From an uncultured virus (IMG/VR IMGVR_UViG_3300024264_000021) (Duplodnaviria; Heunggongvirae; Uroviricota; Caudoviricetes): a stretch of 64,000 nucleotides of DNA. The stretch lies in the IMG/VR virus record IMGVR_UViG_3300024264_000021, positions 1 through 64,000 of that record; one strand, given 5' to 3'. The notes beneath the pieces are model-generated. The model did not search any database and was not told the DNA's origin. It saw nothing but the letters and a program-made list of their open reading frames with translations. This document shows, piece after piece, positions 1 through 64,000 of this stretch (position 1 is the stretch's first letter; the number at the start of each line of letters is the position of its first letter). Made by a program: the position numbers and the translations under genes.

Positions 1-7
1 TTTTGAT

Positions 8-1468
8 TTGATGATTAAAAGATTAAAAGAATTAAAATCTTCTTTATTGAGTTTAATAGAAGCAATAGAATCATTAATTGAAATATTAAGTTTAAGTATA
101 GAATTTGAAGGTGTAATTTATGGAAAATATTGTAGAGAGACAGGATTCGAAGGTTATGATAAACTCGCTTCTGATTTAACAAATACTGATAGCTATTCTA
201 AAGTTCCTAGAATAAATTTTAGACCAAGTGACGTTAGTAGCATTAATACATTATTAAGTAGAATGCGTCAAATTGATCCTGTAGAAACGGAAAATTTTAA
301 GAAAACAATAAATTCTTTATTTGCGCAAACAACAAATCATGACGATAAAAACAAACAAATAGAAGACAATGCTCAAATTCAAGTAGGAAATACAGATAGA
401 GTATCTGAAGCTCAAGCCGCAGCAGCATTGGGAGCGTCAATACAAGAAAAGATAGATAGTCTTTCAGACCTTCCATCAAATATACTTAATATCGGAAGCT
501 CATTGTACGCCAATGTGACAGATATAGGTGTTGTTCCTAAAGAAGAATATGAAAAAAATCAAGATGATAATAGTATTAAAATGTATAAAAGTCAGATTTG
601 GCAAGAGATTTCAAAAATAGAAAAGAAACTTTCAAGTGAATTTGGATTTTCTTTAATTTTATTAAGCTATTTACCAAAAGGAATGAACGTATACCCTATA
701 CGGTTTATTGCTGATGCGTTAGGATTAATAGATGAAGAAGGAGATGCGGTCACACAAGAAGGTTTAACCCCACTAGATGAGCAAACGATACTTGACCTGT
801 TACCTAATAAGACGTTACAAGATTTAGAAAATGATTTATCACAACTGAGTGAAGATACGAATCCTTCGGTGGCCATAAAGGCAGAGCCTATTCCGTATAC
901 AATATCTTTTATCCCATTTAGAACAACAGAAAGTTTTGAATTAAATGATTCAAAAACACTCGCTTTATCTAATGATCCAAATTATTTTACAGGAACCTTG
1001 AACGCAGGCAATTATGAATTTAAACTTTTCGGTAAGTTAAATAATAATTATTTACACGGAGTGACCTCAACTTCAGCAATGGAACTTGTGAGATATTCTA
1101 ATTTAATAACAAATGATTTTACATATCGCTATGAGTTTGAGCTAGGAGTAACTTATGATTCTACACAAGCAGGAACAAATGATATTGTACCTGAGATAAA
1201 TAAAATAAATGTGTATATGGGAGTTTTCTTTGAAGGTAGAGAAAATGCATTTCGTTACGCTAAACAATTAAATGGAGATGCTAGTGAAGTTTTTAAATTT
1301 GGAAGGAGAAAAAAGAAAAAATTTATTGGAGAAATTGTAATAGGTCAAGAAGAGTCCTATGTTTTAAAACCGTATATTCTTATAGGTTATGATAATGGTG
1401 ACTTAGATATGCAAAAACTGACCTTTACCATTACAAGTAGTCAAATATTCTTTTATAGAATAAAATAA
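8..1468 (+). CDS. Hypothetical protein, probably virion-related; likely 5'-truncated by the window edge
   Basis: 486-aa ORF whose frame is open back to the window start; lies directly upstream of gp25. Confidence 0.6.
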   Translation: MMIKRLKELKSSLLSLIEAIESLIEILSLSIEFEGVIYGKYCRETGFEGYDKLASDLTNTDSYSKVPRINFRPSDVSSINTLLSRMRQIDPVETENFKKTINSLFAQTTNHDDKNKQIEDNAQIQVGNTDRVSEAQAAAALGASIQEKIDSLSDLPSNILNIGSSLYANVTDIGVVPKEEYEKNQDDNSIKMYKSQIWQEISKIEKKLSSEFGFSLILLSYLPKGMNVYPIRFIADALGLIDEEGDAVTQEGLTPLDEQTILDLLPNKTLQDLENDLSQLSEDTNPSVAIKAEPIPYTISFIPFRTTESFELNDSKTLALSNDPNYFTGTLNAGNYEFKLFGKLNNNYLHGVTSTSAMELVRYSNLITNDFTYRYEFELGVTYDSTQAGTNDIVPEINKINVYMGVFFEGRENAFRYAKQLNGDASEVFKFGRRKKKKFIGEIVIGQEESYVLKPYILIGYDNGDLDMQKLTFTITSSQIFFYRIK

Positions 1469-1508
1469 AAAAATATACCTTGATAAATAATTTAAAGGTT
1501 TAATTTAA

Positions 1509-1886
1509 ATGTCAAGATTTTCAGATATAGATTTAAAATTTATACCCCATCCCATATCTAAAAAAGTAAAAAATTTAGATGCTAGAACAACTATATTCCG
1601 TGCATTAAATCACATCTTATTCACAAGACCTGGAGAAAGATTATATAACGCTGAGTTTGGAGTAGGTATTCAAGATTATATCTTTGAATTAAACAGTTTT
1701 ATACAACAAGATATTTTAAAAACAAGTATACAAAATCAAATTGAAAACTTTGAAAAAAGAATAGTACTTGAAGATACTCAAATAGAACAAGATGTAAATA
1801 GTATTACAATATACATAAAATACCGATTAAGATCAAATCCTCAAGAACTGATAACGTTTGAGAAAACATTAAAAAGAATACGCTAA
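1509..1886 (+). CDS. gp25: T4-like baseplate wedge subunit gp25
   Basis: SDIDLKF..HP, T.PGERLYN.EFG and IENFEKRI motifs; 125 aa; precedes gp6. Confidence 0.92.
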   Translation: MSRFSDIDLKFIPHPISKKVKNLDARTTIFRALNHILFTRPGERLYNAEFGVGIQDYIFELNSFIQQDILKTSIQNQIENFEKRIVLEDTQIEQDVNSITIYIKYRLRSNPQELITFEKTLKRIR

Positions 1887-1888
1887 CG

Positions 1889-3730
1889 ATGTCAAAAATT
1901 CCATCAGAAAATATCAGCGAATTAGATTTTTTAACAATTAGAAAAAATTTAATAGACTATGTTAAGAACAGTTCAGAATTTAAAGATTATGATTTTGAAG
2001 CATCTGGCTTGAACTTTGTTGTTGATTTATTATCATATAATACACAATATCAATCTTATTATTTAAATCAAGTAGCAAGTGAATTATTTTTAGATACAGC
2101 ACAAAAAAGAAAAAATGCTGCATCAATAGCAAAGCAAATAGGATATTTATCAAATGCAAAAACTGCATCTAAAGCTGAAATAAATTTTAGACTTACTGGA
2201 AATTTATCTGCTAATTATACAAAAAATATATTAGCAGGAACTAAGTTCTTAGGTAAAACAGCCAATGGAAATTTGTATCCATTTATTAGTGAAACTTCTA
2301 TTGTTTTAGCAAATAGTAATCAATTCACATCAAATATAACACTCACTCAAGGCACTTTAATATCAGAAGAAATAGTTGTAAATAATTTATTATTAGAAAA
2401 TAAATTTGAAATTTCTAGTAAAGATATAGATTTAACATACCTTACAGTACATGTTAGAGAAAATGAACTTGAACGATTGCGCACAAAATACAACAGAGTA
2501 TTTGATATTACATTACTTACAGAAGATTCCGAAATATTTTACATAGAACAAAATTATAATGGAAAATATCAAATAATTTTTGGAGATGGAATTTTAGGAA
2601 AAATTATTAAAAATAATAATGTAATTGAATTAAATTATTTGGTTACTTCAGGTGAAGATGCTAATGAGTGTGTAACTTTTGATATTGAAAATAAAAACGA
2701 CTTTGTTAACACGTTTTTAATAGAAACTATTCAATTTTCTTCACAAGGAGAAGATGAAGAAAATGCCGATGATATAAGAAATAATGCAAGAAAATTATAT
2801 TTCAGTCAAAATCGCACAGTCACTGAAAAAGATTATCAAATTATTTTGATGAAATATTTTCCTTTCATAGAATCAATTTCTGTTTGGGGTGGAGAAAAGA
2901 ATACTCCTCCGTTGTATGGTAGTGTATTTTGTGCGATTAAACCAAAAAATAGAGCATTGTTATCTAATTATGAAATAGATTACATAAAGTCAAGACTTGA
3001 CCAATTAAATGTAATTACCATACTACCAAGAATTGTTAATCCCGAATATACTTATATTAAAATTAATGCTAATGTAGTTTATGATTCCTTAGACATTAAT
3101 ATGAATCAAATAGAAATTGTAGATAATGTGAAGAATGTTATATTTGATTATTCTAAAAATAATTTATTAAAATTTTATAGTAATTTTCAATTAGCAAATA
3201 TTACTAAACTTGTAGATGATATAAGTCAATATTTCATGGGTTCATATTTAACTATAAATTTATACAAAAAAAGAAATATTGAAGTTGGGATTGGAGTTTA
3301 TTATAATATAAATTTTAATAACAAGATTAAAAAAGGTTCTTTAACTGCAAGTAGATTTGATTATATTGATAATAATAATAATTTAATATCAAATTGTTAT
3401 CTAAAAGAAAATTCAACATATACAGGCGTTGATATAGTTTTCACAATAAACGTATCCGGTTCAGACGTAGAATTTACACTAAAAGAAAATATAGGTAAAA
3501 TAGATTATGATTCTGGCATTTTTATATTAGAAGGATTTTCACCAACATATATAAGAGAAGATTCATCAGAAATGACATTTGAAATTCAATGTGATGAATT
3601 TATTATTATACCATCTAAAGAACAAATTCTAACAATTTCTATTGATGACATTTATATAACACCTTCTGCATTTATAGATAGGTCATCAACTTCTTCTAAT
3701 TTAGCAAAAGCGGAGTTATTTGATACATGA
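1889..3730 (+). CDS. gp6: T4-like baseplate wedge subunit gp6
   Basis: ELDF..IRKNL, FKDYDFEASGL, DLLSYNT, ELFLDTAQ, FGDGILGK, QNRTVT.KDY, SVWGGE and GKIDYDSG motifs. Confidence 0.95.
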   Translation: MSKIPSENISELDFLTIRKNLIDYVKNSSEFKDYDFEASGLNFVVDLLSYNTQYQSYYLNQVASELFLDTAQKRKNAASIAKQIGYLSNAKTASKAEINFRLTGNLSANYTKNILAGTKFLGKTANGNLYPFISETSIVLANSNQFTSNITLTQGTLISEEIVVNNLLLENKFEISSKDIDLTYLTVHVRENELERLRTKYNRVFDITLLTEDSEIFYIEQNYNGKYQIIFGDGILGKIIKNNNVIELNYLVTSGEDANECVTFDIENKNDFVNTFLIETIQFSSQGEDEENADDIRNNARKLYFSQNRTVTEKDYQIILMKYFPFIESISVWGGEKNTPPLYGSVFCAIKPKNRALLSNYEIDYIKSRLDQLNVITILPRIVNPEYTYIKINANVVYDSLDINMNQIEIVDNVKNVIFDYSKNNLLKFYSNFQLANITKLVDDISQYFMGSYLTINLYKKRNIEVGIGVYYNINFNNKIKKGSLTASRFDYIDNNNNLISNCYLKENSTYTGVDIVFTINVSGSDVEFTLKENIGKIDYDSGIFILEGFSPTYIREDSSEMTFEIQCDEFIIIPSKEQILTISIDDIYITPSAFIDRSSTSSNLAKAELFDT

Positions 3731-6700
3731 CAACTCCTAAAGAATTGGTTGAAAGTCATATTCCAAATTATTTTTTAGAGCAATATCCTCACTTTGTGAA
3801 GTTTATTGAGGAATATTATAATTTTTTAGAATCATCAGTAATACTTCTTACAGATAATAAAAAATTATCCGTGGGTGACATCATATATGGTTCTCTGTCT
3901 AAAGCAAAAGCCATTGTAAAAATAGTTACTAAAGATAGAGTATATTTTGATTATGAAACAGAAACGAATAATTTTTATAGAAATGAATTATTAGTAAATG
4001 GTATTAGCGGTGAAATATATTTTATTAAAAAATTATATAAGAATATACATCAATATGCTCAGGATATAGAGGAAAATACTAATTACGAAACCGCACTCAC
4101 AGTCTTTCAGAAATACTTTAAAAAGAATGTTTCTCTTGATCATAGTATTTTTCGTAGGTTAGACCCAAATATTCTTACCAAAAAAATATTAGATTATTAT
4201 AAAAACAAAGATACTGAAAATTCTTACTATTGGTTTTTTAGAATATTCTTTGATGATATTATAGAATTATATTATCCGAAAGTAGATATACTGAGACTTT
4301 CTGATAGTGGTTATTACGAACAAAATTTAATACAAATTGAATATAATTCTAGCATAAGTAAATTTAATCAAACTCGCATTTATGCACCTAAATCAAAAGC
4401 ATCTGCTATATGTCGTGACATCATAACTAAAAATCAAAATAACACCACAAAGGCCTTTCTTGATTTAGTTTACATTAATGGAACTTTTAAAGAAAATGAA
4501 ATTATAGTAGGATATGATATTACCACAGGATTAGAAGCAGTAAAAGGTGTAATAAAAAATTCAATTACTGGCTTAAAAATAACAGATGGTGGTATTGGTC
4601 ATAAAGTCGGTGATATGTTTAATTATGGTGATGGTAGAGCAGAAATTACAAAACTTAAAAAACATTCTATTACTAATATAAAAATAAATGACCCTGGTTT
4701 ATGCTATCGTGTGGGTGACCCGATTGTTTTTGACAATGCATTTACAAATGTAGAATATACAGCAAGTGCGTATGTTTCAGAAATTGAAGTAAATCCAACT
4801 CTTACTACTTATTTCAATTCTTTTTACAATATATTAAAAAATAGACCAGTATCTTTTTATGAGGATGAAACATTACTAGATGAAGTTTATGAAAATTCCA
4901 TATTGTTTAGAGATGCTACTCCATTAAAAGAATTACCCAGTGATGTTGTTACTGATTTTCAAATGGGTGGTATAAAAGAAATTACATTTGATGATTCCGG
5001 ATTAGGATATGAATTTGCTCCACCTGTTGTTGCAAAAAATCCTTTACCACAAGCAGAGTTATTGAACTATTTTGATGTTATATTTGATAATAACGAAGCA
5101 AATACTGCATATATTCAGAATGATACTTTAGTTTATATGAAAGGTGGCACAAGTACACCTGGAGATTTTAATGAAGCTATTTGTATTGGAGATGTAACTC
5201 TAGATGCTGATGAAGAACAAATATATTTGAGTGACTTGGATATACTCAGTGAAGACGTAGAAGTTAAAAGATTTATAACACTAAGGTCAGTAAAAGATTT
5301 AGAAACGGATACTTTTGTTGAAATTGAATTAGGACAAAATGAAAGATTTGATAACAATCAAATAAAATTAGATACAACTCTAAATGATTTCAGTGAGATA
5401 GGGTTGCCCTTTGGCACAACTTTAAATTTAGAAATAAAAGATTTAATAAAGATTAATCCTCTTGCAAATAGTGCTAAGTTGGAAAGTGTTTTAGGTGATG
5501 GTGTAGCTCAGATTAAAACACTTCAAATGGGTTTAATGACTAAATCAGATGATGTATTTGAATTTATTCACAATCCAGAAGAAAGAGTGTTTAATCAAGA
5601 TGATATCGCACACGGTTTGAAATCAGAATATGAATATGAAGAAGGGTTGTTCATTGATTCTTTTGATTCTTTCTTAGACAACAGAAGTAAATTATCATCA
5701 AACAAATATATTCATGATGGTTATTATTATCAAAATTATTCATATGAAATACGTACTAAAATACCAGCAAGTTTAATAGAACCTTTACTTTTAGATGAAT
5801 TACATCCTGCAGGATTTTTACATTTTATAAGAAATAAATTTGAACTTGAACTTGACTTTAGAATAAAAACACATGAATTGCATGAAATAGAAATAGACAG
5901 CCGTGGCTACATAATTGCTGAAATATTTGAGCATATAGAAGTAGAAAGATTAAATTTTGCAGATGCAACTATTGGTGATGTTATTAATCAAATAGAATTA
6001 GAAAATGAATTTATTCACAATGAGGAGATTGCAACATCTGAATATCCAGAAATAGAAGTAAATGCAATAGCACCGATTTTTGAAGGATTTCGTTTTTTCA
6101 TAGAAGATATTATATCAAAACCTAGTGAAAATTCATTTAGAGATTTTGATGATTATGGAAAAACAAATGAGAAAAATTCAATTATCACTGATACAAGACT
6201 ATATGATGGTATTGTAGCCGTACAATCTTTTGTGAAAATTATAAATGTTGAAGATGAAGCAAACTGGATTGCTGATGTAATTGGATATAGAAAAAATGCA
6301 ATTGGTTCTTTAGATGCAGATAGAACAATTTATAATTTTAGAGTAAGAGTAGAACGTGTATTTGAACATGTGCCAGATATTGCAAAGGGTGGATATATTG
6401 TAGTAAGAGATCCATTTACCGATTTATATGAACCAAGATTTAGTTCTGATTTACAACAATTTAGCAACGCAGAAATAGAATTTTCTGATACAGAAAGAAA
6501 TGAATATCTACCATTAGTTTCAGGAAATACATTATCCGGCAAAGGTTCTTATTTACCAAATGCAGAAATACTTACAAGAGATTATGGTTGGGTAACTTTT
6601 GAAAATCTAGAACCCTATATGCATGTTGCTAATGTGAAAGAAGATGGTGTTATAGTTTGGCAATTGCCAGATAGTATAGCAACAAGAGAATATAATGGAA

Positions 6701-9700
6701 TAATGCATCAGTATACAGATCATTCAAGTGTGTCTATAACAGTTTCTCCAGACCAAGAATTAGCTTTAGTTACATCAAATAAAATAATTAAAGGACGAAA
6801 ACTATCATCAAAAACAAAACCACCAACAGAACTAGACTTTTTAGCAGTACCTGATGAAACATTAGCCGGTACGGGTAAAAGAGCAATAATGGAATTGAGA
6901 GATATTGATAAAGAAATAGATAAGATTGAAGTTCCATACACAGGATTATTATACTGTCTGACATTGAAGAATAATCAAGATACAATTAAAGTTCCTTTTG
7001 AAGTAGATGAAGGTATATTAGAAGTAATTAGTTGGCAATCATTTATTGAAAATAATTATACTTTACCAAAAGTAACGAAGATAGAAAAAACATTCATTAA
7101 TGTAGATTATGAAAATGTAGCCATAGACCTTGAAAGTTATAGTATAATGCAACCAAGGTCAAATACAATAATATTTGACTATAATACAGTAGATTCAACC
7201 CCTTATCCGATAGTAAATCCTTCGGAAATTTTTTTTTTAACTTCAGCGGAAACACAGCCAACAACACAACCCTCACCCCAAGGGCCGTTGACAGTGGAAC
7301 CCCTACGGACGACTTTCCAGAATAGTGATGTAATTACAGATGAAGTAGATGTAGTATTAACATTAGCTTATCAGCAAGAATTCAAAACTGTATTAGATAC
7401 ATTTGAACATAAATTAACTGAACGACCGACAACATTTACTTCATTTTCTATTAATATAAAAGACTTTTTATTCTTTGAAAGTACAAGCACATTATCCAAT
7501 GACTCTTTTACTGATACTGCAATACGCTCAGTAACAGATGTTCCCCTCCATGTTGTTATTAATATTGATGAACAAATATTACCACTTTCTATTCAATCAT
7601 CTGATGAAGAAAATAATAGTGCGGTATTTTTAAATATTGAGTCTACTGCTGCAAAGTTTGATATTCAGCCGGCTATGGATAAACCCAAAAATAGAATATC
7701 AACACTGTCTTTTGAAAACAGAATACCTGCAATACGTGGAAAAATACCTAAGATTTTCCGAGAAGCGATTCTAATAAATTCAGATGATGATAAGAAAATA
7801 ACACAAATATCTATTGCAGATATTGAAACAGTTCTTTGTCCTGACCATCAATTTGAACCAAAAGCAAAAGTTGTAATTTTAAATTTCTTTGAGGAGTTTG
7901 AAAAGAATAGAGTAAGTTCTCTAATATTATTAGGAAGTATAAATGCGCATCCAGGAACAGAATCTGGATTACCAAGTGTTGAAGTAGAAGATGATAAAAT
8001 TTTAAATTATCACCACATAGATTCATTACAATTAAAAGAACCTGATTTAAGATATGTAATTACAAGATTAAATTTTGCAGATTCAAGTAGTGATACTGAC
8101 CCTGTTATATATTATACCTTTGTGAATTCTACAAACAAAAGCGCATATGGTATAAAACCATCTTCTTATTTTGATTCGGATGAATTAACTTTTGATAGTT
8201 ATGATAATTTTACATTTGATGAAGATAGTTTACTACCTGAAAGAAAATTATTTCAAGAAAGCGAAAATTTTAATGTTGATACTCTAGTTACTTTTGAAAA
8301 TATTGAAGACTTGGATAACTTAAAACCAATATACAACGAAGATAATTTTATAATTTGGTCAACCATAGTTGCTAATGATGTAAATTCTGGTGATATTGAT
8401 TTTATGAGTGTGCATGTGAATCACATTAATAATTTTGCATTTGAACCTTTCAGTTTAGACCCATCATTACCTAGCAAATCAATTCAACAAGACTTTACCG
8501 TAATACCCCCACCTGTTCATAAATTTGTTGGTATATCAGAATCTGGATTTGATCCATTGTCCACTCTAGTAAGTGGAGGTGATAACCCTGCAGTAACTGA
8601 TGTAACACCTTTAGAAACAGATGTAAATCGTAAAATATTTGTTGATGTTTTAAATAGAAATTTATTTTTTAATTTTGATGAAAAAATTGTTGATTACAAA
8701 AACAATTTTATAGTTTATAATCTCCATAAAAAATATAAACCATATTTGGGTGACACAATGCCCGCCACAAGCGCATTGTCAGAACCCTTTTTGTATACAA
8801 GTCCTAAATCAAAGGATTTATCTACAGTATTAGACAAAGAAACTATTTATTTTGCCAACACTGTTATTTTAGATTCTTCTACGGAAGTCATTAGTAAAAC
8901 AGATATAGAAAATCATTTTGAGATAGAAGATAGAAGAAAATACATAACATTAGATACTCAATTTGAGAATTGGAAAAGGCAATTTATTGCTGGATATCTT
9001 CCTGTTAAATTTTCAGATTATGTTTTAGATAAAATACCAAGTGCATTTATTCAAGATGCGATTATTATAAGTAAACGGACAGCAAATGAGGATGTAAGTC
9101 CTCTCGTACATCCAAACAGCATATTCTCAGATGCAGCGCCTCCAGCTATTTATTTTGAATTAGAACTTGCAGAAGCACAAACCGAAATAAAAATTCCTAT
9201 TATAATTGAAGATAGAAATAAGTATGTAGATTTAGGAGATATCATTTTACCATGGACTCCTATTTTAATTAAGGATTATTCTAGAATAAAAATGGATGAT
9301 TATATTCTGGATAAATTACCTTCAGTAAGAATAGATGGTACTTACATAAGAAATGAGAGACAATCAAATACAGAATTACTCACTAATTTTGAATTGTTTT
9401 CATCTCTTTATGGAAACACAACATTTTTAGATTCTAGTTTTGATATCATGGGTGAAATAGAAGAAGACATTGAAAACAATATTATTGATAGAAATAAACT
9501 TATAATTAGAAGTGATTATATCTACCCATATGAATTTACAATCATAGAACATTTTATGAGACCATGGGTTATACGTGAATATAGTCAAGATACATTACCA
9601 TCTGTAACTGCATATCTTGAAGTAGTGCCGATTACAGATTATGTTGAAAATATGGAAGTCATTAATATTGATAATAGAATATTAACAGGAAATACAACAT

Positions 9701-11712
9701 TCTTAGATGCTACACAAGATATTGATTTTGAATTTGAAATTAAAAACGAAAATTTAATACTTGATAGACATAAAACATTTTCATTAAGTGATATTATAGG
9801 ACCCTGGACAGATAATACTCTCTTTGGTTTCTATAGACCTTTACAATTAAAGTATTATAATTTAAGTGATATTCCTACTGTAAGAGTTCATTCTGAGCCT
9901 GAAATTACATATAATCCAATTGTTCTTGCAAATACAGAAATAGTTTCGTTCACAACATTATATGGAAACACGGCATTTGCGGACGCAACTCATGATGTAA
10001 CATTTGAATATGGATTTGAAGATGATACTATAATAGTTGATAGAAACAAAACTTTTGCAGAAGATAGAGTCATTAGTAGATGGGTGGATACAAAATTTTC
10101 TTTAGATATGATACCTAAGATTTTTGTGGATTTTGAAAGTGAGACTGTACCAACGGCTACTGTACTGAATGAACCAGAAATAACATACAATCCAAAAGTA
10201 CCTATTGATGTGAATATAGTTCCGTTTACAACATTATACGGTAACACAGCATTTGCAGATGCAACTACAGATATTTACTCTGTAATTGATGAATACGAAC
10301 ATAATCCCAAATTACTTGACAGAAATGTCACATTAAGTTATGAAGATAGAATTACTTCATACTTTAATAATTTTGTTGATGACTATTTACCGTTTAAACT
10401 CGTTCCTTATAATTTAGATTATATTCCAACAGTTTCTGTTCTAAATGAATTAGAATTCACATATAATCCTACTTTAGATTTAATACATACTGCAATTACA
10501 TCAAGTACTACTGTATATGATAAGCAAGCAACTATTTTAGATAATACAATAGCAACAGAAGAAGTTGTTCTTGAATTTGAAAATCTTGTAGAATTTATTT
10601 CTGATAAATCTAAAATTGGAAGAAAAGATTTTATTATTAATAAACAAAATGAAATTATTGGTAATTATTTAAATAGTCAAATAGCCGAACACACATATGA
10701 TACTGTGAAGACTGTAGATGTAGGTTTGACAAACAATGATGAAATAGAATATGTCATTATATCTGATATGGAAGAATTAACTAGTGATGAAATATCTATA
10801 TTGTATAATGATAAGCATACTTTCATAGATTCTACATCTTTTATGGACTCTACAGAAATTGAATTTTTTAGTGAATCTTATGTCTATAATGAAAATAGTG
10901 CAATATCGCTAAATGATAGAATAACAGAATCCTTTTTAGAAAAGCAAATAAGACCAAAAGTTCTTACTAAATTAAGATATGATATTATTAATACAATACC
11001 TATTGTATCTCCAAAAACTCAATATTCTATCACAACTGTTGATATACAAGATGGAAAATCTAAATTTAAAGAAACTGTATCAAATATTATTGGTACTGAA
11101 AAGATCCTTGATGGTACTATAGAATTAATTCAAAATGAAAATCTAACAAAAATATTTAATGAAATTGAAGATAGAAATTTTTTATTTCAATTAGATAAAA
11201 AAGTTGATACTTTTTTAAAAGAAGAAATAACAGAAAAAGTTCCTTTAAAATTAAAATATTATATTTTAGAATCTAATATACCTACAGTTCAAGCAGAATT
11301 ATTTGCAAAAGAAATTTTTGATTATTCATTTTCAACAACTCCAGATGATATATCTTTAGTAGATTTTGAGAAAATTTTAAGTTTTGATTCAGAAGGAAAT
11401 ATAAATAACACCTTTGGATTTAAAGAGAGTCAAATAAACACTATAAATAATGGAATAACGAATGATAATTTTTTATTAAATACTGTGATTGGACCTTTTA
11501 CTGATGACTATATAAGATTTGAAATTGAAAAACATTTAAAAAGAAAAGGTGATGATAAACAGACGTATTTACATGCCACATTAAAAATGAATTATACTGT
11601 GAGTGAGGTTTATACTTGGAATATTAGTGCGCTAAATACATTTGAAACAGAATATAATGATCCGAACATAAATAGAAAAGAGTTTTTAGAGACTGTACGA
11701 ATTGAAGTTTAA
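3727..11712 (+). CDS. gp7: Very large T4 gp7-like baseplate wedge initiator with Hint-like insertion and C-terminal repeats
   Basis: N-terminal P.YF.E.YP.FVKFIEEYYNFLE, YYK.K.TE.SY..FFRIFF, YYPK.DILRLSD and YIHDGYYYQNYSYEIR...LHPAG motifs; lies between gp6 and gp8. Confidence 0.85.
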   Translation: MTTPKELVESHIPNYFLEQYPHFVKFIEEYYNFLESSVILLTDNKKLSVGDIIYGSLSKAKAIVKIVTKDRVYFDYETETNNFYRNELLVNGISGEIYFIKKLYKNIHQYAQDIEENTNYETALTVFQKYFKKNVSLDHSIFRRLDPNILTKKILDYYKNKDTENSYYWFFRIFFDDIIELYYPKVDILRLSDSGYYEQNLIQIEYNSSISKFNQTRIYAPKSKASAICRDIITKNQNNTTKAFLDLVYINGTFKENEIIVGYDITTGLEAVKGVIKNSITGLKITDGGIGHKVGDMFNYGDGRAEITKLKKHSITNIKINDPGLCYRVGDPIVFDNAFTNVEYTASAYVSEIEVNPTLTTYFNSFYNILKNRPVSFYEDETLLDEVYENSILFRDATPLKELPSDVVTDFQMGGIKEITFDDSGLGYEFAPPVVAKNPLPQAELLNYFDVIFDNNEANTAYIQNDTLVYMKGGTSTPGDFNEAICIGDVTLDADEEQIYLSDLDILSEDVEVKRFITLRSVKDLETDTFVEIELGQNERFDNNQIKLDTTLNDFSEIGLPFGTTLNLEIKDLIKINPLANSAKLESVLGDGVAQIKTLQMGLMTKSDDVFEFIHNPEERVFNQDDIAHGLKSEYEYEEGLFIDSFDSFLDNRSKLSSNKYIHDGYYYQNYSYEIRTKIPASLIEPLLLDELHPAGFLHFIRNKFELELDFRIKTHELHEIEIDSRGYIIAEIFEHIEVERLNFADATIGDVINQIELENEFIHNEEIATSEYPEIEVNAIAPIFEGFRFFIEDIISKPSENSFRDFDDYGKTNEKNSIITDTRLYDGIVAVQSFVKIINVEDEANWIADVIGYRKNAIGSLDADRTIYNFRVRVERVFEHVPDIAKGGYIVVRDPFTDLYEPRFSSDLQQFSNAEIEFSDTERNEYLPLVSGNTLSGKGSYLPNAEILTRDYGWVTFENLEPYMHVANVKEDGVIVWQLPDSIATREYNGIMHQYTDHSSVSITVSPDQELALVTSNKIIKGRKLSSKTKPPTELDFLAVPDETLAGTGKRAIMELRDIDKEIDKIEVPYTGLLYCLTLKNNQDTIKVPFEVDEGILEVISWQSFIENNYTLPKVTKIEKTFINVDYENVAIDLESYSIMQPRSNTIIFDYNTVDSTPYPIVNPSEIFFLTSAETQPTTQPSPQGPLTVEPLRTTFQNSDVITDEVDVVLTLAYQQEFKTVLDTFEHKLTERPTTFTSFSINIKDFLFFESTSTLSNDSFTDTAIRSVTDVPLHVVINIDEQILPLSIQSSDEENNSAVFLNIESTAAKFDIQPAMDKPKNRISTLSFENRIPAIRGKIPKIFREAILINSDDDKKITQISIADIETVLCPDHQFEPKAKVVILNFFEEFEKNRVSSLILLGSINAHPGTESGLPSVEVEDDKILNYHHIDSLQLKEPDLRYVITRLNFADSSSDTDPVIYYTFVNSTNKSAYGIKPSSYFDSDELTFDSYDNFTFDEDSLLPERKLFQESENFNVDTLVTFENIEDLDNLKPIYNEDNFIIWSTIVANDVNSGDIDFMSVHVNHINNFAFEPFSLDPSLPSKSIQQDFTVIPPPVHKFVGISESGFDPLSTLVSGGDNPAVTDVTPLETDVNRKIFVDVLNRNLFFNFDEKIVDYKNNFIVYNLHKKYKPYLGDTMPATSALSEPFLYTSPKSKDLSTVLDKETIYFANTVILDSSTEVISKTDIENHFEIEDRRKYITLDTQFENWKRQFIAGYLPVKFSDYVLDKIPSAFIQDAIIISKRTANEDVSPLVHPNSIFSDAAPPAIYFELELAEAQTEIKIPIIIEDRNKYVDLGDIILPWTPILIKDYSRIKMDDYILDKLPSVRIDGTYIRNERQSNTELLTNFELFSSLYGNTTFLDSSFDIMGEIEEDIENNIIDRNKLIIRSDYIYPYEFTIIEHFMRPWVIREYSQDTLPSVTAYLEVVPITDYVENMEVINIDNRILTGNTTFLDATQDIDFEFEIKNENLILDRHKTFSLSDIIGPWTDNTLFGFYRPLQLKYYNLSDIPTVRVHSEPEITYNPIVLANTEIVSFTTLYGNTAFADATHDVTFEYGFEDDTIIVDRNKTFAEDRVISRWVDTKFSLDMIPKIFVDFESETVPTATVLNEPEITYNPKVPIDVNIVPFTTLYGNTAFADATTDIYSVIDEYEHNPKLLDRNVTLSYEDRITSYFNNFVDDYLPFKLVPYNLDYIPTVSVLNELEFTYNPTLDLIHTAITSSTTVYDKQATILDNTIATEEVVLEFENLVEFISDKSKIGRKDFIINKQNEIIGNYLNSQIAEHTYDTVKTVDVGLTNNDEIEYVIISDMEELTSDEISILYNDKHTFIDSTSFMDSTEIEFFSESYVYNENSAISLNDRITESFLEKQIRPKVLTKLRYDIINTIPIVSPKTQYSITTVDIQDGKSKFKETVSNIIGTEKILDGTIELIQNENLTKIFNEIEDRNFLFQLDKKVDTFLKEEITEKVPLKLKYYILESNIPTVQAELFAKEIFDYSFSTTPDDISLVDFEKILSFDSEGNINNTFGFKESQINTINNGITNDNFLLNTVIGPFTDDYIRFEIEKHLKRKGDDKQTYLHATLKMNYTVSEVYTWNISALNTFETEYNDPNINRKEFLETVRIEV
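6547..7038 (+). other. Intein-like Hint domain (about 164 aa, aa 941-1104) inside gp7
   Basis: SYLPNAEILTRDYGWVTFENL (block A-like), YNGIMHQY..SITVSPDQEL (block B-like), EVPYTGLLYCLTL (block F-like), ends ..VISWQ|S. Confidence 0.7.
7229..7328 (+). other. Candidate -1 frameshift / slippage cassette in gp7
   Basis: T10 run at 7229-7238 containing in-frame U-UUU-UUA; GC-rich 7240-7320; -1 frame open for 28 codons, then TAG TGA at 7323-7328. Confidence 0.55.
8830..11400 (+). repeat. About nine degenerate ~92-aa tandem protein repeats in the gp7 C-terminal half
   Basis: GNT(T/A)F.D motifs start at 9412, 9688, 9964 and 10240 (exact 276-nt period); DR(N/H)K motifs at 9211, 9487, 9763, 10039; boundaries approximate. 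Confidence 0.85.
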
Positions 11713-11740
11713 TTAAGAAAATTTAAATAGGAGAAAAAAT

Positions 11741-14080
11741 ATGCCCGCACTAGTGCATAATACTTTTCGTGTTAGTAATGCAAAACAATTTAAAGAAAGT
11801 TTTGAAGAAAAATCAGAACATGGTGTTGGTGGATATATACGAATAGAAGACATGACTCCTGGACTAGATGGTGATTTGAGTGTCACATCTGCTCCTTCAG
11901 TTAATAACCTAAATGCTATACCTTACTATGCATTGGATGACCAAATGTATTTGTTTATAGGTAGAGTATCTCCGTGGAATCCTTCTGATACACCGGATGG
12001 TTCTATTGATCCGAATTTAAACGAAAACAATCCTCCATTTCCAGTTGATAGTGTAAAAGATTCACACTTTAATCACTGGGATGATATGATTGCTGCTAAG
12101 AAAGTTTCCGATAGCGAAGTATCACACGTTATTAAGCGTGAAAGAACTATAGAGATCCAATCAGGCCTTAGGAACTGGACTTTGGGTACAAGATATGATG
12201 GTTACGATGACCGTTCTGCTTTCTTATTTTATGATGACATGTTGGTTCACACTGTGAATAGAAGATTTAGAATTTACAAGTGTTTAAAGCAAGGTGTTGG
12301 TAAGTTTAGAAAAGTTGAAAATTTCAATGGTGTTAACGGCAATACTGTTTACCTGTGGGATCACAAATCATATCAAGAACCTTTAAACTTTGTAACTGAT
12401 GGTGGCATCAGTGAAGATTATATGGTTTTGGGTGATGACGATAATGACGGATATCAATGGAAATATTACTATACTATTGATGCTGGAGAAGCATTAAAAT
12501 TTGTTACCACTTCTTATATTCCGGTAAGAAGAATACGTAAAGAAAATGGAACAATTGAAAATGATTTCTCAGATCAATATACAATTGAAACAACTGCTAT
12601 TCCAGGCGGTATCTTAAATGTTACAGTAGATAAGTATGCAGTTGAAACCAATGATTCAACTGTTGAGGGATATGAAATGCAGGGTGGAGATGGATATTAT
12701 CAATTTGGTTCAAGTTCTGCACAAGTAAATTACGATGATTCTCAAAATTCATTGACATTCCAAATAGTATGGAATACTGTTAACAATTGTGATTTTCCAG
12801 ATCCAGAAGCAGGAACAAATGCTGGACTAGATTTAAGTTCTAACACTCACTACAATATGTTTAGTTTTGCAAATAATTTAAGTCATGCTGGCGGAACATG
12901 GACGGCCACTCCTGATGCAGGACTAGTAGCCATGGGTCATAAAGGATTAGATACTTGGTTAGATTATGGTGTTGTAATTAAATCTTCTACTGATAGTACT
13001 CTAAATGGAGATGCATTCAAAAGATATGTATTCCCAATCAGCGGTGTACAATTAACAAGTGGTTCTGACTTTACAGATGGCACAATTGAATTTACAATTG
13101 ATTCTACAACCATAGAAAGTTTGATAGGAACAAGTGTTACTGGTGTTGCCGGTCTTCCTGCAGCAACACAGATAGTAAATGAGGATGCTGTAGTTGAAAT
13201 TCATCCAAGAGTAAAAATTGAAGCGAATCATCAAAGTACTACGACAACAGATCCTATTGATGGATTTAATGCATATGGAATTGTTGAACCATTGTTTAAT
13301 ACAACAACACCTGGATATCATAGAGAACGACCGGGTAGAGTACTTGATGTAAGAGTAACAAATCCTGGTAAATATCATTATCGTGTAGATAGTGCTATGG
13401 TTACTGGTACTGCAAATAATTATTCTACCGCTACAGTACATGCACATATTCCACCCGTAGGAGGACATGGATTTGATGCTGTAGAAGAATTAGGTGGTCA
13501 TAATGTTATGATTAATGCTAGATTTGAAGGTACAGAATCTGATGAATTTACAGTTGGTAACGAATTCAGAAAGATTGGTATTCTTAAAAATCCAAGAACC
13601 TATTCTTCAGATCAAACAAGACTCTGGATGAATCCAAGTGCATATACAGAATTGTTTAGAGGTTATAAAACTGACCAATGTTATAGAATTAATTTAACAT
13701 CTGCTTCTTTAGGAAGTTTGAATGGTAATACATTAAACTTTGAACCTGATATGGATGTAGGAATTTATGCAAATTCAACAGGTCTATTAGTTGCTACTGC
13801 TAGAATTGTAGATCATGATGTATTCTCTAAGAGAATCCGTGTAATTAAGCCAAGAAAAGATTTTGGTACACTTTTAGCAAGTGGTGATTTTAAAATTAAA
13901 TCACTAGGTTATCATTCTGCTGATGCTCAAAATGTAGAGGCATTTACTGTTACTACTAATACAGCAAATACACCAGGCATGTTACCTGGTTCTGGTAAAA
14001 TTCTTTACGTTGAGAACAGAAGTATGGTATCTCGTTCACAAAATCAAACTGAAGACTTGAAGATTAGTATTCAGTTCTGA
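11741..14080 (+). CDS. gp8: T4-like baseplate wedge subunit gp8, enlarged
   Basis: FRV.NAKQF.ESF, YLFIGR..PW, WDDMIAAKKV, YKCL, DGYQWKYYYTI, PP.GGHG.DA.EELG and SGKILYVENR....RS..QTEDLKI.IQF motifs. Confidence 0.9.
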   Translation: MPALVHNTFRVSNAKQFKESFEEKSEHGVGGYIRIEDMTPGLDGDLSVTSAPSVNNLNAIPYYALDDQMYLFIGRVSPWNPSDTPDGSIDPNLNENNPPFPVDSVKDSHFNHWDDMIAAKKVSDSEVSHVIKRERTIEIQSGLRNWTLGTRYDGYDDRSAFLFYDDMLVHTVNRRFRIYKCLKQGVGKFRKVENFNGVNGNTVYLWDHKSYQEPLNFVTDGGISEDYMVLGDDDNDGYQWKYYYTIDAGEALKFVTTSYIPVRRIRKENGTIENDFSDQYTIETTAIPGGILNVTVDKYAVETNDSTVEGYEMQGGDGYYQFGSSSAQVNYDDSQNSLTFQIVWNTVNNCDFPDPEAGTNAGLDLSSNTHYNMFSFANNLSHAGGTWTATPDAGLVAMGHKGLDTWLDYGVVIKSSTDSTLNGDAFKRYVFPISGVQLTSGSDFTDGTIEFTIDSTTIESLIGTSVTGVAGLPAATQIVNEDAVVEIHPRVKIEANHQSTTTTDPIDGFNAYGIVEPLFNTTTPGYHRERPGRVLDVRVTNPGKYHYRVDSAMVTGTANNYSTATVHAHIPPVGGHGFDAVEELGGHNVMINARFEGTESDEFTVGNEFRKIGILKNPRTYSSDQTRLWMNPSAYTELFRGYKTDQCYRINLTSASLGSLNGNTLNFEPDMDVGIYANSTGLLVATARIVDHDVFSKRIRVIKPRKDFGTLLASGDFKIKSLGYHSADAQNVEAFTVTTNTANTPGMLPGSGKILYVENRSMVSRSQNQTEDLKISIQF

Positions 14081-14101
14081 TAGTGCAAACGCTGTTTAAA
14101 T

Positions 14102-14136
14102 AAAAAAAGCCGAGGTGTAAAAACCTCGGCTTTTTT
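14102..14136. terminator. Bidirectional rho-independent terminator between convergent genes
   Basis: A7-GCCGAGGT-gtaaaa-ACCTCGGC-T6. Confidence 0.92.
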
Positions 14137-14155
14137 GTTATTCACCTGTGAATTA

Positions 14156-17059
14156 TTATTTTACCATAACCGTGCTATACCACTGATTGTCTAGATAAAC
14201 AGCATCAATATCGTAAGTATTATAAGTGTTTGCTACTTGCATTTCTAAATTACCAGACATATTCATTGAAGAGACTGTATTTCCATTTATCACTATATTG
14301 CTTAAAGTATAAGGTGTTGTATTTTGCAACACATGCACTTTTGCATGAACCGTTACACCTTCCAACTCAGACACTCGATTTACTATTAAGAAAAAATCAC
14401 CATATGGTTTTTTGAAAACAACATTATCAGTTTCATGATAATCAATAGTTGCATTTAAATCATCAGTTAAAACTTCAGAAGCATTTTTACCAGGAGTTTC
14501 TGAATATATGATTTCATCATAATCATTAATATTATAATAATAGCTATTGTTTCCATTACTATCTACTTCAGGAGGTAGTAATGTACCTACATCAGATGTT
14601 TCATATCCTGCAAAAGTGTTTAGATAACTTAAATGGTCATTTAATGTTAATTCTGATAGAGTAGTTTTTGCTGGATTATAATTAAATGTTGTATTCACAT
14701 ATGCAATCGCATTAGGTCCGTTACCTCCCAACGAAGAAATTATAAATGGTACTGCATTGACATCTCTTTTAAGATATTTTACAACACCTGAAGAGGCATC
14801 CAATTTTATGTTATCACCAATCCACAATGTAGCTGAAGATAAAAATAAATCTTTAAACTTATTAGCAGGCGAACCTAGACTGTATATTGAATCTACTGTA
14901 GGTACAATATCTCCGGATATGTCTGTTTTACCTAAAGTTTTATTTGTTAATGTTTGAGTGGCTGTATTACCAATTAATTCCTGATTTCCAAAATCAGGAA
15001 ACACTAGTGTATTTGCAGTTGCTTTATTAACAATATAATTTATCTTTGCATAATCAGAGTCAATATGATCACTTACAACATTACTTGTTGTTATGATTGG
15101 ATTGCTTATTGCATTTATACTACCATCTTCAATTTTTAATTGAATATTACCATTCGCAAATATTGCAGTTGTTGTAGAAGAAATAGTTTCACCTGCGGGA
15201 GATGCTCCTCTATCACCGAATAATATGCCTGTGCTTGTTGCATCTTTTTCATTATATGCTTCAATAGCTGAAGTATAAACATATGGAGTAACAATTGATC
15301 CCTGTAATCTCTCAGAAGATGTATTTTGTGAAATAGAGTCTAGATAATTTAAATTATTGACACTTATAAATTGACAAAAAACATTATCAACTTCTATTTC
15401 TCTAAAATAAGCAGCAATAGAACCATTAGTCAATCCATTTTCTATTGCTGCTGTTGTAGCAATAGAATAGCTGTTAATATTTGCAGTTGTAAAAGAATCA
15501 AAAATTCCATTTACAGTTACACCATTTTCAAGAGTTAATGATGTAAATTTAGAATCAATTGGTATTTGACCATCTGTTAATAAATTGTATACAGCATTCG
15601 CAGTAACTAAAGTATTGTCATCAATAGTTGAAAAGTCTGTAGATATAGAATTTATTGATACATTAGGATCACCACCAGGAAATTGAAGTGTATTTGCTGA
15701 GAGTGGTACTGAAGGTAATGTCGTATTATTACCTGATATCAAATCATAAATGGCTACTGTTGTTGCTAAAGTATTTTGATTTATATTTGTATTGTTTATT
15801 GCACTAACAACATTAGTTACAGTGTTTCCATTTAATATAAATGTTTGTGTTTCTGTACTATTAAACACTGAATTTATAGAAACATCACCATCTGTTATAA
15901 GATTATAAATTGCATTTGATGTTACTAAAGTTTCATCATTTATTGTTGAAAAATCTGTGTGAACATTATTAACTACTAAATCATCAAAAATCATTGTTTG
16001 CATATCTACTACATTTGCAGTGATATAATTAGCAGTTAGGTTATTTATTGATAGTGTGTTTGTAACATTAATATTATTTGCAATTAATAATACATCAACA
16101 TTTGCAGTATTTGCGTGTATATCATCAGCAGTTAGGCTTTCGGTAAAATTACCTGTATTCGCTATAAGATTTATTGTATGTGTTCCACTAGTGAGAACAT
16201 TAAAAATTCTATCGTTAACGGCTTTTGTAGTTGGTAATAAATCATTATTAATAAACATAAAATTGTGTACAATATCCGTCACTTTATTGCCAGATGATAA
16301 TTCTAAGCTTACACCTTCTAGTGTAGTGATATTATTATCTGGTCCACCAACTAGATTATATACAGCAAGTGCTGTTACTAAACTTGTATCATCAGGTGGT
16401 GTATTTGTAAAGTTAGTAACAATTTTATCAATATTAGGACCACTTCCTAATTTTAAGTTATTAAACACTGTATTTAAACTTATTGCTCCATCAGTAAGTA
16501 AATTGTATACAGCATTTGTTGTAGCAACAGTATTACTATCAATAGTACTAAAATCATCTGCTATTGCATTAATAACAAGACCGGTACCAAATTGAAGTGT
16601 GTCTGTATTAAATGCAATAGGTACAGTTCTGATTCCGTTTAATAAATTATAAACTGCATTTGAAGTTACTAGAGTTTTGTTATCTAATGGACCGAAAGAT
16701 GTGGAAATAGTATTTACATATAATCCACTTGTTCCAAAAGTTAATGTCTTGGCTTTTACAGGAACAATTACTGAAGTTGCGCCCGAAACTAAATCATATA
16801 CAGATTTAGTTGTACATAAAGACGTATCATTATTTTGTGTAAAATCTGTTCTGATTTCTTGTATTACAGGTCCAGATTTTAGCTGTAAATCAAAGACTTT
16901 TAACTCATTAAATTCTAGCGAACCGTTAGCATCGTATCTTGTTAATGTATTTGGTGTGCCATTTGCTGTTGAATTATTATTTTCAGCTATAACATCATTT
17001 ATTGTATTCAACCATTCGCCAAATGTATTAGCTAATAATAATTGGGGAATATAACTCAT
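14156..17059 (-). CDS. Tail fibre / virion structural protein with internal repeats
   Basis: N-terminal ANTFGEW...IN; nine copies of a (T)DF..I...TLVT.NAVYNL-type repeat; TQTLTNKTL and GDIVP..DS.YSLGS...KFKDLFLS fibre-type motifs; Asn/Thr rich. Confidence 0.75.
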   Translation of the reverse strand: MSYIPQLLLANTFGEWLNTINDVIAENNNSTANGTPNTLTRYDANGSLEFNELKVFDLQLKSGPVIQEIRTDFTQNNDTSLCTTKSVYDLVSGATSVIVPVKAKTLTFGTSGLYVNTISTSFGPLDNKTLVTSNAVYNLLNGIRTVPIAFNTDTLQFGTGLVINAIADDFSTIDSNTVATTNAVYNLLTDGAISLNTVFNNLKLGSGPNIDKIVTNFTNTPPDDTSLVTALAVYNLVGGPDNNITTLEGVSLELSSGNKVTDIVHNFMFINNDLLPTTKAVNDRIFNVLTSGTHTINLIANTGNFTESLTADDIHANTANVDVLLIANNINVTNTLSINNLTANYITANVVDMQTMIFDDLVVNNVHTDFSTINDETLVTSNAIYNLITDGDVSINSVFNSTETQTFILNGNTVTNVVSAINNTNINQNTLATTVAIYDLISGNNTTLPSVPLSANTLQFPGGDPNVSINSISTDFSTIDDNTLVTANAVYNLLTDGQIPIDSKFTSLTLENGVTVNGIFDSFTTANINSYSIATTAAIENGLTNGSIAAYFREIEVDNVFCQFISVNNLNYLDSISQNTSSERLQGSIVTPYVYTSAIEAYNEKDATSTGILFGDRGASPAGETISSTTTAIFANGNIQLKIEDGSINAISNPIITTSNVVSDHIDSDYAKINYIVNKATANTLVFPDFGNQELIGNTATQTLTNKTLGKTDISGDIVPTVDSIYSLGSPANKFKDLFLSSATLWIGDNIKLDASSGVVKYLKRDVNAVPFIISSLGGNGPNAIAYVNTTFNYNPAKTTLSELTLNDHLSYLNTFAGYETSDVGTLLPPEVDSNGNNSYYYNINDYDEIIYSETPGKNASEVLTDDLNATIDYHETDNVVFKKPYGDFFLIVNRVSELEGVTVHAKVHVLQNTTPYTLSNIVINGNTVSSMNMSGNLEMQVANTYNTYDIDAVYLDNQWYSTVMVK

Positions 17060-17116
17060 AGTTGCCTAAAAAATTCTTTTGTTTAAATATTTCAAATACG
17101 ATAGAAGTGTTTTATT

Positions 17117-17124
17117 TATTTATA
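17117..17124 (-). promoter_or_regulatory. T4-type late promoter TATAAATA
   Basis: Exact consensus 58 nt upstream of the fibre gene start; gp55 is encoded in the window. Confidence 0.65.
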
Positions 17125-17243
17125 TCACTCAATATATGAGAGGTGTAAATTATTTTTTTATTTTTTTAAATGTTTTGCTATAACTAAGCTTATCTTGATT
17201 ATAAAAATTAACTGGTGTCTAATATAAAGCTTCAGGTAATGTG

Positions 17244-17681
17244 TTATTTTCTTATGCGCCTGTATCTACACCAATCAATGTTTTCTTCATAAGGTAATGC
17301 GTAATTGTTTTGAATCATATATTCCGCAATTGATTTACCATCAACATAAACATCAGCAACTACTCTAAAGTATTTTCCTCTTTCCACATTTTTAATTTCA
17401 ATTGTTGTCGCTTTGTTCATTAGAAAGTTAATGAATTCCTTTGCCTTTTTTGCTAGAACCTTTTCATTTTCACATTTGCCACGTATTTCTGGTGTATCAA
17501 TACCACGTATTCTTATTGAAAGACCTTTACCAAAAACATCTGGCACATCTGGTATATCAAACTTACAAGTGTCACCATCATAGCAACTTTTGAATATAGG
17601 AAATTCTAAATCTTCTGCATATGAAATATTAGTAATTATTAATAAACAAAATACTAAAAATAAACTCAAAAGATGTTTCAT
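17244..17681 (-). CDS. Thermonuclease (SNase-like) with signal peptide
   Basis: YDGDT, IRIRGIDTPE and GKYFRVVADVYVDG motifs; hydrophobic N-terminus ending SYA. Confidence 0.9.
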   Translation of the reverse strand: MKHLLSLFLVFCLLIITNISYAEDLEFPIFKSCYDGDTCKFDIPDVPDVFGKGLSIRIRGIDTPEIRGKCENEKVLAKKAKEFINFLMNKATTIEIKNVERGKYFRVVADVYVDGKSIAEYMIQNNYALPYEENIDWCRYRRIRK

Positions 17682-17947
17682 TGTTTTTCACTTTTTTTAA
17701 ATTTTTCGTTTTCGGGGGGTTTTATGATAGTAAATTCATTAGAATTTCTGGCGCCTAATATCATACCTTTAGCATTAGCTTTTATAAGTTTTGTTCTCTC
17801 ATTGGGACTCATTTGTCTACAAAACTGCATTGCTGCTTCTAAAGCATCATTTTTAGATTTAAACAAATATCCTTCATAAAGTTCATCCTCACTTTCATAA
17901 AATAATACTCGCCAACTATTATATTCGTTTAACTTATTTTCACTCAT
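17678..17947 (-). CDS. Hypothetical protein
   Basis: 89-aa ORF, ATGA-coupled to the thermonuclease gene. Confidence 0.65.
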   Translation of the reverse strand: MSENKLNEYNSWRVLFYESEDELYEGYLFKSKNDALEAAMQFCRQMSPNERTKLIKANAKGMILGARNSNEFTIIKPPENEKFKKSEKQ

Positions 17948-17987
17948 AACTCTTATTACCTACATTAGTTTTTATTGGCATATAATT

Positions 17988-19376
17988 TCACTTTCGCTTT
18001 GATTTTTCTTTATCAAACTCTTTTATACTATTTAAAATTTTATAAACTTTCTTATAGTATCTATCTTTTTCTTTTTCAGGATCTGTAGCTACATCCAGAG
18101 CATATAACAACTCACCAAGAACTCTTCTGAAAGTCATAATTTTATCCTCATATCCTTCACCACCAAAGTAACGAATTTCAATACGTTCTGAACCTGCTCT
18201 GCGAATAGTTCTATTACTGAATTTGTAGTGAGAGTAATTGATATTGGTATACTTATCAAAAAGCTGTAATGTGCTTACTAATACTGCTATACCTGTTTTC
18301 ATATTGTTCTTTTTTACTTTTTCATCTAACCATTTTCCTAAAGATTCTGGTGACAAATTTACTGTTTTTGCAGTACGAAAATAATTATCTTTTATTTCTT
18401 TTAAAGTACCATCTATAAATTCAGCATCTTTTCTATCTCCAAATAATTTTTTATTATTCACTTGAGATTCATGAGAGAAGACTAAAAATTTTAATGCATC
18501 AAACTTTTTCATTCTTTCTGGTGTAAATGATATGTTGATGTGTAATCCACATTGCACATCCCTTACATTGTAATCTGGGTCTGATTCTTCAAATTCATCT
18601 GCAGATGCCATTGATTTTGTATTACCAACATTTCTAATGTAGTTGAACATTTTATCAGTTACTTCTAATGCCTCTTGCGGTCTCATCACAGGACTTACCA
18701 TCTCTATACCACCGAGTGCTGGTGAAATTGATTGGTCAATTACAATTGCCCATCTATTTGCTTTTGCAGTAGCACCATGCTTACTAGATATCAATGGATT
18801 CTTGATGAATGGTGGTAAATTTCTTTCTTGCTTATAGAATTTTCTTACGTCTGCAAATGGAACATTCTCATCTGTTTGTGCGTTCAGCAAATCCATAAAT
18901 TTTTCCAACTTTCTTAGTTGTCTTTTCACTCTGTCAAATACATCTTGTTTATAATTTTGAGGATAATACAACTCTTTAAATCTAGAGCCTGCTTGAGCTA
19001 CAATGTAGTAGATGTAGTCCGCAACAGTTTTCTCATTTAATCCTTGTCTTTTGAAATATCCTAATAATATCTTACGTTCTCTTGTCTGAAAATCATTTAA
19101 AATATCATCATCTGTTATGATTTTATTTCTTTTGTTCTTTTCAACATTACGATTATTATTCAATATGTTTCTATTTTTTTTCTTTGCACCAGTGAGTAAA
19201 TCAGAAAGTGTACCAAGTAGTAATGTTTCTTCTGCGCTCGGACGATTGCTATCTTCTAAGAATCTTTCATTGTAAAATTCAAATTCAAGACCAACTTTGA
19301 AATCATTGTTGCTGAAGACTTGATCTATTTGATTTTTTTTAATACCTTCAGTTAAAAAACTTTTAAATGGTAGCAT
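17988..19376 (-). CDS. Amidoligase (COOH-NH2 ligase type 2) family protein with putative capsid-targeting N-terminus
   Basis: VGLEFEF, DQSI, GIEMVSP, CGLHINIS, KYTNIN and IEIRYFGG motifs; starts MLPFKSFLTE. Confidence 0.8.
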   Translation of the reverse strand: MLPFKSFLTEGIKKNQIDQVFSNNDFKVGLEFEFYNERFLEDSNRPSAEETLLLGTLSDLLTGAKKKNRNILNNNRNVEKNKRNKIITDDDILNDFQTRERKILLGYFKRQGLNEKTVADYIYYIVAQAGSRFKELYYPQNYKQDVFDRVKRQLRKLEKFMDLLNAQTDENVPFADVRKFYKQERNLPPFIKNPLISSKHGATAKANRWAIVIDQSISPALGGIEMVSPVMRPQEALEVTDKMFNYIRNVGNTKSMASADEFEESDPDYNVRDVQCGLHINISFTPERMKKFDALKFLVFSHESQVNNKKLFGDRKDAEFIDGTLKEIKDNYFRTAKTVNLSPESLGKWLDEKVKKNNMKTGIAVLVSTLQLFDKYTNINYSHYKFSNRTIRRAGSERIEIRYFGGEGYEDKIMTFRRVLGELLYALDVATDPEKEKDRYYKKVYKILNSIKEFDKEKSKRK

Positions 19377-19377
19377 T

Positions 19378-19782
19378 TTAATTTAAAAATAATAATGGTG
19401 TTTCTGATTTAGTTTTACGTTCTTTTGCATATTGTTCTACTGCTTTTTCACCTAAAAGTAATTTAGTTATTTTTCCTTCTGAATTTTTCATTTCAACAAA
19501 TGCAGAAATTATATCTACTTTTTTTTCTAAAAATTCTTTAGTAAATAAACTTGCTGAAAATGGATCACATTCAAAAAGATTAAAAAACAATCCTAATGTA
19601 TTTGTATTATAAACTTCAAGCATTAATGGAGCATGGTTATAAAGCATTATTCTTGCTATAACTTCATCATTATGTATATTAAAATCTTCATGTTCAAATA
19701 ATTTGTCTATGCCTGCTACTGTATACTTTCTAGATTTGCAAAAATCTAAAACATCATTTACTATGTCTTCATATTCTTGCAT
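19378..19782 (-). CDS. Hypothetical protein
   Basis: 134-aa ORF packed against the next gene. Confidence 0.7.
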   Translation of the reverse strand: MQEYEDIVNDVLDFCKSRKYTVAGIDKLFEHEDFNIHNDEVIARIMLYNHAPLMLEVYNTNTLGLFFNLFECDPFSASLFTKEFLEKKVDIISAFVEMKNSEGKITKLLLGEKAVEQYAKERKTKSETPLLFLN

Positions 19783-19835
19783 TTACTTTCTCGTTTTGGG
19801 GGAATATTAAAATTCCCCTACCTTGTGTATTTAGA

Positions 19836-20630
19836 TTAATTTACGGGGGTTGCTTCTATAGAATATCGCTGACCAGCAACTACAATATTATTAAAAGGTT
19901 CTCTTTGTACTTTGTGACCATTGTATAATATCCTTTCTTTTTTCTCTTTATCATATTGATTTTTAGCTATAATATAATCTCTAATAAAATCATTTCGGAC
20001 AATATCTTTTTCTTGAAACGCCACGATTTTAAAACCTTTTGTTTTTTTAGCTATTTCAAAAAAATCTTTAATCCCACTTTCTTCCATATCTAAATCCATT
20101 TGTCCAAAATCTCCTGCCAAAATTAAAGCCGAATCCTTTCCTATGCGAGTGACTACGTTATGAATTTCGTTATAAGCTAAATTTTGAATTTCATCAACAA
20201 AGATAATTGTATTATCTATAGTTGTTCCTCTTAAAAAAGAAGTAGAACAGAACTCCACTACTCCCTTCTTTTCAAGAATTTCCCAAGCGTCATCTCTTTT
20301 AAAAAGTTCTTGCACAATAGATTGATATGGTCTTTTATAAACAGAAATTTTTTCTTCTTCAGTTCCTGGTAAAAAACCAATGTCTCTAGAAGGCACACAA
20401 GACCTACATATGAGAACTTTTTTGTATGGAGAATGTGGGTCAAACACTGCTTCTAACCCAAGAAAAATAGATAAAAAAGATTTACCTGTACCCGCCGTTC
20501 CCATTGAAATTACATGATGACCATCATAAAAAGAATTGAATAATAAATTTTGAGCATTAGTCATCGGCTCAATTTCTCTTAATTGCAATCCGCGGTTTTG
20601 GTTAGAAGTTTGTGTCTTTTTTCTTGACAT
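19836..20630 (-). CDS. phoH: PhoH-family ATPase
   Basis: GTAGTGKS Walker A, RDIGFLPG, SFLRG.T, VDEIQN, TRIG, GDFGQMDL, DIVR. Confidence 0.95.
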   Translation of the reverse strand: MSRKKTQTSNQNRGLQLREIEPMTNAQNLLFNSFYDGHHVISMGTAGTGKSFLSIFLGLEAVFDPHSPYKKVLICRSCVPSRDIGFLPGTEEEKISVYKRPYQSIVQELFKRDDAWEILEKKGVVEFCSTSFLRGTTIDNTIIFVDEIQNLAYNEIHNVVTRIGKDSALILAGDFGQMDLDMEESGIKDFFEIAKKTKGFKIVAFQEKDIVRNDFIRDYIIAKNQYDKEKKERILYNGHKVQREPFNNIVVAGQRYSIEATPVN

Positions 20631-20740
20631 AAGTAACTCCGTATTGTTTTAACAAGAATTACTCAGGTTTGCTATCACTCACTCAGAATATAAAACCCGA
20701 GTGAGCTATTTAATATCTCTCTATTAGAAACCTCCTTTAA

Positions 20741-20992
20741 TTAATCCACATTAATTGTATTTCCAGGAATGTTTCTTTTCATTTCTCTTAACTTATCCCG
20801 AAAGCCTTCATCTGGTTTTTTACCAGTTAAAGAAAAATTATCGTAACCGATAGTTGGTGATGAAACTTTTAATTTAAGAGAACAGTTATTTTTTGAACAT
20901 TCTTCATTAATAGGTTCATGTCTTTTTGAAATTGACATAAAAATTTCAAAATCATTTTCGCAGGTATCACAGTGATAATCATAGCTTGGCAT
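20741..20992 (-). CDS. FmdB-family zinc-ribbon protein (start moved to MPSYDY)
   Basis: MP.YDY.C..C...FE, later C....C, KPDEGFRDKL; GGAG precedes the ATG at 20992. Confidence 0.85.
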   Translation of the reverse strand: MPSYDYHCDTCENDFEIFMSISKRHEPINEECSKNNCSLKLKVSSPTIGYDNFSLTGKKPDEGFRDKLREMKRNIPGNTINVD

Positions 20993-21013
20993 AAGATACT
21001 CCATTTTAAATTT

Positions 21014-21021
21014 TATAAATA
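21014..21021 (+). promoter_or_regulatory. T4-type late promoter TATAAATA
   Basis: Exact consensus 46 nt upstream of the 21067 start. Confidence 0.6.
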
Positions 21022-21066
21022 TAACATAACCAATACATTTATTTATCAAAAAATCTTTTTAGTATT

Positions 21067-22959
21067 ATGAAATCATTTACAACTATTTTAACAGAAGCTA
21101 GAAGAAATCCAGAATTGAATGTAAAACAATTTCCTGTTGAGGCATTGTTAAAATATGAGAAGGACCTAGATATTTTTATTTCATTCATATCTAATGCAAA
21201 AGAATTTACAGAAACAGGTAAAAGCGGTGAACTATCAGCACAAGTAGGATTGAACACCAAATCAAAATTCAACACTCCGAATGGTGTATACACATATCCT
21301 CTAGAAGAAGTTTATTTAATGTATAGTGGTGGTAAAGAATATAAAAGATTTAATGTTCCTTTTGTAAAAGAAAAACCTAAAATAGCTATTCTTAAAAGAA
21401 AGGGTAATAAAAATATTAATGATGTTGGTAGAGATTATAAGCAAGCTATGCTAGAAAAGGATGTGAGAAAAATAATTGAGTATGCCTCTAAAAAATTGAT
21501 GGATGTATTGAATATTAAAAATGAAAAGCTAATGTATTATATGATGTTGTCTGTTATTGAGCATTCAATGAAAGGTGCAAAGGCTGAAAATCGTGGTGCT
21601 GAATTTTGGAACATAACTAGAACAGTTTCTGGATTAATTGCACAAGCAAGGAAAGTAAAACAACTTACAGCAACTTCAAAAGAATATGACAAGGATAACA
21701 CATACAATATGGTTTATACTTTAAAGGATGCTGAAGGTCCAACTAGCTTTAATGCAGAAGTAGACTTAACAGAAAAAGATAAAATAAAAGATTTTTTACC
21801 AGATAAAGTTGAATCAGTTCCAGCAGAAATGAAAACTGACCCGTATAAATTTATTAAAAAAGAATCTAGAGATTTTAAATTTGATTTGGTAATAATGAAA
21901 GACCCATCACCAAATGAAAAGAAAGGTGCAAAACCAGCGGCTAACGCATGGGCTAATTTGTTGATTAATATTGGATATGATTCTATTAGTGATAGAAGTG
22001 GTTATGGAATTATTCATGAGGCAGAGCCTGTACAAGCAGTATTTTTATCCAGAGCAGGTTATAAAGTATTGGATATCATTGATAATAAAACATATGAGGA
22101 TAAAACACCACATGCAATTGAATATAAGAAACTAGATTCTAAAGAAAAAAAGATTAACTATATTTTAAAAGATATTATTAGGAACAAATACGATCCAATG
22201 AAAGAAACTAGGCCTTTGTATGCAAAAGGAAATGTAGCAATGCATACAAGAATGACTACTTTCTATAAAGCATGTAAGGATTACAATGTTAAATTAGACA
22301 AAGATGTTCTAGAAGTAGTAATCAAGAAGGAACCAGATGCTGCCGTTGGAATGCATCATTATACTGATGATGCTAAATTTCTAAACTATTTTTATAAGTG
22401 GGCATTCATAAAAGAGCCGATGCATGTGCGTGTATTAATGGAACTTGAAAACTCTAAACTAGATGTTGATTCATTTATATTTGCATTAAAGGAAGCTAAA
22501 GAAAAGAATACAAGTGTCCGTGACTTAGGTAGATGGGTAAATAGATGGTATGAACTTAAAAAAGAAGTTCCATTGAAACTACAATTAGCTGCAGTTGATA
22601 TTTGGCCTGGTATGGCAAAATATTTTGGAGATTCTAAAGAATTGGAAGTATTTGAAAAGATATTGAAGAGTGATGAGCCGAGTGGAATCAAAGGATTCTT
22701 TATGCATAATTCTACTAAATCAATAACCGATTTTAGTAAAGAACCTAAATTTGAAACAAAAGTTATAGATATAATAGTGAATGATTATTTCAAAGATTTA
22801 GGTCCTGGATTCTTTAAAGACTTGGAAAAAGAAACAGAAGAAGTACGAAAGAATAAACTAGATGAACAATTAAACTACATAGCATTTACTGTTTTCAGAA
22901 GAAAACTTACCCCGAAAGGTGCAATACATTTAAATAACCGTGTATACAATTTTACATGA
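21067..22959 (+). CDS. Hypothetical protein; candidate internal head protein, possibly ADP-ribosyltransferase-like
   Basis: 630 aa; starts MKSFTTILTE; NTPNGVYTYP and GYDSISD..G.G.IHEAEPVQAVF motifs. Confidence 0.6.
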   Translation: MKSFTTILTEARRNPELNVKQFPVEALLKYEKDLDIFISFISNAKEFTETGKSGELSAQVGLNTKSKFNTPNGVYTYPLEEVYLMYSGGKEYKRFNVPFVKEKPKIAILKRKGNKNINDVGRDYKQAMLEKDVRKIIEYASKKLMDVLNIKNEKLMYYMMLSVIEHSMKGAKAENRGAEFWNITRTVSGLIAQARKVKQLTATSKEYDKDNTYNMVYTLKDAEGPTSFNAEVDLTEKDKIKDFLPDKVESVPAEMKTDPYKFIKKESRDFKFDLVIMKDPSPNEKKGAKPAANAWANLLINIGYDSISDRSGYGIIHEAEPVQAVFLSRAGYKVLDIIDNKTYEDKTPHAIEYKKLDSKEKKINYILKDIIRNKYDPMKETRPLYAKGNVAMHTRMTTFYKACKDYNVKLDKDVLEVVIKKEPDAAVGMHHYTDDAKFLNYFYKWAFIKEPMHVRVLMELENSKLDVDSFIFALKEAKEKNTSVRDLGRWVNRWYELKKEVPLKLQLAAVDIWPGMAKYFGDSKELEVFEKILKSDEPSGIKGFFMHNSTKSITDFSKEPKFETKVIDIIVNDYFKDLGPGFFKDLEKETEEVRKNKLDEQLNYIAFTVFRRKLTPKGAIHLNNRVYNFT

Positions 22960-23696
22960 AAAACTTTAAACAATTCTTTTTAAATTTGCAAGAGGCACTC
23001 ACTAAAATTTTAGTTGTCTTTGATATTGACGATACGTTGGTTCACACATCAACAAAAGTTAGAGTAATGAAAGATGGGAAAAAAATAAGGGAACTGAACA
23101 GTCATGAGTTCACCAACTATAAACTCAAGGACGGTGAAGAATTTGATTTTGAGAACTTTCGCAATGCAAAAGAATTTTTTGATAATGCAAAACCGATCAT
23201 TCCTATGATGAAACAATTGAAGAGAGATATCAATCGTGGGAATAAAGTTGTAATGGTTACTGCCAGAGCGGACTTTGATGATAAAGAATTATTTTTAGAT
23301 ACCTTTCGTAAGTACGGAATTGATATGAAAAAAGTTCATGTATACCGTGCCGGTAACATGAAGGGTGGAACTATTGAGGAAAACAAGAAAAAAATCATTC
23401 TTTCTCTGATGAACAAGGATACTTACGATAAGGTCATTATGTACGATGATTCAAAAGCAAATCTAAATTCTTTTGTTTCTTTGAAAAAAGATTATCCTAA
23501 TGCTAAGTTTTATGGTTGGTATGTAAACCCTACTGGCGAAGCATCTGAAGCTCTGAGAGAACAATTTTATGACATTGCTGAAAAATGGACTAAGAAATAC
23601 AAAAAGTCCATTGACTGTAATAACCCCAAGGGGTTTAGCCAACGTGCACATTGCCAAGGAAAGAAAAAATTAAAATCAGCAAGAAAAATTAGGTGA
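22956..23696 (+). CDS. HAD-superfamily phosphatase with capsid-targeting-like N-terminus and basic Cys/His C-terminal module
   Basis: VFDIDDTL (DxD), VMVTAR, conserved K, MYDDS..NL; tail KWTKKYKKSIDCNNPKGFSQRAHCQG. Confidence 0.85.
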   Translation: MKNFKQFFLNLQEALTKILVVFDIDDTLVHTSTKVRVMKDGKKIRELNSHEFTNYKLKDGEEFDFENFRNAKEFFDNAKPIIPMMKQLKRDINRGNKVVMVTARADFDDKELFLDTFRKYGIDMKKVHVYRAGNMKGGTIEENKKKIILSLMNKDTYDKVIMYDDSKANLNSFVSLKKDYPNAKFYGWYVNPTGEASEALREQFYDIAEKWTKKYKKSIDCNNPKGFSQRAHCQGKKKLKSARKIR

Positions 23697-23700
23697 GTTT

Positions 23701-24411
23701 TTAATCAAGATTACTTTTTTTATATTCTTTTATCACATTAAATAGTTTAAACAAATTAAAACATACAGTACCGAGTGAAAATGAGGTTGCTCCTAATTTA
23801 TTATATTTTCTTATATCTTCTATGTTTTCAATACCTCCTCCCGCTATTATATCCGCATCTTTTTTAAAGTACTTTATGATCCTTATTAATCTTTCTATAT
23901 GAACATAAAGGCCTTTTCCACTCATACCGCCTTTTTCTGTTGGTAATGTATTACAACAATGAAAACTATCAAATCCTTGATTAATTAAACTTACAATAGT
24001 TTCTTTTGTTGTTAAAGGTGATAGTTTAGCAATTACCTTTCTATCTCCATTTAAAAACTTATCAATGCCTTGATTATAATCATCAAAATGTTCTATATTA
24101 GGACAACTTAAATTTAATTCAATATCTGTATTAAAAGGTATAATATTGTTTAAGATTTCCCAATCTCCGGATTTGATAGCGGCTACAGATAATATATCAC
24201 CTGTTGACTCATTATATCTTCTCAACCCATATTCTATGCCAGGATTTCTTAATCCTATTGCATTATACCATACACCATCATGGTATCTTAGCGTAGTGGC
24301 TATCTGCTTTAATAATCCAGTTCTTTTTTCTACAGTAAAAGAACCTACCACACTTCTAATATTTGCTGTTTTAATATAATTTCCAAAAGGTGCTGCAATA
24401 TAAAGAGTCAT
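23701..24411 (-). CDS. Short dihydroorotate dehydrogenase-like FMN enzyme
   Basis: NAIGLRNPG, ELNLSCPN, KLSP, NT..T..GGMSG and IIAGGGI motifs; only 236 aa. Confidence 0.8.
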   Translation of the reverse strand: MTLYIAAPFGNYIKTANIRSVVGSFTVEKRTGLLKQIATTLRYHDGVWYNAIGLRNPGIEYGLRRYNESTGDILSVAAIKSGDWEILNNIIPFNTDIELNLSCPNIEHFDDYNQGIDKFLNGDRKVIAKLSPLTTKETIVSLINQGFDSFHCCNTLPTEKGGMSGKGLYVHIERLIRIIKYFKKDADIIAGGGIENIEDIRKYNKLGATSFSLGTVCFNLFKLFNVIKEYKKSNLD

Positions 24412-24412
24412 T

Positions 24413-24841
24413 TTAAATAAGTTCCCATTGGGGATAAACTTTTTCTATAACTTTCTTTTTAATACCGGGATAAGAAATTAAATTTTTATCCTTAACTTCA
24501 CATAAAAGTTTTGCTTCATTGATATCCAAATTTTCTAATAAATCTATGAATAATTGCTCACGTTTGACTTGAGGAATATGCATTGTATTTTCATTTATAA
24601 ACAATTCAATTGACTTTCTGTTAGCATATAAAAGAGTAGCATTAAATAAATCTGCTTCTCCCGTTTTTATATAAGGTGGTTCACCATCGGGCAAATTAAT
24701 TTTTAAATTTTTACTAAATGCTAATTCCAATAGTAAATCAACCATACTATTGCGATTATTTTTTAAAACTTTAACTTTTTCTAGATGTGTTTTAGCATCT
24801 GATATTTCTTTAAAGATAATAGGAATTGGTTTCAAAGACAT
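24413..24841 (-). CDS. Conserved T4-like hypothetical protein
   Basis: LPDGEPPY and KREQLFIDLLE.L...EA.LL..VKDK motifs recalled from T4-like phages. Confidence 0.75.
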   Translation of the reverse strand: MSLKPIPIIFKEISDAKTHLEKVKVLKNNRNSMVDLLLELAFSKNLKINLPDGEPPYIKTGEADLFNATLLYANRKSIELFINENTMHIPQVKREQLFIDLLENLDINEAKLLCEVKDKNLISYPGIKKKVIEKVYPQWELI

Positions 24842-24851
24842 AATTGTTACC

Positions 24852-25928
24852 TCATAAATCTAAATAATTTTGAATAACACAGAATTTATCAGTAGTGCGA
24901 TATTCATTGTTTTTAATTTCTATAGGTTCATACCTACGAACCCGAATGTGCTTTTTTAAATTCTTTGCGTCTTTTTCAGTTTTTGCTTTTGCCAAATAAA
25001 TTGCAGCACTTTCTTGATATCTACCATATACAATAATCTTTTCAGCAGAATCCACATTTGTAAGAAAAGAAGATCTCGCATCAAATCCAGATTTAGACTC
25101 CAATCTCAGAATAGTTCGTTTCGCATCAGACACTACATACGCAACTCGCTTGCCTAATAGATGCTTTATTTCTACTGTAGAAAGACCGTAAACTTCATTT
25201 TTAAACTTTATATTTTTAATAATTTCAGAAATAGGTTTAAGTTTAATAGCCCGTGTTTTCTTATTTTCTGAAGTTACAATATTTTTAACAGATAGTAACT
25301 CTTCTTTTACTTGCTTTAGATTTTTAAAAATTATGTTTAATTGTCTTTTAGTAAGAAAAGAATAACCTTCTTGAAGATCTTCATCGTTTGGAATATTTCG
25401 CAAATCTCTTAGATGATCTTGTTCTAAATTTTCAGCTAAAACTTGTGTATTTGATTTACTTAAACCATACATTAAAATAGTAGATTCGGCACTTATAGTG
25501 TGTTTACCCTTTGTGTCGTATAATTTATCTATCAGTGTTTCTAAAAAAGAATATGCATCATTTTCTTTATTTTTATTTTTCCTTTCTGCAGAAATTGTTG
25601 GTAGAAGTGTGGGCTTTTCAACCTTTCTCTTTTGTAGTTTAATACTCTCAATATAATGATTGAGTTTATCAACATACTCAACAGGAACTTTATTGCCATT
25701 TGTAATAATTCTAGCCAACCATCCATATGCCAATGGAATATATGATTGACTATTAATTATTGCTTGCTTCTTTGTTGATTTGACAAATTCACATAAAAAA
25801 TTTCTAGCATCTTTTTCTGTATAATTAATACGATAATAATTATAATATCTGGCTATATCAAATTCAGAAAGTTGTTCAACAGAATGGGGTTCCATTGAAA
25901 TGATAGAGTGTTTTCGCCTTTTTTTCAT
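24852..25928 (-). CDS. Conserved T4-like hypothetical protein
   Basis: 358-aa ORF; YNYY, GWLAR and DEDLQEGYSFL motifs. Confidence 0.7.
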   Translation of the reverse strand: MKKRRKHSIISMEPHSVEQLSEFDIARYYNYYRINYTEKDARNFLCEFVKSTKKQAIINSQSYIPLAYGWLARIITNGNKVPVEYVDKLNHYIESIKLQKRKVEKPTLLPTISAERKNKNKENDAYSFLETLIDKLYDTKGKHTISAESTILMYGLSKSNTQVLAENLEQDHLRDLRNIPNDEDLQEGYSFLTKRQLNIIFKNLKQVKEELLSVKNIVTSENKKTRAIKLKPISEIIKNIKFKNEVYGLSTVEIKHLLGKRVAYVVSDAKRTILRLESKSGFDARSSFLTNVDSAEKIIVYGRYQESAAIYLAKAKTEKDAKNLKKHIRVRRYEPIEIKNNEYRTTDKFCVIQNYLDL

Positions 25929-25942
25929 AATAAACCTTTTTT

Positions 25943-26158
25943 TTAATCAAGATGAGTTAATGAGGCTTTCCAATTATCAACTACACAATTTTTTGCTAAA
26001 ATCATAAAATTAGTTTTTGTTTCAAAAATCCCTTCACCTACAATGTTATCAACTAGAAAAGGTTTTTCATCAAAAACACAAAAATCACCATTCTCATCAA
26101 CAGCATGATATTTTGCCCATTCTGGCATATCAAAATCTAACTCAACTTTCTTTTTCAT
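25943..26158 (-). CDS. Small phage hypothetical protein
   Basis: PEWAKY.AVDENG...F.EKP...WKASL motif typical of small phage proteins. Confidence 0.75.
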   Translation of the reverse strand: MKKKVELDFDMPEWAKYHAVDENGDFCVFDEKPFLVDNIVGEGIFETKTNFMILAKNCVVDNWKASLTHLD

Positions 26159-26450
26159 CTTCAGACTCCATATAATAATATTCTTTTGTATTCAATAATA
26201 TATTAACTTCATTTGTATTTCCATTTACATAAGTTAATTTAAGATATTGTCTATCCAACAATTCTTGAGAGATTGTTCTGGTCATATGGTGAACTCCCTC
26301 TTTGGTAATGTATGACTGCACAAAAGACCATGTGCTATCTTCTCTCCACATAGAAAATAATATATATAATCCACCAACACCACCATTTTTATTATTTTCT
26401 TCACAGTTCGCAACTTCAAAAACTAATTCTTTAAGTTTCTCTACTTTCAT
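26142..26450 (-). CDS. Hypothetical protein
   Basis: 102-aa ORF in a tightly packed minus-strand run. Confidence 0.65.
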   Translation of the reverse strand: MKVEKLKELVFEVANCEENNKNGGVGGLYILFSMWREDSTWSFVQSYITKEGVHHMTRTISQELLDRQYLKLTYVNGNTNEVNILLNTKEYYYMESEDEKES

Positions 26451-26485
26451 AAAAACATCTCTTTCATATTATAAAAATCTTTTAA

Positions 26486-27058
26486 TCAATATTTAAATTT
26501 ATCATATGGATGGTCACGCAAATCTCTCATACGAAATCCGTATAAAACTTTTGGTGTCTGATTTAGATTATTGGCTTTAAATATTAATAAAAAGTGTTTT
26601 TGTGCAAATTTAGTTATCCATTCTTTGTCTCTCATTATATATTTTGATGCTGCCAATTGTTCTGGATATGTAGAATATGTACCGCCAGCAGATACTGTAA
26701 TTAAATCCTTATTAATGTTAAAAGCATCATATCCTAATTGTGCATCATACAATAGTTGATCATTTAAAAAGGTATAACCATCAGTACCAACCTGATTTAC
26801 GGTGTCACCATTGGAATCAGTATATGTTCTTCTTGAAAAAACTATTTCTTCGTTTGAAAAAACTTGTAATTTTTCTCTTGCAGAATATTTTTCATAAACA
26901 TACTTGTCTAGACCAGTAGAAGTTATTTCTCCTAACACAAAAGAAAGTTGAAATATGTATTGCGATGTGTGGTCAAACAAATACATTCTCATTCTATCTT
27001 TAATAAAATATGTATTTTGCTCTTTAGCAAAAACAGTTGGAAATGTTAAACGACTCAT
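26486..27058 (-). CDS. Hypothetical protein
   Basis: 190-aa ORF, ATGA-coupled to the upstream gene. Confidence 0.7.
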   Translation of the reverse strand: MSRLTFPTVFAKEQNTYFIKDRMRMYLFDHTSQYIFQLSFVLGEITSTGLDKYVYEKYSAREKLQVFSNEEIVFSRRTYTDSNGDTVNQVGTDGYTFLNDQLLYDAQLGYDAFNINKDLITVSAGGTYSTYPEQLAASKYIMRDKEWITKFAQKHFLLIFKANNLNQTPKVLYGFRMRDLRDHPYDKFKY

Positions 27059-27549
27059 TTTTTCTCTTTAAAATTTATTAAAATATTTTCTGGTTTGTTA
27101 AGTTGATTAACCCAAATGCTTTTTCTTGGGTTAATGTTCATATTTCCAGTTCGTTCAGCATTCAATAAACTACAGTTAGTATAATGTTTTTTAAACAATG
27201 GAACATCACCTTCATTTTTTCTTGTTAATTCAAATTGAAATTCAGCTTGCTGATTTTCTTCACGATAACTATCCATAATACAAGAACATACATATCCAGC
27301 ATTTTCCGCAGCTATATTTCTTGGTACACCTTCGCTGGATAATTTCATCATAATCATATTAATACAGAATGACATAAATTGACCAATCATTACTGTAGGA
27401 TAATTGACATTTGGTTGAACTCCTTTTTGAATTTCTTGCTGCTGTATTACAGGAGGATTAGTATCAAAAAGAAGCGGGTCTGCTTGAATTGATGTTATGC
27501 TAGATAATAAAAACGCACCACAAACAAATGCCGCTAGAAATTTTTTCAT
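27055..27549 (-). CDS. Exported Cys-containing hypothetical protein
   Basis: MKKFLAAFVCGAFLLSSITSIQA signal peptide; FC, CSC and C residues in the mature part. Confidence 0.7.
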   Translation of the reverse strand: MKKFLAAFVCGAFLLSSITSIQADPLLFDTNPPVIQQQEIQKGVQPNVNYPTVMIGQFMSFCINMIMMKLSSEGVPRNIAAENAGYVCSCIMDSYREENQQAEFQFELTRKNEGDVPLFKKHYTNCSLLNAERTGNMNINPRKSIWVNQLNKPENILINFKEKK

Positions 27550-27607
27550 TTAAATTCTCTGAATAAGTTTTACATTTTTTTATATTTATCATATTATTAC
27601 CAATAAA

Positions 27608-29143
27608 TTATGCGGCTTCTGGAATAACTGTATTTGCGGACTTCTCAACACTGAACAATCGCTGAGAAAGTCCAAGTTCCAATTTTCTTTTTGCACGGGT
27701 GACCGCAACGTAAAAGAGATTTTTCTCCATCACAGGAGCATCTTTGAATTCAATGGCAACTCTTGTTCTTCTACCCATTTCATCAACATCAGACTTGTAG
27801 AACACCATTTCTGCATCATCAGCAATACGCACACTATTCCACTCTTTACCTTTTGATTTGTGCATAGTGGTGATGACTACAGCATCAGCAGGAACTTTGC
27901 GCTGAGAATCTTTGATTTGCTGAATGATGTTTAATGCATTGTCAAAACCTCCCATCTTGTCAATTACACGCAAGGAAGTTTTCCACTCTCTATTTAGCAA
28001 ATCCTCTTCCAACTCTTTGTTGAATTCTTCAATTGAGCGCAATCCTTTGAGGTCAGGATGTCGTACATCGTATGTTCTGCCATCTGAAAGAGAAACCAAA
28101 TCCTCAATCATGCGGAATCCTTCGTTGTCAACTCCACCTTCAAGAGAAAATGAAACACCTTGATCCAACATTGAGATTGCTTCTGTCAAACAACCCATAT
28201 TGGTGCGGCACAGTACAGCGGAAGTATTCTCTTCTTCCACACCTTCAAAACCTTTGATGCGCAGGTCTGTCATATGCTGCAGCAATTCATTTGCCTTGTC
28301 TGCAATCTCTGGCAAGAAGCGGAATGATTGTGTCAGAGTGTAGGTAGCTTCTGAAGGCATTTCTTTCAGGTAGTCTGCTGCACCACGGAACTGGTAGATT
28401 GCTTGGTTGTTGTCACCTACAGCAATCACACGGGCAGTTACACGGGAAATAATATCCGAAAATACTGGATTTACATCTTGTGATTCATCAGAAAGAACAA
28501 CGTCTTCTGTAACAGGGATTTCATTGTAGTGCATTTGAACCAACTTGACATATACATCATGCAGCATAACATCACTGTTGAAGTCAAAAGAAGAGAACAA
28601 ACGTTGTGCAATTTGTACTGCACGTTTTTTGCGCTTGTCGGTTTCTTGAAGAATTTTATCTTCAGTCATGTTGGTGTAGCGGCGGATGTTGTTGTAGATT
28701 TTTTCTTCAACATCCTTGGGTACATGCTTCATAGCAATTGTGGTATCACGGGAAACCATGAAACGTGTCATGACTTGAAATGCATGGTATGCAAGGAACT
28801 TGTCATTGCCAGTCAGATTGAGGCGGGCGATGATATCCTTGACGGACATGTAGCCTTTGATGTTGTTGCAGTTAAGACCTGCACCTCTTGCAAGCTCAAG
28901 AGCAAAACCATTTTGAGTCTTGACTTTGAGGTTGCTCATGCCTTTGGCACGGGCCTTGCGCTCAACTTCTTCCTTAACGTCACGATTGAAAGCAATGTAG
29001 AGGAAAGTTTGGGTTGGATTCTGCTGTACCAATTCCAAGAGTGTGGAGGTCTTACCTGTTCCTGCAAGAGCAAGAACTTTGATGTTGCCTTCTACAGTGT
29101 TGAATCCATTTAGGATTGCTTGTTGTTCTGCTGTAGGGGTCAT
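27608..29143 (-). CDS. UvrD/Rep-like SF1 DNA helicase
   Basis: ALAGTGKT, DESQD, VGD..QAIYQFRGA, LTQSFRF, LCRTN, TMHKSKGKEW and LFYVAVTRAK motifs. Confidence 0.93.
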   Translation of the reverse strand: MTPTAEQQAILNGFNTVEGNIKVLALAGTGKTSTLLELVQQNPTQTFLYIAFNRDVKEEVERKARAKGMSNLKVKTQNGFALELARGAGLNCNNIKGYMSVKDIIARLNLTGNDKFLAYHAFQVMTRFMVSRDTTIAMKHVPKDVEEKIYNNIRRYTNMTEDKILQETDKRKKRAVQIAQRLFSSFDFNSDVMLHDVYVKLVQMHYNEIPVTEDVVLSDESQDVNPVFSDIISRVTARVIAVGDNNQAIYQFRGAADYLKEMPSEATYTLTQSFRFLPEIADKANELLQHMTDLRIKGFEGVEEENTSAVLCRTNMGCLTEAISMLDQGVSFSLEGGVDNEGFRMIEDLVSLSDGRTYDVRHPDLKGLRSIEEFNKELEEDLLNREWKTSLRVIDKMGGFDNALNIIQQIKDSQRKVPADAVVITTMHKSKGKEWNSVRIADDAEMVFYKSDVDEMGRRTRVAIEFKDAPVMEKNLFYVAVTRAKRKLELGLSQRLFSVEKSANTVIPEAA

Positions 29144-29188
29144 GATGCCTCTTGTCTAGTGTGGAGAGTTGTCTCACTCAATAGAAAT

Positions 29189-29216
29189 AGTATAGCAGAC
29201 TGAGGGAAAATGTCAA
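29189..29216 (-). promoter_or_regulatory. Sigma70-type early promoter
   Basis: TTGACA-16-TATACT with extended -10 TGn, upstream of the helicase. Confidence 0.8.
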
Positions 29217-29217
29217 G

Positions 29218-29246
29218 GGATATTCCTGTATTTACCAGGAATATCC
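29218..29246. repeat. Perfect 11-bp inverted repeat (terminator or operator)
   Basis: GGATATTCCTG-tatttac-CAGGAATATCC between a stop codon and the next -35 box. Confidence 0.75.
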
Positions 29247-29250
29247 GAGA

Positions 29251-29556
29251 TTAGTTTAGAAGATTAGGTAGAAGGTTCTTGACTTTCTCATGCCTTTCAA
29301 GCACATCTTCATAAGTCAACCAACCAGCAACATAATCACCTTCATCTGTGATGCCTTCTACTTCTCTACCTACTCTTTTGTAGAATACGGCAATCTCATA
29401 CAGACCTGCTTTTCCGCCATATGACATGTTATGTCGGATAGTAGAAATAGAATATCCGTTATCAAAGTCTTTCCAGCATCTAATCGCTGAACCGTCTTCT
29501 AATTCAAAACCACTGATAACTTCTAGTTGTCGACCGAATGGATGTTCTTCAGACAT
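29251..29556 (-). CDS. Conserved phage hypothetical protein
   Basis: FDNGY.IS....SYGG..GLYEIAV...GWLT.EDV motif; AGGAG RBS. Confidence 0.8.
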   Translation of the reverse strand: MSEEHPFGRQLEVISGFELEDGSAIRCWKDFDNGYSISTIRHNMSYGGKAGLYEIAVFYKRVGREVEGITDEGDYVAGWLTYEDVLERHEKVKNLLPNLLN

Positions 29557-29576
29557 TGAAATCTCCTAAAGAGTTG

Positions 29577-29653
29577 TGGCGACCTGTACCGGACTTGAAC
29601 CGGTGACCTCTTGCGTGACAGGCAAGCGTTCTAACCAACTGAACTAACAGGCC
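29577..29653 (-). tRNA. tRNA-Asp(GTC)
   Basis: GGCCTGTTAGTTCAGTTGGTTAGAACGCTTGCCTGTCACGCAAGAGGTCACCGGTTCAAGTCCGGTACAGGTCGCCA; cloverleaf with encoded CCA. Confidence 0.96.
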
Positions 29654-29655
29654 AA

Positions 29656-29683
29656 AGTATAGCAGATTGCGGGGAAATGTCAA
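29656..29683 (-). promoter_or_regulatory. Sigma70-type early promoter
   Basis: TTGACA-16-TATACT, near copy of the 29189-29216 promoter. Confidence 0.75.
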
Positions 29684-29701
29684 GGGATTTTTTTAAATAA
29701 A

Positions 29702-30904
29702 TTAATGTCTTGTCATAAATGCTGCTATATTTTTTATATTTTGTTCACGTTGAAGCTCATCAGTATCTACTATACTTTCAATATAATCAGCAAATTCAAA
29801 AAGCGGAGGTTCATCAAAAGTTAATAAACCTTTGTAACCAAGAGTTGATTTTACAATATATTTGTTATTGAAAAATGATATGTATTGAAGCATTTCTCTT
29901 AATTTATGAAGAGCATCTACAGGATTATCTATAAATCGTTCATTAAAATCTGAGTGTAATGATATTAATCGAGAATCTTTCAATTTATATCTATGCTGTA
30001 CTGTTTTACAATTTGGACATACATTTGCAATATATATACGTGAAGATTCTTTTGAAACTGGTCTATACTCTAATGTTTTAGGTATTTTTTTAGTTTGTTC
30101 AACTATATCTTCAGAGTCTTTTTGAGTTAATTGTTTAGAAAATTCCCTATCAATAAATCTATCTATATTAATAACACCACTTGAAAATAAACAATCATAT
30201 TCCCAAGCAAAAACGGGAATTATCTCATTACAGTCATTTTTCCAGCATTGAGTAAGTCCTACTTTAAAATACCCACCAGTTCCATCTATATCAACATAAC
30301 TTAAATCAATATCATATTTATTTAAAGTTTTTAAAATTAAACGTTTTGTCTTAATATAATTAAGATTATTGTCTATAGTTTTAATTATTGATAAATCTGC
30401 ATCTTGTTGTATTATATCTTCCGTTTTAATTTCAAAATACATTATATTATTGTCATTATAAAATGCTCTTTTATGGTCTTCCATAGCATGAGTATGCAGA
30501 ATTTCTATAGCTAATAAAGTATTGTCGCTCAAAGTAACAACCAAATCTGCTACAACTGAAGTAAATGAACCTTCCTCTTTTACATTTATAAATTCTCCCG
30601 GTTTAAATACAATATTTTTATATTCACCGTTTGTAAAAGATAATGATTCTTTATTGTCTATATTACCTTTAATTAATGAAATTAAAATTTCTTTGGCGTA
30701 TGCATGATACATAGATTCGGACAAAGAATCGACAGTAACTTTAGTTCTAAAATGCGGTCGTTTTACTTTTCCTTTATTTAAAATAAATTCTATAGATTTA
30801 TTTTTATCAAAATAAAATTTTCCTTCCTTTTTAGCATTATTAACATGAACTAAATGTAAATTTTCATTGTACGCAAAGGGAAATTTAACTTCTGCTAGAT
30901 TCAT
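29702..30904 (-). CDS. CoiA-like PD-(D/E)xK nuclease domain protein
   Basis: KGKVKRPHFR, ES..H..AK, ADLVV...LAIEILHTH; later CW..C and CPNC Cys pairs. Confidence 0.65.
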   Translation of the reverse strand: MNLAEVKFPFAYNENLHLVHVNNAKKEGKFYFDKNKSIEFILNKGKVKRPHFRTKVTVDSLSESMYHAYAKEILISLIKGNIDNKESLSFTNGEYKNIVFKPGEFINVKEEGSFTSVVADLVVTLSDNTLLAIEILHTHAMEDHKRAFYNDNNIMYFEIKTEDIIQQDADLSIIKTIDNNLNYIKTKRLILKTLNKYDIDLSYVDIDGTGGYFKVGLTQCWKNDCNEIIPVFAWEYDCLFSSGVINIDRFIDREFSKQLTQKDSEDIVEQTKKIPKTLEYRPVSKESSRIYIANVCPNCKTVQHRYKLKDSRLISLHSDFNERFIDNPVDALHKLREMLQYISFFNNKYIVKSTLGYKGLLTFDEPPLFEFADYIESIVDTDELQREQNIKNIAAFMTRH

Positions 30905-30931
30905 ATCTATACTCTATTTAAAATTAAAGAG

Positions 30932-31008
<77 letters not shown>

Positions 31009-31014
31009 CTAAAA

Positions 31015-31164
31015 TTATTTAAATTTAATATCTTTTTCTTTGATAAGTTCAACAACTTCTTGAAATTGTTTTGTAACCGTTTCTAGATTATTAACGAATT
31101 CACGCATCATTCTAATTTGCTGGTCTTGATAAAACTTAATGGTTTCTAAATGATAAGATGTCAT
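31015..31164 (-). CDS. Small hypothetical protein (49 aa, below the ORF-track cutoff)
   Basis: MTSYHLETIKFYQDQQIRMMREFVNNLETVTKQFQEVVELIKEKDIKFK; AAGG RBS; fills the gap. Confidence 0.55.
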   Translation of the reverse strand: MTSYHLETIKFYQDQQIRMMREFVNNLETVTKQFQEVVELIKEKDIKFK

Positions 31165-31171
31165 AATTACC

Positions 31172-31552
31172 TTATAAAAAATATTCTTTAATATGCTGGG
31201 CTAAAGTCATTGCAACTGTACCTAATAGAAAAACATTTAAAACAACTAAACTTCTGTCATTCCATTGTGCTGCAACAATAGCCCATAAAAATAAACCAAT
31301 CAAACTAAAAATATAGTTCATTGGAAGTAATGCTAAATTAGTAAGTAATGTACCAACAATGAGAAACGCATTACCAATCCATTTTGCCCAATAGGTCCAA
31401 TCATCAACAGGAGTTACAATTTTTGTGATTTGCGGTTCATTCTCAACAATTTCATCTACTACGGAACTATCATATGAAATTGCAGTTACTTCTTTTTTTT
31501 CAAGAAAAGGTTCATTGAACTTTAAATCTTCATTATTTGTATTATTTTCCAT
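31172..31552 (-). CDS. Small multi-pass membrane protein
   Basis: Acidic N-terminus, then three hydrophobic segments (KWIGNAFLIVG.., W..VA..WNDRSLVVLN). Confidence 0.8.
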   Translation of the reverse strand: MENNTNNEDLKFNEPFLEKKEVTAISYDSSVVDEIVENEPQITKIVTPVDDWTYWAKWIGNAFLIVGTLLTNLALLPMNYIFSLIGLFLWAIVAAQWNDRSLVVLNVFLLGTVAMTLAQHIKEYFL

Positions 31553-31584
31553 TAATTACATAATAAATATATTTTTTTTAAATG

Positions 31585-31671
31585 TGGTACGGGGTGGAAG
31601 AATTGAACTTCATTGGCACCGCCACTCTGTTTTGCCGCATGTATATAAGACATGTGAATGGAACACCCCGC
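31585..31671 (-). ncRNA. Atypical tRNA-like RNA lacking a D-arm (UAU anticodon loop, long variable arm, CCA end)
   Basis: GCGGGGT/ACCCCGT acceptor + A + CCA; GAAG-TTCAATT-CTTC T-arm; CATGT-CTTATAT-ACATG arm; lies in the tRNA cluster. Confidence 0.75.
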
Positions 31672-31679
31672 ATATCTCT

Positions 31680-31865
31680 TTAGCTTACCATATCAGCAAA
31701 TTCATCAAACCTTTTTCCGAATTTATCTTTATAATAATTCAACATATTTTGTTCTTTTCTTGCAATAACTTCAGCAGATTCCTTTTTTTCAGTTGCTTTC
31801 TTTTTCATCACTTCAATTTGCGAAAGCATTTTACGTACAACTTTCTTTTGTTTAGCATTAGCCAT
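31680..31865 (-). CDS. Small basic hypothetical protein (start moved to MANAKQ)
   Basis: GGAG RBS before the ATG at 31865; the longer ORF call overlaps tRNA-Asn. Confidence 0.65.
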   Translation of the reverse strand: MANAKQKKVVRKMLSQIEVMKKKATEKKESAEVIARKEQNMLNYYKDKFGKRFDEFADMVS

Positions 31866-31882
31866 AATTACTCCATAAGGTT

Positions 31883-31958
31883 TGGCTCCTGATGCTGGAC
31901 TCGAACCAGCGACCCAATGATTAACAGTCATTTGCTCTACCAACTGAGCTAATCAGGA
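31883..31958 (-). tRNA. tRNA-Asn(GTT)
   Basis: TCCTGATTAGCTCAGTTGGTAGAGCAAATGACTGTTAATCATTGGGTCGCTGGTTCGAGTCCAGCATCAGGAGCCA. Confidence 0.96.
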
Positions 31959-31963
31959 GTATT

Positions 31964-32500
31964 TTAAAATAAAGATTTTAAATCAAACTCTTTAGTATTA
32001 TCATATACTAAAGAAATACATTGTTGTGAACCTCGCATGTATGATTTGAGTTTACCACTATAAAAATCTACTCTATCTTGATTTTTTAATAATTGCTTTT
32101 TATTAAAAGTAGTTGCATAATAATTTTTAGATTTACTAATAATCCAATCATCTTTTTGTAAACTTAATCCAGCTATAAAAAATGATGGGACATTATTTTC
32201 ATTCAATTTCCATGAAACAAAAATGAAATATCCACCTCGCTTAGAGTATTCTCCACCTCTCCAAGAATCACCAGATGTTGTTTTAATCTCAACAGGCTCA
32301 CCATTCAAACGAATATCTGGCTCACTATCAACTTTTGGAGCAATCGCACCTTCAATCATTTCTTCCATCACTGTCTCAAGCAAACCAGAAATATCTTCAG
32401 ATTTCTGCTTATCAGATTTTCTTAACTTCTTTTTGTCGTAAAAATCAAATAATTCCTTTACCTCATCTGTCAGTCTATCTATGATTTGCTTTGTAATCAT
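31964..32500 (-). CDS. Restriction-endonuclease-like PD-(D/E)xK protein
   Basis: EPDIRLNGEPVEIKTT catalytic-type motif. Confidence 0.7.
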   Translation of the reverse strand: MITKQIIDRLTDEVKELFDFYDKKKLRKSDKQKSEDISGLLETVMEEMIEGAIAPKVDSEPDIRLNGEPVEIKTTSGDSWRGGEYSKRGGYFIFVSWKLNENNVPSFFIAGLSLQKDDWIISKSKNYYATTFNKKQLLKNQDRVDFYSGKLKSYMRGSQQCISLVYDNTKEFDLKSLF

Positions 32501-32545
32501 GGTAGCTTTTTAACTAAAATTTTTCTTAGCGGTGAATATTCATCT

Positions 32546-32573
32546 ATCATATCAAAACTATCTGAAAAGTCAA
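32546..32573 (-). promoter_or_regulatory. Sigma70-type promoter
   Basis: TTGACT-16-TATGAT with TGn, upstream of the nuclease and tRNA cluster. Confidence 0.65.
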
Positions 32574-32581
32574 GGATTTTT

Positions 32582-33031
32582 TTATACAAGCTCAAAATGT
32601 GGAGCATCTATAAAAGGTCTTCTTCCTTCTGCTCTACGAATGTCTATATACGCATTCATAGCTTCCTCTGCTGTTCCTTCCCAATTTCGCAAATCACTGA
32701 CAGTCCATGCAGCACCCCAGCGAATCGGAGTTCCGAGTTCTTCTGCAGCGCCTTTCACAGCATCTGCAATTTCATCATATACATTTAATTCCCAACATCC
32801 TCTTCCGCCAACATATGCCATTAAGTCTACAGCATTGCCAGTGAGGTGTTTTGATTTCATTGTTTGTGATGCACCTTTTTCTACAAGTGCCTTCTGTTGT
32901 TCTTCTGTTCGTAAACCTTCAATAACTCCGAAGTCTACTGTTGTTAACTCAATTGCTCTTTTAACAACATCTACTAATTCAGGTTTTACACCTTCTAGTT
33001 TGTCTAATGACCGCTGTGATAGTTTAAACAT
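32582..33031 (-). CDS. M15-family (L-Ala-D-Glu-type) peptidase, probable endolysin
   Basis: EGLRT.EQQ, SKHLTGNAVDL, IRWG and DAPHFEL motifs. Confidence 0.9.
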   Translation of the reverse strand: MFKLSQRSLDKLEGVKPELVDVVKRAIELTTVDFGVIEGLRTEEQQKALVEKGASQTMKSKHLTGNAVDLMAYVGGRGCWELNVYDEIADAVKGAAEELGTPIRWGAAWTVSDLRNWEGTAEEAMNAYIDIRRAEGRRPFIDAPHFELV

Positions 33032-33034
33032 TTA

Positions 33035-33241
33035 TTATTCTCCTATAAATTGTGAACAATACCTTCGTACATTTTCATGTATATTCTCATAATTAGTTTT
33101 ACATAATTTTACGAAATTATCATGATGAAATTTAGAATACTCATTTTCAACATTCCAACTGCCGTAAAATAGTAACAACCACATTGCATAAAAAATAACA
33201 AAAAATGTAAAAGTTCTTCTATAGTAATGCAAATTTTTCAT
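33035..33241 (-). CDS. Small single-pass membrane protein (start moved to MKNLHY)
   Basis: TFTFFVIFYAMWLLLFYG transmembrane segment, then two Cys; directly upstream of the endolysin. Confidence 0.55.
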   Translation of the reverse strand: MKNLHYYRRTFTFFVIFYAMWLLLFYGSWNVENEYSKFHHDNFVKLCKTNYENIHENVRRYCSQFIGE

Positions 33242-33683
33242 ATAAATTATTTGGTGTAGTATATAAAAATACTTTACCTGGAAGTGTATTGTTTTTCCAA
33301 GCAATATCCCCTACACATTTCATACCATTCCTTTCATAAAAATTAATAGCTTTAGTGTTATTGCTTCTTACAGTTAAAAACAATTTATCATCTAATTCAT
33401 TTAAAAACTTTTTAAATATTTGTGTTGCTCTTCCATCTCTATATTTTGTTACTATTTGATGTAGTATAAAATTACCTTTTAAAGCATGTATGTTGCCTAA
33501 TCGTGTTTTTTTCAAATACTTATTATATATTATAATAACATCATTTTCATATATAACATTACCTTTTTCAAGGTTTCTATCTATGTAGTCTTTTCTGATG
33601 TGGGGAAATATATCACGATAAAGATAAAATATTTTAATTATATCAGATGCATCATTTAGAGATGCTCGGTTCAAAGAGTCCAT
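33219..33683 (-). CDS. GNAT-family acetyltransferase (probable start MDSLNR)
   Basis: LHQI.....G.A and LTVRSNN.KAINFYERNGM motifs. Confidence 0.85.
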   Translation of the reverse strand: MDSLNRASLNDASDIIKIFYLYRDIFPHIRKDYIDRNLEKGNVIYENDVIIIYNKYLKKTRLGNIHALKGNFILHQIVTKYRDGRATQIFKKFLNELDDKLFLTVRSNNTKAINFYERNGMKCVGDIAWKNNTLPGKVFLYTTPNNLYEKFALL

Positions 33684-34065
33684 GGCCTTTTGCGTGTATA
33701 TGAGAAAACGGAGTTTCACGATTTAACATATAATATTCATATCTTGTCATTCCGAATTCATTGATTGCGTGTAAAACATGTTCATAGTCAAATGATTTAC
33801 ATGAATATAAATCAAATTGTAAATAACATGGTGGTTTCTCATCCCATATGTGTAATGTTGTTGAACTTGTTGTAAGTGCGGCAATTGCCGTAATTCCACG
33901 ATTATTTTCTTTGTCACAATAAACCGCTTTAGGTTCTATTAAAGTGACCATACCAACACTTTTAATTAAACGTGACATCCAATCTTCAACAAAAGATATA
34001 TCTTGTAGTTTAGGAGTACCTGCTACTTCTGCTCTAACTATAAAGTGTTTATGTTCTAATTCCAT
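33652..34065 (-). CDS. speD: S-adenosylmethionine decarboxylase-like proenzyme
   Basis: HKHFIVRAE, GITA.A.LTTSS..LHIWDE and QFDLYSCK.FD motifs. Confidence 0.8.
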   Translation of the reverse strand: MELEHKHFIVRAEVAGTPKLQDISFVEDWMSRLIKSVGMVTLIEPKAVYCDKENNRGITAIAALTTSSTTLHIWDEKPPCYLQFDLYSCKSFDYEHVLHAINEFGMTRYEYYMLNRETPFSHIHAKGHGLFEPSISK

Positions 34066-34604
34066 TACACACCAGTTGAACCAAAGCCACCTTTACGATT
34101 GCGTTCTTCCGGTGGCACTACGTATTCATTGATGAGTGTTGGTATATTTTTAACTAGTTCACCTTGACAAATTCTCATTCCATCTGTCACTTCAAAAGGA
34201 ACTAATGATGTATTTTCAATTAAAACAAATGTTTCTTGTACATAATCAGAATCAATAACGGCTTCCTGATTAACTAAAACAATACCATTTTTTAAAGCTA
34301 AACCAGATCTTGCATGTAGGCGTACACTGTATCCTTGGGGAATATCAAAAATGATTCCAGTTGGAATCATAGCACGATGACCATTATAAATTGTTATGCA
34401 ATCAGAACGTACAAGTACTTTAGCATAGTCTTGAAAGTTACTGCTATATACTTTAACTGTTGACTCATCTGGTAAAGAAGCATACACATCAAAACATGCT
34501 GAACCATCTGTAGCAAAAGTAGGTAACATGGCATGTTCATATATTCTATAAACACCTAACTTAACAGGTTCATTATTATCATTCACTACTCTCCAGTTTT
34601 CCAT
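34065..34604 (-). CDS. dut: Trimeric dUTPase
   Basis: GSACFD, RSGLALK.G, VIDSDY, RICQ and RKGGFGSTG motifs. Confidence 0.95.
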   Translation of the reverse strand: MENWRVVNDNNEPVKLGVYRIYEHAMLPTFATDGSACFDVYASLPDESTVKVYSSNFQDYAKVLVRSDCITIYNGHRAMIPTGIIFDIPQGYSVRLHARSGLALKNGIVLVNQEAVIDSDYVQETFVLIENTSLVPFEVTDGMRICQGELVKNIPTLINEYVVPPEERNRKGGFGSTGV

Positions 34605-34858
34605 AATTAACCTTTATTCAATTTTAATGGACTATTTTTATCATATAGACAATGATTAGAAAGTATTTCTACTTTTTGTTCTTTTGATAATTTTTCATTT
34701 TTAATGACTTCTACAAATTCATTTATAAATTTTTTTCTATTAAAAGATTTAGTATGAATATTTTCTTTATCTTTTAGGTGTTTAAAACCTACCACCTTTT
34801 CCATAATTAACCTTTATTCAATTTTAATGGACTATTTTTATCATATAGACAATGATTA
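34597..34858. repeat. 62-bp perfect direct repeat, copies 200 bp apart
   Basis: 34597-34658 is identical to 34797-34858. Confidence 0.95.
34607..34804 (-). CDS. Small hypothetical protein, paralog of 34807-35001
   Basis: SFN.KKFI.EF and an identical NHCLYDKNSPLKLNKG C-terminus. Confidence 0.75.
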   Translation of the reverse strand: MEKVVGFKHLKDKENIHTKSFNRKKFINEFVEVIKNEKLSKEQKVEILSNHCLYDKNSPLKLNKG

Positions 34859-35001
34859 TATAATAATTTATCTATTTGTTCTTCACTCAAACCTTTATTA
34901 TCCATTAAATTCATAAATTCTTTTATGAATTTTTTTGTGTTGAAAGAACTAACAATTAATTTAATGTTAGTTCTTTTTTTGAATGCTGTCATTTTTTTCA
35001 T
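34807..35001 (-). CDS. Small hypothetical protein, paralog of 34607-34804
   Basis: SFN.KKFI.EF and an identical NHCLYDKNSPLKLNKG C-terminus. Confidence 0.75.
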   Translation of the reverse strand: MKKMTAFKKRTNIKLIVSSFNTKKFIKEFMNLMDNKGLSEEQIDKLLYNHCLYDKNSPLKLNKG

Positions 35002-35023
35002 AATAAATCACTAGTAAATGGTA

Positions 35024-35446
35024 TTAATTTTTAGAACCAACTTGGTACTTAGCTACCAATTCCCATTGAATCTTTTCTTTATGTGGAATTATTTTTATTT
35101 GAGAAATTGGAACCAAAGGTTCTTCTACTTGATTTAAATCTTTAATTTCAACTAAATTCCAATCATGAAGTAATTTAGCAATTGTGTTTCTTCTAGCTAA
35201 ATCTGATTCAGTAAAGTTACTTTCTTTACCATCTAATTTAAAAAGTTCTTTAAAAGATAAAATTACATATCTTCCACGTTTATGTAGTATATGGCAAGAT
35301 TGGTATAATTTTTTTTCTTTTTTAGAAGCTATTCCAATTCTAGTTAATGTTTCTCTAACTTTTAAAAAATCATCTTGACTTTTTAAATCTACTTCCACTC
35401 CAACGCCACGAAATATATCTTCGTTCATAGTATCTTCGGATAACAT
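35024..35446 (-). CDS. regA: T4-like translational repressor RegA
   Basis: DDFLKVRETLTRIGIAS, LYQSCHILHKRGRY.I..FKELF.LDG and RRNTIA.LL.DW motifs. Confidence 0.97.
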   Translation of the reverse strand: MLSEDTMNEDIFRGVGVEVDLKSQDDFLKVRETLTRIGIASKKEKKLYQSCHILHKRGRYVILSFKELFKLDGKESNFTESDLARRNTIAKLLHDWNLVEIKDLNQVEEPLVPISQIKIIPHKEKIQWELVAKYQVGSKN

Positions 35447-35492
35447 AAAATCTCCTTAATAATTTATTTTAACATATAATTCTCATCAAATA

Positions 35493-35500
35493 TATTTATA
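35493..35500 (-). promoter_or_regulatory. T4-type late promoter TATAAATA
   Basis: Exact consensus in the gp62-regA gap. Confidence 0.5.
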
Positions 35501-35505
35501 TTTTT

Positions 35506-35943
35506 TTATTTTTCTGTAACACCATAAGTTAGTGATTTTTCTATGTCTTTTAATTCACTATCGGATAGTATATCCAGAAACTCCGCAGCTTTTTTAAGAG
35601 AAACATTATAAAACTTGCTAACAAGTTCTATTTTATCTTGGTCACGTTTCATCCACTCAGCGAATCTTTTTCTTTTACTAATACTATAATAGTAAAAGTC
35701 ATACTCCATTTTATCACTAAGTGCAGGATAAAGATTCATCTCTTTTACAAAAAAAATACAATCTTGATAACTGGCAATAGCCTTGTTAACTATATATGAT
35801 GAGTAATTTTCTAAATTATCTCCGAGATATTGTTCTTTAGTATTAATTGATTTTACATACTCAAACAAATTTATTTTCTTGGGCGGTTCTAATTCATATT
35901 CAACTTCTTCATGGTTCTCTAAACCAAAAACATTTGTTGACAT
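35506..35943 (-). CDS. gp62: Clamp loader small subunit gp62
   Basis: LFEYVKSIN, YIVNK, EMN, YDFY..SI.KRKRF..W motifs; between gp44 and regA. Confidence 0.92.
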   Translation of the reverse strand: MSTNVFGLENHEEVEYELEPPKKINLFEYVKSINTKEQYLGDNLENYSSYIVNKAIASYQDCIFFVKEMNLYPALSDKMEYDFYYYSISKRKRFAEWMKRDQDKIELVSKFYNVSLKKAAEFLDILSDSELKDIEKSLTYGVTEK

Positions 35944-35949
35944 ATTACC

Positions 35950-36897
35950 TCACTTAAATTGTATAGGTAATGTCATTAGTTCAACCATACAAGCTAATGT
36001 ATGTATTTCTTTATCTACAGCAAATGTAGATTCAAATCCATACTTAGAAAGTATTAATATAATATCGGGAATACATTCTGGTTTAGCATTTTTTAGAAGT
36101 TCTTCGTAGAGAGAACGATAAAGTTCTTGCTCAGTACCATGCCAATTTTCAAGTATGAATTTTCTTATTAACTGAAATTTTTTATTTTCAATAGCCTCTA
36201 ATAAGTTTTCAATACTTTCATTTTGAACATTTGATAAAATATTATTTGATAATTCTCCACTTGCACTATATCTTTGGAGTTCATTTATACATCTGCGAAA
36301 ATCCGGAAAGAAATGCACAATTGCATGTTGAATTAATTTTTTATCGTAAGATACGTTTTCACTGTCAAGAATATGACACACTCTTAGATAAAACTCACCA
36401 GCAAGTTTGGGTTTTTCTTCTTTTGGAAATTTAAATTCAATTACTGCACATCTTGATTGAAGTGGTGCAATAATTCTTTGTGCTTGATTTGCAGTCATAA
36501 CAAATGAACAGTTTGAAGAAAACTTTTCAAAAAAGTTTCTCAAAGCGTTTTGACTTAAATCAGGAAGATGGTCTGCCTCATCAAGAATTAACATTTTTCT
36601 TCTGCCATCAACAGACATAGCAGAACAGAAATCTGTCATTTTTGTACGAATAATATCAATACTTCTTTCTTCAGAAGCATTGATCATCATTACTTCTAGG
36701 TTTAATTGATGAGCTATAGCGAGAGCGGCACTAGTCTTACCAGTACCGCCTGATTGCGAATGAAATAAAAAATTAGGCAAACTACCTTGTTCAACAAAAG
36801 ATATTAAAGTATTTTTAATATCTTCTGGTAAAATTAAATCATTAACACTTTTAGGGCGATACTTCTGTACCCATAAAAATTCATCACGTACAATCAT
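35950..36897 (-). CDS. gp44: Clamp loader large subunit gp44
   Basis: LWVQKYRP, GTGKT, INASEE, ILDEAD, PLQSRC and FPDFRR.INELQRY motifs. Confidence 0.96.
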   Translation of the reverse strand: MIVRDEFLWVQKYRPKSVNDLILPEDIKNTLISFVEQGSLPNFLFHSQSGGTGKTSAALAIAHQLNLEVMMINASEERSIDIIRTKMTDFCSAMSVDGRRKMLILDEADHLPDLSQNALRNFFEKFSSNCSFVMTANQAQRIIAPLQSRCAVIEFKFPKEEKPKLAGEFYLRVCHILDSENVSYDKKLIQHAIVHFFPDFRRCINELQRYSASGELSNNILSNVQNESIENLLEAIENKKFQLIRKFILENWHGTEQELYRSLYEELLKNAKPECIPDIILILSKYGFESTFAVDKEIHTLACMVELMTLPIQFK

Positions 36898-37027
36898 AAT
36901 AATACCATTATATAAATTTATGCATTTACACTCTATTAATTATTCATTCATTTTTTTGTATGGCATCTGCATACTCCAGGTTTAAAGACATTTGTTTATT
37001 TTTAGGTAGTTCAAAATATAACTCCAT

Positions 37028-37222
37028 TTAAATATTTTTCAAATTCTTCTTTGTATTCTCAACGGCAGTCCGATGCCTTTCAATTTTTTGCTCATATTTT
37101 TTCAAAGTATCCTTGTCTTTAGTCTCTTTCATAAGAGTCACATAGTCTGCAATATTCTTTTCAAGTCGCTCAATTGCTCCTTTTCTACGAATTCCTTTTG
37201 CAAACCTATTATTACTTCTCAT
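37028..37222 (-). CDS. Small basic helical hypothetical protein
   Basis: 64 aa; GGAG RBS and a consensus promoter upstream. Confidence 0.7.
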   Translation of the reverse strand: MRSNNRFAKGIRRKGAIERLEKNIADYVTLMKETKDKDTLKKYEQKIERHRTAVENTKKNLKNI

Positions 37223-37231
37223 AACAACTCC

Positions 37232-37260
37232 ATTATAACAAATTATTCTTTAGTTGTCAA
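37232..37260 (-). promoter_or_regulatory. Consensus sigma70 promoter
   Basis: TTGACA-17-TATAAT with TGn. Confidence 0.8.
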
Positions 37261-37335
37261 CACATTTTTTGACAGGTAAATGCCAGCACCAAAACCCAAT
37301 CCAAGTCCGATAGCAAATAAAATCATTGAAGTCAT
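37243..37335 (-). CDS. 30-aa membrane micropeptide (not in the ORF track)
   Basis: MTSMILFAIGLGLGFGAGIYLSKNVLTTKE; ATGA overlap with the dsbA stop. Confidence 0.55.
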   Translation of the reverse strand: MTSMILFAIGLGLGFGAGIYLSKNVLTTKE

Positions 37336-37643
37336 GTTTCATTCTCTACTTGTTTTATGGTAGAAAATATTCCATCATACAAATAAAAAACATCCTCTGT
37401 TTTTGCACGTTCTTCAGCAATATTTCTTTTATGAAAAGCTTTTGCTACACGATTTAACATTACTTTTGGAATTTGATATTGCTTTGATAAATCACCTAAA
37501 GCATCTTTAATAAAATCTTTTTCTGAATCAATTCTTGTCATACAATCAGAAACTTCTTTTAACACTCTTTGAATTGCCTTAATATCTGCTTCTGCTGATG
37601 GTAATACAACAGATGTTAAACTATTAGGTTGATTGCTGCTCAT
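37332..37643 (-). CDS. dsbA: T4-like dsDNA-binding protein DsbA
   Basis: E.SD.MTRID.EKDFIKD.....L.....IPK..LNR.AK.FHK pattern; 103 aa. Confidence 0.8.
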   Translation of the reverse strand: MSSNQPNSLTSVVLPSAEADIKAIQRVLKEVSDCMTRIDSEKDFIKDALGDLSKQYQIPKVMLNRVAKAFHKRNIAEERAKTEDVFYLYDGIFSTIKQVENET

Positions 37644-37647
37644 ACTA

Positions 37648-38220
37648 TTAACTCCTTGATAATTTTAAATATTTAAATAATGCTCTAAATTTATAAACAT
37701 AATCTTTGGTTTCTTTAGGTAATTTCAATTTCTCAATATTAGAAGTTTTATGTTTTACAATTTGACTTTTCAAAAAAGTTGGGCCTACATTATATGCCGC
37801 AAGAACTAATTCCCAACTATCAAATCTGTCTTTTAAAAATAATAAATATTTTGCTGCAGCAACTGTAGATTTTTTCCAGTTATATCTTTCATCTGTGAAA
37901 AAACCTTCTCTTAGTCCAATATGTCTGGCAGTAATATCATTGATTTGCCACATTCCTAATGCACCTTGAGAAGATTTAGCATAGGGGTTAAAACAACTTT
38001 CAATAACAGGAATAAAAATTAATTTATTTGGTAAATTATATTTCAAAAATATAGATTTTATAAAGTCAAAATATTGTTTTTTATTCGCCTTTAGTATGCA
38101 ATATTTTACACTTCTTTCAAATCTTGAGTTATCATAAAACATGTTAGATGTTTTTTCATTTGCACTTATGGTAATAGAGGATATCATAAGTACACTCAAG
38201 CTTATAATCGTGTTTTTCAT
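37648..38220 (-). CDS. Exported lytic transglycosylase (SLT/MltD-like; start moved to MKNTII)
   Basis: IESCFNP.AKS..GA.GMWQ, DER, AAAKYL, LAAYN.G and LPKETKDYV motifs; signal peptide. Confidence 0.9.
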   Translation of the reverse strand: MKNTIISLSVLMISSITISANEKTSNMFYDNSRFERSVKYCILKANKKQYFDFIKSIFLKYNLPNKLIFIPVIESCFNPYAKSSQGALGMWQINDITARHIGLREGFFTDERYNWKKSTVAAAKYLLFLKDRFDSWELVLAAYNVGPTFLKSQIVKHKTSNIEKLKLPKETKDYVYKFRALFKYLKLSRS

Positions 38221-38221
38221 A

Positions 38222-38530
38222 TTACATGATAATAGAGGATGCATCTGTTGTTGCAATATCAATACCTGAAGTTGCTTTAACATACATAGCTTCTACTTCT
38301 GATTTAGTCTTAACAATTGTAACAACGTGACTTGTTTTAATTGTTACCGATTCTGTTGAACCTGTGTTTATCCAAGGCATAACTCCAATACCCTGCTGTG
38401 TTTGTATTAACACAAAAGGTTGTTTTAGTTCTATAATGCCGGATTGGTTTAAAAAATTTTGACCTTCATCTATTTTAGCAATAATTTCTTCACCTGTAGA
38501 AAGTTTACAGGAACAAACATTATAAGACAT
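38222..38530 (-). CDS. Conserved T4-like small (Sm-like) protein
   Basis: KLSTGEEIIAK, P....PW and Y.KATSGI motifs. Confidence 0.7.
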   Translation of the reverse strand: MSYNVCSCKLSTGEEIIAKIDEGQNFLNQSGIIELKQPFVLIQTQQGIGVMPWINTGSTESVTIKTSHVVTIVKTKSEVEAMYVKATSGIDIATTDASSIIM

Positions 38531-38537
38531 ATTAATC

Positions 38538-39239
38538 CTATTCAAAAGTTACGGGTTGTTGAAGTGCTACAAAAAATTTATAATCACGATTTTTTGATGT
38601 AAACTGTGCTCCGCCCTTTGCAGCAATTCTCACTTCATAATCATCACTCAACATTTTTAATTTAGAAACTTCAAATACAGCAGAAAATGATTGTCCGGAT
38701 GTATTTGATTGTTCAATTTTTCTACGATGTCTTTCAGAAGAATTATTACTATTATTTGTAATGGTTTCAGAAACCATATAGATATCAGTTTCATCACCTT
38801 CAAAAACTAAATTAGTAAAACCATTAATAGCGGCAGATTTTTTACCATACTCTAATAATGACTCACTAATTGTAAATACAATATCTGGTTTTTCAATTAC
38901 ATACTTTTTATTTCTATCTAATTCTTCTACAAGTTTGGCATCACAAAAGCGAATGTCTTGGCTTGTTTTATCTGATTTAATTACCAGATATTGTTTATCT
39001 TCTGGAAATTCTAAAACTGTATCTCCTGTAGATGAAACTAAAGAGTACACAGAAATAAAATGATTTAAATCAAAGATACAAAACTCTTTTGGAAAATCCT
39101 CATCAAAGGAGGCAAATGCAAATAAATTTCCAGAATTGGCAACTGTACTTTGCATTGCTCCTTCATAGATATGAATTGATTCATTGATTGAAGCAAAGTT
39201 AGATAAGAACAATAGGTCTGATTTTGAAAGTTTCATCAT
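38538..39239 (-). CDS. gp45: Sliding clamp gp45
   Basis: MKLS...L.NFASIN.SI, FP.EF.IFDL..F and LKML..DY.V.I motifs. Confidence 0.92.
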   Translation of the reverse strand: MMKLSKSDLLFLSNFASINESIHIYEGAMQSTVANSGNLFAFASFDEDFPKEFCIFDLNHFISVYSLVSSTGDTVLEFPEDKQYLVIKSDKTSQDIRFCDAKLVEELDRNKKYVIEKPDIVFTISESLLEYGKKSAAINGFTNLVFEGDETDIYMVSETITNNSNNSSERHRRKIEQSNTSGQSFSAVFEVSKLKMLSDDYEVRIAAKGGAQFTSKNRDYKFFVALQQPVTFE

Positions 39240-39241
39240 AA

Positions 39242-39547
39242 TTAATACTCCTCTTTTGAGATCACAATTTCAATTAAAATACCAGCCGAACCTTTAGAAA
39301 TTTCGTAAGTACTCCAACGATTATCTTGGAGAAAACCATATTTCTTAAAACTAAAAACTGGAACACACTCATCTTCAAATACACAATCTAATGTGTTTGT
39401 CTCATAATCTATTCCAAGATTATACATACTTTCAATTAATTCTTGATTATTTTTAAACCGTCCTAATAATTCATGTGGTTGAATATATATCAACATTATA
39501 CCATATAATTTTAAAAAAGTAAAGTTTTTTTTAACCTTTAATATCAA
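39242..39547 (-). CDS. Hypothetical protein (start uncertain)
   Basis: ORF fills the gap between the glycosyltransferase and gp45. Confidence 0.55.
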   Translation of the reverse strand: MILKVKKNFTFLKLYGIMLIYIQPHELLGRFKNNQELIESMYNLGIDYETNTLDCVFEDECVPVFSFKKYGFLQDNRWSTYEISKGSAGILIEIVISKEEY

Positions 39548-40430
39548 TTGTAGGAATTTCTTGTTGTCTTGTACTCACTTGTTCCATTGCAGCAAGTGCT
39601 TGTACAGAACCACGATATACGTAAGTTCCTACATGACTCAATTGCATCCAAGGACATGCCCAGATTTTAGTTCCTGCTTTACGTGACATTTGACAAAAGA
39701 AATAATCTTCAGAAAGAAGACGATTAGTTTCACCACCAGTTGTATCTGGTCTGTCGAAGTCTACATGAAAATATGCAGTAATATTTTTTGAACCATTAAA
39801 ATCTTTTGAATGATTATGGTCTGGTCTATATTCATAATTAGGATATGCATTACGATATGTTTCTAGTGCAGTTTTACTAATCATCATAAAACCAGTTCCG
39901 ATTTCTAAAACTTCTACAGGCTTAAAAATTTCAATTTCACCTCTATGTGCGGGATTAAAAACGAAATCCCCACCAAATTCTGATAATTTATTAGGATCAT
40001 CTAAAAATCCGGGAACCTTTGCTGCCTTATCTACTCTCGGCCAAAGAATATGTTTTTTAGGATAAAGTCCACCAATGACTTGATGGTCTTCATCTGAAAG
40101 ATGTAATAAATGTAATACATCTCTTGGATCAAAAACAATATCAGCATCAATAAACATCATATGAGTGAAATCGGAAATTTCAAAATAATGCGTGAGATAG
40201 TTTCTGGCTCTCTGAATCAAACTTTCATTCATAATAAATTTACACTGAAGTTTAATTCCGAAATAAGAACAAAGAGTGTTGAGGTCAATTAGGCGAGATG
40301 CTGTTTCAGCTACCATCATTCCACCATAACAAGGCATACAAACCATCAAACTTTTACCTTCAAAGTCTTTAGGTTCTAATTGTGTTTTCATACCTGGGGA
40401 CACATTACCAGTATTTTCTGCTTCAGCCAT
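39531..40430 (-). CDS. GT-A fold glycosyltransferase-like protein
   Basis: PCYGG, NESLIQRARN, FIDADI (DxD), GTGFMMI, LSEDYFFC and L.HVG.Y motifs. Confidence 0.8.
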   Translation of the reverse strand: MAEAENTGNVSPGMKTQLEPKDFEGKSLMVCMPCYGGMMVAETASRLIDLNTLCSYFGIKLQCKFIMNESLIQRARNYLTHYFEISDFTHMMFIDADIVFDPRDVLHLLHLSDEDHQVIGGLYPKKHILWPRVDKAAKVPGFLDDPNKLSEFGGDFVFNPAHRGEIEIFKPVEVLEIGTGFMMISKTALETYRNAYPNYEYRPDHNHSKDFNGSKNITAYFHVDFDRPDTTGGETNRLLSEDYFFCQMSRKAGTKIWACPWMQLSHVGTYVYRGSVQALAAMEQVSTRQQEIPTIDIKG

Positions 40431-40455
40431 TAATATACTCCAAAATAAATTAATA

Positions 40456-40499
40456 AAATAGTAGAGAACACTTACACTACCACTGTTTCTCTACTATTT
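40456..40499 (-). terminator. 13-bp hairpin, probable terminator after the AAA+ gene
   Basis: AAATAGTAGAGAA (40456-40468) pairs with TTCTCTACTATTT (40487-40499); U-rich end on the minus strand. Confidence 0.6.
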
Positions 40500-40507
40500 A
40501 GGATGTT

Positions 40508-41836
40508 TTAAGAAGCGGAATCAAAAATATTCCACAATTTTTCAATTAAAAGTTTTCGTTGATAAATCAAATCGGCTTGCAAAACTCTATCATAAGATTG
40601 CTCTAATTCTGTATATTCTTCCAAAGTTTCAAGATATAATTTGAACAACTTATGCCTTTCATCATAATCAGCAGAATCTAATAAATAATGTTGTTTTTCT
40701 TTCTCATCAAAAACTTCATCTATAAGTTGGTCTAATGTTACTAGGTTTTCCTTTTCAATTGGTTGATGATTAGGGTCAACAACAGTTTCATCAATCTTTT
40801 TATAAAGTGATAAGAAGGAATCTCGCACTTCTTCATCAAATCTAGAGATTGCGTATTGAATAGCTTTTTCTTTATCGTTCAATACGGAATAAATGTCCAA
40901 AATATGAAACAATCTCCGTGTTGTTACAAGTTCATCAATTGCACCATCTTTGTAAGATTTGCGAGTGACTTCTGCCCATTGCGCAAGTTTATTTGTATAA
41001 TCCTTATCATCAATATTGATATTGTATACTTCAATGTACTTATCCAACATCTTGATTTCTTTAGCTTTTGGTGGATAGTCATGGTCAATACACATTACAA
41101 ATCGCTCAAGAAATGCGGTGTTTTGAATGTTAGTTCCGATGTAACGTCCAGATTCAGAACCATTCCCCTTTGTATTGTCAGTTGCAATAATATTGAATCC
41201 TTTTGCCGGAATAACACGTTCACCAGTTTTCTTGATTAGAAATGGCTTGCCTTCTAGAATACCTTGCAATGCCAACATCCGTGCTGGATTGCCAGCAAAG
41301 ATTTCATCTAGTAATACAATGCCACCAACTTTAGCGGCTTCCACTAGTGGGGAGTCCTCCCATACTGTTTCACCATTGATCAAATTATAGTGACCAAGAA
41401 TATCCATCTCATCTGTTTCAACAGTAATATTCATACGATAGAAATTACGCTTGTTTTTGGCACAAGCTTGCTCTACCATTTTAGTCTTGCCATTACCAGA
41501 ATCGCCAGTAATTACGACAGGCATGAAACGTTTGGATGCAATTACGGCATCTACTACGCCGAAGTCTCCAAAAGCAACAAAGCAAGGGTCTTTTTCAGGT
41601 ATATAACCTTTACTCACCTCTTCTTGTTTAGGCCGAAAATTTACAACTTTTTCTTTAACAGGTGGGGTCTTTTTCAATACAGTCTCCAATTTATAAACAC
41701 CATGAGAAATTTTCTCTGCTTTTCGCAACACAGGACCATGTTTGATTCCAAGTTCTTTAGCAGCAACAACAATCTCTTTGCGAGTAGCAACGTCATTATT
41801 CAGGTGTTCACGTACAAGTTCAATCTCACGGCTCAT
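40508..41836 (-). CDS. CobS/MoxR-like AAA+ ATPase (start moved to MSREIE)
   Basis: GDSGNGKT, RMNIT.ETDE.D, LLDE, IATDNTKG.G...GRY.GT, AFLERF and TTRRL motifs; AGGAG RBS. Confidence 0.9.
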   Translation of the reverse strand: MSREIELVREHLNNDVATRKEIVVAAKELGIKHGPVLRKAEKISHGVYKLETVLKKTPPVKEKVVNFRPKQEEVSKGYIPEKDPCFVAFGDFGVVDAVIASKRFMPVVITGDSGNGKTKMVEQACAKNKRNFYRMNITVETDEMDILGHYNLINGETVWEDSPLVEAAKVGGIVLLDEIFAGNPARMLALQGILEGKPFLIKKTGERVIPAKGFNIIATDNTKGNGSESGRYIGTNIQNTAFLERFVMCIDHDYPPKAKEIKMLDKYIEVYNINIDDKDYTNKLAQWAEVTRKSYKDGAIDELVTTRRLFHILDIYSVLNDKEKAIQYAISRFDEEVRDSFLSLYKKIDETVVDPNHQPIEKENLVTLDQLIDEVFDEKEKQHYLLDSADYDERHKLFKLYLETLEEYTELEQSYDRVLQADLIYQRKLLIEKLWNIFDSAS

Positions 41837-41862
41837 AATAATCTCCTTGATTATAGGGGAAA

Positions 41863-41897
41863 TCCACAACACTGAAATAGTATATCAGTGTTGTGGA
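41863..41897. repeat. Perfect 13-bp inverted repeat enclosing a -10 box
   Basis: TCCACAACACTGA-aatagtata-TCAGTGTTGTGGA. Confidence 0.9.
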
Positions 41898-41907
41898 GAA
41901 ATGTCAA
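41879..41907 (-). promoter_or_regulatory. Sigma70-type early promoter
   Basis: TTGACA-17-TATACT with TGn. Confidence 0.8.
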
Positions 41908-44408
41908 GCAGAAATTTTCTGTTTATCGGAAATAATATCAACAATTCTGGAAGCAAGGAACTTCCGTTTTGCTTTTTGAGAAGAATTTTTCACAAGTGCA
42001 TTCTTCAATTGTTTGGTAGTATATTTACCATCCTTAGTTTGAGTGATATCATCAAAATAATCACGTTCTTCATCTAGATTAGAAACATCGTAATAGTAAT
42101 TACGATTGTATGATTCTTCACAGATTACATTTGTGTTCACTGCAAAGATTTTGTCATAGCCATTTTCAATTACTGCAAAACCATTCTTGCGATAATCAGC
42201 GGAGATTTTTTCAATTTTTTCAAAATCATCAGTGTTATACATTGACATGATGGTTTTTTTGAAAGAGTTGTTGTTATTAGGTAGCAACTCAATGCTAATA
42301 ACATTCGCACCGGTTTCTTGTTTCAATACTTTAGCAAATGTACGTGTACGTTCTCTGCTCTTTGAATGGCCATATCCACCATCTTTCATTTCTGGCATTG
42401 TTAAATCATAGATCTTATCTGAATACAGTGAACGTAAGAAAATTGTGTTATCACCCCGTCTATTAGATGCTGTACCATTTCTTCCAAAAATTGTATGTAA
42501 TTTATCAATTTCAATAGAGTCCTCAGTATAAGTTTCGGAATTTTTCTTCGGATGACAATTTTGTTTGTATGTCTTTGAATCGCTAACCTTTGCTGGGGAT
42601 TGAATAAAATCACTATCACCATCTGTAATGGTAATGAAGTTCATGATATCCACATTCATACGTTGTTGTGTTTTGGGTAATACGTGGTTCATCAATACTA
42701 AACTATCGTTCAGTGGAGTAGAACCCAATTCAAACAAATCACTCAAAACAACAGATTGTTCTAATTGTCTTACTCTCCAATTTTGTTGAGGAAATGAATC
42801 TACTTTTTCATTACCATGTATGCGTAGATATTCATCACAAGAATTTTTCATTGATGTATATCTATGAACTGGTATCATGTTATTATTGATGAAGCAATAT
42901 GCAAGATAATATAGATTTCGGAGTTGTTCTTCATAATTCTTTCTAGTAGAATCACACAACTCTATTAGTTTATAAGTATAACCGATTCTTAAATCATTTT
43001 CATCTGTTGCATGTACCACAATATCTTGTGGAGTATCATAGCTTTTTCCTGCTTCGGATGAAAATGCATATGCTACAAATGGAACATCAATCGCTTTACA
43101 GAAAGTAACTTTATTGATTAATTGTAAAATTGCATTGGTCATGATTGAACTCATGGAGCCAGACCAATCTAGAAGCAACACAAACCCATGATTTTTTTCA
43201 TCTTTTATCACAGACTTGTTTAGGAACAAATCGGAATTATATTTGTAATGTGGTAATTTGTGCAAGTCAAGATTACCAGTTTTAGATTCTTGCGTTCTAC
43301 GATAATCTTCTGCAGCTTTTTTGCGATAAAATTCTCTAACCATATGAGAGAGAATCTGTCGCATAGAATCTTTATGCTTTTTCATAAAGTTTTGAAAACT
43401 TTCTCTTTCTGTATCGGAAAGATATGAAAAATTTTCTGTTAATGTTTCAGTGACAACTCTATTTTTAACAATAAAATCATCACAATTGATTCTTCTTGGA
43501 ATATTAAGATTTAGCGGATGTCGGTATGAGAAAGAATTGTATTGATTCTCTCTATCCTTCATGAAATTTTCTTGGTTCTTTTCCCAATTCTGATCTGTTT
43601 TCGCAGAATTATTCTCAGCAAAATCTAGTCTATCATCCTTTAGATTTTGATTGATAATATTTTCCGCATCTTCTTTTCTATTCTCTTCAATTGCGTTCAT
43701 CAATTCTTCAAATGCTTCTTCACCAATAGATTCTTTAACTTTGTCTAAATCCATTTGAATTGGATTACCATCAACATCATAATCACTATCACCAAATTGC
43801 AAATCATCCAAATTGAATTTGATGTTTTCCAACACTTCTTTAGAGTATTCTTTTTTAATCCACTCAAACAATTCTAGAGCATTTTGATACACTTCCTCAA
43901 AGGTCTTATTTTGTACGGCACGGTCTACCCAATATTGCTCCTCTTCTGTGAATTCACATTCAAAGTAATAATCACCTTTAAAATGTAGATTCATTCTATC
44001 AATTAAACTAAGTTCTTCTGTACTGTCATGAAAACGAATGCCAAAAAAGTTCTTGTTTACAAGCTCAAAAAATCCACGAATAAATGTGGCTTTTGAACCG
44101 GGAAACTTTTCTTTCATCATATCTTCTATGCGTTTGTCTTCCAAAACATTTAGAATAGTTCTGAAAACTTGCTCATATTCTTTGGCTTTTTCATGAGTAC
44201 CAAATTCAGGTGTGTGGAGAGCATGTGATGCTTCATGCAACATGAGGAGTTCACGGGAGGCAACAGGCAGTTCTAGAATCCAAGTTGGAAATGTCATTCT
44301 GCGATTCTTGACATCAAAATATGCTGTTGATGTTTTCTTGATTTCTACACCAATATTCTCAGCGGCAAACAATTTTGCCAAACTGTCACTGTATATTTCC
44401 ATAGACAT
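41904..44408 (-). CDS. Zincin-like peptidase + vWA domain protein (CobT-like partner of the AAA+ ATPase)
   Basis: TAYFDV.NR, HEASHAL.TP (HExxH), NVLED.RIE, LLDWSGSM (MIDAS), GSTPLN and ITDGD motifs; GGAG before the ATG at 44408. Confidence 0.88.
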   Translation of the reverse strand: MSMEIYSDSLAKLFAAENIGVEIKKTSTAYFDVKNRRMTFPTWILELPVASRELLMLHEASHALHTPEFGTHEKAKEYEQVFRTILNVLEDKRIEDMMKEKFPGSKATFIRGFFELVNKNFFGIRFHDSTEELSLIDRMNLHFKGDYYFECEFTEEEQYWVDRAVQNKTFEEVYQNALELFEWIKKEYSKEVLENIKFNLDDLQFGDSDYDVDGNPIQMDLDKVKESIGEEAFEELMNAIEENRKEDAENIINQNLKDDRLDFAENNSAKTDQNWEKNQENFMKDRENQYNSFSYRHPLNLNIPRRINCDDFIVKNRVVTETLTENFSYLSDTERESFQNFMKKHKDSMRQILSHMVREFYRKKAAEDYRRTQESKTGNLDLHKLPHYKYNSDLFLNKSVIKDEKNHGFVLLLDWSGSMSSIMTNAILQLINKVTFCKAIDVPFVAYAFSSEAGKSYDTPQDIVVHATDENDLRIGYTYKLIELCDSTRKNYEEQLRNLYYLAYCFINNNMIPVHRYTSMKNSCDEYLRIHGNEKVDSFPQQNWRVRQLEQSVVLSDLFELGSTPLNDSLVLMNHVLPKTQQRMNVDIMNFITITDGDSDFIQSPAKVSDSKTYKQNCHPKKNSETYTEDSIEIDKLHTIFGRNGTASNRRGDNTIFLRSLYSDKIYDLTMPEMKDGGYGHSKSRERTRTFAKVLKQETGANVISIELLPNNNNSFKKTIMSMYNTDDFEKIEKISADYRKNGFAVIENGYDKIFAVNTNVICEESYNRNYYYDVSNLDEERDYFDDITQTKDGKYTTKQLKNALVKNSSQKAKRKFLASRIVDIISDKQKISA

Positions 44409-44445
44409 ATAGTTCTCCAAGGTGGGTTTTCTGACTGATGGAAAG

Positions 44446-44474
44446 AGTATATCACAAGAGAATCAAAAAGTCAA
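44446..44474 (-). promoter_or_regulatory. Sigma70-type early promoter
   Basis: TTGACT-17-TATACT with TGn. Confidence 0.75.
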
Positions 44475-44716
44475 GGACTTTTTTTATAAATTTTTATTTT
44501 TTTATTTTTACCAAAAAACAATTCATATAACATTGCACATGAAAGCGGAAAATCGGGAATAGGATATTTTGGTAATTTGTCTGCCATTTGCAATCTCTCA
44601 ACTATCAGATATTGTTCATCAATTAATCTCATCTCTTCTTGCAAATGTTTGGGATACATCTTGTAGTGACCTGAATTTACATTGTGATGCATTCCATTTC
44701 CTTGAAATGAAATCAT
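44471..44716 (-). CDS. Hypothetical protein
   Basis: 81-aa ORF in a packed run. Confidence 0.55.
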   Translation of the reverse strand: MISFQGNGMHHNVNSGHYKMYPKHLQEEMRLIDEQYLIVERLQMADKLPKYPIPDFPLSCAMLYELFFGKNKKIKIYKKSP

Positions 44717-44718
44717 TT

Positions 44719-44892
44719 TTAAATTTTATTGGATTTTATTTTGTCAAATCTTTTGTTTCTTTTATTATATTTTGATACATCAAAATCTTGAAACATTTTT
44801 ATATTAATGTTATTATTTTCTGCACAATAATCTTTTAATTCTTCTTCACTATCAAAACAAAAAATTTGGTTAGCTTTTCTTTTAAAAATCAT
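44719..44892 (-). CDS. Small hypothetical protein (57 aa, not in the ORF track)
   Basis: MIFKRKANQIFCFDSEEELKDYCAENN...; fills the gap between neighbours. Confidence 0.5.
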   Translation of the reverse strand: MIFKRKANQIFCFDSEEELKDYCAENNNINIKMFQDFDVSKYNKRNKRFDKIKSNKI

Positions 44893-44898
44893 AATTAA

Positions 44899-45114
44899 TC
44901 ACATTAAATATTTTTTAATTTCTTTATATACTTCATTATCCGAAACCATTCTACATTTATAGAATTTCTTTTTTGAAATAGGGTCTACAACTATTGTTCT
45001 TTTATCTACAACAAAATCTGGCATTACTTCTTTTTTAACACCTTTTTCTGAAGCACAAAAAGAAGACCATTGAGGAGTAGTTAATATTAAATCTGTTGTA
45101 TTAATTTTCTGCAT
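44899..45114 (-). CDS. Hypothetical protein
   Basis: 71 aa; TAATG-coupled to the upstream gene. Confidence 0.6.
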   Translation of the reverse strand: MQKINTTDLILTTPQWSSFCASEKGVKKEVMPDFVVDKRTIVVDPISKKKFYKCRMVSDNEVYKEIKKYLM

Positions 45115-45566
45115 TATTTTTCTTTCAGTAGATATGTTTCTATTATATCTATTTTATAATTTTTAGGAAATTTATCTTCTACATAAACATAATAAATTTT
45201 TCTTATAATTTCACACAACTCATAAGCAAGTTCATCTCTTGTTATTTTATGTCTAAATTTTGCACCTAAATTTTCATACCAACCGAACTTAACACAGAAA
45301 TTTTCATAATCTTCATTAAATTGTTTAAGTATTTCAGAACATTTATTTTCAAGCATTTTCATTATATTGTTTCTTATGTTATTAGAAGCATCTACAATAT
45401 CTTTTCTTATAGGTCCGACAAACTCTTGTTTTTTATATTTTTTAAAAAAATCATTCATTATACTATCAGCACTAATAATTAGTTGTCTAGTTACATTTCT
45501 TTCCAAGTTTAATGTATTTTGTTCCTCGACTGAAAGTTTTCTTAATTCTTCAAGAGTATAACTCAT
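45114..45566 (-). CDS. Hypothetical protein
   Basis: 150-aa ORF with GAGGA RBS. Confidence 0.7.
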   Translation of the reverse strand: MSYTLEELRKLSVEEQNTLNLERNVTRQLIISADSIMNDFFKKYKKQEFVGPIRKDIVDASNNIRNNIMKMLENKCSEILKQFNEDYENFCVKFGWYENLGAKFRHKITRDELAYELCEIIRKIYYVYVEDKFPKNYKIDIIETYLLKEK

Positions 45567-45569
45567 TTA

Positions 45570-45767
45570 TTATTCCTCATCAGTCATATGTTCTAAGTTT
45601 AAAATATCGTCTTCTGTCAAATTATCGTAATCTAATTTATTCAAATTCATTTTTTTATTTTTAGAACTTTTTACAGGATTTTTAAACTTCTCATGTTTCA
45701 TTTCGGAAACAAATTTTTTATAAGATTTCTTAGCTTCCTGTTTTTTACGATATGCTTTATCACGCAT
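45570..45767 (-). CDS. Small hypothetical protein, basic N-terminus and acidic C-terminus
   Basis: 65 aa; GGAG RBS. Confidence 0.65.
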   Translation of the reverse strand: MRDKAYRKKQEAKKSYKKFVSEMKHEKFKNPVKSSKNKKMNLNKLDYDNLTEDDILNLEHMTDEE

Positions 45768-45791
45768 TTTCTATGTTCTCCAATCTTAGTG

Positions 45792-45821
45792 AAAAAATAC
45801 GGCAGTTATAAAAACTGCCGT
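45792..45821 (-). terminator. Rho-independent terminator
   Basis: ACGGCAGTT/AACTGCCGT stem followed by AUUUUUU on the minus strand. Confidence 0.85.
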
Positions 45822-45834
45822 TGACAAATCTTAT

Positions 45835-46494
45835 TTATAGTGATATCGTATCATTTGGACCATATACTCCATTTAGGTCTAATGTATCTAATGCTCTATT
45901 TTCACTATCTACAAATCCTGTTAGACCTGTAATTGCAGTTGGTGTTTGTACTCCAATTGGTCCAACAGTAGCTTCTACTATCAACATAGCAGGTGCTGGA
46001 AATGTAAGTGTTAATGTAGCTGGTGCTTCATCTAACAAAGGTAATTGAAATAATAATCTACCTGTTGTATCTCCAGCTGCAAGCTCATAAACAATACTAC
46101 CTCCCCCGGGTGAAAAATTAGGCATTGGATTACCATCTGTAGTTGTGGCTGCACCTGAAGCCAGTGCTAACACAAATTGAACATTATTGGCTTTATTATT
46201 TTTAAATTGTTCTTCTAAACCAATAACTACATTAAATCCTCTTCTATTTCTTCTGACCAATGTAGCTGATAATGTTTTAATTGTTCCGACATCAGCTACT
46301 AAATTACCAGCACTATCAAAATCTATAATGTTTGATAATCCTGGAATAGTTTCTATTAATTCTGGTGCTGCGGCTGGATTTCCATTTTTCATGAACCAAC
46401 CACCAGGACCTGCAAATGTTTTTGCTTTTTCTTGTGCAGTCATCCACTTTGGTTTTTCTGCTACTTTAGCTAAAAATGCTGCTGAATTTGGCAT
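45835..46494 (-). CDS. Probable virion structural protein
   Basis: Ala/Gly/Thr-rich; KPKW...K..FA...GW...E.I N-terminal motif recalled from T4-like virion proteins; own terminator. Confidence 0.55.
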   Translation of the reverse strand: MPNSAAFLAKVAEKPKWMTAQEKAKTFAGPGGWFMKNGNPAAAPELIETIPGLSNIIDFDSAGNLVADVGTIKTLSATLVRRNRRGFNVVIGLEEQFKNNKANNVQFVLALASGAATTTDGNPMPNFSPGGGSIVYELAAGDTTGRLLFQLPLLDEAPATLTLTFPAPAMLIVEATVGPIGVQTPTAITGLTGFVDSENRALDTLDLNGVYGPNDTISL

Positions 46495-46507
46495 TTAAAT
46501 ATCCTTT

Positions 46508-47026
46508 TTAAGATTGTTTATACTTCTTCATTTTTTTATACAATTTTTTTCTTGTCATTTTAAGAGAAAGTCTTCCTACATAATCTGTAAACACCACGCC
46601 ATTTAAATGATCTAATTCGTGTAAAAAGCCTCTTGCAAAATAATCAGATAATTCTATATTATTTATCAATCCAGTAGTTGTTTGATATTCCACATTAATA
46701 ATTTTTGGTCTTCCTATATTTAGGAATAAATTTGGAAAACTCAAGCATCCTTCTTTTTCATTTACTTTTGTATCGTCTATAATTTCTATAAGTCTAGGAT
46801 TGAACATTACTTGAAATTTGTTATTTTCAATAAAAATACCAAATACACGGTATGGAAATGATAATTGAATTCCTGAAACACCAAATGCTTCCGCTCCTTT
46901 AACGTAATTAAAGATAGTGTTGGCTAATTCAGTTGGGTCATAGGGAGGATTCTTAAAATCAAAAGGATTTGATACTTGTTTAAGATATTCTAAATTATCT
47001 TTTTCAGTGACTAAATTAAAATTCAT
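46508..47026 (-). CDS. def: Peptide deformylase
   Basis: FGVSGIQL, EGCLSFP and HELDHLNG motifs. Confidence 0.93.
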   Translation of the reverse strand: MNFNLVTEKDNLEYLKQVSNPFDFKNPPYDPTELANTIFNYVKGAEAFGVSGIQLSFPYRVFGIFIENNKFQVMFNPRLIEIIDDTKVNEKEGCLSFPNLFLNIGRPKIINVEYQTTTGLINNIELSDYFARGFLHELDHLNGVVFTDYVGRLSLKMTRKKLYKKMKKYKQS

Positions 47027-47812
47027 CTACACCTTTAAGTAATAAAGTGACCAATAAAGTGAATTTTTCTTTTCAATACCTTTTGCATTGTGTGCATCTC
47101 TTAGAGTGGGTATTAAATTAAATAAAAATTTTGTATATCGTATTATTCTATCTTCATATGACTTTAATGAATTATTTAAAAACATTAAGGGGTTACTATC
47201 AAATAATCTCCTAGGACCTCTCCATTCAAGTGTACCAATTGAATGTGTATGAAACAGACCTCTTCTTTTATCATGATTTACATTTTTAATATTTTCAAAG
47301 TTGTTTTTCATTCGCTCATATTCTTTATACATGTATTCTGGATTTGCCCAAAATACATGCTCCATTTTTTCTCCATCAAACACTTTAAAGTTTTTATATT
47401 TTTGAGTTTCAATTAGATAAGCTAAACACATTGCAGAATTGTAAAATGATTTCAATGAGTTTAATTTATCTTTTTTTAATTTAACATGCATATGCAAAGA
47501 GCATGTATTATTTGTAACGATTCTATTTTTATATAAATCAACAAAAAAATTAATTGTTTTTAATATGTTTTTTGGTGTTACAATTAAAGGTTTAGTATTA
47601 ATTTCAAATGGAACAATAGTTTCATAGTATTCATTACCATTATATTCATAATATGAAAGTTCTTTCATATCATCATCTTCTTTTATACTACAATCTCCTG
47701 TGATAAAATACAATCCATATTCTTCTGCAAGTTTTTTAATTTTTATATAATTTGATTCTAATGCAAAACCTTCTATTTCAAATCCAACGTCAAAATCAGA
47801 TTGTAGAATCAT
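47027..47812 (-). CDS. Amidoligase (COOH-NH2 ligase type 2) family protein
   Basis: VGFEIEG, DCSI, FEINT, CSLHMHV and GTLEWR motifs. Confidence 0.75.
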   Translation of the reverse strand: MILQSDFDVGFEIEGFALESNYIKIKKLAEEYGLYFITGDCSIKEDDDMKELSYYEYNGNEYYETIVPFEINTKPLIVTPKNILKTINFFVDLYKNRIVTNNTCSLHMHVKLKKDKLNSLKSFYNSAMCLAYLIETQKYKNFKVFDGEKMEHVFWANPEYMYKEYERMKNNFENIKNVNHDKRRGLFHTHSIGTLEWRGPRRLFDSNPLMFLNNSLKSYEDRIIRYTKFLFNLIPTLRDAHNAKGIEKKNSLYWSLYYLKV

Positions 47813-49545
47813 AATATATTTTCCTTTATAATAGAAAATCCAGTTTTGCGCTCAACATGTAAATTTCTATCAAATTTATCTTGCAATCCATCTGTTCTAT
47901 GTGAAATAACATAAACATTTGTGGAGTCAAGTTCATTTAATAAATCTACAAGTTCTTGTTGAAGAAAAGCATCCGCTGCACCATCCATCACTTCATCTAA
48001 AATTAAAATATTTGTTTTCATTTTTGCTCTCTTTGTAGCAAGATTTCTCCATGAAAACATCATAGCCAAATCAACTCTTAGTTTTTCTCCTTCGCTAAGT
48101 GAAAAATATGAGAATTCATGACCTGAAAAATTTGTAATTTTTTCATTAAATGAATTATCTAATTCAAAATTTAATTTTAATCCAAATCTTTTTAAATATA
48201 ATTCCATATTTTTATTTAATAATCTCAAATACTTATTCATAATTGTAGCTTTAATACCGGTATCTTTTAGTAAAATACTACAATTTTTTTGTATCTCAGT
48301 TTCTTCATTGTAAAATTTTTCATTATACTTTAATTCATTAATAGTCTTTTCTATATCTAAAATTTCTTTTTCAGTTTTATTCACTTTTTCAACATCCAAA
48401 GTACTAGGATTTCTTAATATAGAAATTTTTTCATGATTGTTTTTAATTTTATTTTTTAATGAAAGAATTAAATTTTTTAATTCAACCTGCTTTTTTTTAT
48501 TTGAATCAATATTTTTATTAATTGATATATAGTCTTCTTTTATATTTTTAAAGTCTGTTATTTTTTCAAGGAGTTGTTGAACACCTTCTTTCTTTTCTAG
48601 TATTTTTTCTTTTATTAATTCTATCTGTTTTTTTCTAAAATCTTCTTCTATGTTTTGACAACAAGTTGGACAACTGGAATTTTCAAGAAAAAAGTCATAT
48701 GTTTTCTTTTGAGTTTCAACACCAAACATTATTTTGTTTTTTATTTTTTCATACTTATTTAATTCTCTATCTACAGATAACAAATCATGTTCATCTTCTA
48801 TATGAAGTGTTTCTAATTCTCTTTCTTTTTCCTCTATTTCTAATGTTAGATTTTCATTTTCATTTTTAATCTCATTTATTAAGTTCTCATCAACTGTAGA
48901 AACATTTACATTAGAAAGTGCTTCTAAATGTTCTTTCTTAGAATTTAATAATTCTTCTTTTAAGAAGAGTTGATTGAGAGTAGTTTGTAATTCTGATTTA
49001 GTTTCGGTAATTTCTAATTTCAGATTGTCTGCCATCTTGGTAAAGACATGTAAATTTAAAATATCATCAACAACTAATCTCCTTTCATTTGGTTTTAATC
49101 GCATGAAAGGTATATAATTAGCAGACCCTAAAACTACAATCTGTTGAAATGTTTGATATGTAAAATTTAAAATGTTTTTTTCAAACTCAGATTGTTGATC
49201 TTTTGCAGAAGCATCAATATCTAATTTTTGATCGTTTTTAAAAATTTCAAATATGTTTGGTTTTAATCCTCGTCTAATCAAATATCTTACATTATTTTTT
49301 ACAAATTGTAATTCAACTAAACACTCTTTTCCATTAAACATATTAATAAGTTGCGGTTTGTTAATTTGTCTAAATGCTTTTCCAAAAAGAGAGAATGTAA
49401 TTGTATCAAGTATAGCTGAAGATTTTCCAGAAAAATTTGAGCCTGTGACAAGAGTTGATTTATAATTGACTAAATTAATTTCTGTTGGGGTTGTACCAAA
49501 GGAAAGAAAGTTCTGAAAACGAACTTTTTCAAAAATGATATGCAT
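47809..49545 (-). CDS. gp46: Recombination ATPase gp46 (Rad50/SbcC-like)
   Basis: NFLSFG, GSNFSGKS, CPTC zinc hook, LSEGEK.R.DLA, ILDEV and VISH motifs. Confidence 0.96.
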   Translation of the reverse strand: MHIIFEKVRFQNFLSFGTTPTEINLVNYKSTLVTGSNFSGKSSAILDTITFSLFGKAFRQINKPQLINMFNGKECLVELQFVKNNVRYLIRRGLKPNIFEIFKNDQKLDIDASAKDQQSEFEKNILNFTYQTFQQIVVLGSANYIPFMRLKPNERRLVVDDILNLHVFTKMADNLKLEITETKSELQTTLNQLFLKEELLNSKKEHLEALSNVNVSTVDENLINEIKNENENLTLEIEEKERELETLHIEDEHDLLSVDRELNKYEKIKNKIMFGVETQKKTYDFFLENSSCPTCCQNIEEDFRKKQIELIKEKILEKKEGVQQLLEKITDFKNIKEDYISINKNIDSNKKKQVELKNLILSLKNKIKNNHEKISILRNPSTLDVEKVNKTEKEILDIEKTINELKYNEKFYNEETEIQKNCSILLKDTGIKATIMNKYLRLLNKNMELYLKRFGLKLNFELDNSFNEKITNFSGHEFSYFSLSEGEKLRVDLAMMFSWRNLATKRAKMKTNILILDEVMDGAADAFLQQELVDLLNELDSTNVYVISHRTDGLQDKFDRNLHVERKTGFSIIKENIL

Positions 49546-49582
49546 ATTATATTACCAATGATTTAAAATGTCAAGTCTTTTT

Positions 49583-50650
49583 TTAGGCAAAGACAGTATT
49601 ATATTGATTACTTACTTTAACAAATGTTGTGCATTTTGTCAAGTGTTTTAATTGACTTGCTCCAACATAGGTACAAGCACTACGTAATCCGCCAAGAATT
49701 TCTTGAATGGTTTCAGATACTTCACCACGATAAGGAATTAAAACTTCTCTACCTTCAGAAGCTCGGTAATCTTTCAATCCACCAAAATGTTTTTCATTAG
49801 CTTTCTTGGAACTCATGCCATAGAACTCTATATATTTTTCATCATTTTTTTCTATAATAGTTCCGCCTCCCTCATCGTGACCGGCTAACATTCCACCTAA
49901 CATAACAAAGTCTGCACCACCTGCAAATGCTTTAACTACATCACCAGGACATGTACATCCTCCATCAGCAATAATCAATCCACCTAATCCATGTGCCGCA
50001 TCAGCACATTCCATTACAGCAGATAGTTGTGGATATCCTACTCCAGTTTGTATGCGAGTAGTACAAGCAGAACCAGGACCAATACCCACTTTAACAATAT
50101 CAACACCACTAAGAATCAATTGTTCTGCCATTTCACCAGTAACAACATTTCCAGCAATGATGAACAAAGGATTGTGTCTTCGGAATGTATCATCTGCTTT
50201 TTCATCATATATTCCTCTAAAATCAACTTCACGTATTTTTTTAACAAAATCTACAAATCTTTCACTATATCCGTTAGCCACATCAATACAAACAAATTTT
50301 AAATTTTGACATATACTATAAACATCACAGAACTTACGAAAATCATGATCTGTAATTCCAATACTCATTGCTGTGTGTTGACAATTTATTTTATTAGAAA
50401 AAAATTCAATAAGTTGTGAAGTGTCGTATGTTTTTTTAAGACATGTAAGCATTTTCATTTCACTAAGTTTTTTTGCCATTTCAATTGTACCAACACCATC
50501 CATATTAGCCGCTATAATGGGAACACCAGTCCATTTAATACTAGCATAATTTCTTTCTAAAGAAACTTCATTGCGAGAAGATAGTGTTGACCTTTTAGGC
50601 CGAATAAGAACATCACTATAATCATACTTTACATCATTTTCAATTCGCAT
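49583..50650 (-). CDS. guaC: GMP reductase
   Basis: [59 protein letters not shown] and YRASEG motifs. Confidence 0.96.
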
Positions 50651-50659
50651 ATATTTCCT

Positions 50660-51025
50660 TCATTTTTTCTCTTTCATTGACAAAAAATATTCAGTAATCA
50701 GTTGACTCAAATAAACATCAGGACTTATTTTTTTCCAAGAACTTATTGTATTTAATACATTATGAAAATCTTCTTCTAATTCAAATTCTATCGCATTTGT
50801 TTTACGATTTATGGCTATTTTTTTTATACCCATTCCTTTAGCAAATCTTACTGCCTTTTTATCATCAGAGAAATAATCAACCATAGTTTCATGAGTAACT
50901 GGGGTTATTTCTTTTTTAGGCGGTAATATAGAATTAGACTTCGGTCTTCTTCTTTGTGAATTAGGAGAAATAGCATTGGGTGCTAAAGATATCGTTTTAG
51001 GAGGATCTGTATTTTTGCGATTCAT
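50660..51025 (-). CDS. Hypothetical protein with possible C-terminal ribbon-helix-helix
   Basis: 121 aa; IEFELEEDFHNVL..IS..KKIS...YLSQLI pattern. Confidence 0.6.
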   Translation of the reverse strand: MNRKNTDPPKTISLAPNAISPNSQRRRPKSNSILPPKKEITPVTHETMVDYFSDDKKAVRFAKGMGIKKIAINRKTNAIEFELEEDFHNVLNTISSWKKISPDVYLSQLITEYFLSMKEKK

Positions 51026-52080
51026 ACTTCCTCTTCTTCAGCTTTTCTTAATAAATTTAATAGTTTATCTTCTAATCTATTTCCAAAAGAAATAGAATTT
51101 TCTTCAATATATTTTCTAACAGTATTTTGACATATTTCTTTTGTATTTTCTTCTTCAAAAGAATCATCAAGATCTTCATTATTAAATATATTTTCCTGTT
51201 CTATTATAATTACGTCAGCAGGATTATGTTGATGTAATCTTTTCATAAAAGTTTCAAATTTTAATTGACTACCTTTTTTATTACATATAACTTTTACATA
51301 CGTATCTCTATATTTTTCAAAATCTATTTTATCAAATTTATTGTCATACTTTATTGTATGAAACATTTGATAAGGATTTTCAATAAATTTTAATTCACCA
51401 GTTTCAAAATTTAACATATGAAATCCTCTCACATCACCATAGTCACCCCATGTTAATTGATATGGATTTCCCAAATACATAATATTTCCTTTTTTACTGC
51501 GATGATGAAAATGACCAGAAAAAACATTTTTTACATTTTTAAAAATATTACTATCAAATTCACCATCAGAATGTACGTGTCCTTTGTACATCTCAAAACC
51601 GTTAATCTCTAAATGACCAAAACAATATTCATGATTTTTTTCTAAAAGTTCAAATGCAATGTCTCTGTTTTCTTCATTTATCCACGGCATCAACAATACA
51701 TCGTTTTCATTTATTCTTACTACTTCAGGTTCTTCGCATATATACACATTCTCAAAATCATTTAATAATAATTTTAATGTGTTCACACGATTAGTATTTT
51801 TATAATATGCTGTATGATTACCAACAATACTATAAACTGTTTTTTCCATATTTAATAATTTTTGATAATATCTTTCTTTAACTTGATCTAATATATTAAA
51901 ATCAATTGACTTTCTTTTATCAAAAGTATCACCAAGGTCTATAATATCTAAAACATCATATTCTTCTAATGCTGGAAAAAATACATCATCATAAAATTTA
52001 AAATAATAATCTAAAAACGTTTGTGAATTATTTCTTACACCAAAATGTTGGTCTGTAATTAATGCCACCCACTCATTCAT
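51022..52080 (-). CDS. gp47: Recombination nuclease gp47 (Mre11/SbcD-like)
   Basis: ITDQHFGVR, LGDTFD.RK, VGNH, GHLE, FSGHFH and YLGNPY motifs. Confidence 0.96.
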   Translation of the reverse strand: MNEWVALITDQHFGVRNNSQTFLDYYFKFYDDVFFPALEEYDVLDIIDLGDTFDKRKSIDFNILDQVKERYYQKLLNMEKTVYSIVGNHTAYYKNTNRVNTLKLLLNDFENVYICEEPEVVRINENDVLLMPWINEENRDIAFELLEKNHEYCFGHLEINGFEMYKGHVHSDGEFDSNIFKNVKNVFSGHFHHRSKKGNIMYLGNPYQLTWGDYGDVRGFHMLNFETGELKFIENPYQMFHTIKYDNKFDKIDFEKYRDTYVKVICNKKGSQLKFETFMKRLHQHNPADVIIIEQENIFNNEDLDDSFEEENTKEICQNTVRKYIEENSISFGNRLEDKLLNLLRKAEEEEV

Positions 52081-52732
52081 TTATTTCCTCCACCTTTTCA
52101 AACATATCTGTTAAATTTTTTCTTTCTTTTTTCTTACGTTGTCGATTTCTTTTCTTTTCCATTTTATCTTCATATTCATTTACATAATTGCGTGTATGGA
52201 TTAACCAATCATCACTCATAATTTTACCATCATAAGTATCATCATATTCCGCTTGAAATGAACTGTCAATTAGTCCATCCATATTATGTAAAGATCTTAA
52301 TTTAAAATAAATTTCTCTTTTTTCTTTTTCAATTCTTCTGACAAAAGCCCATGTAGCAACTTGTGTAAAATATGAAAACGGTTCTGAAGATTTGCGAGGG
52401 TCAAATGAAGATATGTAAAGAATACAATTTTCTATCGCATCACCAATCATATCTTCACTGTGAGTTTGGCTATATTCAATAAAACCTTTTTTACGAATGA
52501 GATTTTTACATATTTTTAAGATACAACTTCCAATAAAATCATCAATAGGAATACGATGTAATAATTCTTTAACTTTCTGATTTAATATAACTTTGTCTGC
52601 AGCATCTCCATTAGCTTTTTCAATCATGTTATAATATTTCTTTTGCTTCGCTTTTACTTTTAATACAGTATCATATCTACTCAACAGATGTTCATAAAAT
52701 TTTTTCTTATCTACAAAATTAGCTTTAGCCAT
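52073..52732 (-). CDS. gp55: Late sigma factor gp55
   Basis: IG.CILKI, DMIGDAIENC, FDP.KS..PFSYFTQ and AFVRRIEKEK motifs. Confidence 0.94.
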   Translation of the reverse strand: MAKANFVDKKKFYEHLLSRYDTVLKVKAKQKKYYNMIEKANGDAADKVILNQKVKELLHRIPIDDFIGSCILKICKNLIRKKGFIEYSQTHSEDMIGDAIENCILYISSFDPRKSSEPFSYFTQVATWAFVRRIEKEKREIYFKLRSLHNMDGLIDSSFQAEYDDTYDGKIMSDDWLIHTRNYVNEYEDKMEKKRNRQRKKKERKNLTDMFEKVEEINE

Positions 52733-52783
52733 TAGAAAATCTCCTTAATTTGTTTTTTTTTAATTTTTTTTTCAAAAAAATAT

Positions 52784-52812
52784 ATTATATCTTAAAATTG
52801 ACAGAATGTCAA
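52784..52812 (-). promoter_or_regulatory. Consensus sigma70 promoter upstream of gp55
   Basis: TTGACA-17-TATAAT; the -35 box is one half of the palindrome TTGACA-gaa-TGTCAA (52798-52812). Confidence 0.8.
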
Positions 52813-54257
52813 GTCTTTAAATTAAATTCATAGTACTTAACATCAAAATCTTCTTCAATGTAATACTTGTATCTTTCTTCAAAGTGAGTAAAAACATAAT
52901 TTTTCTTCGTTGTATATAATTTGTCCGCTATGTCATAGACGGTCGCAACATTTTTAGAATCATGTTTTCGCAAAATTCTACCAACAGACTGTAGCACTCT
53001 AATTTTAGATTTTGTTGGTGAGGAAAATATTACATTATGTAATGCCGGTATATTCACTCCTGTTGAAAATACACCGCTACTTGCTAAAATGATATTATCG
53101 GAATGGTTGTTTCTAACGTGTTGGCGAATGCTCTCACGTAATTCTGCCTTTGTTTCACCGCTCATGAAAAATATATTTTTATCTTCAATCTCTTCTGTGA
53201 TTTGCTCATACAAAATAACTCCATGATTTTCAACATAATTAAACAAAATCAGAGTGTTGCCTTTCAAAGATTTTGCTAAATTAATAATAAAATCATTTCT
53301 TTTCTGGTGAGAGATCAAGTAGGCAATCTCTTCTTGATAGTTCATTTTTGGTGGAGAATTTTTATGATTTAATATCAAACATTTGATTTTTAAATCACTT
53401 AACATTTCATTATCAATCAACTCACTGGTGGTTATAATCTTCTTTGGTTCACCAATTGCACCAATAAGTAACATCTCATGAATCTTTTCTCCAGTCAAAG
53501 TTCCGGTAAGTCCCACTCGGAAATCTGCATGATTACAGTAGTTTAGAATTTTCTGAAGTGTATTTCCAGTAGCTAAATGAGTTTCATCAATAACAACGGT
53601 GTCAAATTGGTCAAACCAATCTCGCTCAAGATTCTGCAGACTTTGCCAAGTTGAAATCATGATTGGTGAAGAAACTTCTTTAGTCCTACCTGCATATACC
53701 TCTTGAACAGATAATTTATCTATATTAATTGCATATTCCTCAAAATCAGATCTCATCTGAGTTACAAGATTAACAGTAGGTACAATCATCAAAACCCTAC
53801 GGTCTAACTCGTAGAATAAACGCATGAGCAAATATATAATAGCAGACTTACCACTACCAGTAGGTGAGACTAAAATGGACCGTTGTTTCTGAACAGCATG
53901 AACAAATGCCTGAATCTGATAGTCTCTAACTTCAAATGGCATTTGTAAATTTTCAATAAATTCTATAGCATTTTCTTCACTAAAATCTACAGGTTCTAAA
54001 GAAAATTCAGATTCAAATTCATATTCTTTAATCTTACAATAATTTTTTAAACGGTGAATTAACCCATAAGGAATAGTTTTTGTTCGCATATTTACTAAGC
54101 GTATTTTACCATCCCATTTTTTAGCTTTAAATTTAGGATGATATCTTGCACTTGGTATAAAATATGAGAAAACATCACTCAATTCATTCATTACGCTTGG
54201 AGAACAAATTAATCTACAATCACTATGATTTAAAAAATTTACATTTATTTTTTCCAT
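52809..54257 (-). CDS. uvsW: UvsW SF2 helicase
   Basis: WDGKIRL, RDYQ, SPTGSGKS, IDETH, GLTGT, FSTGVNI and LQSVGR.LR motifs. Confidence 0.96.
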   Translation of the reverse strand: MEKINVNFLNHSDCRLICSPSVMNELSDVFSYFIPSARYHPKFKAKKWDGKIRLVNMRTKTIPYGLIHRLKNYCKIKEYEFESEFSLEPVDFSEENAIEFIENLQMPFEVRDYQIQAFVHAVQKQRSILVSPTGSGKSAIIYLLMRLFYELDRRVLMIVPTVNLVTQMRSDFEEYAINIDKLSVQEVYAGRTKEVSSPIMISTWQSLQNLERDWFDQFDTVVIDETHLATGNTLQKILNYCNHADFRVGLTGTLTGEKIHEMLLIGAIGEPKKIITTSELIDNEMLSDLKIKCLILNHKNSPPKMNYQEEIAYLISHQKRNDFIINLAKSLKGNTLILFNYVENHGVILYEQITEEIEDKNIFFMSGETKAELRESIRQHVRNNHSDNIILASSGVFSTGVNIPALHNVIFSSPTKSKIRVLQSVGRILRKHDSKNVATVYDIADKLYTTKKNYVFTHFEERYKYYIEEDFDVKYYEFNLKT

Positions 54258-54264
54258 TATACTC

Positions 54265-54726
54265 TCAAATTATTCCATTTTTAATTTTATACAAATCTAT
54301 AAATTTACTAAAATTCCATTTCCAATCTGTAATGAATTTCATACATGTTCTAATTTTTTCAATAGTTAATTCTTTCATTTTTATTTTAGTTTTAATATCA
54401 AGAATTCTACTATCAGAACGTACCATCATATCAATTTCAGGTTTAGTATACGAAATTTGTAACGCTTCTAATTGATATTTCTCAATATCATCATCAGACA
54501 TAGGTTTTTTTGAATAATATAATTTTAATACTTTTTCCATTTGTTCTTGTTTTTTTTGTAAACCATAAAGTTCTTTACAAGCTTCGTAATAGAAATCAGA
54601 GTATTTGTTGTACTTATTTTCAACGCTTAATGTAATCTCATCTAAATTAGATAAATTCTTTGTAATATCTTCATATTTTGGATAGTCGTTGTTCCATTCG
54701 GAAGAAATCAATTCATGGGTAATCAT
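54265..54726 (-). CDS. uvsY: Recombination mediator UvsY (start moved to MITHEL)
   Basis: W..D, KY, YYS, SD..I and W......ID..K pattern; between gp3 and uvsW. Confidence 0.7.
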   Translation of the reverse strand: MITHELISSEWNNDYPKYEDITKNLSNLDEITLSVENKYNKYSDFYYEACKELYGLQKKQEQMEKVLKLYYSKKPMSDDDIEKYQLEALQISYTKPEIDMMVRSDSRILDIKTKIKMKELTIEKIRTCMKFITDWKWNFSKFIDLYKIKNGII

Positions 54727-54745
54727 ATTAACTCCAAAAACAAAA

Positions 54746-55267
54746 TTATTTTTTGACAACTTCCCTTCTGTAAATTGTATAATTAAAAGAAGCTGAAGCA
54801 AGTAGTTCATTAGCATCCGCAGCCATCAAATTCAAACCAGTTAATGTATTGGGTATTACATTATAGAAATGAAATCTATATAAAGGTAGGTTATAACTAT
54901 CATTAATAGTCAAAAATCCATAACTATCAACACCTTCAAATCTTTCTAAATCTTTTCTATCATTAAAACTATCAGGAAATGAAATTGCTCTTATCCAATC
55001 ATGTATTTCAAAATAATTAGCAAAATCTTCCTGCACTAAAAAATTAATATTTAATTGATCAAAAGTAGCTGAATCGGCTCCATGATAAGTTGGATTTAGT
55101 ATAGTTGGAACTATTGGATTGCTTATTGATAATCCAGGTAAATTCACCTCGTTTAACGTATATGTAACATTTGGGAGAATAGAAAATACCATCTCAAAAC
55201 GATTTACTTGAGAAAAATTATTATCTAAATCCCCATTGTTAATACTTAGTAATGAAGGCGCTGACAT
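54746..55267 (-). CDS. gp3: Tail completion / tube terminator gp3-like protein
   Basis: F......LPNV......VNLPG, G.D..FD.L...FLV.ED..NY.EIHDWI and P..L.GL motifs. Confidence 0.85.
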   Translation of the reverse strand: MSAPSLLSINNGDLDNNFSQVNRFEMVFSILPNVTYTLNEVNLPGLSISNPIVPTILNPTYHGADSATFDQLNINFLVQEDFANYFEIHDWIRAISFPDSFNDRKDLERFEGVDSYGFLTINDSYNLPLYRFHFYNVIPNTLTGLNLMAADANELLASASFNYTIYRREVVKK

Positions 55268-55325
55268 GAATTCTCCTAATTTATTTAATATTTTGAACTA
55301 CTTATATTTATGTTTGAAAAAATAC

Positions 55326-55361
55326 TTGATTTTTTCAAACTTTTGTGGTATTCTATAAATA
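55326..55361 (+). promoter_or_regulatory. Overlapping sigma70-like and late promoters at a divergence point
   Basis: TTGATT-17-TATTCT with TGn, then TATAAATA at 55354-55361. Confidence 0.55.
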
Positions 55362-55404
55362 GAATGTAAACTTAAATTAGCTTACTAAAATAAAATAAAG
55401 AAAT

Positions 55405-55656
55405 ATGAAACCATTTATTATACACGATTCCGATATAAAAGTCAATGTTAGTATTCGTTACTCTTCTAATTTAGAACAAAATGAAGTACAAATAATTTCA
55501 AAAAATAATGAATGTTTTATTTTTCCCGAAGAAATTGTAAAAAAAAATATTAGCAAAAACACTTTAAAATTATTAAATGTAGATGATTTTGGAATTTTAA
55601 ATAGTTTCTCTGTAATGAACACTTTTAACCAACACAAGAAAAAAAAATATGAATAA
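55405..55656 (+). CDS. Hypothetical protein
   Basis: 83-aa ORF after the promoter. Confidence 0.55.
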   Translation: MKPFIIHDSDIKVNVSIRYSSNLEQNEVQIISKNNECFIFPEEIVKKNISKNTLKLLNVDDFGILNSFSVMNTFNQHKKKKYE

Positions 55657-55981
55657 TTCTAAAATTTTTCAATTTTCTAAATCGGTAGCACCAATTAAAT
55701 GGACTGGTGAATATGATGGAGTAAAAATAAAAGAAAAAATAGTTTATTCTGATGGTTCTGAATTAGAAATGCTACTTACTTTAAGTAATAATGATATAGA
55801 TTCTATGGAAAATAAATTAAATGATTTATTTCATTTATATGAAGAGGACTATGAAGATATAGATAAAGAAGATATTGATGATGAAAATGACAGTGTATAT
55901 GTAATAGTGGAAGAAAATGGAAATTCATTTCCGATACATAAAGATGTATTGGATATATATATGGAAATGATGGAGACTTAA
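55649..55981 (+). CDS. Acidic hypothetical protein
   Basis: 110 aa; D/E-rich stretch. Confidence 0.65.
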   Translation: MNNSKIFQFSKSVAPIKWTGEYDGVKIKEKIVYSDGSELEMLLTLSNNDIDSMENKLNDLFHLYEEDYEDIDKEDIDDENDSVYVIVEENGNSFPIHKDVLDIYMEMMET

Positions 55982-55987
55982 CAATAT

Positions 55988-56308
55988 ATGGGAACAAGTA
56001 TGTCTGCGTTAGAAGAACTTAGAGATATTAAAAATTTATTACAAGAAATTAATTCAGGCGGAGAAACATATGTTGATTCTGCAGCGGATTATATTAATGC
56101 AAATATTATTTCTGAATTACAAAATAATCCTAATGTTAATATTTTTGAAAAGATTGATAAAGAAGGCGGAGTATATACGCAAGAAGAAGAAACTTGTATG
56201 ATTATATTAGACCTACCAGAAAAATTAGTATTAGAATTATCAATGCGGGCTCATGCGAAAGAAACAACATTAATGAAATATATTGTACAGAAATTAAAGG
56301 AATGTTAA
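55988..56308 (+). CDS. Hypothetical protein with C-terminal ribbon-helix-helix-like motif
   Basis: IILDLPEKLVLELSMRAHAKETTLMKYIVQKL. Confidence 0.65.
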   Translation: MGTSMSALEELRDIKNLLQEINSGGETYVDSAADYINANIISELQNNPNVNIFEKIDKEGGVYTQEEETCMIILDLPEKLVLELSMRAHAKETTLMKYIVQKLKEC

Positions 56309-56309
56309 T

Positions 56310-56462
56310 ATGGAAGAACAGGATGAACTAGTGACTATTGATATACCTACCGATACATTCATAGAATTAGCGTTAGAAGCACACAAAAGAGATATAAAAT
56401 TAAATGATTTAATTGTTGAGATTTTAACAGATTATGCTAAAAAAGTTTTAGAAGATAAATAG
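56310..56462 (+). CDS. 50-aa ribbon-helix-helix-like protein (not in the ORF track)
   Basis: MEEQDELVTIDIPTDTFIELALEAHKRDIKLNDLIVEILTDYAKKVLEDK; AAGGA RBS; resembles the upstream gene's C-terminus. Confidence 0.7.
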   Translation: MEEQDELVTIDIPTDTFIELALEAHKRDIKLNDLIVEILTDYAKKVLEDK

Positions 56463-56502
56463 AATATAAACTCTATTACTAAACTTTTTTAACCATTTAA
56501 AA

Positions 56503-57150
56503 ATGTCATCCGATTTTACAAGAGAGCAATTTTATGAATGGTTATCTAAACATGAAGTTAAGATAATTGAAAAACAAAATGAATTAGATATTCATTTAAA
56601 AGCATTTGAGAAAGAAGTACACGAACTCAAAAAACGTGTATTTAATGACGAACATTTAATTAAAGAATTTGATACTTTTTTTTACAAAGTAATTCTTCCT
56701 AAAGTCGGTAGTATTATTGATCGTGAAAAAAATAATCATGAAAAATTACTAGAACATATTCATGATAAAATTAAAGATTTAGATCAAAATACGGTTAAAA
56801 AATCAAATGTTTCAAAATATGTAGGTACGATACTTGGAGTTGTCTTTGCCGGGGGTTTAGGTTCTGTTTGGAATTCGTTATATGATATGCAAACTAAACT
56901 GGATTCCGTGCCATTATTGAAAACCCAAGTATCTGAAATGTTGGTTAATAATAGAAACGTTGAAAAACAATTATTTGTCATGGAAGGCAATGTAGAATCT
57001 ATGAAAGAATCTATAGTTGTCATAGAAGACAAAGTTATGACAGTTTCCAGTAGATTAAATTCCGCAGAAAAAAGCATAGAAACTAATGCTTACAGCATTT
57101 CTGACGTATATTCCAAACTATCTAAAATACTCCCTAAAAACCCTCAATGA
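56503..57150 (+). CDS. Single-pass membrane coiled-coil protein
   Basis: Central hydrophobic YVGTILGVVFAGGLGSVW segment with heptad-rich flanks. Confidence 0.7.
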   Translation: MSSDFTREQFYEWLSKHEVKIIEKQNELDIHLKAFEKEVHELKKRVFNDEHLIKEFDTFFYKVILPKVGSIIDREKNNHEKLLEHIHDKIKDLDQNTVKKSNVSKYVGTILGVVFAGGLGSVWNSLYDMQTKLDSVPLLKTQVSEMLVNNRNVEKQLFVMEGNVESMKESIVVIEDKVMTVSSRLNSAEKSIETNAYSISDVYSKLSKILPKNPQ

Positions 57151-58295
57151 AAAAAATTATACTCACGCTAATCTTTTGTTTAGTGTACGGTTTATTGTAC
57201 GCTGAATTACGTTTAAATACTCGGTCATGGTTGACCACAAGCTATGTAGAAACAACAAAGAATGAACTACCAGAAGAATATGCTAATGTAGAAGTTGGTC
57301 TGCAATTAAATGTAGGTATAACAAAGAATCTTAAATGGAATTCATTGTTTGTTTACGAATCCGCTTATGATGATAACAGACAATTAGATTTCAACTATTC
57401 GTTTGTTCAAGCTGATTATAAGCAAACTGATTTGGGAATAGGATATAGAGTAGGTAGGTTGAGTGTTCCATTTGGTTTTTGGAGTGACACCAAGTTCGCA
57501 CCAGAAAGACCATTTGTACTACAATACTATCCGACAAATATGGTATGGCAAAATACTAGAAAACTTCTAACATCTATAGATGGTCATTCTGTATTTGGTA
57601 GACTTCATGTTGGTGGTGCTTGTCTAGAAGTTGAATACTTGCTAGGTTCAAATACAGATTTAAGACCGAGAGAAGATTACGCACAAGATTTTGTTGGTAT
57701 GGAACCAGTTGCGCAAAATGTTAACTATGGACTTCAAGCAGAATTATATTACAGCAACTTTAGAATACGTGCAATTGAAAGTAGCATCACTTCAGACTTT
57801 GAAACAACGAGAGAATTTTATAGTTTGAACCCTTTAATTCCAGAAGCGGATAAAGTTTATGATGTTGTAGATTTAAATTATATTTACAGATATAATGCTG
57901 GTGAATACTACTTGGGTAATTATATTTTTACATTAGAAAAGATAGATAGATTGCGAGAAGCAAATGGCACAGCAAATGATTTGATGAATAAGTATTATGG
58001 TTTTAAACTTGGACCATCCAAGCAACAATTTTGGAATGCTATGGTTCAATATCGTACCCATAAATATAAATTATGGACTAATTATGGTCATGATTTTATA
58101 GAAGATATTGATGAGGAAACACATAGAGGATTTGGCATATCTTATGACTATCTTGATAAGTTAATTCTAAAAGGACAGTATAGTAATACTCATGGAACTC
58201 ATCAATTAACTTGGAAAGAAAACAATAGAAACACATCAAATAATCTAAAAGAGAATTGGGATACATATGCGGCGTCTATCACTTACGTTTTTTAA
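57147..58295 (+). CDS. Outer-membrane beta-barrel / porin-like protein
   Basis: Signal peptide, amphipathic strands, RVGRLSVPFG motif, C-terminal beta-signal YAASITYVF. Confidence 0.75.
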   Translation: MKKIILTLIFCLVYGLLYAELRLNTRSWLTTSYVETTKNELPEEYANVEVGLQLNVGITKNLKWNSLFVYESAYDDNRQLDFNYSFVQADYKQTDLGIGYRVGRLSVPFGFWSDTKFAPERPFVLQYYPTNMVWQNTRKLLTSIDGHSVFGRLHVGGACLEVEYLLGSNTDLRPREDYAQDFVGMEPVAQNVNYGLQAELYYSNFRIRAIESSITSDFETTREFYSLNPLIPEADKVYDVVDLNYIYRYNAGEYYLGNYIFTLEKIDRLREANGTANDLMNKYYGFKLGPSKQQFWNAMVQYRTHKYKLWTNYGHDFIEDIDEETHRGFGISYDYLDKLILKGQYSNTHGTHQLTWKENNRNTSNNLKENWDTYAASITYVF

Positions 58296-58716
58296 TTTAG
58301 CAGTAGCTTTTTTATTAACAACTACAACTATACAAGCTCAAAATTCTATAGCCGTTCATCCTCAGAATAAACTAACACAAGTTGAGGGTGAAGAACTTAT
58401 GTATTTTTTGGAAGGTAGAACAGATACTATTCAAGGTGTTCAAACAACTTTAGTCATTGTTTTATATGGTAAAGATTCAACTTTATTAGATTCGGTAGTA
58501 CGTGAAATATCCGTTTTACCTCCACATCTTCTTAAAAGAAAAATAGAAGAAAAGATTGCCAGAGGACAACTAGAACAAGTTGAAGTTAAAGCAACAACTA
58601 TGGATTCATATCGTTATGTTTTGGGAAATAGAAATGCAATTGCACTTAGTAATGAAGATACAGCTGGACTAGCTGATATCATTGGACTAAAATTAATTCC
58701 TATACAGGTCAACTAA
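58267..58716 (+). CDS. Small periplasmic binding-protein-like protein
   Basis: Signal peptide ending IQA; IAVHPQN....L..FLEG and V..NRNAI motifs of single-domain phosphate-SBP-like proteins. Confidence 0.6.
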   Translation: MRRLSLTFFNLAVAFLLTTTTIQAQNSIAVHPQNKLTQVEGEELMYFLEGRTDTIQGVQTTLVIVLYGKDSTLLDSVVREISVLPPHLLKRKIEEKIARGQLEQVEVKATTMDSYRYVLGNRNAIALSNEDTAGLADIIGLKLIPIQVN

Positions 58717-58767
58717 TAAACCTGCTAAATATATATAAATTATATTTTAACTTTAATCTAACAGAAC

Positions 58768-58932
58768 ATGAAGTCATTTAAACTATTTTTAGACCAAATC
58801 ACAGAAGCCGCCAAGAAAAAGAAACCAGATTTTCTTGATATAGATAAAGATGGTGATAAAGAAGAATCTATGGAGAAAGCTGCAGATGACAAAGAAGAAG
58901 ATAAAAAAGATGATGATAAAAAAGATAAATGA
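58768..58932 (+). CDS. 54-aa highly charged protein, candidate internal head protein (not in the ORF track)
   Basis: MKSFKLFLDQITEAAKKKKPDFLDIDKDGDKEESMEKAADDK...; ATGA-coupled to the next gene. Confidence 0.75.
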   Translation: MKSFKLFLDQITEAAKKKKPDFLDIDKDGDKEESMEKAADDKEEDKKDDDKKDK

Positions 58933-59141
58933 AACGATACAGTGAATTCTGGGAAGTTATCCTAGAGAAATCCTTATCTAAAAGTCAACAAAGACTAATG
59001 GGTATGGTATACGCCTATAAAAAAGGCCGAATGAAAGATGCTTCTGATGAAGTAAAAAAGATAGCTAAAGGTATGTCTATGAAAGATGCAAAGAAATTTG
59101 CATCTACTAAACATAAAGATTTGCCAGAGTATAAAAAATAA
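58929..59141 (+). CDS. DUF3008-like small basic protein, candidate internal head protein
   Basis: SKSQQRLMGMV.A.KKG...MS.KDAKKFASTKHK.LPE motif. Confidence 0.75.
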   Translation: MKRYSEFWEVILEKSLSKSQQRLMGMVYAYKKGRMKDASDEVKKIAKGMSMKDAKKFASTKHKDLPEYKK

Positions 59142-59275
59142 TACTTGACTTCTTATAATTTATTAGCCGCTTAATTTATATAAAAAAATATCAATGTATT
59201 TTTTATGAGATTGTAATTTTTTATAAATGTTAATCTTCTTTTATAGTTGAAGATTTTTAATTGAAAGGAAATGAC

Positions 59276-59809
59276 ATGTTAAATCCGATTGTTAGTGTTG
59301 TTATGGGAAGTAAAAGTGATTGGGATATCATGAAACCCGCATGTGACACACTCCAAGAATATAATATTCCCCACGAAAAAAAAATTCTATCCGCACATAG
59401 AACACCTTTGAAAATGGCTACATATGCTAAAAATGCTATTCAAAATGGATTTAAAGTAATTATTGCCGGTGCTGGTGGAGCAGCACATTTACCAGGAATG
59501 TTTGCTGCATTAACTACAATTCCTGTAATCGGTGTTCCAGTAAGAACCTCTACTGCTGAAGGATTGGATAGTTTATTATCTATTGTGCAAATGCCAAGAG
59601 GTGTGCCTGTCGCAACAGTAGCGATTAACAATTCTAAAAATGCGGCTCTTTTATCTCTTCAAATATTAGCACTAAACAATACTACACTTCATCAAAAATT
59701 AATTTCCGAAAGAGTAAAGCAAGAAAAAGATATAGACATTATTAATTCTGAATTTAATACTTATTATGAAGATGGAAATGTTACTGTAGTTGATAATAAT
59801 ATATTTTAA
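59276..59809 (+). CDS. purE: N5-CAIR mutase (class I PurE)
   Basis: [30 protein letters not shown] and [19 protein letters not shown] motifs; AAAGGA before the ATG at 59276. Confidence 0.97.
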
Positions 59810-59829
59810 TATACATATGAGATTGTAAT

Positions 59830-61197
59830 GTGAGAGTAAAAATTGTAGGAAATGGTGGCAGAGAATCTGCAATAAAATGGAAATTAACAAAACATTGTCA
59901 TGAAATTGTAAATGATTTGCAAGAATTAACTGTCGTAGGTCCTGAAGGACCTATTGCAGATGGTATTGCCGATAGACATGGTTTCATAAGAATAGTTGCG
60001 CCTAGTATGCTTGCGGCTAGATTAGAATCTAGTAAATTGTGGGCCAAACAGTTTATGCAACGATGGGATATACCCACTGCAAGATGGATGACGTATACTA
60101 GAAATCCTGATGGTATGAATCAAGCGTTGCTTGACCTTGATATCATGCGTAATAATCGTTCCCACAAAATTATAAGTATTAAACCACTAGATTTAGAAAA
60201 TCCATATTATCCAGTAGTAATAAAAGAAGATGGACTTTGTGGAGGAAAGGGAGTAGTAATTGCAAGAACTCAAGAAGAAGCTTGGAGGAATATTCCACCT
60301 ATCTTTATTAATAATATTTTTAAATCTTCTTCTAATAAAGTATTATTTGAAGACTATGTATTTGGTTTTGAAGCAAGTTGTTTTGTCATGTCAGACGGAG
60401 ATAGCTATAAAATATTACCATTTTGTAAAGATTATAAAAGAATAAATGATGGTGATGAAGGACCAAATACAGGCGGAATGGGTGCTATTGCTCCACATCC
60501 ACTTGTCACTGATAAAATGAAAAAAAGAATAGAAGATACTATTATAAAACCTACATTAAATGGAATGCGTTTAGAAGGTTGTAGATATAAAGGAATATTA
60601 TATATAGGATTAATGATAAATGAAAATGGTCCTTTTGTCTTAGAATATAATGTTAGATTTGGAGACCCTGAATGTCAAGTACTAATGATGCTTATGAAAG
60701 ATGACTTAGCTCCGTATTTAAAGGCAATTTCTGAAGGAACATTAGATAATTTACCCGACCCAAAATTTCATGAAGGATATGCTATTACAGTTTCTTTATG
60801 TTCACAAGGATATCCTCAAAAATATGAACATGGTTATTGCATTGAAGGTTTAGATAAAATTGATAATAGTGTTCAAGTATTTCACGCGGGAACCGTATTT
60901 GATGAACAATCTCAAAAATACAAAACAAATGGTGGAAGAGTATTAAATGTAACAACATTTGAAAAAACACTTGACAAAGCTAGAGAAAACGTGTATAATG
61001 CAGTGAATAAAATCAATTTTGATAATATGATCTACAGAAAGGACATAGGCAAAAATGAAAAAAGTGGCAATTCAAACAAAGCTTCGGAGTGGAATCAAAG
61101 ACGTAGAAGGGGAAACAATACTGAACTCCGTAGGAAAAGATTTAAAAATCACTCACATTTCCGTAGGGGAGATTTATTATCTAGAAATAGAGAATGA
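59830..61197 (+). CDS. purD: Phosphoribosylamine-glycine ligase
   Basis: GNGGRE, VVGPE.P, LESSK, K.DGL.GGKGV, DYKR..DGDEGPNTGGMGA, EYNVRFGDPE, VFHAGT and YRKDIG motifs. Confidence 0.96.
   Translation: MRVKIVGNGGRESAIKWKLTKHCHEIVNDLQELTVVGPEGPIADGIADRHGFIRIVAPSMLAARLESSKLWAKQFMQRWDIPTARWMTYTRNPDGMNQALLDLDIMRNNRSHKIISIKPLDLENPYYPVVIKEDGLCGGKGVVIARTQEEAWRNIPPIFINNIFKSSSNKVLFEDYVFGFEASCFVMSDGDSYKILPFCKDYKRINDGDEGPNTGGMGAIAPHPLVTDKMKKRIEDTIIKPTLNGMRLEGCRYKGILYIGLMINENGPFVLEYNVRFGDPECQVLMMLMKDDLAPYLKAISEGTLDNLPDPKFHEGYAITVSLCSQGYPQKYEHGYCIEGLDKIDNSVQVFHAGTVFDEQSQKYKTNGGRVLNVTTFEKTLDKARENVYNAVNKINFDNMIYRKDIGKNEKSGNSNKASEWNQRRRRGNNTELRRKRFKNHSHFRRGDLLSRNRE
60971..60999 (+). promoter_or_regulatory. 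Perfect sigma70 consensus inside the purD 3' end, upstream of purS
   Basis: TTGACA-17-TATAAT. Confidence 0.7.
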
Positions 61198-61276
61198 TGC
61201 TGACGTTGATGATATTGCTAAAAAACTTTTTGTAAACGAATTACTCTATGATTATGAAGTAAAATATGTTGACTAA
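61055..61276 (+). CDS. purS: FGAM synthase subunit PurS
   Basis: L..GIKD.EG.TI, V.G..Y.LEI and KLF.N.L..DY pattern; precedes purL-purQ. Confidence 0.85.
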   Translation: MKKVAIQTKLRSGIKDVEGETILNSVGKDLKITHISVGEIYYLEIENDADVDDIAKKLFVNELLYDYEVKYVD

Positions 61277-62858
61277 AGATGAACTAATTGAAATTGAAAA
61301 AAGATTAAATAGAAAACCGAATCATACAGAAGAATCCGTTTTTGATGCAATGTGGAGTGAACATTGCAGTTATAAAACAAGCAAGCCTCATTTACGTAGA
61401 TTATACACAGATAACAAATATGTTTTTTCAAGTCCTGGTGAAAACGCTGGAGTAATTAGTATTGGTGGCACTGATAAAGTCGCATTTAAAATGGAGTCAC
61501 ATAATCACCCAAGTTATATTGAACCATTTCAAGGTGCAGCAACCGGAGTTGGTGGTATTCTACGTGATATCTTTACAATGGGATTTAGACCTATTGCACT
61601 TACCAATAATTTATTTTTCGGAGACCCTGCATTTTCTGATGATAGTAAACGTGTTATGGATGGAGTGATTGCAGGATTAACACACTATGGAAATTGTGTA
61701 GGTGTACCCACTGTCAGTAGTAAAATAAAGTTTAATGAAAGATATGAAAAAAATCCACTAGTAAATGCAATGGCAATTGGTCATACTAGAGAACGTATTA
61801 TAAAAAGTGTAGCCAAAAATCCGGGAAGATTATTATATGTCGGTGCTAAGACAGGAAGAGATGGTATTGGCGGAGCAGTAATGGCAAGTGATAGTTTCAC
61901 AGATGGTGTAGATTTACGCCCTACTGTACAAGTGGGAGATCCATATCTAGAAAAGTTGTTAATAGAAGCCTGTCTTGAACTAGCAAAAACAGAACATGTG
62001 ATTGCCGCACAAGATATGGGAGCAGCAGGACTTACCAGTTCTTCTACTGAAATAGGTATAAAAGGAGGCTCTGCATTATTTAAAGGAACATGTGGTATAG
62101 AATTAAATCTAGATAAAGTTCCGTTAAGAGAAACAGGTATGGAAGCTTGGGAGATTTTACTCAGTGAATCTCAGGAAAGAATGTTGTTTGTTTTGCACGA
62201 TCGGGGAATAGAAGAAGCTAAAGCTATTTTTGATAAATGGGATTTGGATTGTGTAGAAATTGGTCATACAACAGAAGATGGAAATTTTACAGTGTATAAG
62301 GATGGTAATGTTTGTTGTAATTTTCCGCTTAGTGCTTTAGAATATCCAGAAATGGAAAGACCCTGGAAACCAATATTTGAAAGAGAAGAAGCACAGGAGA
62401 ATTATTTTTATAGTTCAGAATTAATTCATTCTCAATATGATAGTGAAGTTCAAGGTAATACAATAAAGGGTATTAGAGATGATGTAGCTATTGTCAGAAT
62501 ACCTAGAAAAGATGCCAGAGGTAAAGATAAACAAATTGCAATTTATACTGATAGCTTTCCATATCAGAGTTATATTAATCCAGACCAAGGAGCAGAGAAT
62601 TGTATAGTTTCAGTTTATGATAAATTAGTTTCTATTGGTGCTAAACCTATAGCATTAACAAATTGTTTGAATTTCGGCAATCCTGAGAACCCTGAGATTA
62701 TGTTTGAGTTTAAAGAAACTATAGATGCAATGGCTAGAATCTGTGAGAAACTGGACTTTCCTGTTGTCAGCGGCAATGTGAGTTTCTATAATGAAACATC
62801 AGGACAAAATATATTACCTACTCCAGTATTTGGAGCAATTGGTTTAATGGAGGATTAA
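61266..62858 (+). CDS. purL: FGAM synthase subunit PurL (short, 530 aa)
   Basis: MWSEHCSYK, ESHNHPS.IEPFQGAATGVGGI.RD, QDMGAAG, LSESQERM, NCLNFGNP and SGNVSFYNET motifs. Confidence 0.96.
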   Translation: MLTKDELIEIEKRLNRKPNHTEESVFDAMWSEHCSYKTSKPHLRRLYTDNKYVFSSPGENAGVISIGGTDKVAFKMESHNHPSYIEPFQGAATGVGGILRDIFTMGFRPIALTNNLFFGDPAFSDDSKRVMDGVIAGLTHYGNCVGVPTVSSKIKFNERYEKNPLVNAMAIGHTRERIIKSVAKNPGRLLYVGAKTGRDGIGGAVMASDSFTDGVDLRPTVQVGDPYLEKLLIEACLELAKTEHVIAAQDMGAAGLTSSSTEIGIKGGSALFKGTCGIELNLDKVPLRETGMEAWEILLSESQERMLFVLHDRGIEEAKAIFDKWDLDCVEIGHTTEDGNFTVYKDGNVCCNFPLSALEYPEMERPWKPIFEREEAQENYFYSSELIHSQYDSEVQGNTIKGIRDDVAIVRIPRKDARGKDKQIAIYTDSFPYQSYINPDQGAENCIVSVYDKLVSIGAKPIALTNCLNFGNPENPEIMFEFKETIDAMARICEKLDFPVVSGNVSFYNETSGQNILPTPVFGAIGLMED

Positions 62859-63475
62859 TGTATAAGGTTGGAGTTGTTATATTTCCTGGTTCCAATTGTG
62901 AGCAAGAAACTATTAGATTTTTAAAGACTTATAAGGAATTCCAAGTATCTACAATTTGGCACAAAGAAAGTTCTGTTCCAAAATTAGATATGTATGTTTT
63001 ACCAGGTGGATTTAGTTATGGAGATTATTTACGTGCCGGTATTCTTGCAAGTTTAAGTCCAGCAATGAATGATATTGAAAAATATGCCAATGATGGTAGA
63101 AAAGTTTTAGGAATATGTAATGGATTTCAGATTCTATGTGAGAGAAAGATATTAACCGGCACACTGAGAAAAAATAATACTTTAAAATTCATATGCAAAG
63201 AAGTTGAATTATATGATAATCATCTAAAAAACATTACTGTACCAATTGCACATGGAGACGGACAGTTTTATTGTAATAAAAATGATCATTTTAATTTTGA
63301 AGTAGCTTGGCGCTACAAACCACTCAATCCAAACGGAAGTCTACATGCTATAGCTGGCATATACAACAATAAAGGTAATGTTCTTGGATTAATGCCTCAT
63401 CCAGAACGTGCTTTTGAAAGTCATCACAAAAGTAAAGATGGTTATATAATAATAGATAAATTCTTATTAAGGTAA
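62858..63475 (+). CDS. purQ: FGAM synthase glutaminase subunit PurQ
   Basis: FPGSNC, PGGFSYGDYLRAG, GICNGFQ, PIAHGDG, NPNGS and MPHPER motifs. Confidence 0.97.
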   Translation: MYKVGVVIFPGSNCEQETIRFLKTYKEFQVSTIWHKESSVPKLDMYVLPGGFSYGDYLRAGILASLSPAMNDIEKYANDGRKVLGICNGFQILCERKILTGTLRKNNTLKFICKEVELYDNHLKNITVPIAHGDGQFYCNKNDHFNFEVAWRYKPLNPNGSLHAIAGIYNNKGNVLGLMPHPERAFESHHKSKDGYIIIDKFLLR

Positions 63476-63477
63476 TT

Positions 63478-64000
63478 ATGAATTATAAAGATGCTGGAGT
63501 TGATGTAAATTTGGCAAATAATCTTGTAGATAAAATAAAAACTTATTCAGACCAAATTGGTAAATTTTCAGCTACGTGTGTTCTTCCGCAATGGTCAAAT
63601 GGTAGTCTTGTTATGAGTTGTGATGGGGTAGGTACAAAAGTATTACTTGCAAAATATGCTAAAGAAGTTTATCAACGTCCAATGAATTCAATTGGAGAAG
63701 ATTGTGTAGCTATGGTAATGAATGATATTTTATGTGAAAATGCAGAACCTCTTTTTTTTATGGATTATTTTGCAACAGGTGAGTTAAATGAATCTTTTTA
63801 TCTGGAAGTAATAGCAGGTATAGATAGTGCTTGTAAAAATATAAATGTAAAATTAGTAGGAGGTGAAACTGCTGAATTACCAGAAATGTTTAAAACAAAT
63901 AAAAACTTTGATGTTTGTGGATTTGGAGTAGGTACAAAATTAGATGAAAATACAAAGAAAATTAAAAAGAATGATATTTTAATTGGACTTTATAGTACCG
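63478..64000 (+). CDS. purM: AIR synthetase, 3'-truncated by the window edge (not in the ORF track)
   Basis: Hand translation gives MNYKDAGVD, DGVGTK, IG.DCVAM..NDILC..AEPLFFMDYFATG, LVGGETAELP and FDVCGF. Confidence 0.95.
   Translation, partial: MNYKDAGVDVNLANNLVDKIKTYSDQIGKFSATCVLPQWSNGSLVMSCDGVGTKVLLAKYAKEVYQRPMNSIGEDCVAMVMNDILCENAEPLFFMDYFATGELNESFYLEVIAGIDSACKNINVKLVGGETAELPEMFKTNKNFDVCGFGVGTKLDENTKKIKKNDILIGLYST

Follow-up and report, generated by a model that had tools for sequence, protein, structure and literature searches.

A conserved T10 tract and an overlapping -1 reading frame suggest two isoforms of a giant gp7-position baseplate protein in uncultured phages

Introduction

In phages, recoding is known for structural genes such as tail chaperone, capsid, and tail tube genes, and the frameshifts of T7 10A/10B, Listeria PSA, and the SPP1 tail tube are examples. 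Two routes to a shifted product matter here. The -1 ribosomal frameshift of Escherichia coli dnaX takes place on A AAA AAG, with an upstream Shine-Dalgarno (SD) element and a downstream hairpin, and SD-like elements that stimulate -1 frameshifting are spaced 10 to 14 nt upstream. Slippage of RNA polymerase takes place on homopolymers, and an A/T run of about 9 or more is long enough.

The available text of one review (PMC5009743) describes several cases that are close to the locus reported here. In Thermus dnaX, where both alternative frames carry stops, transcriptional slippage generates a truncated product in a ratio of about 1:1, and in Shigella spa13 slippage leads to 25 to 30% shifted product. 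The tail assembly chaperone G/GT of lambda is presented as a phage structural-gene frameshift, and the word "baseplate" has no occurrences in the text of that article that was available (PMC5009743).

Here we describe a giant gene in the gp7 position of the baseplate module of an uncultured ocean phage. Judging from its sequence, this one gene most likely directs the synthesis of two isoforms, of ~1199 and 2661 aa, by slippage at a T run. A close counterpart is dnaX tau/gamma of Thermus thermophilus, in which a long A/T homopolymer also lies inside one long open reading frame (ORF), the long product comes from the unshifted frame, and shifted mRNAs run into stops, yielding a truncated product with the same N terminus and with no need for RNA structure. 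Unlike that system, the gp7 locus is a phage baseplate gene, its -1 route would add a conserved tail of 28 to 30 aa instead of ending nearly immediately, and slippage and the product ratio are matters of prediction. The E. coli dnaX frameshift resembles the gp7 site in that the shift truncates rather than extends; the gp7 site differs in having no conserved SD-like element or hairpin and in its different, weaker heptamer. Lambda G/GT, T7 10A/10B, PSA, and SPP1 share with the predicted gp7 arrangement the production of two proteins with a common N terminus from one virion-module gene, and they set a product ratio. However, their shift results in a longer minor product, whereas the gp7 shift would result in a shorter one, and none of the four is a baseplate wedge gene. 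In Shigella spa13 and mxiE, an A/T run likewise lets the host RNA polymerase reach another frame, but in those genes it is the longer product, the functional one, that arises from the shift (PMC5009743; reference list of PMC2853527). Our literature searches found neither a published report of this gp7 recoding site nor any on recoding of a baseplate wedge protein or on a shift giving the shorter form in phage structural genes.

Results

The gene lies at 3727-11712 on the plus strand of the window, by which we mean the whole 64-kb stretch of DNA that was analyzed, and frame 0 encodes the 2661-aa long form. The product matches PF23786 (Baseplate_wedge) at aa 7-35 (E 3e-8) as well as phrog_17744, and the gene is found in the order gp25 (1509-1886), gp6 (1889-3730), giant gene, gp8 (11741-14080), with neighbors that match PF04965, PF21379, PF09215, and PHROG baseplate wedge families. 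Both the N-terminal wedge motif and the gp25-gp6-gp7-gp8 order are those of a T4-type baseplate wedge gp7. The stretch is present in full in 16 DNA runs from 11 studies. Cultured members of the Kyanoviridae (Pelagibacter phages Mosig and HTVC008M and Methylophilales phage Melnitz) have the same order of gp25, gp6, and gp7-position gene. Their gp7-position proteins are similar to the window protein at the N terminus (22 to 26%) and are 874 to 1016 aa long, which is near the length of the predicted short isoform. Arm and GC-rich patch are both missing from these cultured relatives, whose longest homopolymers stay below 8.

The C-terminal arm (7329-11709, plus strand), which would be present only in the long isoform, contains repeated GNT.F.DA units. 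Its frame 0 is conserved in the homologs P0003 and P0004, which align in this frame through the C terminus. When the arm (aa 1200-2661) was used as a tblastn query, no match was detected in 31 distant loci (E <= 1e-4) or in the Mosig, Melnitz, and HTVC008M loci (E <= 0.01; the VrlC genes are cut there), and the idea that the arm occurs as a separate gene elsewhere was therefore rejected.

A domain with a Hint/intein-like fold apparently occupies aa ~930-1080 (6511-6966, plus strand), upstream of the run. In the AlphaFold model the pLDDT was 70 to 82, in the Hint-like part only. Foldseek gave 12 matches at E <= 0.001, and the top 12 listed were all inteins, BIL (BIL2), or Hedgehog Hint domains, with E values ranging from 7e-6 to 1e-3; the match at 7e-6 had a target-normalized TM of 0.71. 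Sequence searches of Pfam and PDB did not find a Hint domain. Hint and intein domains carry a first Cys or Ser, a TxxH block, and a terminal HN as catalytic motifs. At the position that we take, from the intein block motif, to be that of the first nucleophile, Tyr is present in 5 of the 5 aligned sequences that cover it, and SPDQ, APYQ, or TPRQ occupies the place of TxxH, so that the modeled domain apparently has no catalytic residues. The Hint assignment of the original prediction is thus supported at the level of the fold, but in the model the domain stops some 88 codons short of the run, not 65.

At 7228-7239 the gene reads ATT TTT TTT TTA. The candidate slippage tract within it, T10 at 7229-7238 (plus strand), is the only homopolymer of at least 10 in the window, the next longest being 9, and it is long enough for slippage of RNA polymerase by the length given above. 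An in-frame heptamer, T TTT TTA, is found at 7233-7239 (plus strand), and loci L008 and L016 carry T TTT TTC, so that a heptamer of the X XXY YYZ type is in frame in all three lineages for which DNA is available (window, L008, and L016; 31 to 50% protein identity around the site). Loss of one T would lead immediately to the +1-frame TAA at 7238-7240 (plus strand); in L008 and L016 this frame closes after 3 codons (SVH* and SVL*), and it therefore ends within 0 to 3 codons across the three lineages.

The tract is exactly T10, in an identical frame, in all three lineages, and it is T10 in every independent assembly (window; L001-L003; L017; L008, L018, L019, and L020; L016). The codon that precedes the Phe-Phe pair varies among ATT, GTT, and CTT while its TT ending does not, although CTT accounts for only 15% of Leu codons, and the run is capped by TTA in the window and, in L008 and L016, by TTC, the less common Phe codon (18%). 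This combination suggests that a length of 10 is kept, in excess of the 7 bases of a ribosomal slip. On the other hand, the protein motif E[IVL]FF[FL] is kept in every homolog, P0003, P0004, and P0005 among them; P0005 (EIFFFNS) is a piece of 162 aa from a fourth lineage that has no DNA in IMG/VR. Since the Phe-Phe pair is conserved in every homolog and the genome is AT rich (TTT makes up 82% of Phe codons), much of the T run would be expected anyway. The wider motif [FLIV]FF[FL] occurs a single time in 17,184 aa, at the candidate slip site.

A profile search of 1.84 billion representatives recovered just 5 proteins at E <= 0.001, a search of IMG/VR with the L016 protein matched only L016 itself, and a nucleotide search of GenBank phages gave no match. 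Ten other giant homologs (1667 to 2372 aa) harbor no long homopolymer, with runs counted from 9 bases, and together with the three cultured relatives this indicates that the device is clade specific.

Downstream of the tract lies a patch (7240-7320, plus strand) in which two frames overlap. Its GC content is 56.8%, against 29.9% for the window; this is the highest value of any 81-nt segment of the window, reached by only 2 sliding windows, and the corresponding patches are also the GC maxima of loci L008 and L016. The GC content at third codon positions is 0.46 in the patch, against 0.18 genome-wide, and is the highest in the gene, and codon choice is close to the most atypical of the gene (rank 3 of 2634 windows). 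The patch has remained GC rich across the lineages despite changes in the frame-0 amino acids, which in the window are Pro/Thr/Gln rich and linker-like. Two overlapping frames that are both open and coding in a 30% GC genome would account for such a patch.

Read in the -1 frame, the sequence stays open over 28 codons (7239-7322) and ends with TAG TGA (7323-7328); the whole element, 7239-7328 on the plus strand, is the predicted C terminus of the short isoform, which would comprise 1171+28 = 1199 aa. The tail translates in the window as NFSGNTANNTTLTPRAVDSGTPTDDFPE (tail peptide of the -1 frame, AVDSGTPTDDFPE). Corresponding ORFs of 30 codons are present in both L008 and L016, and the motif L.PRA[VI]DSG.P is common to the tails. 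Tract, -1 ORF, and -1 peptide are all conserved. The T10 run with its in-frame heptamer, a GC content of about 57% in the 81 nt that follow it, and a 28-codon -1 frame closed by a tandem stop had each been described from the window beforehand, and all three descriptions hold; the conservation proposed as a check on them, namely, that of the run, the -1 ORF, and a constraint in the overlap, is found in each of the three lineages with DNA. An echo of the GNT repeats in the -1 peptide had also been noted, but this and the tandem stop are confined to the window lineage.

Within the patch the BLOSUM62 scores of the -1 frame and frame 0 are 57 versus 9, 58 versus 1, and 106 versus 87, and the +1 frame scores -13 and -14 where the -1 frame scores 57 and 58. 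L008 and L016 are the close pair among the three lineages, with 79% nucleotide identity in the patch. In control windows elsewhere in the gene, the -1 score never reached that of frame 0 (0/1289, 0/1246, and 0/1400), and column shuffles matched the observed -1 score in 1/5000 and 0/5000 cases. Mismatches at positions 1, 2, and 3 of the -1-frame codons number 13, 10, and 20 and 12, 10, and 21, each out of 28. This order (second < first < third, with the peak at the third -1-frame position) is the pattern of a coding frame and is the one seen for frame 0 over the whole gene (0.35 < 0.44 < 0.50). These comparisons indicate that the -1 frame in the patch is under selection.

We also estimated the chance of a -1 frame of this length by redrawing synonymous codons in each of the three lineages according to the codon usage of the window. 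The probabilities were 0.29, 0.0095, and 0.034 for the ORFs of 28, 30, and 30 codons. Taken by itself, the open -1 frame of the window lineage is not unusual.

A stimulatory RNA structure 3' of the run had been part of the original prediction, with pairing of CAGCGG and CCGTTG. This pairing is present in the minimum-energy fold, but the fold is no better than those of shuffled sequences: 124 of 200 shuffles fold at least as well (z +0.35), and the z values for the three lineages are +0.35, -0.70, and -1.05. Among pseudoknot-free structures, the consensus fold is negligible (-2.96 kcal/mol, 6 pairs), and a conserved stimulatory structure was consequently rejected. A hairpin 5' of the run was rejected as well, as this region forms just weak stems of 3 to 6 bp and shuffles do equally well. 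L008 and L016, but not the window, carry the SD-like sequence GGAGGT, some 18 nt before the heptamer by hand count. An intragenic terminator was likewise rejected, as no terminator-like sites were found within 6800-7800. Reinitiation after the -1 stop was rejected: the ATG at 7328 lies in the +1 frame, and the first frame-0 Met, about 120 codons downstream, falls past conserved sequence.

Discussion

The conserved T10, GC-rich patch, and -1 ORF in three of three lineages, together with the signature of translation in the -1 frame, make a short and a long isoform the best reading of this locus, as the original prediction proposed. We regard it as highly probable that the site is a genuine site of recoding at the RNA level, and slippage of RNA polymerase, which we judge more likely than -1 ribosomal frameshifting, has a somewhat better than even chance of being the main mechanism. 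Thermus dnaX and Shigella spa13 are precedents for such slippage (PMC5009743), and a second clade, that of L009, has an A10 in the same gene, closely followed by stops in the other two frames, in 5 of 5 contigs. If read as such, T10 would give the full 2661 aa, C-terminal repeat arm included. Slippage of RNA polymerase on the tract would produce some mRNAs with U11 or U9; on U11 mRNAs ribosomes would enter the -1 frame, add the conserved tail of 28 to 30 residues, and stop, producing a gp7 of ~1199 aa, while U9 mRNAs would meet a stop at once or, in the relatives, within 3 codons.

Alternatively, programmed -1 ribosomal frameshifting on U UUU UUA (U UUU UUC in the relatives) could be the main source of the same two isoforms, leaving the mRNA unchanged; we consider this rather unlikely. 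The heptamer, in frame in every lineage with DNA, is a valid ribosomal slip site, so that the sequence alone does not tell the two mechanisms apart; both are equally compatible with the conserved -1 ORF and peptide, and U UUU UUA is the heptamer of HIV-1 in the available text of PMC5009743. The same text, however, indicates that E. coli shifts far less on U UUU UUA than on A AAA AAG (PMC5009743). Ten T's are kept where a ribosome needs seven, GGAGGT is found in only two lineages and at a distance, and the pseudoknot-free folds are no better than shuffles. A polymerase slip that is driven by a homopolymer needs no RNA structure, so the missing conserved fold is in agreement with polymerase slippage. 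As the two routes predict different junction residues, the site would be a clean natural test of polymerase versus ribosomal slippage.

Two further explanations dispense with slippage during gene expression. It is improbable, in our estimate, that there is no recoding at all and that the T run merely reflects the hydrophobic-Phe-Phe motif, the patch is a linker or an element acting at the nucleotide level, and the GC content is what leaves the -1 frame open. The retention of E[IVL]FF[FL] as protein in all homologs, the linker-like frame 0, and the unremarkable -1 ORF of the window lineage speak for this explanation, and no shifted product was seen in the RNA contigs of runs X17, X18, and X20, which leave 7202-7243 uncovered and, as contigs, conceal minority variants. 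Against it, frame 0 is barely conserved in the two comparisons that give the -1 frame 57 and 58 and the periodicity of a coding frame, the patch stays GC rich while frame-0 residues change and its codon choice is nearly the most atypical of the gene, and no RNA fold explains the nucleotide conservation. A heritable poly-T switch in the DNA, with subpopulations carrying T9, T10, or T11 and making one form each, is very improbable. Homopolymers of this length slip easily in replication, and the alternative frames yield defined products, but T10 is present in all assemblies (those listed above and the DNA contig of run X3), even if a consensus could mask minority variants, and this speaks against the phase variation that had been proposed. 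In addition, aa 900-1200 found no match among 2465 candidate proteins shorter than 1463 aa, and thus no assembly of that collection splits the gene at the run.

Returning to polymerase slippage as the preferred mechanism, we infer that the tract does slip, chiefly during transcription, and that the two isoforms are both built into the baseplate. If this is real, gene annotation of a widespread ocean phage captures just one of a pair of virion proteins, and the baseplate may hold mixed gp7 forms, with a bearing on adsorption and host range. A more tentative possibility, which we think unlikely to hold in full, is that in abundant T4-like phages of the sea the slip switch sets the make-up of the baseplate, with a normal-sized, docking-tailed wedge and the giant arm form mixed to give fewer than six arms per six-fold baseplate, and that such a switch arose twice (T10 and A10). 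If true, this would make polymerase slippage a recurrent route to sub-stoichiometric virion parts. BLASTP pairs aa 1-1116 of the window protein with aa 1-1208 of the L009 protein only, and the A10 of L009 lies at aa ~1537.

A giant gene where T4-like baseplate modules carry gp7

The window (GC content, 29.9%) belongs to a 74-kb IMG/VR virus record with an estimated completeness of 41%. Genes matching T4 gp25 (1509-1886), gp6 (1889-3730), and gp8 (11741-14080) surround the gene at 3727-11712 (+ strand), which itself matches the N-terminal baseplate-wedge motif PF23786; its 2,661-aa open reading frame (ORF) therefore occupies the gp7 position. A nucleotide-level search of GenBank phages with the window gave no match. 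By protein, the closest cultured phages, including Pelagibacter phages Mosig and HTVC008M, Methylophilales phage Melnitz, and Caulobacter phage Cr30, display 22 to 32% identity over parts of the first 450 residues of the gene product. The gene following gp6 encodes just 874 to 1,016 aa in Mosig, Melnitz, and HTVC008M and contains no homopolymer of at least 8 nt in these phages. A passage of PMC7029224 describes pelagimyophages as lacking T4 gp7 and having VrlC in its stead; the Mosig and HTVC008M records contain a separate VrlC-annotated gene downstream of gp8, and the gene in this position in Melnitz is annotated as a hypothetical protein. Sixteen DNA runs of marine or seawater origin, drawn from 11 studies (2014 to 2022), contain positions 6200-8300 in full (share, 1.00); some of these runs may be the source of the record itself, and the phage appears to be widespread in seawater.

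The T10 tract is conserved in all lineages with DNA

Positions 7228-7239 read ATT TTT TTT TTA, with the T10 tract occupying 7229-7238, and the -1 frame is open for 28 codons from 7239 to a tandem TAG TGA (7323-7328), which confirms the original observation. T10 is the only homopolymer of at least 10 nt in the 64 kb, and the 81 nt that follow (the patch, 7240-7320) are the GC maximum of the window for this length (56.8%, a value reached by only two sliding windows). The two extremes of the window are thus found side by side. An A9 run (59376-59384) in a 182-aa ORF with a TTG start (59261-59809) is the second-longest homopolymer inside a long ORF; T9 runs (52753-52761 and 52764-52772) and A9 runs (at 55539 and 55639) are located outside the long ORFs retained for that count.

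Protein and locus searches identified few relatives: the window lineage (loci L001 to L003, 99.9% identical over 13.8 kb, and L017), the L008 lineage (L008, L018, L019, and L020, with proteins P0003 and P0004), L016 (a 146.5-kb contig), and P0005, a 162-aa fragment from a fourth lineage available only as protein. Near the site, protein identity among the three lineages with DNA is only 31 to 50%. Conservation of the run had been proposed beforehand as a check, and exactly T10, in the same codon phase, was found in all three (6/6 loci of one comparison, three further loci, and the window). Frame 0 is open past the run and the homologs align through to the C terminus, indicating that the long form is a genuine product and is conserved. 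No protein shorter than 1,463 aa matched aa 900 to 1200 (0/2,465 candidates from a 5.8-billion collection), and the gene is thus unsplit at the run in every assembly of that collection, which weakly suggests that T9 or T11 variants are not fixed. All 24 sequencing runs consisted of contigs rather than raw reads; the DNA contig aligned across the run has T10, and the RNA contigs of three runs do not cover 7202-7243.

Coding-type conservation of the -1 frame

The -1 peptides are NFSGNTANNTTLTPRAVDSGTPTDDFPE in the window, QFTSTEGGQPSLRPRAIDSGGPSENQPPSP in L008, and QFFSTKGKQPDLRPRAIDSGGPSPNFPPDP in L016. When 27 codons anchored at the run were scored with BLOSUM62, the -1, 0, and +1 frames gave 57, 9, and -13 for window-L008; 58, 1, and -14 for window-L016; and 106, 87, and 78 for L008-L016. 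No control window elsewhere in the gene had a -1 score equal to or above its frame 0 score (0/1,289, 0/1,246, and 0/1,400), with the reservation that these windows, drawn from ungapped blocks, are biased toward strong frame 0 conservation. When the aligned nucleotide columns of the patch were shuffled, the observed -1 score was reached in 1/5,000 and 0/5,000 trials. Mismatches at -1-frame codon positions 1, 2, and 3 numbered 13, 10, and 20 for window-L008 and 12, 10, and 21 for window-L016 (28 sites each). Variation in the patch is thus greatest at position 3 of the -1 frame, which corresponds to position 2 of frame 0; over the gene as a whole, frame 0 displays a normal pattern (0.44, 0.35, and 0.50). 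Judged from these alignments, selection in the patch has preserved the coding capacity of the -1 frame, a positive outcome of the check on conservation and constraint proposed beforehand.

The composition of the patch can be explained in the same manner. Its GC3 (0.46) is the highest in the gene (genome, 0.179), its codon choice ranks third in atypicality among 2,634 windows within the gene, and only 19 of 10,112 windows from 15 genes score at or below it. In loci L008 (28.8 kb) and L016 (9.2 kb), too, GC content is highest in the patch, even though the lineages differ in the amino acids that it encodes in frame 0. When synonymous codons were redrawn for all three lineages according to the codon usage of the window, the probability of a -1 frame open to the observed length was 0.29 for the window, 0.0095 for L008, and 0.034 for L016. 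We attribute these features to the need for one segment of an AT-rich genome to encode protein in two frames at once.

Candidate mechanisms: polymerase slippage or ribosomal frameshifting

Loss of one T leads immediately to TAA in the window and to SVH-stop or SVL-stop in the relatives, and the -1 frame adds a short tail before its stop, so any slip would result in a truncated gp7. A ribosomal -1 shift at the T10 heptamer had been envisaged with a 3' stimulatory structure, which was not supported by RNA folding: downstream folds gave z values of +0.35, -0.70, and -1.05, with a consensus fold of -2.96 kcal/mol. Upstream folds were no better than shuffles, and no terminator-like site was found in 6800-7800. 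The codon ahead of the FF pair is ATT, GTT, or CTT depending on the lineage (CTT makes up 15% of Leu codons), and the run ends with TTC in L008 and L016 (18% of Phe codons). Across the aligned loci the full T10 is retained, while seven T's are all that matter to the ribosome. The review PMC5009743 describes U UUU UUA as far less shift-prone than A AAA AAG in Escherichia coli. The same source provides the closest precedent, Thermus dnaX, in which slippage on an A run yields a truncated product at about 1:1, along with Shigella spa13, in which slippage yields 25 to 30% shifted product.

Without a supporting structure, with a tract longer than the ribosome would use, and with a weak heptamer, ribosomal frameshifting seems the less likely mechanism. 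These points and the precedents lead us to favor RNA polymerase slippage at T10, which we rate a little better than even, and both processes may contribute. Residue 1171 of the short form in the window would be Phe under polymerase slippage and Leu under a ribosomal shift. Full-text literature searches provided no report of recoding in gp7 or a baseplate-wedge gene; the only two papers found to bring together transcriptional slippage, phages, and baseplates, PMC2853527 and PMC13585406, deal with a methyltransferase and with tape-measure repeats, respectively.

Predicted short and long forms

T4 gp7 is about 1,030 aa in length. At 1,171 + 28 aa, the predicted short form would resemble the gp7-position proteins of the cultured relatives in length, and the long form adds approximately 1,460 aa, including four units with GNT.F.DA-type motifs. 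Both forms may be present in the wedge, in which case only some of the six wedges would carry the arm, or one form may serve in assembly only. The units lie about 92 aa apart (window ~9390-10300, aa ~1890 to 2190) with L[YT]GNT[TA]F[LA]D[AS] motifs, more copies of which occur in homologs than in the window. Comparison with distant loci and cultured-phage loci revealed no detectable relative of the arm outside the clade.

The Hint domain assigned to this protein was recovered at the fold level (top matches, inteins, BIL2, and Hedgehog Hint; E value, 7e-6), with the model confident for aa ~930 to 1080 only (window 6511-6966), but not by Pfam or PDB sequence searches. Neither Cys/Ser nor His occupies the positions that intein motifs would assign to catalysis. 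The modeled Hint/intein-like fold is probably a structural, nonsplicing element of the baseplate wedge protein.

Other giant gp7-like genes

No homopolymer of at least 9 nt occurs in 10 gp7-like open frames at a greater distance from the window gene (1,667 to 2,372 aa; L041, L043, L045 to L047, and L049 to L053), and giant size alone is thus not coupled to a slip tract. A second clade harbors the same giant gene (3,391 to 3,401 aa where complete), ~35% identical to that of the window over the first ~1,200 aa. All five of its contigs carry an A10 run (CCA AAA AAA AAA TTC) at aa ~1537: L022 (identical to L009) at 14605-14614, L010 at 14602, L023 at 14611, L024 at 14590, and L025 at 7152. A11 is predicted to lead to IL and a stop, and A9 to NSLIA and a stop. 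Proteins P0007 and P0008 also retain PKKKFFDS-type motifs. A 30-codon stretch around A10 falls within the 2 to 6% most conserved windows, with 1 to 3 synonymous differences against about 6 to 8.5 expected.

Follow-up and report, generated by a model that had tools for sequence, protein, structure and literature searches.

The 64,000-nt stretch of DNA analyzed in this study (hereafter, the window), positions 1 to 64,000 of the IMG/VR virus record IMGVR_UViG_3300024264_000021, carries on its minus strand an 87-nt tRNA-like gene (31585..31671) which, as judged from comparison with its relatives, is a real and selected tRNA-derived gene with a rewired core. The comparative model of the RNA is a three-way junction that would retain the two functional ends of a tRNA and the lengths of its two arms around a differently built core. 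Such an architecture of a tRNA or tRNA-like RNA has so far been described only for mitochondrial tRNAs. A full-text literature search and the supplements of two papers contained no description of this RNA; the supplement of PMC10690425 was covered in part, and its unnamed candidates may include it.

The cloverleaf with a core formed by the D-arm and T-loop is regarded as universal outside mitochondria, and that core is considered necessary for the work of RNase P, the CCA-adding enzyme, synthetases, EF-Tu, and the ribosome. If the RNA decodes, it would show that bacterial translation tolerates another tRNA topology, which would provide a new scaffold for tRNA engineers. A non-decoding RNA would instead be a precise mimic of a single tRNA and would hint at an unknown host-phage conflict around the AUA reader. 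Either way, the RNA escapes standard annotation, and thus phage tRNA repertoires and codon-adaptation analyses are incomplete.

Genomic context and carrier phage

The window belongs to a 74-kb virus record with a G+C content of approximately 30%. The PHROG matches of this record included baseplate wedge proteins, the gp44/62 clamp loader, the gp45 sliding clamp, RegA, gp46/47, gp55, UvsW, UvsY, PhoH, a cobalt-chelatase-like ATPase, and peptide deformylase. On the strength of this gene set, the window phage is classified as a T4-type myovirus. Its clamp loader shared only 44-45% identity with those of S-CRM01, the OM43 phage Melnitz, and the SAR11 phage HTVC008M, indicating that the window phage is a distant, uncultured marine relative.

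The 87-nt string quoted in the original prediction, which had described a D-armless tRNA-like RNA with a UAU anticodon loop and a long variable arm, is exact at 31585-31671 on the minus strand. The gene lies in a cluster with three canonical tRNA genes on the same strand, all identified by both ARAGORN and Rfam: tRNA-Asn(GUU) upstream (31883..31958; Rfam 71.5 bits), and tRNA-Arg(UCU) (30932..31008) and tRNA-Asp(GUC) (29577..29653) downstream. An ORF of 61 aa belonging to no known family (31680..31865, minus strand) has its stop codon 8 nt before G1, and thus the RNA of the window phage appears to lie inside a polycistron. A gene for a DUF6552 membrane protein (31172..31552, minus strand; Pfam PF20189, 5.2e-11) starts 33 nt past the CCA, and the same gene is the downstream neighbor of the 87-nt RNA in the syntenic locus L008. 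The flanks of the window copy contained no terminator-like site and no promoter better than chance. The best promoter-like site above the cluster, TTGACT-16-TATGAT with TG (32546..32573, minus strand; 10/12), matches by consensus only and is a candidate start of the transcript carrying the RNA. No conserved protein partner was found beside the RNA; the neighbors vary by lineage and have no informative family, including the ORFs flanking the RNA in the carrier record G002. Additionally, the DUF6552 homologs in loci L009-L014 had no copy of the RNA upstream.

Parts of the stretch were present in three RNA libraries. Two metatranscriptome contigs, X1 (31422-31609) and X2 (31640-31790), each cross one border of the RNA at a depth of 2-4; contigs of this kind do not reveal the ends, strand, level, or charge state of an RNA, and may derive from carried-over DNA. 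The element was covered at full length in no metatranscriptome contig. A further contig from an untyped run (X4) starts exactly at 31585, from which no conclusion is drawn.

Relatives and distribution

Three identical copies of the gene were recovered by an exact 22-mer search, and the DUF6552 neighbor led to L008. The original prediction had allowed for a normal tRNA at this site in relatives, of which the window copy would be a decayed version; instead, the syntenic L008 site holds a diverged copy of the same odd RNA. Two motif patterns scanned over IMG/VR yielded 11 carrier contigs, after two chance matches (L030 and L035) had been set aside from the 13 matches of one of the patterns. A collection of metagenomes was scanned with one pattern in which the anticodon was left free, giving 33 matches; 32 were family members, all with UAU, and the remaining one (L051) was a chance match. 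The family consists of 12 distinct variants of 87 nt, which align without gaps and come from 11 IMG/VR and 32 metagenome contigs, one of the latter having a length of 245.6 kb.

A covariance model (R1) built from the 12 variants identified exactly one copy in each of the five carrier records with scores of 103-115 bits (102.9 bits for the window copy). No members were found by R1 in T4, HTVC008M, Melnitz, or S-CRM01, in which only weak hits of at most 22 bits were obtained. Among 185,579 prokaryote species represented by one genome each, the pattern scan gave two matches, neither of which is a member (14.1 bits in R1 for one, the other not reported by R1). A blastn search of two variants against 50,697 phage records detected no homolog, only short chance matches with E values of at least 0.2.

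The T4-type baseplate gene gp6 was present in the carrier records G000, G001, and G003. The records G002 (117.6 kb) and G004 contained neither gp6 nor a clear gp44, the sole gp44-family hit in G004 being marginal (E = 4e-4); as these records are fragments, the absence of markers carries little weight. These marker differences suggest that the RNA may be shared by several groups of large phages, two or more in number.

Secondary structure and covariation

Folded alone, the window copy had a minimum free energy of -23.9 kcal/mol with a z-score of -1.53, no better than shuffled sequences, and the consensus structure on the same sequence had -21.7 kcal/mol. Single-sequence folding was thus of little help, and the reality of the element had to be judged by comparing relatives. 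The search for homologs and covariation proposed in the original prediction found the 12 variants, and their helices covary. In the consensus structure, 99.7% of 312 cells were paired and 11 of 26 pairs were changed on both sides. None of 500 shuffled controls reached the observed values for pairing and double changes, and only 45-59% of cells were paired when the partners were slid by 1-3 columns. RNAalifold returned the same nested fold with no structure supplied.

Features are given below by alignment columns 1-87, where column i corresponds to position 31671-(i-1), and all are on the minus strand. The acceptor stem consists of 8 bp including G1.U72, formed by GCGGGGUG (columns 1-8; 31664..31671) and CACCCCGU (columns 76-83; 31589..31596). 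Its pairs (1-8:76-83) are 100% paired, with double changes in three of them. The T arm (columns 61-75; 31597..31611) has a 4-bp stem, GAAG/CUUC, and the loop UUCAAUU; it is also 100% paired, with double changes in two pairs, the loop reads UUCAAYU across the variants, and G-UUCAA is kept in all 12. The discriminator A73 and a genome-encoded CCA follow (31585..31588) and are invariant in 12/12 variants. The acceptor helix, T-loop, A73, and encoded CCA described in the original prediction are therefore all present in the window copy and kept throughout the family. The proposed 7/5 split of the acceptor and T stems is really 8/4, since the pair 8:76 is G-C in 12/12 variants and a fifth T-stem pair (60:76) can form in only 1/12.

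Only 9 nt (UU, CCAUUC, and A) lie between the acceptor and anticodon stems, and they form no D hairpin. The structural part of the original prediction therefore holds in part. A D-arm hairpin is indeed absent; of the ten nucleotides said to be unpaired, six (CCAUUC) pair with columns 45-50 in a covarying 6-bp helix with the region taken for the variable arm, and this helix replaces the D-stem. Its 5' strand (columns 11-16; 31656..31661) occupies the D-stem position after the UU linker, and its 3' strand, GAGUGG (columns 45-50; 31622..31627), lies within the claimed variable arm. The complementarity of CCAUUC and GAGUGG was first revealed by the L008 copy. This helix, here called S2, is paired in 71/72 cells with three of six pairs doubly changed (13:48 as UA, GC, or AU; 14:47 as UG or GC; 15:46 as CG or UA), and these columns read CCGGCC/GGCCGG and CCUUCC/GGGAGG in the other lineages. 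S2 encloses A17, the anticodon hairpin, and a 10-nt loop on the 3' side, and stacks on the anticodon hairpin. It stands in for the D-stem, making the RNA a three-way junction in this model.

The anticodon-like hairpin (columns 18-34; 31638..31654) has a 5-bp stem, CAUGU/ACAUG, and a 7-nt loop, CUUAUAU, with the anticodon UAU (columns 25-27; 31645..31647) between an invariant U33 and A37. The hairpin with C32-U33-UAU-A37 had been described correctly and is kept in 12/12 variants. Its stem pairs form in every variant (100% paired); 18:34 and 19:33 are doubly changed, and the stem has two G.U pairs in 10/12 variants. Columns 23-28 (C32, U33, U34, A35, U36, and A37) are invariant in all 12, the loop being CUUAUAN. 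Two further loops contain invariant motifs. The internal loop on the 3' side, CGGCAAAACA (columns 35-44; 31628..31637), ends in the invariant AAACA, and the 10-nt junction from S2 to the T stem, CGGUGCCAAU (columns 51-60; 31612..31621), starts with the invariant CGGUGC.

The two loops may also be connected with each other. The original prediction drew a 25-nt extra arm closed by GGCA/UGCC, and three of these four pairs (36-38:55-57) persist in 12/12 variants, with 36:57 as AU in 10 and GC in two, 38:55 as CG in eight and UG in four, and 37:56 as GC in 12. The extra arm as a free hairpin did not hold, as the fourth pair (39:54) is possible in 2/12 variants; together with the pair 60:76 (1/12), this rules out the 7/5 drawing with a free extra arm. 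The pairs 36-38:55-57 cross S2 and can form only as a pseudoknot, which is possible on the comparative data.

Single-sequence folding gave the exact consensus in 0/12 variants and contained S2 in 9/12, the window copy being among those without it, and preferred another register of the inner hairpin in most variants. This alternative register (18-24:32-38) has three of six pairs broken in two window-type variants and shows no double change; the comparative data thus favor the anticodon-like hairpin.

Detection by tRNA finders and shape of the RNA

Six option sets of ARAGORN (including -t, -t -ps, -mt, -mtmam, and -mt -ps) called 0/12 variants, the mitochondrial modes -mt, -mtmam, and -mt -ps reporting no genes among them. 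In the ARAGORN run on the window, the three nearby ordinary tRNAs were called and the 87-nt element was not. The element had no Rfam match at the gathering score, and none, RF00005 included, at E<=10 on a 701-base slice. Accordingly, the 87-nt RNA does not reach the RF00005 or ARAGORN threshold as a four-arm tRNA. Nevertheless, it possesses an acceptor stem with discriminator and CCA, an acceptor/T branch of 12 bp, a T-loop of the form UUCRANY (here UUCAAYU), and an anticodon stem of 5 bp with a 7-nt loop, U33, and a purine at 37.

The branch of 8+4 = 12 bp is kept in 12/12 variants and, as also stated in PMC5389517, has the length used by RNase P, the CCA-adding enzyme, and EF-Tu. S2 and the anticodon stem would form an 11-bp arm plus A17, about the length of normally stacked D- and anticodon stems. 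We suspect that G52 and G53 of CGGUGC contact the T-loop and thereby rebuild the elbow.

Comparison with known systems

The closest architectural parallel is human mt-tRNA-Ser(GCU), in which a D-replacement loop of four nt makes loose pairs with the vestigial variable loop and lengthens the anticodon stem (Kuhle et al. 2022, PMC9427863). A D-arm is missing from both RNAs, and in both its substitute is base-paired to the variable region and prolongs the anticodon stem by stacking, giving a Y or L shape of three helices (for the mitochondrial tRNA, PMC9427863). As described there, the linker of the mitochondrial tRNA is 4 nt long and loosely paired, a tertiary core is lacking, the T-arm is remodeled, and the tRNA requires co-evolved mitochondrial partners. 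In contrast, the phage RNA combines a covarying Watson-Crick helix of 6 bp with a canonical T-loop, carries two additional invariant loops and a genome-encoded CCA, and belongs to a bacterial system. Thus, the phage RNA has the replacement helix of a D-armless mitochondrial-type tRNA (11-16:45-50, as detailed above); it was not found by the mitochondrial search modes and is not of organellar origin, the host genome being that of a T4-like phage.

The 8/4 tRNAs and allo-tRNAs share the 12-bp branch split 8/4 with the phage RNA, and UAU is the commonest allo-tRNA anticodon (Mukai et al. 2017, PMC5389517). The same source reports 8/4 tRNA-His and tRNA-Ser in tRNA clusters of alphaproteobacterial phages; the features common to its estuarine 8/4 tRNA-His rows and the phage RNA are G1.U72, a GAGG/CCTC T stem, A73, and CCA. 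The tRNAs of that source are still cloverleaves: their D-arm has a long stem, capped by a CGGU tetraloop in the UAU rows, and their long variable arm is free. In the phage RNA, unlike in these, the D-arm is absent and the region taken as variable is used in a long-range helix. The motifs TGTCTTATA and CCGTACCA of the phage RNA were absent from the PMC5389517 sequence table.

The original prediction also pointed to two stable RNAs of T4; these, rnaC and rnaD (species 1 and 2), are indeed placed within the T4 tRNA cluster by the annotation. Like them, the 87-nt RNA is a small non-canonical RNA at the edge of a T4-type tRNA cluster. Unlike the phage RNA, rnaC and rnaD (139 and 119 nt, respectively) have no anticodon-like loop at tRNA distance, and the only R1 hit in the whole T4 record (72113-72195, 21.4 bits) lies on tRNA-Ser. 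None of the comparisons made in this analysis linked the two T4 RNAs to the 87-nt family.

Possible function

We give about even credence to our preferred reading, that the 87-nt RNA is an unconventional AUA-decoding tRNA, for which the evidence comes from codon usage, tRNA content, and conserved sequence features. ATA codons, stated earlier to be common in the window, account for 613 of 19,657 codons (31 per 1000), and in the five carrier records AUA has a frequency of 24-34 per 1000 codons, accounts for 32-44% of the codons for Ile, and outnumbers AUG in each. The canonical tRNAs of the carriers mainly read A-ending codons (Arg UCU, Leu UAA, Thr UGU, Pro UGG, and Ala UGC), in addition to Asn, Asp, CAU, and one Gly(ACC), and UAU fits the pattern of clusters rich in readers of A-ending codons. 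A canonical tRNA-Ile with GAU or UAU was found in none of the five records, and the RNA lies within, or less than about 3 kb from, a tRNA cluster in four of them. In G002, a perfect sigma-70 promoter (TTGACA-16-TGnTATAAT, 12/12 consensus) ends 17 nt before G1, and similar promoter boxes are visible upstream of other variants. Heavy AUA use, the set of tRNAs for A-ending codons, the 12-bp branch, the canonical anticodon loop, A73, and CCA support the decoding reading. There are also precedents: 8/4 tRNAs, known from alphaproteobacterial phages, function in E. coli translation (PMC5389517), and some phage tRNA-Ile(UAU) genes of ordinary appearance have U72, A73, and CCA.

Against a simple decoder, a CAU tRNA is also present in G001, G002, and G004 (3/5 records). 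It resembles the tRNA-Ile of T4, and its best E. coli matches are annotated as tRNA-Ile (all eight matches listed, 79-80% identity). These three records thus appear to have a lysidine-dependent AUA reader of the tRNA-Ile2 type, which would make a second reader partly redundant. In E. coli, the D-arm and the pairs 4:69 and 29:41 contribute to recognition by IleRS; the 87-nt RNA has G-C at 4:69 and U-A at 29:41 and has lost the D-arm together with its tertiary core. With an unrestricted U34, it could read AUG as well. Moreover, PMC5389517 reports that soil allo-tRNA(UAU) converted to CUA was inactive in E. coli for 6/6 species. The two G.U pairs in the anticodon stem of most variants and the departure of single-sequence folds from the consensus also count against this reading.

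For a decoding RNA we propose the following mechanism. Host RNA polymerase would transcribe the gene, starting at a consensus promoter that belongs to the RNA itself in some phages and as part of the tRNA-cluster polycistron in the window phage; RNase P would then cleave the transcript at G1, and the 3' end would be trimmed back to the encoded CCA. The invariant loops would fold the junction, the GG of CGGUGC meeting the T-loop as G18 and G19 do in a normal tRNA, and t6A would be placed on A37 adjacent to U36. Aminoacylation, most likely with isoleucine via UAU, A37, and A73, would be followed by carriage by EF-Tu and reading of AUA, a codon that ranks among the commonest in these AT-rich phages, with no need for lysidine synthesis by the host TilS. 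In a bolder and somewhat less probable form of this reading, the RNA is a translation-competent tRNA with a three-way-junction core that works on bacterial ribosomes. It would then be the first non-organellar D-armless tRNA and a lysidine-independent supply for AUA; it may stem from a long-variable-arm tRNA-Ile(UAU) and might be invisible to host factors that recognize the tRNA core.

A non-decoding mimic, made and processed like a tRNA, is a less likely but serious explanation. It might serve as decoy or sponge for some host factor with affinity for the AUA-reading tRNA or its anticodon loop, such as a tRNA-targeting defense nuclease, a modification enzyme, or a synthetase, or a look-alike of uncharged tRNA that tunes the host stress response. 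The CAU tRNA of the tRNA-Ile2 type beside the RNA in 3/5 records, only 245 nt off in G002, favors this explanation, since capacity for AUA decoding may already be supplied, as does a core too aberrant for ARAGORN or Rfam. T4 polynucleotide kinase serves in tRNA repair, and a polynucleotide-kinase-like protein (phrog_415) encoded in the window is in line with a mimic. The inactive soil allo-tRNA(UAU), found near toxin-antitoxin genes according to PMC5389517, points in the same direction. However, a decoy for a binder of the anticodon loop would need no exact 12-bp branch, invariant A73, or tRNA-matching arm length, no conserved partner protein adjoins the RNA, and the present analysis identified no defense nuclease specific for the UAU anticodon. 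We consider it improbable that the gene encodes a stable tRNA-shaped structural RNA, serving as RNase P punctuation of a polycistron or in another role like that of T4 rnaC and rnaD. In the window, 8 nt separate the RNA from the preceding ORF and 33 nt from the following one, and no terminator lies beside it. This placement, the RNA contigs crossing one border each, the two T4 RNAs of unknown role annotated at the end of the tRNA cluster, and a T-arm-like end seen by eye in the rnaC sequence are compatible with such a role. Punctuation would need just the acceptor/T minihelix, leaving the CUUAUA loop, the covarying anticodon stem and S2, AAACA, and CGGUGC unexplained, and the perfect promoter of the G002 copy and the lack of an R1 hit on rnaC or rnaD also speak against it.

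Decay of a tRNA, which the original prediction had listed among its readings, or a chance tRNA-like string is scarcely credible. The element was uncalled by every tRNA finder run, and the folding z-score of the window copy is only modest. On the other side, the 12 variants from different phage backgrounds have no indels and keep every helix through compensatory changes (the 11 doubly changed pairs), the RNA is kept between flanks that differ wholly among lineages, and one lineage has the 12/12 consensus promoter; on this basis decay was rejected. The differences among the variants exclude assembly copies of one sequence.

Possible origin from a long-arm tRNA-Ile(UAU)

A gapped pattern and a follow-up pattern identified other phage genes with a UAU loop, and ARAGORN calls four of the six loci. 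Four of these loci (L117 and L119-L121) contain tRNA-Ile(UAU) genes of 91-93 nt in which the D-arm is normal and the branch is split 7/5; these genes also have U72, A73, CCA, and a variable arm that is long and has the loop CAGAUAA. They share with the 87-nt family the UAU anticodon, U72, A73, CCA, and colinear letters (CAGC…GCGG) after the anticodon arm, and differ from it in the normal D-arm, the 7/5 branch, and being called by ARAGORN. In R1, L119 and L120 scored 15.2 bits, compared with the 103-115 bits of family members, and L117 and the tRNA-Ile of L121 were not listed. L115 contains a 102-nt relative missed by ARAGORN, which Rfam parses as a tRNA with a 32-nt insertion in the D-loop. 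We set aside a tRNA with a UAU hairpin in its D-loop as the interpretation of L115, because a long-variable-arm tRNA-Ile(UAU) is simpler in view of L117 and L119-L121.

It is plausible that the 87-nt family descends from a long-arm tRNA-Ile(UAU) of this kind, in which the D-arm was lost and its remnant re-paired with the variable region. In the alignment of L115, L117, and L119-L121 with the 87-nt family, the letters around and after the anticodon arm are colinear, and the 5' strand of S2 sits where a loop-deleted D-arm would lie.

tRNA genes accompanying the UAU RNA

CAU tRNA genes, called as Met by ARAGORN, were found in three of the phage records that carry the 87-nt D-armless tRNA-like gene with a UAU anticodon (UAU RNA): G001 (C1:105129-105202), G002 (C1:8942-9015), and G004 (C1:8564-8637). 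These CAU tRNAs are likely lysidine-dependent AUA readers coexisting with the UAU RNA, because their best matches in E. coli are annotated as tRNA-Ile and they are similar to the tRNA-Ile of T4. Additionally, ARAGORN identified a tRNA-Gly with the anticodon ACC in G001 (C1:101098-101173, corresponding to positions 1501-1576 of stretch L094); A34 is unusual in tRNA-Gly of the bacterial type.

Four tRNA-Ile(UAU) genes of 91-93 nt, in which the D-arm is normal and the variable arm is long, were identified in other phages (L117:401-491 and L121:401-493 on the minus strand; L119:353-445 and L120:353-445 on the plus strand). A tRNA-Ile of class-II-like form is unusual in itself. The short variable-arm stem of these genes showed covariation (CGC/GCG versus ACC/GGU), and its 7-nt loop, CAGAUAA, looks like the anticodon loop of an Ile GAU tRNA with A33. 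Two further phage loci harbored odd tRNA-like genes for which ARAGORN gave no call. The gene of L115 (102 nt, 301-402, minus strand) matched the Rfam tRNA model at 40.5 bits, with a CUUAUAA hairpin located in a 32-nt "D-loop insertion" of that match, and the gene of L118 (around 401-445) had a D-loop insertion of approximately 40 nt and the anticodon loop CAGAUAA with A33.

One contig (X4; 166 nt, window 31585-31748), single and of low depth, from a run of unrecorded type, started precisely on position 31585, the final base of the UAU RNA's encoded CCA, and extended upstream beyond G1.

Protein-coding genes of the window

The tRNA genes of the window were interleaved with two minus-strand ORFs of no known family (29702-30904, 400 aa; 31964-32500, 178 aa), neither of which matched Pfam or PHROG; they are placed similarly to the homing endonuclease gene segB within the T4 tRNA cluster. 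Both the window's phage (29251-29556, minus strand) and the unrelated-looking record G002 (L073:2484-2810, minus strand) encode, next to the tRNA cluster, a small member of PHROG family 4074 (unknown function).

The window also contained a polynucleotide-kinase-like gene (22956-23696, plus strand; phrog_415, 1.6e-11). The polynucleotide kinase of T4 has a role in repairing cleaved tRNA, which could be relevant to a phage-host conflict centred on tRNA. The product of a 2661-aa ORF (3727-11712, plus strand), with baseplate-wedge-like matches near its N-terminus only, is a structural protein of unusually large size.
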